Positions 1-27,146 of a DNA stretch of 27,146 nucleotides are shown here, piece by piece. The DNA comes from Blastopirellula marina (GTDB lineage: Bacteria > Planctomycetota > Phycisphaerae > Sedimentisphaerales > UBA12454). The notes beneath the pieces were generated by a model that saw only the letters and a list, made by a program, of their open reading frames with translations, was not told the DNA's origin and did not search any database. The translations under genes were made by a program, and so were the position numbers. The stretch is from contig DYLR01000012.1 in assembly GCA_020721975.1 (NCBI GenBank), forward strand, positions 1 to 27,146. Reading direction: 5' to 3'. Every line of letters starts with the position of its first letter. Positions within the stretch are counted from its first letter, which is position 1.

Positions 1-68
1 AAGAAAATTTACCTGTTGCTAAGTGCTGAAATGTCAATTAGTTACAAAATAATGAGGGTTTCCGCGTG

Positions 69-108
69 TATTAAGAGTCAGCTGCTCTACCAACTGAGCT
101 AATCGCCC
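69..108 (-). tRNA. Truncated tRNA-Lys(CTT)-like fragment. It keeps the 5' acceptor strand, D-arm, 5' anticodon stem and anticodon loop. The 3' anticodon stem, T-arm and CCA end are absent.
   Basis: The reverse complement of 69-108 reads GGGCGATTAGCTCAGTTGGTAGAGCAGCTGACTCTTAAT. This gives a canonical 7-nt acceptor 5' strand, a GCTC/GAGC D-stem with an AGTTGGTA loop, and the anticodon loop CTCTTAA (anticodon CTT). The next bases (TACACGCGG...) cannot pair with GCTGA, and no GGTTCGAATCC-like T-arm follows. Confidence 0.45.
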
Positions 109-372
109 TAACGTTTTATTGTATAACAGGTTATGAAACCTGCCTCAAACGGCAACAAAAAGTCGCAATATCCGTTGCGACAGATCTGCCATTAACTTTA
201 CACCCTGCCCAGCGATTTTGCAAGAAGATTGCTCCGCTGAAATTGCTCTGTTGAAAAGCTGATAACAGCATCATTTTGAGCACAAACCGCACAGCAACTG
301 CAGTCAAGAAGTCTGGGCAAATGAGTAAATTTTCTTCTTTTACCCCTGCGGTTTATCCGTATAATGTGTTGA

Positions 373-1173
373 TTGACCGACAACAGCCGGCAAACGACTG
401 CTGCCCGTATTGCGGCTTATTTTAACACAGGTCATTGGCAGCCTTTACGGAGTAAGGTTTTGACGGAACAGACTGAACCAATCCAAACTGCGGCACAGCC
501 GACAAAAAAATGCCCGTTTTGTGCAGAGGTAATCCTTGCCGAGGCAATAAAGTGCAAACACTGCGGCGAATTTCTCAACACCGACCGGGCCAGAGCTGCC
601 GGACAAACCGCAACACAGCAAAACGACAAACCGCAGGACAATAAAAAAAATATACTGCTTGTTTGCCGACCGAGTCTGTGGAATTTGGCAGGTTTTTATG
701 CCAAGGGGCTGATTGTCTTTTTATTTGCTGCCTGGCTGACCGTTCAGCCGATTGAAAATGTTTTTAACTCTCAAAATACCGCCGACGCAGCCGCACTTGT
801 TAAATTTATACAGACTTACAGGCCTTTGACAGGATTCGGCATAGCATTGATGTCGCTCGCCATAATGGTATGGAAAACAATTGCACTCCGGGCAGTCTAT
901 TATGAAATTTCTGCTGAACGGATAGAACATGGCAGAGGCGTATTTAACCGCAAAGTAGATAATATCGATATGTTCCGCGTGGTGGATATTTCACTGCGGC
1001 AGTCGTTTATTGATGTAATGCTCGGTATCGGGTCGGTGAAACTAACCACAAACGATAAAAGCAGTCCCGAGCTTGTATTTCAGAAAATCCGGCATTGTCG
1101 TCGGCTTTACGATATAATTAAAAAAACCAGCCTCGAAGCCGACCGTAAGCAAAAAGTTGTACATCTCGAATAA
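373..1173 (+). CDS. Membrane protein with an N-terminal zinc-ribbon (CPFC...CKHC) and a C-terminal bacterial PH (bPH_2/YdbT-like) domain. The start is uncertain: the ORF caller gives TTG at 373 and no in-frame ATG precedes the zinc ribbon.
   Basis: A CxxC-x11-CxxC motif lies near the N-terminus. Two hydrophobic helices follow. The C-terminal segment GRGVFNRKVDNIDMFRVVDISLRQSFIDVMLGIGSVKL...PELVFQKI matches the bPH_2/DUF304 pattern. Confidence 0.55.
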   Translation: MTDNSRQTTAARIAAYFNTGHWQPLRSKVLTEQTEPIQTAAQPTKKCPFCAEVILAEAIKCKHCGEFLNTDRARAAGQTATQQNDKPQDNKKNILLVCRPSLWNLAGFYAKGLIVFLFAAWLTVQPIENVFNSQNTADAAALVKFIQTYRPLTGFGIALMSLAIMVWKTIALRAVYYEISAERIEHGRGVFNRKVDNIDMFRVVDISLRQSFIDVMLGIGSVKLTTNDKSSPELVFQKIRHCRRLYDIIKKTSLEADRKQKVVHLE

Positions 1174-1188
1174 CAAACTTTTTACGAT

Positions 1189-1509
1189 TTATACAAACTG
1201 TACGCCCACGCCGATATTTGCGCCTTCGGTTAGAAGTTCCCGGTCAACGCGAACCACTTTGCCGCTTTTGATGCGGGCAAACTGCCCCTTTTTTTTCGCA
1301 AGATTGATGCTTCGCGGAAAGTTCAGTTCCACGATTTGCCCTATCCGCATTGGTGCGGTCATAGGTACTAAAACGAATACCCCGCCGCGGGCAATATTGG
1401 TCGCCCGCGCATTGAAAAAACGATTAGCCTCCGGCAGCCATACACTTACCGGCCAGCTTAACTCCGTTCGGGCTTCTCTTCTTTGTTCTTGAATTACTGC
1501 CTGTGCCAT
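1189..1509 (-). CDS. PilZ-domain protein, a putative c-di-GMP receptor.
   Basis: The 106-aa protein has an RxxxR motif (RREAR) near the N-terminus and a downstream N-I-A-R-G-G motif consistent with the (D/N)xSxxG PilZ signature. The overlapping plus-strand ORF 1157..1492 is judged a shadow. Confidence 0.65.
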   Translation of the reverse strand: MAQAVIQEQRREARTELSWPVSVWLPEANRFFNARATNIARGGVFVLVPMTAPMRIGQIVELNFPRSINLAKKKGQFARIKSGKVVRVDRELLTEGANIGVGVQFV

Positions 1510-1720
1510 AAAATTACTCCGTTAAAATAGGCTATATAGCTTACACAGGTAATTTATCGTCAATGTTAAACCAGATAAAATAGAAAATTTGGGTGTTTTC
1601 TTAAAAATTTTTAACTTCCGATAAATATTGGCCTGAATCTGAAAAACAGAATAAGTTATCGGACATTTCAGGCATGGAAATCAATAGTTTTTTTTACACC
1701 TGAATCCTGTACCTTTTTTC

Positions 1721-1749
1721 TTGCATATATTTCGCAAACTGGTAATTTT
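1721..1749 (+). promoter_or_regulatory. Possible sigma70-type promoter: TTGCAT, 17-nt spacer, TAATTT-like -10. A GAGGTG SD lies 7 nt before ATG 1771.
   Basis: TTGCAT is at 1721-1726 and an AT-rich hexamer at about 1743-1749. The SD gaggtg is at 1761-1766. Confidence 0.3.
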
Positions 1750-1770
1750 ATCAGCTCTTGAGGTGAATAA

Positions 1771-4056
1771 ATGAACTCGGCTCCAACGAATGTCGAGAAG
1801 CTGCGGGCGATACCTATTATAATTGTTGCGACCTTTTTGCGGTCTATATACCTGCTGACGGTTACAGGCACGGTCTTTGTGCTGTTTCTCGATGAGCTTG
1901 GTATTGATAAGGCCCGCATAGGTGTCGTGATGTCTATCGCGCCGTTTATCGGCATCATTTCGCTTGTCATTGTGCCGATTGTCGAACGCAGCGGCCTGAA
2001 GCGTACGACGAAAATTTTCTGGATGCTGCGCGTACTTATAACCATCCTGATTCCCGTTACGCCGCTGATTATGAAATACACGGGTGAAACCGGCGTATTC
2101 GTCTGGTTGTCAGCCACGCAGTGTGCATTTGCCGTTTCGGGTTATATCGCAGTAACAGCTTATGCCTCGTGGTATCAGGAGCTTGTTCCGGACAGACTCC
2201 GCGGCAAAACTGCGGCTATCAATTTTATCGGCATAGGCTTATCGACGATAATCACGCTGGCTGCAGCGGGCTATATCACCGACAGATTTGCGGGTCTCAA
2301 GCCGTTTGTTTTTTTAATGATTGGAGGGCTGGTAATCGGGTTTGTTGCTGAAGTGGTGTTAAGCCGGCTGCCAGGCGGACAGCCTATATTGAGGCAGGAA
2401 CATCACAAGACTCATCTGCAGTTCATCAAAGATGCCCTGTGTGATAAGAACTTTATGCTGATGATGGCGGCTCTTGTGCTGATTAATATCGCCGTTTTTG
2501 GTGCGGGTGCGTTTGTGCCGTTGTATCAAAAGCAGATTCTCGGTCTTTCGGCCAGCCAGATTATGTTCTCTGCAATGTGTTATTCTGTGGCAGTGCTTGG
2601 GGCGTATTATTTTTACGGTTGGGCGGCGGACAGATACGGAGCAAAGCCTGTGCTTATTTTCGGCATTGCCAATCTTGTGCCGAGCGGGATATTCTGGTAT
2701 CTGACAAAACTGCCGGCAGGCAATGAAGGTCGCTTTGCCGCGACGATATTTGTGGCTGTGTTTTTTGCCCTCACACAGGCCGGATGGGTAATTGGTTTTG
2801 ACCGTTATGTTTATAATACGCTCATTCCGGTAGGCAAAAAAACTTCATATCTTTCCATTCAGCACGCCGTCGGCGGCGTTGCGGCCGGTGTCGGGCCGCT
2901 TGTGACAGGCTGGCTGATTGAAATATGCAAGCCCCTGAATTCAACGACCATAATGGGGGTGAAACTCGATGCGTATATTCCGTTTTTTGTGTTATATGGG
3001 GTTTTGACGTTTGCGAGTGTTATGCTGCTGAAAAGACTCAAACAGGACAGTCAGATTACAACCCAGCAGTTTGTAGGTATGTTTTTTCAGGGCGACCCGC
3101 TTACGGCACTGCATTCAATGGCTCGTTACCGGATGGCCAAGGGCGAATCTGAACGCATTGACAAAACATCCGATATGGGGATGTCCAGCAGTCCGCTTAA
3201 TGTTGAGGAGCTTTTAGAAGCCCTGCACGACCCGAGTTTTAACGTTCGTTATGAAGCCGTTATAGCGATATCGCGTCGCAAGCCGCATCCCAAACTTACC
3301 GAGGCGTTGATTAACATTTTGCTTGGCCCGGACCTTGAGCTTGCCGCCTCGGCGGCCTGGGCGCTTGGGCGTATCGGCGACAAATCCGCTATCGGCGCTC
3401 TTCGTGAATGTCTTGCTGTGCCGTATCCGCTGCTGCAGGCGCGTGCTGCGCGGACATTGGGCGCTTTGGGCGACGTTGAAAGCTCTCCGATGCTGCTGGA
3501 CTGGCTGCGCAGCGACATTGACCCGACACTGAAAAGGGCATGCGCATCGGCTCTTGGCGCCCTGCGCGTGCCGGCTGCGCTGCCGGATATTTTCAATCTG
3601 CTGCTTACAAACAAGCGTGCGAGTTTTCGCGGCGAGCTTACAATGGCGATGGCGCGAACGGTTGGGTCTGAAAGTCAGTTTATTAACCTGTGGCGAAGAA
3701 TGAACGAAGATACCGCGACCGCAGAGGCTCATCAGGTAATCGATACCTGCAAATCTCTTGCAAAACTGAAAATCAGCGAGGGTCCGATTGTCGAGCGATT
3801 GAACGATTGCGCGGAGAAATTTGCCTCAGGCCGGACGGCTGAAGCCACAAAAATAATTTGCGATATCGCCGTCGAGCTGCCTACCGACGGTATCGATCAT
3901 CATATTATAAAGCTGATGAATCTGTGCAGACAGCAGCTTTTAAGTGTTCCGCAGCAGGACCACTGTCTGCTTGCTCTTTTGCTGCATATTATTTCGACAA
4001 TGCTCCGCCGGCAGGTAGTGCAGGTCAAGCGGGCAGGAAAAACAAAAAATATTTAA
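1771..4056 (+). CDS. Fusion of an MFS transporter (N-terminal ~420 aa, 12 predicted TM helices) with a C-terminal HEAT-repeat domain (PBS-lyase/E-Z type HEAT repeats).
   Basis: The N-terminal half is hydrophobic with an MFS-like helix pattern. The C-terminal ~280 aa contains repeated HEAT-like units: LLEALHDPSFNVRYEAVIAI, AASAAWALGRIGDKSAIGAL, ARAARTLGALGD and KRACASALGALR. Confidence 0.75.
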   Translation: MNSAPTNVEKLRAIPIIIVATFLRSIYLLTVTGTVFVLFLDELGIDKARIGVVMSIAPFIGIISLVIVPIVERSGLKRTTKIFWMLRVLITILIPVTPLIMKYTGETGVFVWLSATQCAFAVSGYIAVTAYASWYQELVPDRLRGKTAAINFIGIGLSTIITLAAAGYITDRFAGLKPFVFLMIGGLVIGFVAEVVLSRLPGGQPILRQEHHKTHLQFIKDALCDKNFMLMMAALVLINIAVFGAGAFVPLYQKQILGLSASQIMFSAMCYSVAVLGAYYFYGWAADRYGAKPVLIFGIANLVPSGIFWYLTKLPAGNEGRFAATIFVAVFFALTQAGWVIGFDRYVYNTLIPVGKKTSYLSIQHAVGGVAAGVGPLVTGWLIEICKPLNSTTIMGVKLDAYIPFFVLYGVLTFASVMLLKRLKQDSQITTQQFVGMFFQGDPLTALHSMARYRMAKGESERIDKTSDMGMSSSPLNVEELLEALHDPSFNVRYEAVIAISRRKPHPKLTEALINILLGPDLELAASAAWALGRIGDKSAIGALRECLAVPYPLLQARAARTLGALGDVESSPMLLDWLRSDIDPTLKRACASALGALRVPAALPDIFNLLLTNKRASFRGELTMAMARTVGSESQFINLWRRMNEDTATAEAHQVIDTCKSLAKLKISEGPIVERLNDCAEKFASGRTAEATKIICDIAVELPTDGIDHHIIKLMNLCRQQLLSVPQQDHCLLALLLHIISTMLRRQVVQVKRAGKTKNI

Positions 4057-4071
4057 CAAAACTAATACTCA

Positions 4072-5466
4072 ATGAAACTAACATTTTACGGTGCGGCACA
4101 GGAAGTAACAGGCTCATCACACATGTTGAGCGTCAACGGCAGCAATGTGCTGCTGGACTGCGGTCTGTTCCAGGGCAGGCGAAAAGAAGCGTTCGAGAAA
4201 AACCGCAATCTGCATGTTGACCCGGCAGAAATAGACCTGATTCTGCTGTCTCATGCTCACATGGACCACAGCGGCAATATTCCAACACTGGTCAAACAGG
4301 GCTTTACCGGGCCGATTTACTGCACCGACGCCACCGCCGATTTGTGCAGAATAATGTTTCGCGATTGTGCCTACATTCAGACCAAAGACGTTGAATACGT
4401 GAACAAAAAACGCATCCGTCAGGGTAAAAATCCGTTTGAGCCGCTTTATACGATTGAAGACGCCGACAAGGCCGCAGCGCAGATTCGCAGCATACCTTAC
4501 AGACAGGAATTTGAGCCGGCAGCAAATTTAAAGGTAAAATTTTATGACGCCGGGCATATTCTCGGCTCGGCATTTACGGAAATTATTTTCAAAAACAACG
4601 GCTCGACGCGCAAGCTGATGTTCACCGGCGATATCGGCAGGCGGGACATTCCGATTTTGCGAAACCCCGAACCGGTAAAGGAAATCGACTATCTTATAAC
4701 CGAAAGCACTTATGGAGACAGGCGGCACCAGGACATCGGCAATACCAAATATGAATTGCAGCGGGTCGTTAATACTATCTGCCGCACCAAAGGCAAGCTC
4801 ATAATTCCTGCATTCAGCATAGGCCGAACGCAGCACATTGTATATTTGCTCAACCAGCTTTATCACGAGGAAAGAATTTGTCCGCTGCCGGTTTATGTTG
4901 ATTCGCCGCTTTCCAGCGCGGCAACAGCAATTTACTCCAGGCATACCGAGTGCTGGGACGAAAACGCCCTGCGTTTTATGAAACTTGCGATGATGCCGTT
5001 CAATTTTGAAACTTTGCGTTATACCGAGGACCTTGAACAATCAAAATCGCTCAACGACATGCCCGGGCCAATGATTATTATATCGGCCAGCGGAATGTGT
5101 GAAGCCGGACGGGTGCTGCATCACCTGAAAAACAATATTGAGGACGAAAGGAATATTGTGCTGATTGTCGGATATATGGCCGAGAATACCCTTGGCAGAA
5201 AAATTGCGGACAAACAGACATCTGTAAAAATCTTCGGCGAAACGCTTTCGCTGCGGGCAAAGGTTGAGGAAATATCCGCATTGTCGGCGCACGCTGACAA
5301 ATATGAAATGCTTGAGTATTTTGAATTCTGCGGCATAAGGCATATCGACACGGCCTTTTGTATGCATGGCGAACGCGAAACACTGGAACGGTTTGCCGGG
5401 ACTTTGCGCGATAACGGCGTCAAAAATGTTCATATACCGCAGCCGCTGCAGTCGTTTGAGTTATAA
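4072..5466 (+). CDS. MBL-fold metallo-hydrolase with an RNA-specificity (beta-CASP) domain, an RNase J/CPSF-like ribonuclease.
   Basis: The protein starts MKLTFYGAAQEVTGSSHML and carries an HAHMDHSG (HxHxDH) motif. The 464-aa length and a C-terminal RNA-metabolising MBL-like region fit the family. Confidence 0.8.
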   Translation: MKLTFYGAAQEVTGSSHMLSVNGSNVLLDCGLFQGRRKEAFEKNRNLHVDPAEIDLILLSHAHMDHSGNIPTLVKQGFTGPIYCTDATADLCRIMFRDCAYIQTKDVEYVNKKRIRQGKNPFEPLYTIEDADKAAAQIRSIPYRQEFEPAANLKVKFYDAGHILGSAFTEIIFKNNGSTRKLMFTGDIGRRDIPILRNPEPVKEIDYLITESTYGDRRHQDIGNTKYELQRVVNTICRTKGKLIIPAFSIGRTQHIVYLLNQLYHEERICPLPVYVDSPLSSAATAIYSRHTECWDENALRFMKLAMMPFNFETLRYTEDLEQSKSLNDMPGPMIIISASGMCEAGRVLHHLKNNIEDERNIVLIVGYMAENTLGRKIADKQTSVKIFGETLSLRAKVEEISALSAHADKYEMLEYFEFCGIRHIDTAFCMHGERETLERFAGTLRDNGVKNVHIPQPLQSFEL

Positions 5467-5475
5467 AATATCCTG

Positions 5476-5504
5476 TTGAAATTTCCTGTGATTCATGTTT
5501 ATAA
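5476..5504 (+). promoter_or_regulatory. Near-consensus sigma70 promoter for phoU: TTGAAA, 17 nt, TATAAT.
   Basis: ttgaaa is at 5476-5481 and tataat at 5499-5504, with a 17-nt spacer. A GGAG SD at 5534-5537 lies 7 nt before ATG 5545. Confidence 0.45.
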
Positions 5505-5544
5505 TGGTCGAAGAGCATTTAGCATTTTTTCCTGGAGTCGATAT

Positions 5545-6204
5545 ATGTCAAGACATTTACAACGTGAAATAGAGGGTCTTAAAAAGAAAATACTTGCCCT
5601 GGGAGCAATGATTGAAACGGCGGTGCGCGACAGCGTGATTTCAATCGAGAAACGCGACGCCGTCCTTGCTCAGCAGGTAATCGATAACGACGCCAAAATC
5701 GACCAGACCGAGGTTGATATAGAAGAGGATTGTCTCAAGATACTTGCTTTGCATCAGCCTGTGGCGATTGACCTGCGGTTTATTATTGCAATGCTGAAGA
5801 TAAATAACGACCTTGAGCGCATCGGCGATATGGCCGTGAATATCGCCGAGCGGAGCAAATTTCTTTCGACTCTGCCGCCGGTGAAAATTGCCTTTGACTT
5901 TACGCTGATGGCCGACAAAACAAAAACAATGGTTAAAAACAGCCTTGATGCGATGGTTAATATGGATTGTAATCTTGCCAATAAGGTGCGCACGGGCGAC
6001 AATGAAATCGATGCGATTAACCGCCAGATGTACGAACAGACTAAAAAGGCCATGAGGGAGCATCCGGACAGGATAGATACGCTGGTTCATCTGCTTGGCG
6101 TTTCAAGGTCTCTTGAACGAATGGCCGACCATGCGACCAATATCGCAGAGGATGTTATTTACATGGTCGAGGGCGCAATAATCCGCCATCAGGACAAGGA
6201 ATAA
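5545..6204 (+). CDS. phoU: Phosphate signalling complex protein PhoU. Start placed at the internal ATG carrying the SD, not the ORF-caller start at 5476.
   Basis: Duplicated three-helix PhoU repeats are present, with the E/DxxxD-type motifs DNDAKIDQTEVDIEEDCLKILALHQP and DNEIDAINRQMYEQ. Length is about 219 aa. Confidence 0.8.
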   Translation: MSRHLQREIEGLKKKILALGAMIETAVRDSVISIEKRDAVLAQQVIDNDAKIDQTEVDIEEDCLKILALHQPVAIDLRFIIAMLKINNDLERIGDMAVNIAERSKFLSTLPPVKIAFDFTLMADKTKTMVKNSLDAMVNMDCNLANKVRTGDNEIDAINRQMYEQTKKAMREHPDRIDTLVHLLGVSRSLERMADHATNIAEDVIYMVEGAIIRHQDKE

Positions 6205-6236
6205 ATTGCATAACCCCTGAAACTGCAGGACAGGAA

Positions 6237-8747
6237 ATGGCTTTTGTTGAAAAAGGGCTTGGCGGAAAGTGGAAATTCAGGGAATTTCCAATTGCAGCCC
6301 GGCGTATGCGCGACCTTGACGAAGGACAGTGGCTAGATTGTGAAATTCCTTCTTCAATCTACGCAAATCTCATGGCTGCCGGACTGACAGACCCGTTTGA
6401 TTTTCGTGCAAATCCCGAAAAATACGACCATATAAGCGACAAACCCTGGATATATAAAACTGAATTTGACATACAGCCGGATATGCAGGCATGCGACAGG
6501 GTCGAATTATTTTTTGAAGGGCTCGATACCTTTGCCCAGGTTTGGTTCAATGAGAGACTGCTGGGGCGGACGGATAATATGTTTATTCCGCACAGCTTTG
6601 ACGTAACCGCGCTGCTGAAGAATACCGACAACAGGCTGCTTGTCAAATTTGAGCCAGCCCGGCAGCACGCCGATAAACTCATGCGCCGCTATGGAGCGAT
6701 GGGCAGTAATTTTTCTTTTTATCCTTCACGTGCCTACGTTCGCAAGGCGCAATATCAGTTCGGCTGGGACTGGGCTCCTGCGATGCCCGGTTGCGGCATA
6801 TTCAGGCCTGTTTTTCTGCGCGGATTCAAAAAGGCCTGTATTGAAGACGTTTGCGTGCGAACAATTAGTTGTTCTGAAAACACAGCCGACGTACAGATTG
6901 CCCTAAGAATCGGCCGGACCGGCAATCAGATGTATTCCGCAGCCGTTTCCGTAAAAGGGCATCATACGGATATAAAACAAACCGTCAGTTTTGAACCCGT
7001 CATGGATAGACATTCCATAATTATTCGCATAGAAAACCCGAAGCTTTGGTGGCCGGCAGGCATGGGGCATCCGTCGCTTTACAATCTTAATATCGATTTA
7101 ATCGACGGCGTTGACGTTATTGATACCTTTAATACACGGTTCGGCATTCGTGAAATAAAACTGAAACGCGAAGATTTCCGCAACGGTCAGTCGTTCGGGT
7201 TTGAAATCAACGGCAGAGATGTAAACATCTGCGGAGCGGACTGGATAGGGCTTAGCCTTATGCCGGGTACGCAGACCGTTGACGATTACCGCAGGATGCT
7301 CGCAATGGCACGCGGGGCAAATATGAATATGCTGCGCGTGTGGGGCGGAGGATATTATGAAAACAGCGAATTTTACGACATCTGCGATGAAACAGGACTG
7401 ATGGTCTGGCAGGACTTTATGTTTGCCTGTGCGTTTTATCCCGACCGTCAGTGGTTTATGCAGAAGATAGAACACGAGGCCCGCACTATTGTAAGGCGGC
7501 TTGGAAATCATCCATGCATTGCGATATGGTGCGGCAATAATGAAATCGACTGGCTCTACGAAATGAACAGTTTCGGTTCAGGCCGGAAATTTTACGGCAG
7601 AAAAATATATCATGAGCTTTTGCCGTCCATAATGCGCGAACTGATTCCCGACAGCGAATATATTCCTTCTACTCCCCTTGGACCGCCGGGAAAGGCCAAT
7701 GACCCCGATTATGGTACGGTTCATAACTGGCATATCTGGTCGGGCTGGGAATCGACGCGGGAATATATTTCGCCGCGAAATGCTGTGCCGGGTTTTGTGA
7801 GCGAATTCGGGATGCAGTCCGTACCGTGCATGCAGACGCTTAAAAGTTTTGTGCCTGATACGGACATGAAAATTTCGTCCCGGGGCATTGAAAAACACAA
7901 TTATCATATTGACGGCAACAGTCGTCTGTACAGATATATAACGGAACTGTTTCCGCCGCCTGCGGATTTGGACGACCTGATTTATCTTTCGCAGCTTACT
8001 CAGGCTCGCGGGGTAAGCAGCTATATCCGGTTTTTGCGTTCACATCCGCAGAAAAACTGTGGCGTTATGTTCTGGCAGCTTCACGATTGCTGTCCTGCCG
8101 TAAGCTGGTCGGCGGTGGATTATTTGGGCAGACCCAAGGCTTTGTGGTATTATGCAAAACGTTCTTACGAACAGACTCTTATATCGATTTTCCCGGAATA
8201 CGCGGAAAACTACTACTGTGCCGATTTGAAACTTGAAAAAATTGCCGTGTCTGTTTTGAATCAGTCCGGCGAGGCGCTTACCGGCACGCTTTTGTGCAGA
8301 CTGATGGATATGACGCTCAACATTCTTGATGAGTATTCAACAACGGTATCGATTACGCCGCAATCGGTTTTTAAGACCGCCGGACTTCCGAGGTCTTTTC
8401 TTGTTCCGCCGGACGCTTCGTCAAATTATATTCTTGTTCAATTAAAGTCCGGCGACGTTGTCGCTGCCGAGGATTGCTTTTTTTATCTGCCGGACAAATA
8501 TATAAACTGGCCTCAACCTCAATTTACTTATTCAACAACCTCTATTGACAGCGGCAGAGTGAATATGCTGATTGAACCTAAAACAGCCGTGAAGGATTTG
8601 TATATCGATTCGCCGTATGCCGCAGATAACTTCATCGACCTGATTAGCGAAAGAGTCTATGAAGTGGAGTTATTGTCTGATTTTCGGGGCAAGCCGGCGT
8701 TTCGTTCGGTTAATTCGACGATAAGAAAAATCAGGCGAATCGACTAA
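6237..8747 (+). CDS. Glycoside hydrolase family 2 beta-mannosidase.
   Basis: The 836-aa protein has the WCGNNE acid/base motif (IAIWCGNNEIDW) and the VSEFG nucleophile motif (GFVSEFGMQS) in GH2 beta-mannosidase spacing. The N-terminal sugar-binding-like domain beginning WKFREFP is typical of ManB-type GH2 enzymes. Confidence 0.8.
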   Translation: MAFVEKGLGGKWKFREFPIAARRMRDLDEGQWLDCEIPSSIYANLMAAGLTDPFDFRANPEKYDHISDKPWIYKTEFDIQPDMQACDRVELFFEGLDTFAQVWFNERLLGRTDNMFIPHSFDVTALLKNTDNRLLVKFEPARQHADKLMRRYGAMGSNFSFYPSRAYVRKAQYQFGWDWAPAMPGCGIFRPVFLRGFKKACIEDVCVRTISCSENTADVQIALRIGRTGNQMYSAAVSVKGHHTDIKQTVSFEPVMDRHSIIIRIENPKLWWPAGMGHPSLYNLNIDLIDGVDVIDTFNTRFGIREIKLKREDFRNGQSFGFEINGRDVNICGADWIGLSLMPGTQTVDDYRRMLAMARGANMNMLRVWGGGYYENSEFYDICDETGLMVWQDFMFACAFYPDRQWFMQKIEHEARTIVRRLGNHPCIAIWCGNNEIDWLYEMNSFGSGRKFYGRKIYHELLPSIMRELIPDSEYIPSTPLGPPGKANDPDYGTVHNWHIWSGWESTREYISPRNAVPGFVSEFGMQSVPCMQTLKSFVPDTDMKISSRGIEKHNYHIDGNSRLYRYITELFPPPADLDDLIYLSQLTQARGVSSYIRFLRSHPQKNCGVMFWQLHDCCPAVSWSAVDYLGRPKALWYYAKRSYEQTLISIFPEYAENYYCADLKLEKIAVSVLNQSGEALTGTLLCRLMDMTLNILDEYSTTVSITPQSVFKTAGLPRSFLVPPDASSNYILVQLKSGDVVAAEDCFFYLPDKYINWPQPQFTYSTTSIDSGRVNMLIEPKTAVKDLYIDSPYAADNFIDLISERVYEVELLSDFRGKPAFRSVNSTIRKIRRID

Positions 8748-8800
8748 TCTCGTGAAGAGTATCTCGTAAGAATCTTTGCGTTTCACTTTTCACGAATGGC
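8748..8800. repeat. REP-like palindromic element between convergent genes. Direct repeats TCTCGT(G)AAG x2 are followed by inverted TTCAC(G) x2, and TCGTGAA pairs with TTCACGA.
   Basis: The sequence is atctcgtgaagagtatctcgtaagaatctttgcgtttcacttttcacgaa. A related arrangement occurs at 25221-25276. Confidence 0.5.
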
Positions 8801-8804
8801 GTTT

Positions 8805-10790
8805 CTACATTCCCGGCATCATTCCGGGCATCATCATACCCGGCATTCCGGGCATACCTTCCATACCGCCCGGCATTGTTCCCGGCTTAGGTATTTCAAA
8901 GCCGCGTCCGGGTGTACCGGCAGGCGTTCTAAATTCCACCGCCGCCTTTACCTTTTCCTGTAAATCTTTATAAGTCTGCAAAACGCTGCTCGGCCAGAAT
9001 CGCTCGCCTATCGCCAGACTTGCAAGCTGTTGAGGATTATAACTGTACACAGCCGAATAGTATTCCTGCTGTTTTAACCCCTTTGACGCATCCCAGTCGT
9101 TCACTTTGATTACATCAACCAGTATCGCACCGGTTGTATAATCAATTTTTTGAGGTTCACTGCTGCCGTAGCCAGAGGCGCCGTCGGATGTCGTGGTTTC
9201 CTCGACATATTTGCCTATCATTTCGCCGCATTTAACCGGGAAATCCTTTGCCGACCATCGACCCAGATGATACTTCATTACCTCGATTGTGGCGGTTTTT
9301 GCAGGGTCGCGCCATTCTTTGGGGAACAGGTGCATTCGCAAAGGCGTTTTAATGGGTTCGGTCGGAACAGAGAATTTGCTCCAGAGTATCACCTCGCTAT
9401 TAAGCTGCTGCTGTTCTTCCACAACATAATTTTTGCCGGCCACCGGATTAAATACGCCCGCACGAATTCTGTACTGATATTCTTTCCCGCTTTCGGTTGT
9501 ATCATCATAAGCCCAGACAACGACCTTTTTGAGATTTTCGAGTTTATTTCTTTCATCCAGTTTCAGGCTTAAAAATTCATTCTCGATTTTCTGTATGCCC
9601 GTTGAGTCAAAATCGCTTTGGCCGGTTCTTTTCGATACAGACGGTTCTGTGCGTCTGATTTGCTCGGCAGGCTGTGTTCGGACTCCGGTCTGACGCGTCG
9701 GCGCGGCAGGCGTCATTCCCCCCGGCCCGCCCATACCCATGCCGGGCATTCCCATTCCGCCCATACCCATATCCGGCATTGCTCCGCCTGTGCCTGTGCC
9801 TCTTATAGATGTTGTACGGGTTTCCCGTGCGGAAGTGCGGCGGTTGCGTTCTTCTATTCTTGCGCGTTTTTCCGCTTCAAGCTGTTCGCGTTTGCGGGCT
9901 TCTTCCTGTTTGGCTATCAGCTCCTCACGGGTTTTCCAGAGTTTCGGGCAAAGCCACTGTGTCCCCGGATATGCGTAATTGTAAACCGCCGGCTGCAAAA
10001 TCTCCTTCTGATACTGCTCGGCGCCGAAACTTATAAGTACTATATCCATATTGACCTTCAGCTCGTCTATGCTGTGCGGCACAGCCAGTTCTTTTTGCAG
10101 GGGAAAATTCCGGGCCTCCGGCACAGGCGCCCACTGACTCCATTGACCGTCTTCGAGCTTTTCCCGTCTTTCAAGCTGAACATCGGCAAATACCGGCCTG
10201 GCATACCGCTCGTCCCGCCATTCCTTGCGCACCGACGCCGCGGCAAAACTTTCCCGGAATTTCCTGGCAATACCCTCAAAATCAACCGTACACTGCACAC
10301 TAACCAGGTCGATATCGTTTAAGTCTGAAGTATCCTGTGAAAACGATGCATTCGGATTCAGCGGGTCGTCGGGTATATGTGTTACTATCTGCACCATTGC
10401 CGCGTGAACGTCGTTCACGTCCGGAATATCCGGCAAGTGATATTTTCTGTCTTCAAGACTTACCGTGCCTTCATCATAATAAGGCAGACTCATCGTTTTT
10501 GACAAATCCACGCCTTTGATGCTTTTGCTGATGTTTTCGGCAAATAATTCGCATTTAGGCACAAAATTTCCGGCTCGATTCGGCTCGCCGCGAATCTGCT
10601 CATAGAGTTTGTCGGCTTTTGTGCTGATATACCGGTCTATTTCGCCCGGGGCGCGAGGCCTGCCGTCAACTTTGACCGCGGGCGCACGAAGCACATTAAA
10701 AAATATTATCACAAGACTGATAATTACCGCTATAGCGATAACCGCCTTATCCAGATATTGTTCAAATATACTGCTTTTTTTTCTGCTCAT
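8805..10790 (-). CDS. Membrane-anchored protein (N-terminal TM helix) with a large extracytoplasmic region, a coiled-coil segment and Met/Gly/Pro-rich tracts. The tracts are an internal MPDMGMGGMGMPGMGMGGPGGM and a C-terminal tail ...MPGGMEGMPGMPGMMMPGMMPGM-stop. It is the third gene of the PilMN-fusion cluster.
   Basis: The 661-aa ORF has a hydrophobic helix at aa ~16-36, a charged coiled coil ELIAKQEEARKREQLEAEKRARIEERNRR, and low-complexity MGP tracts. The DNA carries 9-nt ccgggcat-type repeats at 8808-8900 and 9716-9790. Confidence 0.65.
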   Translation of the reverse strand: MSRKKSSIFEQYLDKAVIAIAVIISLVIIFFNVLRAPAVKVDGRPRAPGEIDRYISTKADKLYEQIRGEPNRAGNFVPKCELFAENISKSIKGVDLSKTMSLPYYDEGTVSLEDRKYHLPDIPDVNDVHAAMVQIVTHIPDDPLNPNASFSQDTSDLNDIDLVSVQCTVDFEGIARKFRESFAAASVRKEWRDERYARPVFADVQLERREKLEDGQWSQWAPVPEARNFPLQKELAVPHSIDELKVNMDIVLISFGAEQYQKEILQPAVYNYAYPGTQWLCPKLWKTREELIAKQEEARKREQLEAEKRARIEERNRRTSARETRTTSIRGTGTGGAMPDMGMGGMGMPGMGMGGPGGMTPAAPTRQTGVRTQPAEQIRRTEPSVSKRTGQSDFDSTGIQKIENEFLSLKLDERNKLENLKKVVVWAYDDTTESGKEYQYRIRAGVFNPVAGKNYVVEEQQQLNSEVILWSKFSVPTEPIKTPLRMHLFPKEWRDPAKTATIEVMKYHLGRWSAKDFPVKCGEMIGKYVEETTTSDGASGYGSSEPQKIDYTTGAILVDVIKVNDWDASKGLKQQEYYSAVYSYNPQQLASLAIGERFWPSSVLQTYKDLQEKVKAAVEFRTPAGTPGRGFEIPKPGTMPGGMEGMPGMPGMMMPGMMPGM

Positions 10791-10868
10791 TTACGTTTAC
10801 TCATCGGTAAAATACCGCAGCGTTTTTCAGCCTGCCGGATGAAACGACGGATTACTCCCTGAAAATTA

Positions 10869-12125
10869 TCATATTCCGGTGTTTTCCGTCGCCGTTTCTG
10901 CCGTCGGCGTTTCCACCGGCTGATTCAGGCTGCTCTTCACTGCGTCAGGTTTTATTTTATCATATCCTGCGCGAACAAAAACATATTCGCAGACGCAGGT
11001 AAGCTCGACCACAGGCTTTTTGCCGTAGCGATAAAGCCGGTGAGCCTCGCTTTCCCTGTCCGCTGCGTAGCTTTGTATGCCCATAACGGTAATCTGATTA
11101 TGCACAAACTGCTTTTCAGGTTCGTCGCCTTTATATCCCCTCCAGACGTGCTTTTTTTCACTGCAAAGCTCGCTGATAAAATTCATAACCTGGTCTGTCT
11201 CGACGACTACACCCACGGCAAAGTGTACTACGTCAATCGTGTCGTTGCACAGCCTTGTTGTCCACGCATCGGCAAGGCCGCCTGTGAAGCTGGTAACATA
11301 TACAGGCATTTGAACCTTCGCCTGCTGCTCGCGTGCCGTGCTTTCCGGTGCAGTTGCCATAATAATGGTGCTTTCAAAACTTACGCCGAGCAGTCTTTTA
11401 ACCGGCGATTCGAGTACGTTTTTGGCCTTGCTGTTAATTTTTATAATCGTATCGGCCAGGTCCTGCTGTATCCACCAGGCCAGTTGTGTGTACCAGCAGT
11501 CCTGCACGGCTGCATCGACCCCGGCATACTGCCAGTCCAGCCAGATCTCATAACCGACAAAGTTATCCGTTCTGGCATAACATTTTATACCCAGCGCCTT
11601 CTGCTTGCACAATTCGTTAATTATTGCCTCGGTATTGTCTGTCTGGTCTGTACCGCCGTATCTGAATGCGTCTCTGGCCGTGCTTTTACTGCCGGTGGCA
11701 AACTCGATTTCCCTGCTTGTGGGAGCTTCACCGGACTGCATTTTCTTAGGCAGCTCTTTAAATGCTTTCAATGCATTTTCGCCAAAATCGCTGAATATCT
11801 GCCGCGAAGTTTCCTGCGGTTTCGGAAAAATTTTATAACTTAAAAGTTCCCTTTGCGTTGTCTGGGCGGCAAGTTCAGCCACTTTATTGGCGTCCTGCGC
11901 GGCTTTATCCTGAATTTCCTGTTCAACCTGCCACTGCTGCATGGATACCGGATTTCTGCTGATAGAATCGATCCTGTCGGCCAGTGAAACGCTTTGCTGC
12001 ATCATTTTGGCCAGTCCGCGTTTACCTGTGAATACCAGCAGTCCCAGCAGTACCGCCACAAGCACAAGACCGGCCGGTATCAGCAGCATAATATTCTTTC
12101 TGATAAAATTTTTTATAAATTTCAT
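10869..12125 (-). CDS. Membrane-anchored protein (N-terminal TM, coiled coil, then a globular domain). By position it is PilO/GspM-like in the cluster, but its function is unknown.
   Basis: The 418-aa ORF has a TM helix LLIPAGLVLVAVLLGLLVF near the N-terminus followed by a Q/E-rich coiled coil. It is co-oriented and tightly spaced with the flanking cluster genes. The plus-strand ORF 11040..11843 is judged an antisense shadow. Confidence 0.55.
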   Translation of the reverse strand: MKFIKNFIRKNIMLLIPAGLVLVAVLLGLLVFTGKRGLAKMMQQSVSLADRIDSISRNPVSMQQWQVEQEIQDKAAQDANKVAELAAQTTQRELLSYKIFPKPQETSRQIFSDFGENALKAFKELPKKMQSGEAPTSREIEFATGSKSTARDAFRYGGTDQTDNTEAIINELCKQKALGIKCYARTDNFVGYEIWLDWQYAGVDAAVQDCWYTQLAWWIQQDLADTIIKINSKAKNVLESPVKRLLGVSFESTIIMATAPESTAREQQAKVQMPVYVTSFTGGLADAWTTRLCNDTIDVVHFAVGVVVETDQVMNFISELCSEKKHVWRGYKGDEPEKQFVHNQITVMGIQSYAADRESEAHRLYRYGKKPVVELTCVCEYVFVRAGYDKIKPDAVKSSLNQPVETPTAETATENTGI

Positions 12126-12140
12126 ATTATGTTAGAGCCT

Positions 12141-14480
12141 TTAAGATTGCGTCTGCTCAGGCATCTGCGGCGCATCCCGCCACAGCAGCTTGATTTTAAT
12201 CCTGAACCATTTGTCGCGCACAATATATTTGGGTTTTTTGAATACGTCATATATCGGATTGCCCTGCTGGTCGAGCTGTACCGACCGGCTGATTTCTTCC
12301 TTTGTCATAGGGTCGATAAGTATTTTTTCAGATGAAATCTGCTCAAAGCCTCTGCCTCTGGTTGAGGTGCTGCCGCGGCCTGTCGCCGGCGAGGTTGCGG
12401 CCGGTGTAGTTTCGCCGTCGGCGACTTTTATATCTTCCACGCCTATGCCTTCGGGCATCGGCACATCAATAGCCACATCCCCTGTCTCAAGCACCCAGTG
12501 AGCCGGCATACCCCTGCCGTAAAGTTCAAAAGGACTGTTGCCGTCGATGAGCTTGTCAAGGTTCGCCAGACGTGTAAGAAATCCCCATTTGCTTTTATTG
12601 TCTCCGACACCTGCGGGGTCAAGCAGCTCATCTATGTCCATATACGGGCTGTATCCTTCGATAACAACTGTAAAGCCCGGTCCGCTTTTCTGGCCCGGCG
12701 CTTCAAGCGACTGATCTGTACTGCCGGAATAACCCTGAGTCTGAATTTTTCTGGCCGATTCTCCGCCTCTGCTGCTGCCTCCGCCGTACCCCCCGGGCGC
12801 CCCCATCGGACCTTCAAAACCGCCAGGCCCCATCATACCTGGACCCATCATACCAGGTCCCATCATACCAGGCACTGCCATACCGCCTCCGGTGGTGCTT
12901 CTGGTTGATTCTCTCGTGGCAGTCTGGCCGAACTGAGCGCTTGCAACATTCGATGCAAAGTTAATTTGAATGCCGGTAACAAATATCTGTTTGCGTTCTT
13001 TCCGGGGTATTGATTTAACAGCCTCAACGTCGCCTTCCGCGAAAGCCTTGTAAAGATTGCTCTGCTGAGGATTGTTTTCCGCGTTCGGCAGACACATTGC
13101 AATGGTCTCGTGAATTTGCGGTATTATCTGGCGGTACTTGAACAAATCGGAATATCTGTTTATTTTCTGCTCATATTCGCTGCGGCGGTTTTGTTCCTGC
13201 TGGAATTTATTTTGTGCCTCCTCGGCCTGACTGAGAATATTTTCAACTCTGCGGCGATACTCCTGCGCATCCTTGCTGTAATAGGCCTTTTTCTCAATTC
13301 CGGTTTTTACCATACTTATCAGCATTGCAGCCACAAGCAGACCGGCCGCTATCACCAGATACAGCGATTTTTGCTTCCACGTCATACTTAGCGCAATTTT
13401 TCGCGGCAAAAGATTCGTTTGCACTTTGGCCAAACCAAGAGCCTGCAGGCCGAGACCATAAGCTATACCCATATCGCAAATGTTTTCGTGCATCTGGGCG
13501 GCAGAAACATTTTCCGCGGGCTTGAGTTTGTCGAATGACTCCGGCTTAATGACGGGAAGCTGGAGCGTTTGCTGCAGGAACTTTATTAAACCCTGCATTT
13601 TGAATCCGCCGCCCATCACGATTACCTTTGTGAAATCCGTCTTTCTGTGGCTGCTGCTGTAAAAGCCTAAACTGCGCTGAATTTCTGCCGAGAAATCCGT
13701 GAACACCGGCCGCATTGAATGGAATATCTGCCGGGCATATTTGCTCATCGGCGCAGTGCGTTTGAGTTTTTCCGCCTTGGCAAAATTCAGCTTAAATGCG
13801 TCGGCCACCGCCCGTGTGAACGAATTTCCGCCAAGCGGTATTGTTCGCTGCCAGACTGTGTTTTGAGTACAGACCACAAGATTGGTGTTCTCCGTACCCA
13901 TATCGAGAATGATTATCGCCTTGCTGTCATCCTGGGGCATGTCGTTACGGTCGTAATGCGCATAATTATAAAGAGCCATCGGCCCCATCTGCACCACCGA
14001 CACCCTGATGCCCTCTGCGCTGAAATTTTCAAGAAAATCGTTGATAAGCTCGTTCTTAATGGCAAAGATTCCAACCTCAGTATCGGGACTGTCCGACTTT
14101 TCCATTATCTGCCAGTCCCACTCGACCTCGTTGATGTCGAACGGTATCTGCTGAACAGCTTCAAATTTAATTATCTCAGGAATGCGTTTTTGCTCGACAG
14201 GCGGAAGTTTGATAAATCTTGCAAAACTGCTCTGGCCCGGCACTGAAATCGCCGCGGGGTCCTTCTTCAGGTCGTTGCGGGCAACAAAGGTACTCATCGT
14301 TTCCTGCATCACCGCGGTCTTTTCCTCCGCGGATACTTCCTCACCGCTGAGCATCTTTGAATGCTCAATATAGTCAAAACCGATTACCTGTACGCCATCC
14401 GCCGTCGGAAGCATACGCAGGGCCTTTAACGAATTACTGCCTATATCGATCGCCCAGACCGACCGCATTGCTGAGGCCAT
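12141..14480 (-). CDS. PilM-like actin-fold ATPase domain fused to a PilN-like TM + coiled-coil segment (GspL-like architecture). A ~400-aa C-terminal extension follows, containing (GPGMM)3 and a distal globular domain.
   Basis: The N-terminus AIDIGSNSLKAL (phosphate-1), IILDMGTENTNLVV and VIVMGGGFKMQGLIKFLQQTL match PilM ATPase-fold motifs. After aa ~360 come a TM helix SLYLVIAAGLLVAAMLISMV and a PilN-like coiled coil. Further on is MAVPGMMGPGMMGPGMMGPGGFEGPMGAPGGYGGG. A GGAAGG SD lies 4 nt upstream of ATG 14480. Confidence 0.75.
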   Translation of the reverse strand: MASAMRSVWAIDIGSNSLKALRMLPTADGVQVIGFDYIEHSKMLSGEEVSAEEKTAVMQETMSTFVARNDLKKDPAAISVPGQSSFARFIKLPPVEQKRIPEIIKFEAVQQIPFDINEVEWDWQIMEKSDSPDTEVGIFAIKNELINDFLENFSAEGIRVSVVQMGPMALYNYAHYDRNDMPQDDSKAIIILDMGTENTNLVVCTQNTVWQRTIPLGGNSFTRAVADAFKLNFAKAEKLKRTAPMSKYARQIFHSMRPVFTDFSAEIQRSLGFYSSSHRKTDFTKVIVMGGGFKMQGLIKFLQQTLQLPVIKPESFDKLKPAENVSAAQMHENICDMGIAYGLGLQALGLAKVQTNLLPRKIALSMTWKQKSLYLVIAAGLLVAAMLISMVKTGIEKKAYYSKDAQEYRRRVENILSQAEEAQNKFQQEQNRRSEYEQKINRYSDLFKYRQIIPQIHETIAMCLPNAENNPQQSNLYKAFAEGDVEAVKSIPRKERKQIFVTGIQINFASNVASAQFGQTATRESTRSTTGGGMAVPGMMGPGMMGPGMMGPGGFEGPMGAPGGYGGGSSRGGESARKIQTQGYSGSTDQSLEAPGQKSGPGFTVVIEGYSPYMDIDELLDPAGVGDNKSKWGFLTRLANLDKLIDGNSPFELYGRGMPAHWVLETGDVAIDVPMPEGIGVEDIKVADGETTPAATSPATGRGSTSTRGRGFEQISSEKILIDPMTKEEISRSVQLDQQGNPIYDVFKKPKYIVRDKWFRIKIKLLWRDAPQMPEQTQS
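12828..12872. repeat. Three perfect or near-perfect tandem 15-bp units (cccatcatacc[tggag]) encoding GPGMM x3 on the minus strand.
   Basis: The units cccatcatacctgga, cccatcataccaggt and cccatcataccaggc are read directly from the sequence. Confidence 0.8.
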
Positions 14481-14612
14481 AATGCCTTCCCCGTTTAACG
14501 ATTTGTCAACTTCCCAACATACGAATTTATCGCCCCGAAAATAAGCCAGGGCTTGTCGTCTTTCATAATTTCACTTGTCTAAAATTCCCAAACTTACTAA
14601 TTATATCAATAT

Positions 14613-15908
14613 ATGATTTTCTATGCCATACATACCTTCGGCTGTAAAGTCAACCAGTACGAGGGACAGCAAATCGCCCAGCTTTGCGATAATTTAGGCC
14701 TAAAAAAGGCCGATAACTGCCAAAATGCCCAAGTCGTTATCGTGCATAGCTGCTGTGTTACCAGTTTGGCATCTGCCAAATGCCGTCAGGCAATAAATCG
14801 AACAAAAAAACTCAGCCCCAATGCCGCGATTATCCTTACCGGATGTCTGCCTAAAGCCAATTTGCCGGAATTGCACAATCTTGGCAATATAAGGCTTGTC
14901 GGCAATATACACAATCTGAATAAAGAAATCAGCGAAATTGTTACCCACCCAGAATTTTATATTAAAACAAAAACTGAACATAAAATCAATGAAAAAAGGG
15001 ATTTGCCGCAATTAGAGCCGCTAAAATCCTTTACCGGCCATACAAGGGCATTCTTGAAGGTTCAGGACGGCTGCGATGGTTTTTGCAGCTACTGCATCGT
15101 GCCGTATGTTCGTAAAAATATCTGGTCGAAACCGCTTACCGATGCGGTAGCAGAAGCGCAACATCTTGTCAGTTCAGGACATAAAGAAATTGTTCTCAGC
15201 GGCATTCATCTTGGCGCCTATGGCCGCAGCAGCGTTATTCGCAAAGGGTGGGATGAAAAGGATAGACTGGCGGAACTCGTCAAAACTGTTGCACAAGTAC
15301 CTGGTCTGGAAAGACTTCGGCTCAGTTCCCTTGAACCCGCTGAACTTAGCGATGCTCTGCTTGATGTAATAGCCAGCTACAAAAATATTATGCCGCACCT
15401 GCACTTGTCTCTCCAGAGCGGGTCTGATACTGTTTTGGAGTCAATGAATCGAAAATATTCCATTGGTGATTTTTTAAAGGTTGTTGAAAAGGCGAAATCA
15501 AGATTGGACAGGCCGGCAATTACAACGGATATTATTGCAGGTTTCCCGACAGAAACCGATGAAAATTTCGAGCAAACAATGAATATAATTGGCCGGGTGG
15601 GTTTTTCGAGAATTCATGTTTTTCCGTATAGTATGCGAAAGGGTACTGCCGCTGAGAAATTTGGGGATACGGTATCTGCCGCTGTAAAGCGGGAAAGAGT
15701 AAATCAGATTAAACAGCTCGGCTCTGAACTTGCCCGGAAATTTGCCGCGAGATTCATAGGCGAAAGGGTAACTGTTTTAGTTGAGGATGAGAAAAATCGC
15801 ACAGGTCTTTGTGAGCGATATTATACTATGAGAGTTCTTGGCAGGCCTGTTCAAAAAGGCCAGATTATCACCGGCACAATCCAGCCGGACGGCTGGTCAA
15901 TTCTTTAA
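14613..15908 (+). CDS. mtaB: Radical-SAM methylthiotransferase of the MiaB/MtaB family, most like MtaB (tRNA t6A37 methylthiotransferase).
   Basis: The N-terminal UPF0004 domain IFYAIHTFGCKVNQYEGQQI resembles MtaB. The radical-SAM CxxxCxxC cluster (GCDGFCSYCIVPY) and a C-terminal TRAM-like region are present. Length is 431 aa. Confidence 0.75.
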   Translation: MIFYAIHTFGCKVNQYEGQQIAQLCDNLGLKKADNCQNAQVVIVHSCCVTSLASAKCRQAINRTKKLSPNAAIILTGCLPKANLPELHNLGNIRLVGNIHNLNKEISEIVTHPEFYIKTKTEHKINEKRDLPQLEPLKSFTGHTRAFLKVQDGCDGFCSYCIVPYVRKNIWSKPLTDAVAEAQHLVSSGHKEIVLSGIHLGAYGRSSVIRKGWDEKDRLAELVKTVAQVPGLERLRLSSLEPAELSDALLDVIASYKNIMPHLHLSLQSGSDTVLESMNRKYSIGDFLKVVEKAKSRLDRPAITTDIIAGFPTETDENFEQTMNIIGRVGFSRIHVFPYSMRKGTAAEKFGDTVSAAVKRERVNQIKQLGSELARKFAARFIGERVTVLVEDEKNRTGLCERYYTMRVLGRPVQKGQIITGTIQPDGWSIL

Positions 15909-16001
15909 CTGGCATTGCTCCAAACCTCGCGAGAATCGCGGGTTAGCTTAAACTTTCCGATTTTTTCGTAAACGCTTTCATAGCACTGCTGTTTTGTTCA
16001 G

Positions 16002-16151
16002 CATGACGCGGTCTGCAAAACGTTTTGGTCTTAATATATTCGCTTACCTTGAAGATGTATTGACAAGATTGCCCGCCCAGCCGGTCAATAGATTACAGGA
16101 ACTATTGCCGGATGAATGGGCCAAGCGTAATAACAAGCCGCAATACAACTA
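16002..16151 (+). mobile_element. Remnant of the C-terminus of an IS66-family transposase (~40-50 aa), not an intact gene.
   Basis: In-frame translation gives ...SAKRFGLNIFAYLEDVLTRLPAQPVNRLQELLPDEWAKRNNKPQYN-stop. This matches the conserved IS66 transposase tail pattern (AKLNGxxPxAYLxDVLxRxxxHPxNRIxELLPWNW) from memory. No upstream transposase body is present. Confidence 0.5.
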
Positions 16152-16245
16152 AACAACTAACACACCTATTTAAAAATCTTGTACCCACACCGGACGCTTA
16201 CGATATTAAAATATCCACAAGACGGTTCGTGTATAAGGAATTTTT

Positions 16246-16299
16246 CTTGTTATTACAAAAAATGGTGTTCTCTTGTAATAAGTGTTTTTCTTATTACAA
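16246..16299. promoter_or_regulatory. Operator-like palindrome set upstream of the Fic gene. TTTTTCTTGTTATTACAA is a direct copy (16241-16258), TTGTAATAA an inverted copy (16273-16281), and TTTTTCTTATTACAAG a direct copy (16285-16300).
   Basis: The 9-mer TTATTACAA occurs twice in direct orientation and once as its reverse complement, within 60 bp immediately 5' of ATG 16324. Confidence 0.35.
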
Positions 16300-16323
16300 G
16301 TTCAATAATAAGGTTTTTTTACG

Positions 16324-16962
16324 ATGAAACGTGCAAGGACAGGGCAATACGTTGCGATATCGACAGTCGGCAAAAAGGTCAAGGCGTTTATTCCTGATGC
16401 GCTGCCGCCTGTACCGGCTCTTGAGATTTCGCCCAATTTGCAGGAATCCATCGACCGTGCGTTATTGGCTCTCGGCAGATTAGACAGCATTTCGATACTT
16501 TTGCCGGACATGTCTTTATTTCTTTATATGTATATCCGCAAGGAAGCTGTGCTATCCTCACAAATTGAAGGTACGCAGTCTTCGCTGTCGGATTTACTCT
16601 TGTTTGAGATTGATGCCGCTCCGGGCGTTCCGCTTGACGATGTGCAGGAAGTATCGAATTATGTTGCTGCGATGAATCACGGCCTAAAGAGGATACGCGA
16701 AGGATTCCCTGTTTCTGTACGGTTAATCAAAGAAATTCACAATGTTCTACTTTCCAGGGGCAGGGGCAGCAACAAAGAGCCTGGGCAGTTCCGCAAAAGC
16801 CAAAACTGGCTCGGCGGTACAATATCTGGCAATACGGTGTTTGTGCCTCCTCCGCCGGGCGAAGTGGCACAGTGTATGAGCGATTTGGAGAAATTTGTTC
16901 ACGATAAACCGCAGAAAATACCCACGCTGATTAAGAGCCTATCGAGCATAGCGCTGAATTGA
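16324..16962 (+). pseudogene. Fic/DOC family protein, 3'-truncated. The N-terminal ~210 aa are present, but the ORF stops just before the HPFx(D/E)GNGR active-site motif.
   Basis: The sequence ...EGTQSSLSDLL...GQFRKSQNWLGG...FVPPPPGEVAQCMSDLEKFVHD...IPTLIKSLSSIALN-stop follows the conserved Fic N-terminal layout. The next expected element (HPFxDGNGR) is absent in all three downstream frames. Confidence 0.55.
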
Positions 16963-17000
16963 AGTTTTTAGCAGGCATTTTTCTGCGCATAAAAAAAGGA

Positions 17001-17062
17001 CTCTGCGTCCCCTTTGCAGAGTCCTAAAAGGTGAAACCTGCACAAGCCCCCCCTGCGAGGTT
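17001..17062. terminator. Two adjacent strong hairpins downstream of the truncated Fic gene: GGACTCTGC-loop-GCAGAGTCC, flanked by A/T runs, and GAAACCT...AGGTTTC.
   Basis: The sequences aaaaaggactctgcgtcccctttgcagagtcctaaaa and gaaacctgcacaagccccccctgcgaggtttc are read directly. The ORF 16968..17162 on the minus strand overlaps them and is judged spurious. Confidence 0.4.
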
Positions 17063-17173
17063 TCAAGCCTGTCATCGGACGGAAAATCAGTAAAGCTGAT
17101 GGGCAGACAGCATAAAGCTGAACATGCTCCTTTAAGTCCGTCACGAAATATTCGGTTTTCAAGTCTGAAAAAT

Positions 17174-17253
17174 TATTTGCAAGCCATCACCGGCTTTTAT
17201 TTTTTTCCCCGCTCACGGAGTCGGTGAGCGGGAAGCACAAGCAACAGGAGGAG
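17174..17253 (+). repeat. Copy 1 of an ~80-bp direct repeat: weak stem + T-tract, then a strong 9-bp hairpin CCCGCTCAC-GGAGTCG-GTGAGCGGG, then a CAGGAGGAG SD-like tail.
   Basis: It is near-identical to 17414-17493, with only a few mismatches in the first ~20 nt, 240 bp away. Confidence 0.7.
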
Positions 17254-17413
17254 AGAAGGAGTCAAAATTTCGTTCAAATCCCGTCGCTGCAAAAAGTCAA
17301 AAGTAAAAGGTCAAAAGTAAAAAGTAATGAAGCCATCCGCAAAAAGCGGATTCCATAGTTTTTATTTCTTCATTTTGACTTTTTACTCCCCGGGCTTATC
17401 CCGGAGGTTTTGC

Positions 17414-17493
17414 TATTTCTCAAGCCGTAACCGGCTTTTATTTTTCCCCCGCTCACGGAGTCGGTGAGCGGGAAGCACAAGCAACAGGAGGAG
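17414..17493 (+). repeat. Copy 2 of the ~80-bp direct repeat. Here the SD-like tail is followed after 7 nt by ATG 17508 of a 24-codon ORF (MSFFLPSTLCPQPKQNQSCRINGI).
   Basis: The match to copy 1 is read directly from the sequence. Confidence 0.7.
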
Positions 17494-17886
17494 GAAAAAA
17501 TGAGTTTTTTCTTACCGTCAACCCTGTGCCCACAACCGAAGCAAAATCAAAGCTGCCGCATCAACGGTATATAAACAAAATTCTGTTCACACAGAACTTT
17601 AGCCTGTTGTCCACAGGCCAGGCCCCGCAGGCCATCCTGCGAGGCCAATAGCCGGGTAAGTAAGGAGAGAAGCGTTATTGCCTTGTTCCTTAACTTCCTT
17701 GTTGCTGCCATTAAAAATATAAGAAATAAATCCGCTGATAAGAAATGAAGAGATAGGGAATAGGGGATTGGGTTGTCAAATGCAATAAATCAATTACCCG
17801 CACCGTCATACTATACGAGACGATTATTTTAGGGCAATAATCGTGAAAATTGGATATAAAAAATTCATATTGGAAAGGAACTCACA

Positions 17887-18582
17887 ATGAAAAAGACTTA
17901 TTTGGGCATTTTAATGGTTATGCTGGTTGCGCTGCTGACAATTTCAGTATTCGCACAACCCTGGGGCGGCAAAGAAAGGCATGGTAAAGGCCCCGGCAGT
18001 CCTGACAAGCCCCCTATGCCTGCAGGTCACGGCGGCGGAGTTGAAATGATTTTGCGAATGAAAGACAAGCTCGGCCTGACCGACGAGCAAATAACAAAAC
18101 TTCAGGCGCTAAAGCCGCAGGATGAACCGAACAACAGAGAGTTAATGAAGGAAAAACACCAGGCACTTCAGGCTGCTATCGAGTCCGGCGATAAGGATGC
18201 AATACGTACGGCTGCTGCTGCAATCGGAAATGCCATCGGTGAACGGGCAATCAAAGCAGTGGAAAACAAGGCCAAAGTCGATTCAATTCTGACCGATGAG
18301 CAAAAGGCGACTCTCAAGGAAATGAAAGAGAAAAGACAGCAAAAAATGAGGGAAATGGCTGAAAACGAACAAGGTCGACCTGGACCAATGGGTCGCGGCC
18401 CCGGCGGATTTGAAATGGGAAACGAACAAAGACCGGAACCTGCAACAATATTCGCCAGAATTGATACCGACGGTGACGGCTCTATCAGCTTTGAGGAGTT
18501 CACCGCCCACGTTGGGAAAATGGAAGAGCATCGCGGGCGTCCCGGTCCTGCTGCCGAAACTGAAGACAGCATCGAAAAGTAA
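17887..18582 (+). CDS. Secreted/periplasmic protein with a signal peptide, LTXXQ (Spy/CpxP-like) motifs and a C-terminal EF-hand calcium-binding loop.
   Basis: MKKTYLGILMVMLVALLTISVFA is a signal-peptide-like N-terminus. LTDEQITKLQAL and LTDEQKATLKEM are LTXXQ motifs. DTDGDGSISFEEF is a canonical 12-residue EF-hand loop. Confidence 0.7.
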   Translation: MKKTYLGILMVMLVALLTISVFAQPWGGKERHGKGPGSPDKPPMPAGHGGGVEMILRMKDKLGLTDEQITKLQALKPQDEPNNRELMKEKHQALQAAIESGDKDAIRTAAAAIGNAIGERAIKAVENKAKVDSILTDEQKATLKEMKEKRQQKMREMAENEQGRPGPMGRGPGGFEMGNEQRPEPATIFARIDTDGDGSISFEEFTAHVGKMEEHRGRPGPAAETEDSIEK

Positions 18583-18610
18583 AAACACAGACCGGAAAAT
18601 ATTAGTAGTT

Positions 18611-18640
18611 AGCCCCCCGATTTATTCGGGGGGTTTTCTT
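18611..18640 (+). terminator. Rho-independent terminator: AGCCCCCCGA-TTTAT-TCGGGGGGTT followed by TTTCTT. It lies between convergent genes.
   Basis: It has an 8-bp GC stem, a 5-nt loop and a T-tract. The same element, with a compensatory base-pair change, occurs at 25139-25170. Confidence 0.65.
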
Positions 18641-18648
18641 ATGATGTT

Positions 18649-19002
18649 TTATTGGCCGTATTCGGTCGTCCAAAAATTGATAAATTGTGTGTAATCTGCA
18701 AAATCCACGCGCATATCGCCGTTGAGGTCGCAATTATTCGGCATTGTCTCACTGAGCCAGTTTTCAGTCAGTATAATAATATCCCCGTAATCCAAAGAGC
18801 CGTTTCCATCAAGGTCGTAAATACAAACCGGCGACTCAATGGATAATTCAATTATGCCCATATCAGGCAGGGCATTATATTTGATGTACATTAAACCGTC
18901 TTTTGAAACAACCTCGGCAGTTTGTTGTGTTTGCCCCTGTTTGAACGTTATATTCTCCGATGCCCATTCCGGCGGACAGTCGGTAAGCAACGTAAGCGGC
19001 AC
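18649..19002 (-). pseudogene. Orphan dockerin-type repeat domain fragment (two Ca-binding DxNGDG-like loops). There is no signal peptide and only a GTG start, so it is probably the C-terminal remnant of a larger secreted protein.
   Basis: The ORF carries DLDGNGSLDYGD and DLNGDMRVDFAD dockerin-like loops. The 117-aa ORF has no ATG start and lies next to a palindrome-rich scar region. Confidence 0.4.
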
Positions 19003-19013
19003 ATTAAATCTGC

Positions 19014-19135
19014 TGTCAAGCCCGCAGGCCTGTCCTGCGGGTCATCAGTATAATGCGATTAAAGCTTTACGCAAATCCGACCCCGATGGCAGGCGTCGGG
19101 GCTGACAAGTCCCCGCAGGTTAGTCCTCGGGTTTC
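19014..19135. repeat. Cluster of REP-like GC-rich palindromes. One hairpin is CCCGCAGG-CCTGT-CCTGCGGG and another is CCCCGA-9nt-TCGGGG. The motifs GGGCTGACAAGT and CCCCGCAGG are shared with 17623-17642 and 25195-25309.
   Basis: Sequence at 19018-19040 and 19081-19119. The core AGCCCGCAGG occurs at 19018 and 25200, and GGGCTGAC at 19099 and 25294. Confidence 0.5.
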
Positions 19136-19146
19136 TTTATCACGAT

Positions 19147-20331
19147 TTATTCGCGGGGGAATACTAATCGCCTGTAAAGTGCTTCAATTTTATCGACCAT
19201 TGTTTTGGGCGAGAACATATCTTTGACAAGTTCTCTGCCGTTTTGGCCGAGCCGGTCGCGCAAAGATTTATCTTCAATCAGCTCAACACAGGCTTTTGTG
19301 AGCTGCTCAATATTTTTTGGCTTGATAAGTCTGCCGGTGTTTTCATTCACAACTTCCCTGTTGCCGTCAACATCAAACGCAATTGTAGCCTTACCGCAGA
19401 GCATAGCCTGCGGCAAAACGCGTGCAAGTCCCTCACGCAACGAGCAATGCACAAGAATATCCGAGGCCTGCAACACAAGCGGAATTTGCTGCGGCGGTAC
19501 AAGGCCTGTAAAACGAAATTGATTCTCAAGTCCGGCCGATTTTATCCGCTGCTGTAAATTGTTTTTCAATAAACCGTCTCCGACAAAAAGCCAGACCACA
19601 TTCGGAAACTGCTTTGCAATAGTTTTGGCCGACTCAATAATGTATTCGTGTCCCTTGAGATAAAACAATCTTCCTATCGAAATAAGCACAACGGCATTAC
19701 TGGGAATATCGTGTTGTTTTCTGAATGCGGCAATTTGCTCCTGCGGCACAGGTGAAAGAAACACGTCTTCATCAATGGCCGAATATGCGGTAGTGAACAT
19801 TTCAGGCCTGCCGATTCCCTCGGCAAGCATCTGCTGTGTCATTGCATCGGCAACAGAAATAAAGGCATCGGTATATTTGGCTGCGTATTTTTCAATCGCC
19901 ACGAAAAGTCTGTTTTCGAGCCGGTTTTGATATGGATGAAACGCAAGGCCGTGAACGGTATGAACTATAAACGGAGTTTTGCGTTCGTGGTTTTGCATTT
20001 TAATTTTACCGGCTGCGAGTCTGCCGAGAATGCCCGCTTTGGCCGAGTGCGTATGGACAATCTCCGGCTGCAATTTCTTCAATAATTTATAAATCTTTTT
20101 ATACGCACGCCGGTCCGGCAGCGGCCTGATTGGGCGAATCAGTTCATCTATAACGATGGTTTTGTATTTCGCGTTTTTGGTTTGCTCGAACAGCGAGCCT
20201 TCCGGCCCGACGGCAGGGCCTGTGATTAAAACGACATCGTGGCCGCGGGCGGCAAGCTCCCGGCAGGTAATCAGCGTGTTTTCCTGCGCCCCGCCGAGTA
20301 TTAAACGAGTTATAATGTGAATGATTCTCAT
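19147..20331 (-). CDS. Glycosyltransferase family 4 (GT-B fold, group 1).
   Basis: The 394-aa protein starts MRIIHIITRLILGGAQENTLITCRELAARGHDVVLITG, consistent with a GT4 N-terminal domain. The C-terminal half carries the GT1/GT4 E-x7-E region (ARVLPQAMLCGKATIAFDVDGNREVV). Confidence 0.75.
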   Translation of the reverse strand: MRIIHIITRLILGGAQENTLITCRELAARGHDVVLITGPAVGPEGSLFEQTKNAKYKTIVIDELIRPIRPLPDRRAYKKIYKLLKKLQPEIVHTHSAKAGILGRLAAGKIKMQNHERKTPFIVHTVHGLAFHPYQNRLENRLFVAIEKYAAKYTDAFISVADAMTQQMLAEGIGRPEMFTTAYSAIDEDVFLSPVPQEQIAAFRKQHDIPSNAVVLISIGRLFYLKGHEYIIESAKTIAKQFPNVVWLFVGDGLLKNNLQQRIKSAGLENQFRFTGLVPPQQIPLVLQASDILVHCSLREGLARVLPQAMLCGKATIAFDVDGNREVVNENTGRLIKPKNIEQLTKACVELIEDKSLRDRLGQNGRELVKDMFSPKTMVDKIEALYRRLVFPRE

Positions 20332-20591
20332 CGATTAGAATGTAGAATATAGAAGGTAGAAGATAGCATAAGAATAAATATTATATCACGATTCAATTTT
20401 TCAGGCCCGCTTCTTTTCTTGAATCCCTCTGCAATGTTTGCAGGTATGGAAATTGCTGCTCGTCTCAACTGGGAGGTTAAAGTAAACAATTCTTCTTTTG
20501 GAAAACCTTTGCTTAATTCATAAGTTGCCAAGACAAATTTGTGTGCTTTCTGCCAAACAAGTAAGTCTGTAAAATTTTTTGCTTTTTCCAT
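20328..20591 (-). pseudogene. Four-helix-bundle protein (23S rRNA intervening-sequence protein family, TIGR02436-like), truncated. Only ~62 N-terminal aa are homologous; the remaining 25 codons read through the inverted-repeat DNA.
   Basis: MEKAKNFTDLLVWQKAHKFVLATYELSKGFPKEELFTLTSQLRRAAISIPANIAEGFKKRS matches the family's conserved N-terminal half from memory. The tail GPEKLNRDIIFILMLSSTFYILHSNR is encoded by the TAGAA-heptad repeat. Its stop TGA overlaps the GT4 ATG (ATGA). Confidence 0.5.
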
Positions 20592-20658
20592 AAATCTCCA
20601 TACATTAGAGGCGATCTCATTTTCTTCTTATTCTATCTTCTACATTCTATCTTCTAAT
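20334..20658. mobile_element. MITE-like ~325-bp element bounded by imperfect terminal inverted repeats built from heptad NNTAGAA units. The left arm is 20334-20376 and the right arm 20625-20658. It carries a truncated four-helix-bundle protein gene and is inserted exactly between the truA stop and the GT4 start.
   Basis: The left arm reads attagaatgtagaatatagaaggtagaagatagcataagaata. The reverse complement of the right arm reads attagaagatagaatgtagaagatagaataagaa. The truA stop codon TAG (20654-20656) is formed by the terminal CTAAT of the right arm. The GT4 ATG (20331) lies 2 bp outside the left arm. Confidence 0.5.
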
Positions 20659-21442
20659 ACCTTATCCACATCAGGCACAGGCCGTGGGGCGGTGCGATTG
20701 GACCGGCAGACGAGCGGTTGCATGCCTTGAGAATTTTCTCCACCTTTTCAGGCTTATATCGTCCCCGGCCAACCTCGACAAGCGTACCTACGATATTGCG
20801 AACCATATTATATAAGAAACCGTCGGCCTCAACATCTATGCAAATCCAGGGCAAAGAAGACCGCTCATTTACATTCGCGGCTCTGTGGTAAGCATAGGAA
20901 ATTTCGGGGGCTGATTGCACATCGCATCGCAAAATCGTCCGTATGGAACTTGAGCGTTTATCCGCCGCCGAGGCAAAAGACTTGAAATCATGTTCGCCGA
21001 TTAAATACTGTGCTGCCTGTGCCATTACCGCAGAATCAAGTTTATAAGGGTAGTACCAGCAATAGTGTGCCTGAAGCACAGGTCTGTTGACGCCGGTGTA
21101 TATCCAGTAGCGATACATTTTGGATTTGGTGTTTTTAATCGCATCAAAGTCCGGCTTTACCTGTTCGGCAGATATTATCGAAATGCTCTGCGGTAATTTG
21201 TTATTAACCGCACGTGCGAGATTTTCGGTCGGCACGGGACAATCTATTTCAAAATGCGCCACCTGTCCCAGCGCGTGAACGCCTGCGTCGGTTCTGCTTG
21301 AGCCGAAAAGTTCAACATATTTTCCGGTAAGCTCGGCTATCGTGTTTTCAAGAACACCCTGAATCGTCGGGCGGTTTTTCTGTTTAGCCCAGCCGAAATA
21401 ATCCGTGCCATCATAAGCAATTGTAAGTTTGATTTTACGCAT
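20654..21442 (-). CDS. truA: tRNA pseudouridine(38-40) synthase TruA. Start placed at the internal ATG 21442 rather than the extended ORF start at 21610.
   Basis: MRKIKLTIAYDGTDYFGWAKQ...GSSRTDAGVHALGQVAHFE carries the conserved TruA catalytic Asp region. Length is ~263 aa. The 56-codon N-terminal extension of the long ORF overlaps asd and lacks homology. Confidence 0.8.
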   Translation of the reverse strand: MRKIKLTIAYDGTDYFGWAKQKNRPTIQGVLENTIAELTGKYVELFGSSRTDAGVHALGQVAHFEIDCPVPTENLARAVNNKLPQSISIISAEQVKPDFDAIKNTKSKMYRYWIYTGVNRPVLQAHYCWYYPYKLDSAVMAQAAQYLIGEHDFKSFASAADKRSSSIRTILRCDVQSAPEISYAYHRAANVNERSSLPWICIDVEADGFLYNMVRNIVGTLVEVGRGRYKPEKVEKILKACNRSSAGPIAPPHGLCLMWIRY

Positions 21443-21458
21443 GAAAGAAGCATACTTC

Positions 21459-22460
21459 TTACAGCAGCTTTTCTGCGATTTGTATCGCGTTGAGCGCTGC
21501 GCCTTTGCGAATCTGGTCGCCGACGACCCACAGATTGATTCCGCGATGCCCCTGAATCGATTCGTCTTCGCGAATCCTGCCGACATAAACGTCGTCTTTG
21601 CCGCCGGCATCTATGGGCATTGGGAAGCGATTATTGATTCTGTCGTCGATAATGCTCACGCCGGGCGCTTTTTCGAGCAGTTGGCGCACCTCGTCGGGAC
21701 TGATAGGATGTGTAAATTCAAGATTGATGCTTTCGCTGTGGGCTCGCAGCACCGGCACACGAACACAGGTGCAGGTAATGGCAATGTCATCGCAGCCGAA
21801 AATTTTATGGGTTTCGTGTACCATTTTCATTTCCTCGGCATTATAGCCGTTGGGGTATATTTCGCTGTCGTGGTTGAATAAATTAAACGCAATCTGATAT
21901 TTGAATTTTCTGCACACCGGCGGCTCATCATCGAGTATCTGCCGGGCCTGCTGCATAAGCTCAAGCATCGCGGCCTGGCCGGCTCCGCTGGCGGCCTGAT
22001 AGGTACTAATGACTATTCGCTTAATCGGATTGGCCTTGTGCAGCGGCCAAAGCGGCACATTGGCGATAATCGTCGAACAGTTAGGATTGGCAATAATGCC
22101 CTTATGTTTGAATATCTCCTGCGGATTGACCTCCGGCACAACCAGCGGAATATCAGGGTCCATACGAAACGCACTGGAATTGTCAACCACAACTGCACCG
22201 GCCTTTACCGCAGCAGGAGCAAATTGCTTAGAACGGGAAGCGCCGGCGCTAAAAAGAGCTATATCAATATTGGCAAAGCTGTTTTCGGTGAGCTGCTCAA
22301 CCTTGTAAGTCCTGCCTCTGAAGACAATTTCCCTGCCGACAGAACGCTCAGAAGCAAGCATTTTTATCGACTTAACAGGGAATGCCCGCTGTTCAAGAAT
22401 TTCAAGGAATTCCTGTCCAACCGCACCGGTTACACCGGCAATTGCAATATTCTTTACCAT
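21459..22460 (-). CDS. asd: Aspartate-semialdehyde dehydrogenase.
   Basis: The N-terminus MVKNIAIAGVTGAVGQEFLEIL has the Rossmann GxxGxxG. NPNCSTI carries the active-site Cys. Length is 333 aa. Confidence 0.85.
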   Translation of the reverse strand: MVKNIAIAGVTGAVGQEFLEILEQRAFPVKSIKMLASERSVGREIVFRGRTYKVEQLTENSFANIDIALFSAGASRSKQFAPAAVKAGAVVVDNSSAFRMDPDIPLVVPEVNPQEIFKHKGIIANPNCSTIIANVPLWPLHKANPIKRIVISTYQAASGAGQAAMLELMQQARQILDDEPPVCRKFKYQIAFNLFNHDSEIYPNGYNAEEMKMVHETHKIFGCDDIAITCTCVRVPVLRAHSESINLEFTHPISPDEVRQLLEKAPGVSIIDDRINNRFPMPIDAGGKDDVYVGRIREDESIQGHRGINLWVVGDQIRKGAALNAIQIAEKLL

Positions 22461-22706
22461 ATTAACTCCAAATTAGTAAAAAACACCCAAAACTGTCCTA
22501 TTTTAATATCAATGCCGGAAAAGTCAACGACGAGTTGTTTATCACGGAATTGCAGTTGTTTTCATAATTCTTTGAATTTTTCCCTTGCGTTAAAAACTTG
22601 ATGATATTATTATGATATTATATTGATATAAACGTTTTTAAAAACTCGAAAGGAGATAAAATTATGCATGAATTTGAAAAGAAAGTTTTGAGCGGCTGGT
22701 TTAACT

Positions 22707-23060
22707 TTGCGCGGCAGCAGCGAGCGTGTAAATGAAACGCTCAAAACCGAATTGCAGAAACGGCTTGCTTTGGCAGGCGTAGTGGTTGAAGAAACGAGAT
22801 TAACTCACCTTGCTTATGCGCCGGAAATTGCCGGCGATATGTTGCGCCGTCAGCAGGCACAGGCGATAATCGCAGCCAGAAAGAAAATTGTCCACGGCGC
22901 CGTAAGCATGGTTGAGATGGCACTGACGGAACTGTTGGCAAAAGAGGTGGTAAAACTTGATGAGGAACATAAGGCCACTATGGTCGGCAATCTGCTTGTT
23001 GTGCTGTGCGGCGAGGCGCAGGCCGAGCCGGTAATAAACGCAGGAACACTTTATCGATGA
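22707..23060 (+). CDS. SPFH/band-7-like domain fragment (C-terminal part only), possibly a 5'-truncated or frameshifted remnant. The ORF caller uses a TTG start.
   Basis: [38 protein letters not shown]...[11 protein letters not shown] resembles the C-terminal region of stomatin/SPFH proteins. There is no N-terminal TM or first SPFH half. A strong SD + ATG at 22664 opens a different frame: [23 protein letters not shown]-stop, overlapping 22692-22735. Confidence 0.35.
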
Positions 23061-23066
23061 GAATTT

Positions 23067-23300
23067 ATGGCACAAAAGAAGGAATTTCTTTTGCGAATCG
23101 ACCCACAGTTGTGGGCATGGCTACAGGCCTGGGCGGCAGATGAATTTCGCAGCGTCAACAGCCAGATAGAGTTTATCCTGAAAAATGCCGTGGCCGCTCA
23201 CAGGCATAAAAAAATGCCCGGTGAGGATAACACTGCTGCGCCGGGGGAGAAAGATGAAGAATTGCCGGAGATAAACAATGAAAACAGCCGTAATAATTGA
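23067..23300 (+). CDS. Ribbon-helix-helix (Arc/CopG/MetJ-type) DNA-binding protein with an acidic low-complexity tail.
   Basis: KKEFLLRIDPQLWAWLQAWAADEFRSVNSQIEFILKNAV fits the RHH beta-strand/helix-helix pattern. It overlaps the downstream GT4 gene by 23 nt. Confidence 0.55.
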   Translation: MAQKKEFLLRIDPQLWAWLQAWAADEFRSVNSQIEFILKNAVAAHRHKKMPGEDNTAAPGEKDEELPEINNENSRNN

Positions 23301-24447
23301 ACGTGCCGATGTATCCCTCGGCGGCGCGGAACGGTCGATATTTGAACTGGCCGCAGGACTTTCCGGGGCGGGTTTGCAGGTCGATATTCTTGCCGCAGCC
23401 GGCAGTATGGACACGGCAAATGTAAAGATACTTTGCAAGAAATCCGCAAAACGCCTATGTCTTTCGGATTTTTCGGAACTGCTTGCGAAATATCTTGCTG
23501 AAAACAAATACGATATAATTCACAGCATATTGCCGTTTGAATTTGCCGATGTTTATCAGCCGCGGGGCGGGGCTATGGCCCAAGCCGTACTGAGAAGCGC
23601 TGCAAGTTATCAAAATAAAGCCCTGCGAATGCTCGGCAGATTTGCCGTGAATCTAAACCGCCGCAGAAAGGCTCTTTGTGCGGCTGAAAGAAAAATCGCC
23701 GAATCGCCCGGCGGGCCGGTTATCGCTGCGCTTTCCGAATACGTAAAGCGCCAGTTTATCGAACATTACAACACGCCTGAACAGAAAATTGTTACGATAC
23801 TTAACGGCGTGAAGATAAATCATTACCTCGATGCCGCAGAGGTTGACAAACTGAAAAGGCAAATATTTGAACACTTCAGGCTCGATTTAAGTGCAGAACC
23901 TGTCTTTTTATTATTCACTGCAAATAACTTTCGCCTCAAGGGGCTTATTCCATTGCTGAAGGCATTAAGAGTTGTCCGCAGCAAATCGACTCAAAGGCCC
24001 GTATATCTGCTGTTTGCAGGAAAAAGCAAAACCGCAAACCCCGACGGGCTGATTTCAAAATTAAAATTGAACGATGCCGTTTTTTATTTAGGGAAATTAC
24101 GCGACATTTACACTGCTCTGGCCGTTTGCGATGTGGCGGCGCTGCCGAGCTATTACGACCCGTGCAGCAGATTTATTCTTGAAGCCCTTGCCGCGGGAAA
24201 GCCTGTAATAACGACGAAATATAACGGTGCAGCAGAATTATTTACGCACAATCGGCACGGCATAACGCTCGACGAGCCGGACGATATTGACGAGCTTGCA
24301 AAGGCGATTATATACTTTTCACAAACCGATAATATTCGTTCGGCGCAAAACGCGATAATCGCCGACAATCTGCGAAACAACATAAGTATAGACAGACATT
24401 GCAGACAGCTGATACAATTGTACGAAAACATCATGGAGAAAAAATGA
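23278..24447 (+). CDS. Glycosyltransferase family 4 (group 1), probably in cell-envelope glycan synthesis.
   Basis: The 389-aa protein has a GT-B C-terminal domain with YYDPCSRFILEALAAGKPVITTKYNGAAELF (E-x7-E-like region). Its stop TGA overlaps the plsY ATG (ATGA at 24444-24447). Confidence 0.75.
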   Translation: MKTAVIIERADVSLGGAERSIFELAAGLSGAGLQVDILAAAGSMDTANVKILCKKSAKRLCLSDFSELLAKYLAENKYDIIHSILPFEFADVYQPRGGAMAQAVLRSAASYQNKALRMLGRFAVNLNRRRKALCAAERKIAESPGGPVIAALSEYVKRQFIEHYNTPEQKIVTILNGVKINHYLDAAEVDKLKRQIFEHFRLDLSAEPVFLLFTANNFRLKGLIPLLKALRVVRSKSTQRPVYLLFAGKSKTANPDGLISKLKLNDAVFYLGKLRDIYTALAVCDVAALPSYYDPCSRFILEALAAGKPVITTKYNGAAELFTHNRHGITLDEPDDIDELAKAIIYFSQTDNIRSAQNAIIADNLRNNISIDRHCRQLIQLYENIMEKK

Positions 24448-25097
24448 AAGAATTTGTATTCCTGATGATATGTTCATATTTGCTCGGAGCGATACCGTTT
24501 GCCTTTATAATCGGCAAGGCACACGGGGTCGATTTGCGCCAAGTTGGTTCGGGAAATATCGGCGCGACGAATCTTTCGCGTGCAATCGGCAAAAAATGGG
24601 GCTATTTTTGTTTCTCGCTGGATGTGATTAAGGGTCTTACCCCTACACTGGCAACTGCAATACTTTGGACCGGCTCTAAACATACCGCAACAGATATGCT
24701 GCTTTGGCTGGCGATTGGAGCATGTGCGATAATCGGCCATGTGTTTCCGGTTTATATCGGCTTCAGAGGCGGCAAAGGAGTCGCTACCGGTTTGGGTGTT
24801 GCGCTGGGAATTTATCCGTACTGCACCTGGCCGGGCGTAGCAGCGTTTGCAATATGGGTAATTTGCGCGCTTGTATGGAGATATATTTCGCTGGCCTCGA
24901 TTATCGCCGCAGCGGCGTTTCCCCTGCTGCTTTGTGCTTTTATAATAATTCTTGACAGATGGCGGTTCTCGGTGTTATGGCCGACGCTGCTTGCGGCGGC
25001 AGCATTAGCGGGTCTTGTGATATTTCGACACAGGAGCAATATTTCGCGACTGCTTGCCGGTGCGGAAAGTAAAATTAAAACGCCTTTAACAAAATGA
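24444..25097 (+). CDS. plsY: Glycerol-3-phosphate acyltransferase PlsY. Start at ATG 24444, which carries a GGAG SD.
   Basis: The signature LLGAIPFAFIIGKAHGVDLRQVGSGNIGATN is present, along with multiple TM helices. Length is ~218 aa. Confidence 0.85.
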   Translation: MKEFVFLMICSYLLGAIPFAFIIGKAHGVDLRQVGSGNIGATNLSRAIGKKWGYFCFSLDVIKGLTPTLATAILWTGSKHTATDMLLWLAIGACAIIGHVFPVYIGFRGGKGVATGLGVALGIYPYCTWPGVAAFAIWVICALVWRYISLASIIAAAAFPLLLCAFIIILDRWRFSVLWPTLLAAAALAGLVIFRHRSNISRLLAGAESKIKTPLTK

Positions 25098-25138
25098 ATT
25101 ATGGCACGGGCATTTTGCCCGTGATTTTTAATCCGTTA

Positions 25139-25170
25139 GCCCTCCGATTTATTCGGAGGGTTATTGTTTA
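25139..25170 (+). terminator. Rho-independent terminator AGCCCTCCGA-TTTAT-TCGGAGGGTT + TTATTGTTT. It is a paralogue of the hairpin at 18611-18640 with a compensatory C:G to T:A stem change.
   Basis: ccctccga (25141-25148) pairs with tcggaggg (25154-25161). The loop is tttat. Confidence 0.65.
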
Positions 25171-25194
25171 GCCGTCGTCGGCACGACGGCATAT

Positions 25195-25309
25195 TTGTCA
25201 GCCCGCAGGCCGTATATGCGTATCTCGTGAAGCGTGAAGCGGAATACGAGATACGCTTCACGAACGACGCTTCACATTTTTACAGGCGTCTGGGCTGACG
25301 TACAAATGC
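25195..25309. repeat. ~115-bp REP/MITE-like palindromic element bounded by an ATTTGTCAGCCC ... GGGCTGAC(GT)ACAAAT inverted repeat. Nested palindromes lie inside: GTATCTCGT/ACGAGATAC, and GTGAAGCG x2 / CGCTTCAC x2.
   Basis: Sequence read at 25195-25309. It shares the AGCCCGCAGGCC and GGGCTGACAA motifs with 19014-19135, and the CTCGTGAAG/CTTCACGA motifs with 8748-8800. Confidence 0.5.
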
Positions 25310-25328
25310 CTGTACCCTTTTACTGCTG

Positions 25329-26090
25329 TCATACTCGCATATATGCGCCGCCGTTGACGGCTAAATATTCGCCGTTGATAAAATCTGCGGCCTGCGAGGC
25401 CAGAAACAGTATTGCATTTGCACAATCGCCGGCAGTGCCGTTGCGCCCGCGGGGGTTTTCCTGTGCCAGTTGAGCTTTTCTTTGCGGAGTGCTGAACCGT
25501 TCGTGGAATCGCGTCTCAATCAGACCCGGCACAACACAATTTACGCGAATCCTGTCAGGCGCAAATTCTCTTGCCATTGCAATTGTGAGCGTATGTATGG
25601 CCGCCTTGGCAGAGGCGTAAATGCCTGAACCGCCCGCTCCGCCGTTATGGCCGGCCACAGAACCGACATTCACTATACAGCCTTTGGTTTTTTTCAAATA
25701 CGGATACGCCGCCCGCGTTGCCAGCCAGCAGCTTTTGACGTTGGTGTCAAAAATATCGTCAAAATAAGAGATAGTTGCGTTTTGAATATCCTGTCGTTCA
25801 ATCAATGTGCCTGCGTTATTGACAAGAATGTCTATTTCGCCGATGCTGTGAACAAAATCATCTATGAGTTTCTGAACCTGCTTTTCATCTCGCATATCGG
25901 CACAAAATAACCGGCCTTGGGAATATTTGATAACTTCATTGAGAGTTTTTTCTCCGCCGTCTTTGGTGCGAAAATAATGCACGCCGACGATTGCGCCCTG
26001 TCGGGCAAATGCGATTGCCGTCTCGGCGCCGATGCCGGAGGAAGAGCCGGTTACCAAAACATGTTTACCTTTCAAATCTTCGTATATCAT
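25329..26090 (-). CDS. SDR-family oxidoreductase (short-chain dehydrogenase/reductase, 3-oxoacyl-ACP-reductase-like).
   Basis: The N-terminal TGSSSGIG Rossmann motif, NNAG and the catalytic YxxxK region (YASAKAA) are present. Length is 253 aa. Confidence 0.8.
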   Translation of the reverse strand: MIYEDLKGKHVLVTGSSSGIGAETAIAFARQGAIVGVHYFRTKDGGEKTLNEVIKYSQGRLFCADMRDEKQVQKLIDDFVHSIGEIDILVNNAGTLIERQDIQNATISYFDDIFDTNVKSCWLATRAAYPYLKKTKGCIVNVGSVAGHNGGAGGSGIYASAKAAIHTLTIAMAREFAPDRIRVNCVVPGLIETRFHERFSTPQRKAQLAQENPRGRNGTAGDCANAILFLASQAADFINGEYLAVNGGAYMRV

Positions 26091-26092
26091 TG

Positions 26093-27085
26093 TTATTCCT
26101 CATTTTTCTTTCCTGCCGTCTGGTCCAGCTGCATTGTGAACTTGTCAAGTTTTTTTTGTCCTTCGTCATATTTGGCGCAGGCATTCCGCAGATGCGTGCC
26201 GAGAGTATCCCACGCCGTGATAAAATCCATAAATGAAATATGTAATGTGCCGAGATTTTGCCGTATCTCGGCGGCCTGCTTTTCAATCTGCATTCCGTGC
26301 AGTCCCATCGCCACGGTCATTAGATAAATATAAAGCAGATTGGGCGAAACAGGTATTACCTTTTTATCAATCGCATACTGCATAATATTGAGCGTATCGC
26401 CGTTGTTTTGCATTACAGTTTCATAATAAACATTTTCGGCAGGTACATACATCAGCGCAAAATCGAGCGTACCTTCGGAAGGACGAATATAATCGGCAGA
26501 AATTTTATCTATGTGCTTTTGCACGTCTCGCAGGAAATCTCTCCGGTATTTTGCCTTTTCATTATCGGCGGCGTCCTGCGTCCTGACAAAATTTTCCATC
26601 GGAAATTTTGCGTCTATCGGCACGTTGTGTTCGGCGAGCCTGACTATTGCGTCAACGATTTTCCCGTCGGCCATTTTATACTGAAGAGAAAATGATCCCT
26701 GCGGCAGAGTGTTGGCGAGAATAGTTTCCAGCGACCATTCACCCAAATTGCCGCGGAGCTTGGGCGAACGTAATATGTCGTGTAATTTGCCTATATCGGA
26801 ACCGATTTCCTGCATTCTGTTTGAAGCTGCGGCCAGCAAACCGAGCTGTTTGTTGAGTTCGCCCAGTTTTTCAAGCGAAAGCGAAAGGTTTTTATGTACG
26901 GCATCCTGAAGTTTTTCGCCGCTGTTTTGTGAAACGGTTCGCAGGGCTTCAATCTGCTTAGCAAGAAAATCCATCGAAAGTTTATGCTCGGCATGTCTGC
27001 GTTTGGAGTCGGCAAATATGAATATCGCCCCGCAGACTACCGCGGCGAGAATGATTAAAAATATCACAATTTCCGCAATTGTCAT
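26093..27085 (-). CDS. rmuC: DNA recombination protein RmuC.
   Basis: The protein has an N-terminal TM helix, then a coiled coil, then the RmuC core. The core pattern RGNLGEWSLETIL ... IVRLAEHNVPIDAKFP ... DFALMYVPAENVYY ... KVIPVSPNLLYIYL parallels the E. coli RmuC blocks RGNWGEVVLTRVLE / VIDAK / DYVLMFIPVEPAF / IMLVSPTTL. Confidence 0.7.
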   Translation of the reverse strand: MTIAEIVIFLIILAAVVCGAIFIFADSKRRHAEHKLSMDFLAKQIEALRTVSQNSGEKLQDAVHKNLSLSLEKLGELNKQLGLLAAASNRMQEIGSDIGKLHDILRSPKLRGNLGEWSLETILANTLPQGSFSLQYKMADGKIVDAIVRLAEHNVPIDAKFPMENFVRTQDAADNEKAKYRRDFLRDVQKHIDKISADYIRPSEGTLDFALMYVPAENVYYETVMQNNGDTLNIMQYAIDKKVIPVSPNLLYIYLMTVAMGLHGMQIEKQAAEIRQNLGTLHISFMDFITAWDTLGTHLRNACAKYDEGQKKLDKFTMQLDQTAGKKNEE

Positions 27086-27146
27086 GAATTTAATTATAGA
27101 GTATTGTAAACGTTAAGGCAATGGTATGATTTTAGAGCCGCCCGAC

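What the first reader, a model, noticed from the sequence alone, without database searches (positions are those of the whole stretch)
8805..14480. Three-gene envelope cluster led by a PilM-PilN fusion with Met/Gly/Pro-rich tracts and no pilin, secretin or ATPase partner
The first gene fuses a complete PilM actin-fold ATPase domain to a PilN-like TM + coiled-coil segment. This is the architecture known from T2SS GspL. It then adds ~400 aa containing (GPGMM)3 and a C-terminal globular domain. The next two co-oriented genes also encode single-pass membrane proteins with coiled coils and large non-cytoplasmic domains. The third has two MGP tracts, one of which forms its very C-terminus (…PGMMMPGMMPGM-stop). 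Canonical T4P/T2SS loci would also carry pilO/pilP/secretin, a pilin and an ATPase nearby. None is in the window. The cluster abuts a convergent GH2 gene on one side and mtaB on the other. The shared, unusual Met-rich low-complexity motif across co-transcribed envelope proteins points to a dedicated trans-envelope scaffold of unknown function. Possible roles include an atypical pilus/competence or secretion platform, or a Cu(I)/Ag(I)-binding Met-motif mesh by analogy with CusF/CopC/Ctr1.
Basis: partly seen in the sequence, partly recalled or inferred. Interest (0 to 1): 0.8.

Follow-up and report, generated by a model that had tools for sequence, protein, structure and literature searches.

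The report
Split pilus-like membrane platform operon
Three co-oriented membrane-protein genes of a Phycisphaerae planctomycete most likely encode the inner-membrane platform of a type IV pilus / type II secretion-like machine. It is a distant relative of the Akkermansia Amuc_1100 locus, so it is a diverged version of a known machine, and its Met/Gly/Pro tracts are lineage-specific repeats.

The parts
12141..14480 (-). Gene A, 779 aa: PilM-PilN fusion (cytoplasmic PilM domain, TM helix, periplasmic C-terminal part)
   Evidence: ORF. PilM_2 E 7.5e-38 and TIGR01175 above cutoff. NF045709 Amuc_1101 family, aa 6-460, E 1.1e-75, 255.7 bits against a cutoff of 650. More than 5000 homologues of 700-800 aa, those named coming from Phycisphaerae, Sedimentisphaerales, Anaerohalosphaera or unclassified Planctomycetota.
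13443..14450 (-). PilM actin-like (ASKHA) domain of A, aa 11-346
   Evidence: Pfam PilM_2 covers 2-338 of 340 profile positions. D12 (nearly invariant) and G14, G195, G290 and G291 (invariant) lie at the nucleotide-binding motifs (alignment A3; motif assignment from own knowledge).
13404..13415 (-). N-L-L-P motif (aa 356-359) just before the TM helix, the PilN N-terminal signature
   Evidence: L357, L358 and P359 are invariant and N356 nearly invariant in 35 homologues. That INLLP is the PilM-binding N-terminus of PilN is my own knowledge.
13308..13364 (-). Single TM helix of A (aa 373-391)
   Evidence: Hydropathy maximum 2.58.
12789..12899 (-). Met/Gly/Pro tract of A (aa 528-564), inside a variable linker that interrupts the periplasmic domain
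   Evidence: Tract. The linker ranges from absent to about 80 aa in alignment A3. DNA tandem repeat at 12823-12872, period 15, 3.3 copies.
12144..12683 (-). Conserved C-terminal periplasmic domain of A (aa 600-779); fold not modelled
   Evidence: Invariant G602, F603, G609, P612, W632, G633, D756, W758 and F759. No Pfam PilN hit.
10869..12125 (-). Gene B, 418 aa: bitopic Amuc_1100/PilO-like protein (TM helix aa 12-33, then long helices and an α/β domain)
8805..10790 (-). Gene C, 661 aa: bitopic protein (TM helix aa 16-34) with an α/β domain, a long helix, a disordered linker, a β-rich module and a disordered tail
   Evidence: No family hit in 55 members. Model pLDDT 73. 548 clusters at 50% identity match with E<=1e-30.
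9006..9533 (-). β-rich module of C (aa 420-595), FnIII-like and GspC-HR/PilP-like; candidate secretin-binding end
9609..9815 (-). Disordered linker of C (aa 326-394), containing the internal MGMGG-type tract
   Evidence: pLDDT below 50. Tract aa 330-366. Tandem repeat 9727-9775, period 15. Length and composition vary among orthologues.
8808..8936 (-). Disordered C-terminal tail of C (aa 619-661), ending ...PGMMMPGMMPGM
   Evidence: pLDDT below 50. Tandem repeats 8808-8846. Met is enriched about 4-5 fold in orthologue tails, but at least 4 Met in the last 30 aa occurs in only 17 of 67 species and 54 of 116 cluster representatives.

Best explanation
The triad encodes the inner-membrane assembly or 'alignment' platform of a type IV filament-class machine (the type IV pilus / type II secretion family). 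It is the Phycisphaerae counterpart of PilM+PilN, PilO and PilP/GspC, and a distant relative of the Akkermansia Amuc_1101/Amuc_1100 'pilus-like' (MUL2) locus.

Inferred mechanism:
- A's cytoplasmic PilM domain binds nucleotide and docks the motor ATPase and the polytopic platform protein.
- Because PilM and PilN are fused, the NLLP segment that normally tethers PilN to PilM is covalently attached.
- A's TM helix and helical stretch pair with those of B, as PilN pairs with PilO. Their periplasmic domains form the ring around the filament base.
- C is anchored by its own TM helix. It reaches across the periplasm through a long helix and a disordered linker, and presents a β-sandwich, HR-like module to the N0 domain of an outer-membrane secretin.
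- The secretin, ATPase, platform protein, pilins and prepilin peptidase would be encoded elsewhere in the genome.
- The Met/Gly/Pro segments sit in disordered linkers and tails. They most likely act as flexible spacers or sticky tethers, not as a conserved catalytic or metal site.

What is shown: domain identities, topology elements, synteny and tract distribution. What is inferred: the protein contacts and the existence of distal partners.
For: - A: PilM_2 E 7.5e-38, TIGR01175 above cutoff, Amuc_1101 family E 1.1e-75 over aa 6-460. Conserved NLLP motif before the TM helix.
- One TM helix in each protein and tight gene spacing.
- A-B-C order in 64 of 83 loci. Thirteen loci show only A-B; each has under 2 kb of contig left after B, less than the length of C. 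The other six are cut at the upstream end, have a split B or C ORF, or (L030) end just after the B match. 231 species genomes carry a B relative.
- In Akkermansia the homologous cluster sits with a pilin-like gene and the secretin Amuc_1098, and is described as a pilus-like, secretion-system-like mucin utilisation locus (PMC13174399; PMC4960237; PMC5332112; PMC12418764).
- Stand-alone pilMNOP(Q) operons remote from pilin and ATPase genes are usual in type IVa pilus systems (own knowledge).
Against: - No secretin, pilin, ATPase or platform gene lies within ±10 kb in any of about 85 loci. I could not scan whole genomes, so the existence of partners is assumed.
- B and C match no PilO, PilP, GspM, GspC, Amuc_1100 or Amuc_1099 sequence model. 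PDB sequence searches with profiles of B and C found no pilus or secretion protein.
- A scores far below the Amuc_1101 equivalog cutoff, and its periplasmic domain matches neither the PilN model nor the C-terminal third of the Amuc_1101 model.
- A's periplasmic fold was not modelled.
Confidence: 0.7

Rival explanations
1. The platform has the same architecture, but the machine imports glycans or other macromolecules, as proposed for Akkermansia MUL2, and is not a motility, adhesion or competence pilus. The filament or pseudopilus would pull polysaccharide through the secretin into the periplasm.
For: B's closest structure is Amuc_1100, and A is related to Amuc_1101 (MUL2B). MUL genes, including genes that encode pili, are reported as needed for mucin products to accumulate in internal compartments (PMC12418764; PMC13174399). 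A GH2 β-mannosidase-like gene is the convergent neighbour here and in at least 22 loci. Sedimentisphaerales are CAZyme-rich, and planctomycetes import polysaccharides by an unknown route (PMC11131199).
Against: The GH2 link may be plain inherited synteny, since the other conserved neighbours are housekeeping genes (MtaB, AdoHcy hydrolase). MUL2 itself is described as probably mediating attachment. No pilin-like Amuc_1102 gene or secretin is adjacent. C shows no tie to Amuc_1099 (1 of 55 members, E 0.18).
Confidence: 0.2
2. The triad is an autonomous trans-envelope scaffold that no longer works with a filament, ATPase or secretin. Examples would be an envelope tether or a division/morphogenesis factor built on a membrane-anchored actin-like protein in these FtsZ-less bacteria.
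For: The genomic context is always housekeeping, with a divergent mtaB in 53 loci. No filament genes are nearby. The proteins are much larger than PilN, PilO and PilP, with extra domains. Amuc_1101 was once annotated as FtsA, and A hits the FtsA and MreB Pfam models weakly.
Against: The PilM model scores far better than FtsA or MreB (E 7.5e-38 against 3e-10 and 1e-3). The NLLP motif, the PilO/Amuc_1100-like fold and the HR-like module are all parts of filament machines. Nothing found here points positively to division.
Confidence: 0.1
3. The Met-rich tracts form a periplasmic Cu(I)/Ag(I)-binding mesh, so the cluster is a metal-tolerance device.
For: MxM and MM motifs are dense in A and C. Met is enriched 4-5 fold in the C tails of orthologues.
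Against: Tracts are absent from about 90% of species-level orthologues. The tracts shown contain no His (that His usually accompanies Met in copper sites is my own knowledge). They are labile DNA repeats. In other lineages the tails are (GPPGY)n, acidic/Tyr-rich or basic. No copper or silver resistance gene family recurs next to the triad; one locus pair has an RND-type efflux set with weak CusB/CzcB-like hits about 2 kb downstream.
Confidence: 0.03

Closest known systems
Type IVa pilus alignment subcomplex PilM-PilN-PilO-PilP (with PilQ), e.g. Pseudomonas aeruginosa, Myxococcus xanthus, Thermus thermophilus
   Same: A PilM actin-like domain. An NLLP motif plus TM helix plus helical stretch (PilN-like). 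A bitopic partner with a PilO-like periplasmic fold. A third component with a β-sandwich resembling the secretin-binding HR domain. An operon separate from pilin and ATPase genes.
   Different: PilM and PilN are fused. All three proteins are 2-3 times larger, with extra domains and disordered linkers. C is anchored by a TM helix, not lipid-anchored like PilP. No secretin gene follows. The PilN, PilO and PilP sequence models do not match.
Type II secretion assembly platform GspL-GspM-GspC
Akkermansia muciniphila Amuc_1098-1102 'pili-like' cluster / MUL2 (Amuc_1102 pilin-like, Amuc_1101 PilM-like, Amuc_1100, Amuc_1099, Amuc_1098 secretin)
   Different: A scores far below the equivalog cutoff. 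B and C show no sequence match to the Amuc_1100 or Amuc_1099 models. There is no upstream pilin-like gene and no downstream secretin. The proteins are larger. The host is a Phycisphaerae planctomycete, outside the Verrucomicrobiota in which MUL2 conservation was surveyed (PMC13174399).

Membership tests
Type IVa pilus PilMNOP(Q) alignment subcomplex | PilM: cytoplasmic actin-like ATP-binding protein | tested here: met
   Pfam PilM_2 E 7.5e-38 over 2-338 of 340 positions. TIGR01175 scores 137.8 bits against a cutoff of 133.
Type IVa pilus PilMNOP(Q) alignment subcomplex | PilN: N-terminal INLLP peptide, TM helix, coiled coil and ferredoxin-like periplasmic domain | tested here: inconclusive
   The NLLP motif (aa 356-359) is conserved and is followed by a TM helix and a helical stretch. 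The Pfam PilN model hits 0 of 35 members. The periplasmic fold was not modelled.
Type IVa pilus PilMNOP(Q) alignment subcomplex | PilO: bitopic protein with a coiled coil and a ferredoxin-like periplasmic domain | tested here: met
Type IVa pilus PilMNOP(Q) alignment subcomplex | PilP: lipoprotein with a β-sandwich HR domain that binds the secretin N0 domain | tested here: inconclusive
Type IVa pilus PilMNOP(Q) alignment subcomplex | Secretin gene (pilQ) at the end of the operon | tested here: not met
   The gene after C is a convergent GH2 gene. No secretin family recurs within ±10 kb in about 85 loci.
Type II secretion GspL-GspM-GspC platform | GspL cytoplasmic domain (Pfam T2SSL / TIGR01709) | tested here: not met
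   T2SSL scores 22.1 bits, below the 25.5 cutoff. TIGR01709 scores 16.5, below 65. The match is weaker than to PilM.
Type II secretion GspL-GspM-GspC platform | GspC: bitopic protein with an HR domain contacting GspD N0 | tested here: inconclusive
Type II secretion GspL-GspM-GspC platform | Located within a gspC-M operon with the secretin, ATPase and pseudopilins | tested here: not met
   None is present in the window or in related loci.
Akkermansia Amuc_1098-1102 / MUL2 pilus-like system | Amuc_1101-family PilM-like protein (NF045709, equivalog cutoff 650 bits) | tested here: not met
   255.7 bits, E 1.1e-75, covering only profile positions 5-457 of 608. A is clearly related but is not an equivalog member.
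Akkermansia Amuc_1098-1102 / MUL2 pilus-like system | Amuc_1100-like protein encoded next to the PilM-like gene | tested here: met
Akkermansia Amuc_1098-1102 / MUL2 pilus-like system | Amuc_1099-family protein (NF042425) | tested here: not met
   Only 1 of 55 C-family members hits, at E 0.18. No structural comparison was possible because the AFDB library was unavailable.
Akkermansia Amuc_1098-1102 / MUL2 pilus-like system | Flanking pilin-like gene (Amuc_1102) and secretin (Amuc_1098) | tested here: not met
   Only 132 bp separate A from the divergent mtaB-like gene. GH2 follows C. No prepilin motif is present.
Periplasmic Met-motif Cu(I)/Ag(I) binders (CusF, CopC, PcoA-type) | Met motifs conserved among orthologues and a copper-handling gene context | tested here: not met
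   Tracts occur in 6 of 65 A and 7 of 63 C orthologues. No copper-resistance gene family recurs among the neighbours.

The most novel reading that the evidence does not exclude
The Met/Gly/Pro segments are co-evolving, mutually sticky low-complexity modules. They arise together in two or more subunits of the same machine, in several separate lineages, and sometimes share the same repeat unit with different codons. They would form a homotypic mesh or tether in the planctomycete periplasm, for example a flexible gate or spacer in a glycan-importing type IV filament machine related to Akkermansia MUL2.
Probability: 0.12. Interest if true: 0.75.

Novelty: new variant of a known kind. Interest (0 to 1): 0.45.

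Why it matters
- It gives a working annotation to two sizeable families of 'hypothetical' envelope proteins. B occurs in at least 231 species genomes. C has 548 clusters (50% identity) at E<=1e-30.
- It shows that the fold of Amuc_1100, the much-studied Akkermansia effector protein, belongs to a PilO-type platform component with relatives in Planctomycetota. This places the MUL2-type apparatus deeper in the PVC superphylum than the Verrucomicrobiota survey reported.
- It offers a candidate for the envelope-spanning hardware of CAZyme-rich Phycisphaerae, whose route for polysaccharide uptake is unknown.
- The paired gain of matching low-complexity tracts in two subunits is a small, testable case of co-evolving disordered regions.

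Tried and rejected
- Sequence-level links for B and C all failed:
  - Pfam and NCBIfam scans of the window proteins and of 43 B and 55 C family members.
  - Profile searches of PDB sequences with 43-, 14- and 101-sequence alignments.
- hhalign between A's periplasmic region, B and the two C domains gave probabilities of 2% or less, so the periplasmic parts are not detectable paralogues.
- Foldseek of the C model against the PDB gave nothing below E 0.01.
- The AFDB50 fold search, which might have reached Amuc_1099, was unavailable.
- The Davey 2023 MUL paper is not held, so MUL functions are cited second-hand.
- I looked for a fourth conserved partner among flanking genes. Only MtaB, GH2 and AdoHcy hydrolase recur. 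A 620-670 aa membrane protein in 9 loci lies several kb away and is not a secretin.
- Recent gene conversion as the cause of identical A and C repeat peptides was rejected, because 5 of 9, 7 of 10 and 3 of 5 degenerate codons differ.
- The promoter and terminator scan was uninformative: counts were near the shuffled expectation.
- No literature on pili in Phycisphaerae was found.
Full report
**What is there.** Three minus-strand ORFs fill 8805-14480. They are A (12141..14480, 779 aa), B (10869..12125, 418 aa) and C (8805..10790, 661 aa), separated by 15 and 78 bp. Each protein has exactly one strongly hydrophobic segment: A at aa 373-391, B at aa 12-33 and C at aa 16-34. A carries ...VPGMMGPGMMGPGMMGPGG... 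within aa 528-564. C carries ...MPDMGMGGMGMPGMGMGG... within aa 330-366 and ends ...MPGMPGMMMPGMMPGM-stop. These are the only such tracts in any six-frame ORF of at least 60 aa in the window. Each is encoded by a short DNA tandem repeat, mostly of period 15: 12823-12872, 9727-9775 and 8808-8846.

The neighbours are a convergent GH2 gene (6237..8747) and a divergent MtaB-like radical-SAM gene (14613..15908). The rest of the window holds housekeeping genes. It has no pilin, secretin or ATPase, and no prepilin leader motif in any frame.

**Protein A.** Pfam PilM_2 covers aa 11-346 (E 7.5e-38). TIGR01175 pilM scores just above its cutoff (137.8 against 133). FtsA, MreB and T2SSL match much more weakly. 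The best NCBIfam match is NF045709, 'Amuc_1101 family PilM-like pilus complex protein'. It scores E 1.1e-75 over aa 6-460, which spans the PilM domain, the TM helix and the helical stretch. At 255.7 bits it is far below the 650-bit equivalog cutoff, and the last quarter of the model is unmatched.

No Pfam PilN hit appears in any of 35 family members. However, L357-L358-P359 are invariant and N356 is nearly invariant, and they sit directly before the TM helix (alignment A3). From my own knowledge of PilM-PilN complexes, INLLP is the N-terminal PilN peptide that binds PilM. I therefore accept 'PilM-PilN fusion' at the level of motif and architecture.

The MGP tract lies in a linker that ranges from absent to about 80 residues. 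The linker interrupts a conserved periplasmic domain (aa ~448-517 and 600-779).

**Protein B.** Neither the window protein nor any of 43 relatives matches a Pfam or NCBIfam family. A profile search of PDB sequences also found nothing. The AlphaFold model is good (pLDDT 80.6). It shows a TM helix running into long helices, followed by an α/β domain.

**Protein C.** No family matches C or any of 55 relatives. NF042425, the Amuc_1099 family, appears once at E 0.18, which is not evidence. PDB sequence profiles gave nothing relevant. The model (pLDDT 73) has these parts:
- a TM helix;
- an α/β domain (aa ~120-270);
- a 40-residue helix (aa 282-323);
- a disordered stretch (aa 326-394);
- a β-rich module (aa 420-595) that carries the family's most conserved motif;
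- a disordered tail (aa 619-661).

**Conservation and context.**
- A has more than 5000 database relatives. The closest 120 are 620-834 aa, and those that carry a name come from Phycisphaerae, Sedimentisphaerales, Anaerohalosphaera or unclassified Planctomycetota.
- B relatives occur in 231 species-representative genomes.
- The C profile finds 548 clusters (50% identity) at E<=1e-30.
- In 83 fetched loci the order A-B-C is seen 64 times. Thirteen loci show only A-B; each has less than 2 kb of contig left after B, which is shorter than C. The other six are cut at the upstream end, have a split B or C ORF, or (L030) end just after the B match.
- The only recurrent neighbours are the divergent MtaB-like gene (53 loci), a convergent GH2 β-mannosidase-like gene (22 loci) and AdoHcy hydrolase (12 loci).
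- The same block occurs in the complete genome of Anaerohalosphaera lusitana and in more divergent contigs.
- No secretin, pilin or ATPase family recurs within ±10 kb.

**Interpretation.** The parts map one-to-one onto the inner-membrane platform of type IV filament machines. A corresponds to PilM+PilN (or GspL), B to PilO (or GspM), and C to PilP (or GspC). In Akkermansia the related genes Amuc_1101 and Amuc_1100 sit between a pilin-like gene (Amuc_1102) and the abundant secretin Amuc_1098. That cluster is described as pili-like and, as MUL2, as a secretion-system-like locus involved in mucin use (PMC5332112; PMC4960237; PMC13174399; PMC12418764).

From my own knowledge, pilMNOPQ operons are normally remote from the pilin and ATPase genes. 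Only the missing secretin is therefore unusual here. The most likely reading (about 0.7) is a split system that is otherwise of the standard type, with its partners encoded elsewhere. Whether the machine makes a pilus, secretes enzymes or imports glycans cannot be decided from these data. The Akkermansia link, the GH2 neighbour and the CAZyme-rich lifestyle of Sedimentisphaerales (PMC11131199) make glycan handling a reasonable secondary guess (about 0.2).

**The Met/Gly/Pro tracts.** They are not conserved. By a strict criterion (at least 4 Met and at least 75% M/G/P in 20 residues), they occur in 34 of the 120 closest A homologues. In the species-level set they occur in only 6 of 65 A, 0 of 78 B and 7 of 63 C orthologues. 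C tails are always disordered and of low complexity, but the composition varies: (MPG)n, (GPPGY)n, acidic/Tyr-rich or basic. Met is enriched 4-5 fold overall. Together with the DNA-repeat origin and the lack of any recurrent copper-resistance neighbour, this argues against a conserved Cu(I)/Ag(I) site.

Two results keep the tracts interesting.
- They co-occur. Among 55 genomes with full-length A and C, 5 have tracts in both, 1 in C only (there B has one), 0 in A only and 49 in neither. Fisher's test gives 1.7e-6, but it is not phylogenetically corrected. The carriers sit at five or more separate places in a B-protein tree, with 35-50% B identity between them. None of 546 flanking genes has a tract.
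- In some genomes A and C use the same unit: MPGMFGPGMDPG in A. lusitana, GMGMPGMGMPGMGMPGM in L028 and PGMMGPGMM in L013. Synonymous differences at 5 of 9, 7 of 10 and 3 of 5 degenerate codons rule out recent gene conversion. Same-genome k-mer sharing exceeds cross-genome sharing (p about 0.01-0.02, n=7).

In the window itself A and C share composition but not the repeat unit. A caveat is that the window's LTXXQ/EF-hand protein shares GPGGFE with A. A genome-wide style of periplasmic disordered regions is therefore not excluded.

**Verdict.** The cluster is a diverged PilMN/PilO/PilP-GspC-type platform related to the Akkermansia Amuc_1100 locus. It is a new variant of a known kind, not a new class of scaffold. 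Interest is moderate (0.45), for three reasons. It annotates two sizeable unnamed families. It ties Amuc_1100 to a PVC-wide platform. It also reveals paired low-complexity tracts that deserve a proper test.

Noticed in passing
window 14481-14612 and 14613-15908; loci L001-L086: A divergent MtaB-like radical-SAM methylthiotransferase gene sits directly upstream of A, 132 bp away, here and in 53 related loci. This is an unusually stable head-to-head pairing of a tRNA-modification gene with the triad.
   Followed up: partly
window 6237-8747; L050, L085, L086 and others: A GH2 β-mannosidase-like gene is the convergent downstream neighbour of C here and in at least 22 related loci, including divergent ones. 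This may be inherited synteny or a functional link to glycan handling.
   Followed up: partly
L001, L013, L028 (A and C genes): Within single genomes the low-complexity repeat unit is identical in A and C (12, 9 and 17 residues) but is encoded with different synonymous codons. In L059 the tract is on B and C instead of A and C.
   Followed up: partly
window 17887-18582: An LTXXQ-motif plus EF-hand protein carries Gly/Pro/Met-flavoured low-complexity stretches and shares the hexapeptide GPGGFE with A's linker. This hints at a genome-wide style of periplasmic disordered regions.
   Followed up: no
window 15994-16962: A Fic-family ORF stops after 212 aa, containing Fic_N and only the start of the Fic domain. 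About 900 bp without a sizeable ORF follow. A 52-aa ORF upstream may be a transposase fragment (not tested). Together these look like mobile-element or pseudogene debris.
   Followed up: no
window 1771-4056: A 761-aa protein fuses an MFS transporter domain (aa 29-337) to several HEAT repeats (aa ~480-600), which looks like an unusual transporter-scaffold fusion.
   Followed up: no
L082 (CAYFYW010000386.1): A 2-kb contig carrying A and B relatives is labelled 'uncultured Nitrospirales bacterium'. This is probably a binning or labelling error and not evidence for the triad outside Planctomycetota. Many 'Pirellulales' and 'Planctomycetaceae' labels on binchicken MAGs may be similarly loose.
   Followed up: no
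L023, L036, L052, L055, L058, L073, L077, L079, L081 (2-7 kb downstream of C): A conserved 620-670 aa membrane protein with the N-terminal motif KSFMAVGPTLHYSH recurs downstream of the triad in nine loci, after AdoHcy hydrolase. It has only a weak TPR hit and no secretin domain.
   Followed up: partly

Follow-up and report, generated by a model that had tools for sequence, protein, structure and literature searches.

The question raised by this locus is whether a short methionine-rich repeat, three 15-nt units inside the gene of a membrane-anchored envelope protein, is a property of the DNA or of the peptide it encodes, and what such a peptide might do in the periplasm. The repeat lies in a stretch of 27,146 nucleotides, analyzed as a whole and referred to below as the window. 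The features needed for the argument are the following.

12141..14480, minus strand: gene of the 779-aa protein, a cytoplasmic PilM domain followed by a TM helix, a long coiled coil and a predicted periplasmic alpha/beta domain, i.e. an Amuc_1101-like “PilMN-type” fusion (Pfam, NCBIfam, AF2, Foldseek)
13443..14450, minus strand: PilM domain (actin-like ATPase fold), residues 11–346, cytoplasmic (Pfam, AF2, Foldseek)
13305..13367, minus strand: predicted TM helix, about residues 372–392, LYLVIAAGLLVAAMLISMV, a hydrophobic stretch after K/R residues
12696..12908, minus strand: disordered loop L1, residues 525–595, pLDDT about 30 (AF2 model)
12789–12896, minus strand: G/P/M-rich stretch, residues 529–564, with the (PGMMG)3 array as its core
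12828..12872, minus strand: (PGMMG)3 array, residues 537–551, three 15-nt units (TRF and translation)
12342..12419, minus strand: second disordered loop L2, residues 688–713 (AF2 model)
10869..12125, minus strand: 418-aa bitopic protein, second gene of a conserved operon (synteny in 73 of 89 loci)
8805..10790, minus strand: 661-aa bitopic protein of an uncharacterized family, third operon gene (synteny in 60 of 89 loci; AF2 mean pLDDT 73)
9609..9815, minus strand: disordered segment V1 of the 661-aa protein, residues 326–394, containing GAMPDMGMGGMGMPGMGMGGPGGM (residues 331–365, 9696–9800)
8808..8936, minus strand: disordered C-terminal tail of the 661-aa protein, residues 619–661, ending in PGTMPGGMEGMPGMPGMMMPGMMPGM (residues 633–661, 8808–8894)

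The repeat and its host protein

At 12823–12872, TRF calls a tandem repeat with a period of 15 nt, 3.3 copies and 88% matches, whose score of 79 is the highest in the window and was reached by none of 100 dinucleotide-preserving shuffles. The three minus-strand units, CCT GGT ATG ATG GGA, CCT GGT ATG ATG GGT and CCA GGT ATG ATG GGG, have the consensus CCN GGT ATG ATG GGN, and residues 537–551 of the translation map exactly to 12828–12872. The first-pass annotation had described three perfect, slippage-prone 15-bp units encoding Met-rich repeats. The tandem repeat is real, but the copies are imperfect: they differ at two of three degenerate codon columns and at none of 12 non-degenerate positions, that is, at synonymous third positions only.

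Protein-preserving shuffles of synonymous codons in the 779-aa gene still gave the array in TRF in 200 of 200 cases, with a mean score of 74.8 ± 9.1, and 38% of them scored 79 or higher. Because shuffled and real genes do not differ in TRF score, the repeat in the DNA is a consequence of that in the peptide, and the array is no more regular than the peptide requires. Synonymous codons match between unit pairs in 4 of 9 cases, against about 3.1 expected from the codon usage of the gene. On both counts recent slippage is not supported as the origin of this array, and TRF on the synonymous-codon shuffles gives no sign of a recent duplication at 12828–12872. With the unit length, copy number and match rate given above, always in frame and no more identical in DNA than synonymous shuffles, the array also lacks the long perfect short-unit tract and the switching of frame or expression that mark a phase-variable contingency locus. 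No RNA element or tRNA was found at the repeat site.

The N-terminal part of the host is a PilM-type domain. Pfam PilM_2 (PF11104) matches residues 11–346 with 130.7 bits (cutoff 27, E 7.5e-38), TIGR01175 pilM scores 137.8 bits, above its cutoff of 133, and the model (mean pLDDT 77) has the PilM/FtsA-type fold, with the PilM proteins of P. aeruginosa and T. thermophilus as best Foldseek matches (target TM-score 0.82–0.83, E down to 7e-26; TM 0.82 for PilM structure 5eou). Here and below, structural statements on the 779-aa and 661-aa proteins refer to AlphaFold models throughout. The best NCBIfam match is the Amuc_1101 family, NF045709 (255.7 bits, E=1.1e-75), which spans the PilM domain, TM and coiled coil, aligns over model positions 5–457 of 608, and stays far below the equivalog cutoff of 650.

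In the model, LYLVIAAGLLVAAMLISMV lies inside a continuous helix of residues 360–400; the helix as a whole runs from 360 to 463 and is followed by a strand-rich region of residues 500–767. Given a predicted TM helix at residues 372–392, everything C-terminal to it is therefore placed in the periplasm, so that L1 and the C-terminal part of the protein are probably periplasmic. The host had been named a PilMN fusion, and this holds insofar as a PilM domain is followed by a TM helix and then a periplasmic part; a PilN-family match, however, was found neither in Pfam nor in NCBIfam. Matches to T2SSL/GspL are weak and below cutoff (22.1 bits versus 25.5, and 16.5 versus 65), and no PDB sequence relative of the C-terminal half was found.

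The Met-rich segment had been termed a linker, for which disorder prediction was advised. Disorder is indeed predicted, the roughly 70 residues of L1 (525–595) having pLDDT values below 50, but the segment is a loop rather than a linker between domains: it sits between the conserved strands 500–509 and 602–611, in blocks modeled with mean pLDDT of 88–91. Conservation across the alignment is lowest in L1, whose length ranges from 22 to 84 aa among 85 orthologues. The other disordered loop, L2, is not Met-rich in this protein and is the Met-rich site in the homologues from Pirellulales and Isosphaerales.

Operon partners and motif concordance

The three-gene operon is syntenic across 85 related loci, and the conserved neighbors of the 779-aa gene are the genes for the 418-aa and 661-aa proteins, MtaB and sometimes GH2. 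By NCBIfam, the divergent radical-SAM gene that is conserved here encodes a genuine MtaB tRNA methylthiotransferase, and a functional link to it was rejected as the default. The gene company of a canonical PilM is missing from the window, in which no pilN/O/P/Q, pilB/C, pilin, ATPase or secretin genes were found. Neither partner has a Pfam or NCBIfam match; the 418-aa protein also lacks a PDB match and the 661-aa protein a PDB sequence or fold match, the PDB profile and sequence hits of both being low-complexity noise and Foldseek against the PDB returning generic beta-sandwich matches alone (E>0.02). The operon is widespread, with >5,000 word-index matches and 12,153 representative proteins at E<=1e-3. 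The Amuc_1098–1102 cluster of Akkermansia muciniphila resembles this operon as an envelope complex of the PVC superphylum with hypothetical secreted or bitopic partners (PMC5332112), but differs in that the partners here match no NCBIfam or Pfam family, no secretin adjoins them, and the PilM-like protein falls well short of the Amuc_1101 family score.

The 661-aa protein carries Met-rich repeats at both places where the first-pass annotation had reported 9-nt repeats, although not with that period. Its tail strings together MPG (9 nt), MMPG (12 nt) and MMMPG (15 nt) in no regular order, for which TRF gives periods of 12 and 15, and its internal array has a period of 15 (MGMxG) with 3.2 copies and 76% matches. 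Proline is encoded by CCT/CCA in the array of the 779-aa gene versus CCG/CCC in the 661-aa tail, which removes the codon-level repeat logic that the two genes had been thought to share and leaves a likeness at the peptide level. Gene conversion was rejected as a source of the likeness within this window, since the proline codons differ and the glycine codons are mixed. The Met-rich tail is kept in 661-aa orthologues at only 27–34% identity. The 418-aa protein has no Met-rich segment in the window; its variable region, residues ~141–170, is Met-rich or rich in hexapeptide repeats in relatives.

When L1 and the 661-aa tail were aligned by the Smith-Waterman method in 32 representatives of <80% identity, same-genome pairs scored 35.0 against 26.5 ± 1.3 for permuted pairings (p<=1e-4), and concordance was also seen at <65% identity (n=13, p=0.004), in tests that cannot fully remove clade structure. 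Shuffling residues within each linker lowered the excess from 8.8 to 2.1, and the motifs “KMYEMMMGGGGPGGPK” and “KMLQMMMGGGGGPGGK” of locus L068 illustrate the resemblance. For the Met fraction, the raw Spearman correlation of 0.49–0.57 became borderline after phylogenetic correction (PIC r=0.27, p=0.05), and the binary association of Met-rich segments after dereplication at 80% identity gave a Fisher p of 0.27. Because the Met-fraction tests shrink or lose significance, the claim of co-variation rests on motif similarity. By sequence comparison, motifs from the same genome appear alike beyond expectation, at the peptide level only, and we place moderate confidence in co-variation of the L1 and 661-aa tail motifs.

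Composition and turnover among relatives

The relatives are mostly Phycisphaerae MAGs and metagenome contigs, presumably of sediment and anoxic origin. A close strain of the 12828–12872 locus was not found in the databases searched, where the protein forms a cluster of one member and its best non-self match has 53–62% identity. Across the 85 loci, Met makes up 10.8% of L1 versus 2.5% of the structured rest, 8.1% versus 2.0% for the 661-aa tail, and 6.6% versus 2.0% for the 418-aa variable region, an enrichment of about 4-fold in the variable segments. Met density reaches 22–34% across the 779-aa loop, the 661-aa V1 and the 661-aa tail. The Met-rich composition had been called unusual, and it proves to be specific to the operon, G/P/M low-complexity segments occurring in 45 of 213 operon ORFs versus 7 of 432 neighboring ORFs, five of these seven in loci ascertained via the motif. 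Among 122 diverse full-length representatives of the family, 21 (17%) have Met-cluster segments, and in none does such a segment fall within the PilM domain on the cytoplasmic side. Entire clades close to the window carry Met-free loops of S/T/R/Q, and in Pirellulales and Isosphaerales the Met-rich segments occupy another loop; the Met-rich trait is dispensable.

In-frame variation of segment length and repeat content, which the first-pass annotation had anticipated between strains, is borne out among relatives by the range of L1 lengths and by closely related pairs. The genes of L021 and L025 are 98.6% identical in DNA, and 27 of their 51 differing positions (mismatches and gapped columns) fall in two 60-nt array bins; the L025 array is a perfect (CCTGGTATGATGATG)x3. 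The 418-aa protein has (GFQDPR)x6 in L042 and (GFPGSR)x7 in L072, and with L019/L034 and L047/L049 these pairs represent variable-number in-frame coding repeats. On such alignments the arrays appear as mutation hot spots between near-identical relatives. They resemble the variable-number in-frame repeats of surface proteins in their units of 9–18 nt, in copy number or unit differing between close relatives, and in homogenization within an array; they differ from a classical contingency locus in that the array here has about three imperfect units and shows neither switching by frameshift nor signs of switching within a population.

The residue after “PG” is Met in 72% and Tyr in 12% of cases, and related arrays read GPPGY or PGMGM. 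GPPGY and GPPGM alternate inside single arrays of P0079, P0080 and P0093, so that Tyr stands in for Met within the same GPPG[YM] units, as does Phe in some lineages. His makes up 0.2% and Cys 0% of the variable segments. Sister clades have an acidic E/Y/M version, “EYEYAMMMEAEMGMGRGMYEY”, which among relatives of 86–97% identity shows the conservation of ordinary sequence.

These observations bear on the reading that a permissive surface loop and tail gather slippage-made low complexity, the richness in Met being a historical accident, spread by expanding repeats and by common descent, without specific function. Neutral filler of this kind would fit the wide range of L1 lengths and the many orthologues with Met-free loops, the presence of Met clusters in just a small share of representatives, arrays that evolve more rapidly than the remainder of the gene, and a weak Met correlation after phylogenetic correction. 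It sits poorly, however, with the enrichment of a single-codon residue in loops and tails of more than one protein, several of them independent, and in different loops by class, with units that differ synonymously only, and with the ordinary conservation of the E/Y/M version; the two-protein concordance, moreover, is hard to obtain without gene conversion, against which codon usage argues. We consider this reading possible, but unlikely.

Candidate roles of the Met-rich segments

Binding of Cu(I) or Ag(I), which the first-pass annotation had proposed for the peptides, would make the MXXM/MXM Met thioethers a low-affinity, multivalent soft-metal sponge in the periplasm, as in CueO, CopA/PcoA and CopI. 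In the translations, the Met residues of MPGMPGM and MGMGGMGM are indeed densely spaced as MXXM and MXM, the segments, predicted to be flexible and to lie in the periplasm, resemble the periplasmic or extracytoplasmic Met-rich regions of CueO, CopA/PcoA, CopI and Ctr1 (PMC11840665, PMC13308877), and Met-rich domains bind Cu(I) statistically via many Met residues (PMC11840665). In an actinobacterial locus (L009) the same GPGMMGPG repeat lies N-terminal to a cupredoxin (SoxE/CopI-like) domain. The known copper domains, however, pair Met with His or Asp (PMC11840665, PMC13308877) and are borne by copper enzymes or transporters whose operons are under copper regulation, whereas the segments studied here are nearly free of His and devoid of Cys, accept Tyr or Phe for Met in the same units, and belong to a pilus-type scaffold, not a metal protein. 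Copper Pfam domains are absent from the 20 ORFs of the window, and no cop, cus or multicopper-oxidase genes occur there or among the conserved neighbors (MtaB, GH2). Finally, in a survey of about 1,500 representative prokaryotic proteomes, His-rich low-complexity regions mark metal binders and G/M/F-rich ones mark chaperones (PMC6821194). Metal binding is thus disfavored, and we judge it distinctly improbable.

Exposed periplasmic Met could instead be oxidized sacrificially, as in MrpX, or its oxidation could tune self-association, as in yeast Pbp1. Such a sink or switch would suit three Met-dense segments that are predicted to be periplasmic and disordered, and has precedents in the periplasmic Met-rich MrpX with YedY/MsrP (PMC4436054) and in condensates controlled by Met oxidation (PMC8394241). 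MrpX, though likewise a periplasmic Met-rich polypeptide of bacteria, is small and soluble and shares its regulation with YedY/MsrP and a stress sigma factor (PMC4436054), whereas the segments here belong to membrane-anchored proteins of 661–779 aa; no msrP/yedY, msrA/B or stress sigma factor gene was found in the window or among conserved neighbors. A sediment and anoxic origin of the relatives, if correct, would also speak against this role, and Tyr in place of Met misfits one that is specific for sulfur. We give it little credence.

A third alternative is mechanical: GPGXX-type or Gly/Met-rich rubber-like repeats could act as an elastic, entropic tether extending across the periplasm. GPGXX repeats occur in flagelliform and MaSp2 spider silk, and abductin is Gly/Met-rich and rubber-like. 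GPGMM fits the GPGXX pattern, related arrays such as GPPGY and PGMGM occur, and the segment is G/P-rich and predicted to be disordered. Only about three units are present here, however; the loop is flanked in the AF2 model by beta-strands of the same periplasmic region and does not obviously join two bodies, the 661-aa tail is a free end, and the acidic E/Y/M version of sister clades is not elastomer-like. An elastic role seems very improbable.

The reading that we favor, tentatively and at not quite an even chance, is one of repeat-generated flexible hydrophobic segments selected for their composition and serving in contacts. The repeat would form the center of a Gly/Pro/Met-rich, intrinsically disordered loop on a PilM-like fusion protein of the inner membrane, protruding from its periplasmic domain, and the 661-aa protein of the same operon would add an internal segment of this kind and a C-terminal tail. 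Such segments would be built and remodeled by in-frame gain, loss and homogenization of short coding repeats, presumably through replication slippage or unequal recombination. Selection would act on composition, a flexible G/P backbone with hydrophobic Met, or in some lineages Tyr or Phe at the same positions, with neither exact sequence nor copy number conserved. The likely role would be weak multivalent hydrophobic contact, either with the many copies of the loops and tails in an envelope complex or with clients such as pilin-type N-terminal helices.

The working mode suggested by this reading may be likened to that of Hsp40 G/F regions and of the Gly-Met tails found in GroEL and in the thermosome. 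GroEL tails are short, flexible, disordered or PPII-like Gly-Met segments present in many copies in a ring oligomer, whose function comes from flexibility and Met hydrophobicity rather than exact sequence (PMC11978752, PMC12571646, PMC6821194), both properties being needed (PMC11978752). The internal MGMGGMGMPGMGMGG and the tail MPGMPGMMMPGMMPGM of the 661-aa protein are similarly composed mainly of Gly and Met, with Pro in addition, and are predicted to be disordered (pLDDT <50). The operon segments differ in being periplasmic, in one case an internal loop, lineage-variable and dispensable; their hosts are a PilM-like fusion and an uncharacterized bitopic protein, not a chaperonin with ring-forming C-terminal tails that face a folding chamber. 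A second parallel is with sticker-and-spacer low-complexity domains such as that of Pbp1/ataxin-2, in which M/Y/F stickers are spaced by G/P and composition counts over sequence (PMC8394241 for Met); those are eukaryotic and much longer.

FG nucleoporins and the YG domain of PEX13 are other sticker-and-spacer low-complexity domains, and SRP54 is known for its methionine bristles. By analogy with these and with GroEL tails, a further and rather improbable step would be to see the co-evolving loops and tails as a single periplasmic “methionine-bristle” lining or gel in a PVC-specific PilM-like envelope machine, a counterpart of the FG/YG selective phases. Such a lining might hold a ring together or shield hydrophobic helices, e.g. 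pilin N-termini drawn from the membrane, and lineages might retune its “dialect” (G/P/M, E/Y/M or G/P/Y) by repeat turnover; we regard these extensions as equally speculative.

Flexible segments rich in Gly and Met belong to the textbook picture of chaperonins, and both copper proteins and eukaryotic condensates are known to include low-complexity domains rich in Met; in the literature searched we found no description of Gly-Met-rich flexible segments in bacterial periplasmic secretion- or pilus-type scaffolds. If the motif concordance is not physical, the array would simply be a common kind of hypervariable repeat in the coding sequence of a surface loop. If it does reflect physical interplay, the operon would offer a bacterial example, open to experiment, of disordered interaction modules that evolve fast and are coded by composition, and a first functional handle on a widespread uncharacterized planctomycete envelope operon related to the Akkermansia Amuc_1101 cluster.

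The PilM-like operon and its surroundings

The repeat is carried by a three-gene operon with a divergent neighbour:

12141-14480, minus strand: 779-aa ORF, co-directional operon gene
10869-12125, minus strand: 418-aa ORF, co-directional operon gene
8805-10790, minus strand: 661-aa ORF, co-directional operon gene
9696-9800, minus strand: internal Met-rich stretch of the 661-aa protein, GAMPDMGMGGMGMPGMGMGGPGGM
8808-8894, minus strand: C-terminal Met-rich tail of the 661-aa protein, PGTMPGGMEGMPGMPGMMMPGMMPGM-stop
14613-15908, plus strand: MtaB tRNA methylthiotransferase (TIGR01579, 405.8 bits, cutoff 357), divergent, adjoining the PilM-like gene

Residues 11–346 of the 779-aa protein form a PilM domain (Pfam PilM_2, 7.5e-38; TIGR01175 above cutoff), whose AlphaFold model superposes on the P. 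aeruginosa and T. thermophilus PilM structures with TM-scores of 0.82–0.83. In the model, this domain is followed by a hydrophobic TM helix, a helix reaching approximately residue 463, and a C-terminal region rich in strands. The best NCBIfam match, “Amuc_1101 family PilM-like pilus complex protein” (E=1.1e-75, 255.7 bits), is far under the 650-bit cutoff; Amuc_1101 belongs to the Akkermansia Amuc_1098–1102 pili-like cluster (PMC5332112). Since no PilN model matches the protein, the name “PilMN fusion” used in the first-pass annotation is a label for its architecture and does not rest on detected homology. Searches of Pfam, NCBIfam, PDB sequences and PDB folds gave no match for the 418- and 661-aa proteins, both of which start with a basic stretch and a single TM helix.

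Where their source is named, homologues of the 779-aa protein come from Planctomycetota, mostly Phycisphaerae, and its nearest non-self relative is only 53–62% identical. Contigs of sufficient length all retain the order 779-418-661 (second gene at 73 and third at 60 of 89 genome and metagenome loci). The sole other conserved neighbour is the MtaB gene (69 loci), whose head-to-head pairing with the PilM-like gene has no obvious functional link. No pilin, ATPase, secretin or copper genes occur within the window, which also contains:

16324-16962, plus strand: 212-aa ORF, probably a truncated or degraded gene, with Fic_N and part of a Fic domain (positions 2-55 of the 93 in the profile)
17887-18582, plus strand: 231-aa LTXXQ (Spy/CpxP-like) protein; EF-hand at the C-terminus, short stretch rich in G/P, GRPGPMGRGPGGFEMGN
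18649-19002, minus strand: 117-aa dockerin/EF-hand-like ORF, adjoining the LTXXQ gene
20328-20591, minus strand: 87-aa ORF of the 23S rRNA-intervening-sequence (four-helix-bundle) family (PF05635, 4e-22)
20654-21610, minus strand: truA ORF, 318 aa, overlapping the upstream asd ORF by ~150 nt
21459-22460, minus strand: asd ORF, upstream of truA

The 87-aa ORF, which lies between truA and a gene for a GT4 glycosyltransferase, is probably truncated, because only positions 2–60 of the 106 in the PF05635 profile are matched. Inverted repeats of 36 nt (20343–20378 and 20621–20656; TAGAAGA heptads, 89% complementary) lie on either side of it, and ORF and repeats together resemble a small IVS-like cassette located outside rRNA. 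As read from the translation, the first ~70 residues of the truA ORF lie upstream of the apparent start of conserved pseudouridine-synthase sequence; the Pfam match, best stretch only, covers residues 199–318, and the true start probably lies further downstream.

Repeat DNA and its turnover

Tandem Repeats Finder (TRF) detects an array with a period of 15 nt at 12823–12872 (3.3 copies, 88% matches, score 79). The coding-strand units CCT GGT ATG ATG GGA, CCT GGT ATG ATG GGT and CCA GGT ATG ATG GGG encode (PGMMG)3, residues 537–551 of the 779-aa protein, and map exactly to 12828–12872 on the minus strand. The proposed tandem 15-bp units are thus borne out, and the repeat is real and non-random, since no other tandem repeat of the window scores as high and its score was reached in 0 of 100 dinucleotide-preserving shuffles. 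The description “perfect” was overstated: the units differ in two of three degenerate codon columns, and in none of the 12 constrained positions.

Met has a single codon, and two bases are fixed in every Gly and Pro codon. When synonymous codons were shuffled with the protein kept, TRF detected the array in 200 of 200 cases, with a mean score of 74.8 ± 9.1 and 38% scoring at least 79. The DNA repeat is therefore what any (PGMMG)3 peptide must give at the DNA level, and, relative to these shuffles, the 12828–12872 array holds no surplus DNA identity pointing to recent duplication. The resemblance between the 779- and 661-aa genes is also at the peptide level. Met-rich stretches are present at both places named in the 661-aa gene, but a regular 9-nt period is not: the tail mixes periods of 9, 12 and 15 nt, the internal stretch has one of 15 nt, and Pro codons are CCG/CCC rather than the CCT/CCA of the 779-aa gene, which argues against a common codon-level repeat logic.

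Between the related loci L021 and L025, whose versions of the gene share 98.6% DNA identity, 27 of the 51 differing alignment positions (mismatches and gapped columns) fall within two 60-nt bins holding the repeat array; L025 has a perfect (CCT GGT ATG ATG ATG)x3 and L021 an interrupted version. A clear case of concerted evolution is found in the 418-aa orthologues of two further loci, L042 and L072, where six GFQDPR and seven GFPGSR units (with GLPGSR/GIPG variants), respectively, occupy the same site (~residues 150–230), the co-operonic PilM-like genes being 86% identical. Other relatives have (GRSGMM)n or (GRSGML)n in this protein, and differing numbers of GPSM units. Such differences are signatures of in-frame repeat expansion, contraction and homogenisation, so the predicted in-frame length variation is right for the family, but the array of the window, supposed to be slippage-prone, is imperfect.

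Disordered Met-rich segments and their concordance

In the 779-aa model, residues 525–595, which hold the repeat, have a pLDDT of ~30 and are thus predicted to be disordered. They lie between strands 500–509 and 602–611, which are in blocks of mean pLDDT 88–91 and correspond to the conserved motifs QIFVTGIQINFA and GFTVVIEGYSPY. With these confident strands on either side, the model puts the repeat within a long disordered loop (L1) that belongs to the periplasmic region, rather than in an inter-domain linker. Nor does an elastic tether fit, as L1 lies between strands of one region and the C-terminal segment of the 661-aa protein is a free tail. Corresponding disorder is predicted in the 661-aa model for residues 326–394 and 619–661. 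From the N-in orientation, loop and segments would all be periplasmic.

Poorly conserved segments were cut from alignments of the three proteins at up to 85 loci. L1 varies from 22 to 84 residues, and its pooled Met content is 10.8%, versus 2.5% in the structured remainder of the protein; the values are 8.1% versus 2.0% for the 661-aa tail and 6.6% versus 2.0% for the 418-aa variable region. Across the variable segments, His accounts for 0.2% and Cys is absent. L1 exists in three versions: (i) G/P/M tandem repeats, e.g. PGMM, PGMGM and MPGMPG; (ii) acidic E/Y/M sequences, e.g. EYEYAMMMEAEMGMGRGMYEY, conserved like ordinary sequence among 86–97% identical relatives; and (iii) S/T/R/Q loops lacking Met. 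Of 213 operon ORFs, 45 carry G/P/M-type segments, versus 7 of 432 neighbouring ORFs, five of these seven being in three loci recovered via the GMMGPGMM search pattern itself.

One Pirellulales and one Isosphaerales homologue have the Met-rich segment in the second variable loop instead of the first, and a Met/Gly/Pro segment exceeding 100 residues is present in the 661-aa homologue from Pirellulales; both loci were ascertained through the motif and are therefore uninformative on frequency. At a Pirellulales MAG locus (L008:10162-14682, plus strand; found through the motif, hence biased), the PilM-like gene is followed downstream by two genes whose products, of 683 and 778 aa, contain several long Met/Gly/Pro segments (6.2–6.3% Met overall, one stretch >100 residues); the second protein is a weak 661-aa family homologue (E=2.5e-7). 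In an unbiased family sample of 122 full-length representatives, <50% identical to each other, 21 have Met-cluster segments, which are confined to the periplasmic part and absent from the PilM domain. The trait recurs, is specific to one compartment and is dispensable; for this last reason, neutral filler stays a plausible, if rather unlikely, explanation.

Segments of different proteins from the same genome use one “dialect”, as in the 779-aa loop KMYEMMMGGGGPGGPK and 661-aa tail KMLQMMMGGGGGPGGK of locus L068, and the pairs PGMMGPGMMDPGMM and GPGMMGPGMMEPGMMGPGG (L002) and EEEMMDEEYMRQMEEYGMM and EEYEGMMDEEYMMMEDMGM (L057). Among 32 representatives at <80% identity, the mean Smith-Waterman score of L1 against the 661-aa tail of the same genome is 35.0, versus 26.5 ± 1.3 for permuted pairings (p<=1e-4; p=0.004 with 13 representatives at <65%), and concordance with the internal 661-aa segment is similar. 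Shuffling residues within segments reduces the excess from 8.8 to 2.1 ± 0.9, so concordance resides in local motifs and not only in bulk composition. Independent contrasts give r=0.27 (p=0.05) for Met fraction, 0.60 for Tyr and 0.50 for Arg; a binary Met-rich association test is not significant after dereplication. With clade structure only partly removable in these tests, they provide moderate evidence that L1 and the 661-aa segments are under common constraint, and are suggestive of co-variation between partner proteins.

Candidate roles of the segments

Chemistry would allow the segments to bind copper or silver, as the first-pass annotation proposed: they are rich in MXXM/MXM spacing, Cu(I) binding at Met-only sites is weak yet cooperative (PMC11840665), and the same GPGMMGPG repeat occurs in an actinobacterial cupredoxin. 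However, the scarcity of His, the gene context and the interchange of Met and Tyr (72% and 12%, respectively, of residues after “PG” in G/P-rich arrays, with GPPGY and GPPGM alternating within single arrays) argue against this role, which is unsupported. The cupredoxin is a 242-aa protein of an Actinomycetota MAG (L009:7974-8699, plus strand), with GPGMTGPGMMGPGQWGPGMMGPG repeats preceding a sulfocyanin/CopI-like domain. An oxidant sink or redox switch, like MrpX (PMC4436054) or Pbp1 (PMC8394241), has no Msr partner here.

The data fit flexible, hydrophobic, multivalent segments, selected for composition and free to drift in sequence via repeat turnover. By analogy, loops and tails might make weak cohesive contacts among many copies in an assembled complex or, alternatively, contact hydrophobic clients. 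Among established systems, the nearest parallel is offered by the Gly-Met tails of GroEL and the thermosome, which need both flexibility and Met hydrophobicity (PMC11978752), populate PPII-like conformations (PMC12571646), and touch substrates or interweave, stabilising the ring (PMC6821194 and references therein). In a proteome survey of ~1,500 prokaryotic representatives, G/M/F-rich low-complexity regions mark chaperones and His-rich regions metal binders (PMC6821194). The finding is modestly novel, in that known Gly-Met flexible hydrophobic segments now appear in the periplasmic loops and tails of a PilM-like operon that is uncharacterised and widespread among planctomycetes.

What the first reader, a model, noticed from the sequence alone, without database searches (positions are those of the whole stretch)
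20334..20658. MITE-like element with TAGAA-heptad inverted repeats carrying a truncated 23S-IVS-family four-helix-bundle gene, inserted precisely between truA and a GT4 gene
Two imperfect inverted arms built of 7-nt NNTAGAA units (43 and 34 bp) bracket a 62-aa N-terminal fragment of a four-helix-bundle protein. This family was first described inside 23S rRNA intervening sequences. Here the element sits between protein-coding genes. Its right arm supplies the truA stop codon (TAG within CTAAT) and its left arm ends 2 bp from the GT4 start codon. It is therefore wedged into what would otherwise be a zero-length operon junction (asd-truA-GT4). The apparent C-terminus of the 4HB ORF is read straight out of the inverted-repeat DNA, with its TGA overlapping the GT4 ATG. 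This suggests a small non-autonomous mobile or IVS-derived cassette, and possibly effects on coupling between truA and GT4 expression.
Basis: partly seen in the sequence, partly recalled or inferred. Interest (0 to 1): 0.6.

Follow-up and report, generated by a model that had tools for sequence, protein, structure and literature searches.

The report
Decayed IVS-type four-helix-bundle cassette in operon
A small gene cassette of the kind known from inside bacterial 23S ribosomal RNA genes sits here, half-deleted, exactly between two protein-coding genes. Comparison with about 90 related loci suggests that such cassettes, closed by a stem of 7-base repeats, are wedged into operons in many bacterial phyla.

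Summary
Window 20334-20658 holds two complementary arms built of TAGAA heptads. They bracket an 87-codon ORF whose first ~66 residues are a PF05635/TIGR02436 four-helix-bundle (4HB) protein. The rest is read out of the 3' arm.

- **Junction geometry.** The truA stop lies in the first heptad. The ORF's TGA overlaps the GT4 ATG.
- **Relatives.** Sedimentisphaerales-like relatives carry an intact 119-aa 4HB gene at the same truA|GT4 junction, between equivalent heptad arms. Others have 4HB plus a cargo ORF. Two have an empty junction with overlapping stop and start (TATTGA). No target-site duplication is visible.
- **Survey of 80 4HB loci from more than 10 phyla.**
  - Purine-rich cores in 7-nt register lie upstream in 51% of loci, against 0.3% of control regions.
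  - The complementary cores lie downstream in 39%.
  - The reverse polarity was never seen.
  - Arm units co-vary within a locus.
- **Link to the known 23S intervening sequence (IVS).** The Coxiella 23S IVS has the same layout, including tandem heptamers and an RNase III-cut stem.

My reading is that this is a decaying IVS-type 4HB cassette living in an mRNA operon. Its stem probably acts in RNA, through RNase III processing and/or by holding the truA stop and GT4 start together. That mechanism is inferred, not shown. A classical MITE is not supported.

The parts
21459..22460 (-). asd (aspartate-semialdehyde dehydrogenase), first gene of the transcription unit
   Evidence: PF01118 + PF02774. 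The only good sigma-70-like site on this strand lies just upstream at 22500-22527. No terminator-like site occurs on the - strand down to GT4.
20654..21442 (-). truA (tRNA pseudouridine synthase A). Its stop codon TAG (20654-20656) is the first TAG of the element's 5' arm.
   Evidence: PF01416. A 262-aa gene call on the NCBI contig. Sequence read.
20621..20658 (-). 5' arm on the sense strand: purine-rich heptads TAGAAGA TAGAATG TAGAAGA TAGAATA AGAAGAA
20592..20620 (-). Spacer inside the loop, with a GGAG Shine-Dalgarno-like motif 4 nt before the 4HB ATG
   Evidence: Sequence read. L003 has the equivalent 'ataGGAGagttATG'.
20394..20591 (-). Retained N-terminal about 66 codons of the 4HB (PF05635/TIGR02436) gene. 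All 28 family-invariant residues of this stretch are kept.
20328..20393 (-). Non-homologous tail of the ORF. It runs through a short degenerate stretch, the deletion joint (about 165 bp missing relative to L003) and the 3' arm, and ends at a TGA overlapping the GT4 ATG.
   Evidence: Alignments A1 and A2
20334..20378 (-). 3' arm on the sense strand: pyrimidine-rich heptads complementary to the 5' arm (TTTATTC TTATGCT ATCTTCT ACCTTCT ATATTCT ACATTCT AAT)
   Evidence: 33 inter-arm pairs in the mini-stem fold, z -5.9.
19147..20331 (-). GT4-family glycosyltransferase. Its ATG lies 2 nt after the 3' arm.
   Evidence: PF00534, PF13439 and related domains. Orthologs at 62-68% identity in Sedimentisphaerales/Phycisphaerae MAGs.

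Best explanation
The feature is a decaying copy of an 'intervening-sequence-type' cassette.

**Anatomy.** The complete element is about 460-490 nt. It has a purine-rich array of 4-6 heptads, a short spacer with a ribosome-binding site, a roughly 120-aa four-helix-bundle gene in the sense orientation, and a complementary pyrimidine-rich heptad array.

**Position.** In this Phycisphaerae lineage it sits between the last sense codon of truA (TAY) and the ancestral overlapping TGA/TTG stop-start. The element's first three bases (TAG or TAA) give truA a new stop. Its last base (A) plus the host TG give GT4 an ATG.

**State in the window.** About 165 bp have been lost: 4HB codons from about 69 to 119, the stop, and the spacer. 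The stem survives.

**Proposed working (inferred).**
1. The element is transcribed as part of the asd-truA-GT4 mRNA.
2. The two arms zip into a 33-bp imperfect helix that loops out the insert.
3. The helix is a plausible RNase III substrate, as in the 23S rRNA IVS.
4. Its foot also places the truA stop next to the GT4 start, so a terminating ribosome would melt the foot and expose the GT4 start. This would replace the translational coupling that the empty site has.
5. Building the arms from tandem units lets the stem survive unit gains and losses, because any register still pairs.

The truncated protein is most likely non-functional.

**Shown versus inferred.** Shown: anatomy, homology, synteny, empty sites, and the family-wide architecture. 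Inferred: RNA-level action, RNase III cleavage, coupling, and the mode of mobility.
For: **Identity and truncation.**

**Same junction in relatives.**
- Intact 4HB between heptad arms in L003/L004, L007/L008 and L100.
- A cargo ORF plus 4HB in L011 and L101.
- A rearranged double cassette in L010.

**Empty sites.**
- L017 and L098 read TAT|TGA with an overlapping TTG start.
- Their flanks (TGAAGATAGTTCAT; TGAAAATCGT) are the same as in filled L100 and L101.
- In truA and GT4 neighbour-joining trees, empty L098 groups with filled L007/L011.

**Stem.**
- 25-45 inter-arm pairs in all five syntenic loci, z -3 to -9.
- The stem foot lies at most 12 nt from the stop and start.
- Unit variants TAGAAGA, CAGAACA and CAGGAGA are each matched by the complementary 3' arm.

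**Family-wide survey.**
- AGRA cores in 7-nt register (three or more) lie upstream in 41 of 80 loci, against 1 of 294 controls.
- TYCT cores lie downstream in 31 of 80 loci, against 4 of 294 controls.
- Spacings of 6 nt never reach three in register in either flank; 9 nt does so in only 3 of 80 downstream flanks and never upstream.
- Reverse polarity is 0 of 80.
- Own-locus left unit versus reverse complement of the right unit differs by 0.88 mismatches on average, against 2.24 across loci; 0 of 5000 permutations did as well.
- Both neighbours are co-oriented in 44 loci, against 12 with both antisense.
- The upstream stop lies within about 6 nt of the 5' arm, and the downstream start about 10 nt after the 3' arm, in roughly half of the clear cases.

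**Link to the rRNA IVS (PMC4990558, read).** The Coxiella IVS has an S23p/4HB ORF preceded by 3-4 tandem heptamers GACAGAT of variable number. RNase III cuts inside the inverted-repeat stem at the first repeat, and the ORF is decaying.

**Transcription unit.** No promoter-like or terminator-like site on the - strand falls within or next to the element.
Against: - No experiment or transcript data exist for this organism, so RNase III cleavage and coupling are untested.
- The sense-strand wobble test is only weakly positive: 55 G.U-type against 34 A.C-type mismatches, p = 0.03. All four mismatches in the window's own stem are non-wobble. A DNA-level role of the arms is therefore not excluded.
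- About a third of the surveyed 4HB loci show no recognisable arms.
- The N-terminal fragment keeps all invariant residues and a ribosome-binding site. A residual function of the 87-aa product, or its use as a coupling ORF for GT4, cannot be excluded.
- The branch support that places the empty site L098 within filled lineages is modest (58% in a short concatenated alignment).
Confidence: 0.72

Rival explanations
1. It is a classical DNA-level MITE or non-autonomous transposon. The heptad arrays would be terminal inverted repeats recognised by a transposase supplied in trans, and any RNA folding would be incidental.
For: - The junction is polymorphic for presence and absence.
- The element has low GC.
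- 4HB proteins are 59-70% identical across more than 10 phyla, far above housekeeping divergence, which suggests horizontal spread.
- Two cassettes occur in one operon in L062.
- The wobble test does not clearly favour RNA.
Against: - Comparison of filled and empty sites shows no target-site duplication.
- No transposase is present in the window or in the cassettes.
- The TAGAA arms occur only once in the 27-kb window.
- Orientation is strongly biased towards the host transcription direction (44 against 12).
- Purine-arm-upstream polarity is strict (80 to 0).
- Arm ends coincide with stop and start codons, which fits an element that lives in transcripts.
Confidence: 0.15
2. It is an ordinary resident small gene of this lineage, now a pseudogene. 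The flanking repeats would be a local regulatory hairpin or simple slippage products, with no relation to IVS elements or mobility.
For: Relatives have an intact gene at the same place. The cassette has evidently been inherited vertically for a long time, since flanking proteins are only 58-77% identical.
Against: - Empty junctions with an intact overlapping stop-start exist, one of them nested among filled lineages.
- The same arm architecture surrounds 4HB genes at unrelated loci in more than 10 phyla and in viral contigs.
- The published rRNA IVS has the same architecture.
- The cargo inside the loop varies.
Confidence: 0.05
3. The heptad arrays are binding sites for the pentameric 4HB protein itself. 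The cassette would be an autoregulated module in which the protein binds its own flanking repeats in RNA or DNA, and the stem would be secondary.
For: - Period 7 and complementarity are conserved while the unit sequence drifts: CAGGAGT, TAGAAGG, GGAGTAG, AGGGTGT, TAGTGGT.
- Arms usually hold 4-6 units.
- Family members form pentameric rings: PDB 2GSC was the only solved-structure hit, and PMC4990558 describes the Xanthomonas protein as a homopentamer.
- The related Avd binds nucleic acid in DGRs (established knowledge).
Against: - There is no binding data.
- The window keeps the arms although the protein is truncated.
- Unit sequences vary widely while the protein is 60-80% identical, which argues against sequence-specific recognition.
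Confidence: 0.08

Closest known systems
23S rRNA intervening sequences that carry an S23p/4HB ORF (Coxiella burnetii, Leptospira; PMC4990558)
   Same: - Inverted repeats close a stem around a loop that holds a sense-oriented PF05635 ORF.
- Tandem heptamers lie 5' of the ORF, with variable copy number.
- The ORF is prone to decay.
- The distribution is sporadic and suggests horizontal transfer.
   Different: - The host site here is the junction between two protein-coding cistrons (truA|GT4), not helix 25 or 45 of 23S rRNA.
- The element's ends supply a stop codon and complete a start codon.
- RNase III excision is documented for the IVS but not tested here.
Correia elements of Neisseria and ERIC/IRU elements of enterobacteria (small inverted-repeat elements co-transcribed with operons; from my own knowledge, not tested here)
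   Same: They are short elements bounded by inverted repeats, inserted in transcribed intergenic regions. They fold into long RNA hairpins that are RNase targets and alter expression of neighbouring genes. They show presence/absence polymorphism.
   Different: Those elements are 100-150 bp, carry no ORF, occur in tens to hundreds of copies and (Correia) duplicate a TA target. Here there is an ORF in the loop, arms made of tandem heptads, no visible duplication, and one copy in 27 kb.
Avd, the accessory protein of diversity-generating retroelements (NF033474, PF22296)
   Same: It belongs to the same four-helix-bundle superfamily. Weak hits were found: 37 bits for the intact ortholog and 20 bits for the window fragment.
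   Different: The scores are far below the 80-bit cut-off. No reverse transcriptase or template/variable repeat pair is present in the window.
STRR heptanucleotide tandem repeats of heterocystous cyanobacteria (from my own knowledge)
   Same: They are tandem 7-nt units in intergenic regions. Several cyanobacterial 4HB loci here are flanked by such arrays (L022, L023, L046, L054).
   Different: STRR units (for example CCCCAGT) were described as dispersed repeats without any link to 4HB genes. Identity with the arms was not tested, and a literature search gave no link.

Membership tests
PF05635 / TIGR02436 four-helix-bundle protein (23S rRNA IVS protein family) | Profile match above the curated cut-off | tested here: met
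   PF05635 scores 78.9 bits against a 33.8 cut-off. TIGR02436 scores 72 bits against a cut-off of 24.
PF05635 / TIGR02436 four-helix-bundle protein (23S rRNA IVS protein family) | Complete domain of about 106-109 positions (four helices) | tested here: not met
   Only profile positions 2-60 of 106 are present. Alignment A1 shows divergence after ...GFKKRSGPEKL. About 165 bp are missing relative to L003. Orthologs are 119 aa and complete.
23S rRNA intervening sequence (IVS) | Located inside a 23S rRNA gene (helix 25 or 45) | tested here: not met
   It lies between truA and GT4. No rRNA or any other Rfam family reaches gathering score in the window or in 14 related loci.
23S rRNA intervening sequence (IVS) | Terminal inverted repeats that close a stem around the insert | tested here: met
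23S rRNA intervening sequence (IVS) | Sense-oriented S23p/4HB ORF in the loop, preceded by tandem heptamers (Coxiella type) | tested here: met
   Compared with the description in PMC4990558.
23S rRNA intervening sequence (IVS) | Excision from the transcript by RNase III | not testable with these tools
   This needs RNA end-mapping or in-vitro cleavage. Only the predicted 33-bp helix is available.
MITE (miniature inverted-repeat transposable element) | Target-site duplication flanking the terminal inverted repeats | tested here: not met
   Comparing filled and empty sites (L100 with L017, L101 with L098, and the window) shows a plain insertion between TAY and TGA with no duplicated bases.
MITE (miniature inverted-repeat transposable element) | Many near-identical copies in the genome, derived from an autonomous transposon | tested here: inconclusive
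   The TAGAA arms occur once in the 27-kb window. One ORF-less heptad hairpin with a different unit lies at 17291-17387. The rest of the genome was not available, and no transposase was seen.
MITE (miniature inverted-repeat transposable element) | Presence/absence polymorphism at orthologous sites | tested here: met
   L017 and L098 are empty. L003, L007, L010, L011, L100, L101 and the window are filled.
DGR accessory protein Avd | Equivalog score and an adjacent reverse transcriptase with template/variable repeats | tested here: not met
   NF033474 scores 20-37 bits against a cut-off of 80. No reverse-transcriptase domain is found in any window ORF.

The most novel reading that the evidence does not exclude
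The 23S rRNA IVS may be only the first-noticed special case of a phylum-spanning class of 'intervening cassettes'.

- The core is a 4HB gene, sometimes with extra cargo such as a GIY-YIG-like nuclease or an unknown 300-aa protein.
- The gene sits in a loop closed by a zipper of complementary tandem heptads.
- The cassette inserts without target duplication exactly between cistrons of operons, or into rRNA hairpin loops.
- It is tolerated because the stem splices the interruption out functionally at the RNA level, through RNase III cleavage and/or stop-start juxtaposition.

The conserved period of 7 with a drifting unit sequence would then reflect a still unknown structural or mechanistic rule.
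Probability: 0.45. Interest if true: 0.8.

Novelty: new variant of a known kind. Interest (0 to 1): 0.62.

Why it matters
Intervening sequences of 23S rRNA and their conserved ORF have been known since the early 1990s. Their origin, their mobility and the role of the 4HB protein remain unexplained.

If the same stem-plus-4HB architecture is a general occupant of operon junctions across many phyla, three things follow.

1. The IVS problem becomes testable in mRNA contexts, where filled, empty, cargo-carrying and decayed alleles of one site can be compared. The truA|GT4 junction is such a series.
2. Thousands of 'four helix bundle protein' annotations gain a genomic meaning.
3. It points to a way in which bacteria tolerate insertions inside translationally coupled operons.

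For genome annotation, it also flags the 87-aa ORF here as a pseudogene whose C-terminus is repeat DNA.

Tried and rejected
1. **Metagenome scan with GT4.** It returned one usable locus only (L017), which happened to be an empty site. I obtained further orthologous junctions through a protein search and four contig look-ups instead.
2. **Rfam.** Nothing was significant in the element at E up to 10, and nothing reached gathering score in the window plus 14 loci.
3. **Column-wise covariation on an anchored alignment of the syntenic arms.** I abandoned this because heptad slippage shifts the register between loci: the outermost pair lies -7 to +6 nt from the stop. I replaced it with a unit-level own-versus-cross test.
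4. **Strict self-similarity detection of periodic arms (23 of 28).** It found only 22 and 17 of 76 flanks, because the units are degenerate. A core-in-register test was more sensitive.
5. **Wobble asymmetry as a test of RNA against DNA.** The result was only weakly positive.
6. **Target-site duplication.** I looked for one and found none.
7. **A sigma-54-like reading of the conserved spacer CTGGCAGAATGTGAAAGG in L007/L010/L011.** I considered it and dropped it because the GG-N10-GC spacing does not fit.
8. **Cargo ORFs.** No Pfam, NCBIfam or PADLOC family was found. For the L010 ORF there is only motif-level GIY-YIG resemblance and a weak UvrC N-terminal hit (E 0.005).
9. **Viral contigs.** There are only 7 distant 4HB homologs, so phages are not an obvious main vehicle.
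10. **Literature searches.** Seven searches found no description of heptad-flanked 4HB cassettes outside rRNA. That corpus omits most subscription journals.
11. **Assembly artefact.** This is unlikely because the same ORF appears in two assemblies. They may, however, share reads.

Full report
**1. What is in the window**

All genes of the region are on the - strand.
- asd lies at 21459-22460, truA at 20654-21442, an 87-codon ORF at 20328-20591, and a GT4-family glycosyltransferase at 19147-20331.
- The ORF matches PF05635 (23S_rRNA_IVP) at E 4e-22. The match covers only profile positions 2-60 of 106. It also matches TIGR02436, 'four helix bundle protein'.
- The ORF is flanked by two complementary arms, 20621-20658 and 20334-20378. 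The arms are built of 7-nt units: TAGAAGA/TAGAATG on the sense strand upstream, and the complement downstream.
- The heptad pattern occurs five times in the window, all here, against 0.07 expected.
- The truA stop TAG is the first TAG of the upstream arm. The GT4 ATG follows the downstream arm after 2 nt. The ORF's TGA overlaps that ATG.
- GC drops to 33%.
- As RNA, the 344-nt segment folds with the arms forming the closing helix (z -4.5).
- The arms alone give 33 inter-arm pairs (z -5.9).

**2. The ORF is a 3'-truncated pseudogene of a cassette that relatives carry intact**

About 4,300 homologs were found, and typical full-length ones are 119-125 aa. The window product aligns with them only to ...AEGFKKRSGPEKL. 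Its last ~20 residues are read from a short degenerate stretch and from the downstream arm.

The closest homologs (76-84% identity) are encoded at the same place, asd-truA-[4HB]-GT4, in Phycisphaerae/Sedimentisphaerales metagenome contigs. In L003 the intact gene is flanked by ATTAGAAGATAGAAGGTAGAATGTAGAAGG ... CCTTCTACATTCTATCTTCTAAT. These are the same TAGAA heptads, with the truA TAG and the GT4 ATG at the two feet.

A DNA alignment shows that the window lacks about 165 bp. The loss covers codons ~69-119, the stop and the 3' spacer. The retained part keeps all 28 family-invariant residues and its GGAG ribosome-binding site. The deletion therefore looks recent, or else the fragment is still constrained. 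The truncated form is present in two assemblies.

**3. The junction is polymorphic, and empty sites exist**

I sampled orthologous junctions through GT4 homologs and found five states.

| State | Loci |
|---|---|
| Empty: truA ...TAT TGA overlapping a TTG start of GT4 | L017, L098 |
| Intact 4HB cassette | L003, L007, L100 |
| Cassette with an extra 293/332-aa ORF between upstream arm and 4HB | L011, L101 |
| Rearranged double cassette with a GIY-YIG-like ORF, a 4HB fragment and a duplicated truA tail | L010 |
| Unrelated 158-aa ORF with only a remnant of the downstream arm | L099 |

Filled and empty alleles share the same flanks:
- L017 reads ...AAATAT|TGAAGATAGTTCAT.
- L100 reads ...CGTTAC|TAAGAACTTAG...GTGTTCTA|TGAAGATAGTTCAT.
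- L098 reads ...AAATAT|TGAAAATCGTTCAT.
- L101 reads ...GAGTAC|TAAAGAAGGAG...TTCTCGAAA|TGAAAATCGTACAT.

The element thus lies between the last sense codon of truA and the old TGA. Its first triplet (TAG or TAA) is the new truA stop. Its last A turns the host TG into an ATG. No bases are duplicated.

In neighbour-joining trees of truA and of GT4, the empty L098 groups with the filled L007 and L011. The window branches outside this group (support is modest). This implies either a precise loss or repeated gain. Either way, the cassette comes and goes.

**4. The arms pair in every lineage, although their units differ**

- Mini-stem folds of the five syntenic loci give 25-45 inter-arm pairs (z -3.0 to -9.2). 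The outermost pair lies within 0-12 nt of the stop and start codons.
- The units differ between lineages: TAGAAGA in the window and L003; CAGAACA/TAGAACT in L007, L010, L011 and L100; CAGGAGA in L101. In each case the downstream arm is the complement.

**5. The architecture is a property of the 4HB family, not of this locus**

*Other loci.* Non-syntenic close homologs sit between a response regulator and a hybrid kinase (L012), and between an ABC permease and its ATPase in a cyanobacterium (L014-16). They are again co-oriented with their neighbours and flanked by inverted arrays of 7- or 8-nt units. The number of units differs between near-identical contigs.

*Sample.* A scan of one genome per species returned at least 596 confirmed relatives. 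I examined the best 80 (L018-L097). They come from Planctomycetota, Verrucomicrobiota, Acidobacteriota, Nitrospirota, Cyanobacteria, Bacteroidota, Firmicutes, Thermodesulfobacteriota, Fibrobacteres, Gracilibacteria and others.

*Results.*
- AGRA cores in exact 7-nt register (three or more) lie within 160 nt upstream in 41 of 80 loci, and in 8-nt register in 4. The figure for control regions of the same loci is 1 of 294.
- TYCT cores lie downstream in 31 of 80 loci (8-nt register: 4), against 4 of 294 controls.
- A 6-nt register never occurs (three or more in register); a 9-nt register occurs only for TYCT downstream, in 3 of 80 loci.
- The opposite polarity occurs in 0 of 80 loci.
- 54 of 80 loci have at least one such arm. 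Several of the rest have heptad arms with other units, such as GTAGCAA, CAGTAGA and GAAGTCG.
- Within a locus, the consensus unit of the upstream arm differs from the reverse complement of the downstream unit by 0.88 positions on average. Between loci the figure is 2.24, and 0 of 5000 permutations did as well.
- Both neighbours are co-oriented in 44 loci and both are antisense in 12.
- In about half of the clear cases the upstream stop lies within ~6 nt of the upstream arm. In about half, the next start codon lies ~10 nt after the downstream arm.
- Even distant homologs on viral contigs (45% identity) have heptad arms, with yet other units: GGAGTAG/CTACTCC, AGGGTGT/ACACCCT and TAGTGGT/ACCACTA.

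Period 7, complementarity and purine-upstream polarity are conserved. The unit sequence is not.

**6. Link to what is known**

The Coxiella burnetii 23S rRNA IVS is described as follows (PMC4990558, read):
- It is a 428-nt element in helix 45 whose inverted repeats form a stem.
- RNase III cuts the stem in its middle.
- The loop carries an S23p ORF of this protein family.
- The ORF is preceded by three or four tandem heptamers (GACAGAT) whose number varies between strains.
- The RNase III site is at the first repeat, and the ORF is undergoing reductive evolution.

That is the same anatomy as here, including decay of the ORF. The host site differs: here it is an mRNA junction.

The family has one solved structure among sequence-detectable relatives, 2GSC. 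It is distantly related to DGR Avd, but the scores are far below the equivalog cut-off and there is no reverse transcriptase in the window.

Seven full-text searches found no description of heptad-flanked 4HB cassettes in protein-coding operons. The corpus is incomplete, so this is weak evidence of novelty. Rfam has no matching family.

**7. How it most likely works**

*Shown.* The anatomy, the insertion point, the conserved pairing, and the sense orientation.

*Inferred.*
1. The cassette has no promoter-like site of its own on the coding strand, and no terminator separates asd, truA, the cassette and GT4. It is therefore probably read as part of the operon mRNA.
2. The arms would zip into a helix of more than 30 bp, which meets the length requirement of RNase III. 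By analogy with the IVS, the loop would then be cut out.
3. The foot of the helix puts the truA stop beside the GT4 start. In the empty allele these two overlap, which is the classic arrangement for translational coupling. GT4 has no ribosome-binding site in the filled alleles.
4. A ribosome terminating at truA would therefore melt the foot and free the GT4 start, preserving the coupling across a 320-490-nt insert.
5. Arms made of tandem units pair in any register, which makes the stem robust to unit gain and loss.

In the window, the truncated ORF additionally runs through the downstream arm and stops on the GT4 ATG, which could itself couple GT4 translation. This may be chance, because two of the three frames are open across the arm.

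The evidence that the stem acts in RNA rather than DNA is weak: 55 G.U-type against 34 A.C-type mismatches, p = 0.03. How the cassette moves is unknown. The absence of a target duplication and of any transposase argues against a cut-and-paste MITE.

**8. Verdict**

- 'IVS-derived cassette wedged into a zero-length junction, ORF truncated' is right.
- 'MITE' is not demonstrated.
- The element is not private to this genome. It is an old, polymorphic occupant of this junction.

The window copy itself is a relic. The wider pattern it led to is the interesting part: heptad-zipper stems around 4HB genes at operon junctions across many phyla, matching the rRNA IVS. It deserves a systematic census and one RNA-level experiment.

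Noticed in passing
window 17291-17387 (+), with direct repeats at about 17181-17255 and 17421-17495: An ORF-less hairpin. Its 5' arm is five tandem heptads (AAAAGTC/AAAAGTA) and its 3' arm is the complement (RNA fold z -5.0). It has the same purine-upstream polarity as the 4HB cassettes relative to the flanking + strand genes. It lies between two ~75-nt direct repeats that each contain the palindrome CCCGCTCACGGAGTCGGTGAGCGGG. It may be a 'solo stem' relic of a cassette.
   Followed up: partly
L010 1745-2500: A rearranged double cassette at the truA|GT4 junction. It reads: upstream arm and spacer, then a 126-aa ORF with GIY-YIG-like motifs (GVY-X9-YVG, E..LI....PnfN). That ORF has a weak UvrC N-terminal hit at E 0.005 and no Pfam hit. 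Next comes a 4HB fragment fused to a second copy of the truA tail, then a second upstream arm and an intact 4HB gene.
   Followed up: partly
L011 1607-2488 and L101 698-1696: Homologous cargo ORFs of 293 and 332 aa (N-terminus IQRPPKIY[FL]DTNHLI) sit inside the loop between the upstream arm and the 4HB gene, in two lineages with different heptad units. No Pfam, NCBIfam or PADLOC family was found.
   Followed up: partly
L011 2916-4010: The first ~78 nt of GT4 are duplicated on either side of an inserted ORF with a weak S9-peptidase/hydrolase match. The junction region therefore appears to be a hot spot for insertions.
   Followed up: no
L062 190-670 and 2440-2910: Two paralogous 4HB cassettes lie 2.2 kb apart in one operon of a Planctomycetota MAG. 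Each has its own heptad arms and a similar spacer. The first precedes a prepilin-like gene (read); the gene after the second was not inspected.
   Followed up: partly
L014, L015, L016 (downstream arm, about 2860-3010): Near-identical cyanobacterial contigs differ in the length of the 8-nt-unit array (AACTCCTG) after the 4HB gene. L014 and L015 differ by 48 nt, or six units. This shows rapid unit gain and loss, as reported for the Coxiella IVS heptamers.
   Followed up: no
window 16324-16962 (+): A 212-aa ORF that matches only the N-terminal Fic_N domain. It may be a truncated Fic/DOC gene. It lies directly upstream of the repeat-rich intergenic region described above.
   Followed up: no
window 8805-10790 and 10869-12125 (-): Two large ORFs (661 and 418 aa) have no Pfam match. 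The first contains a 15-nt tandem repeat at 9727-9775; the similar 15/30-nt repeats at 12823-12884 lie in the adjacent PilM-like gene (12141-14480), not in the second ORF.
   Followed up: no
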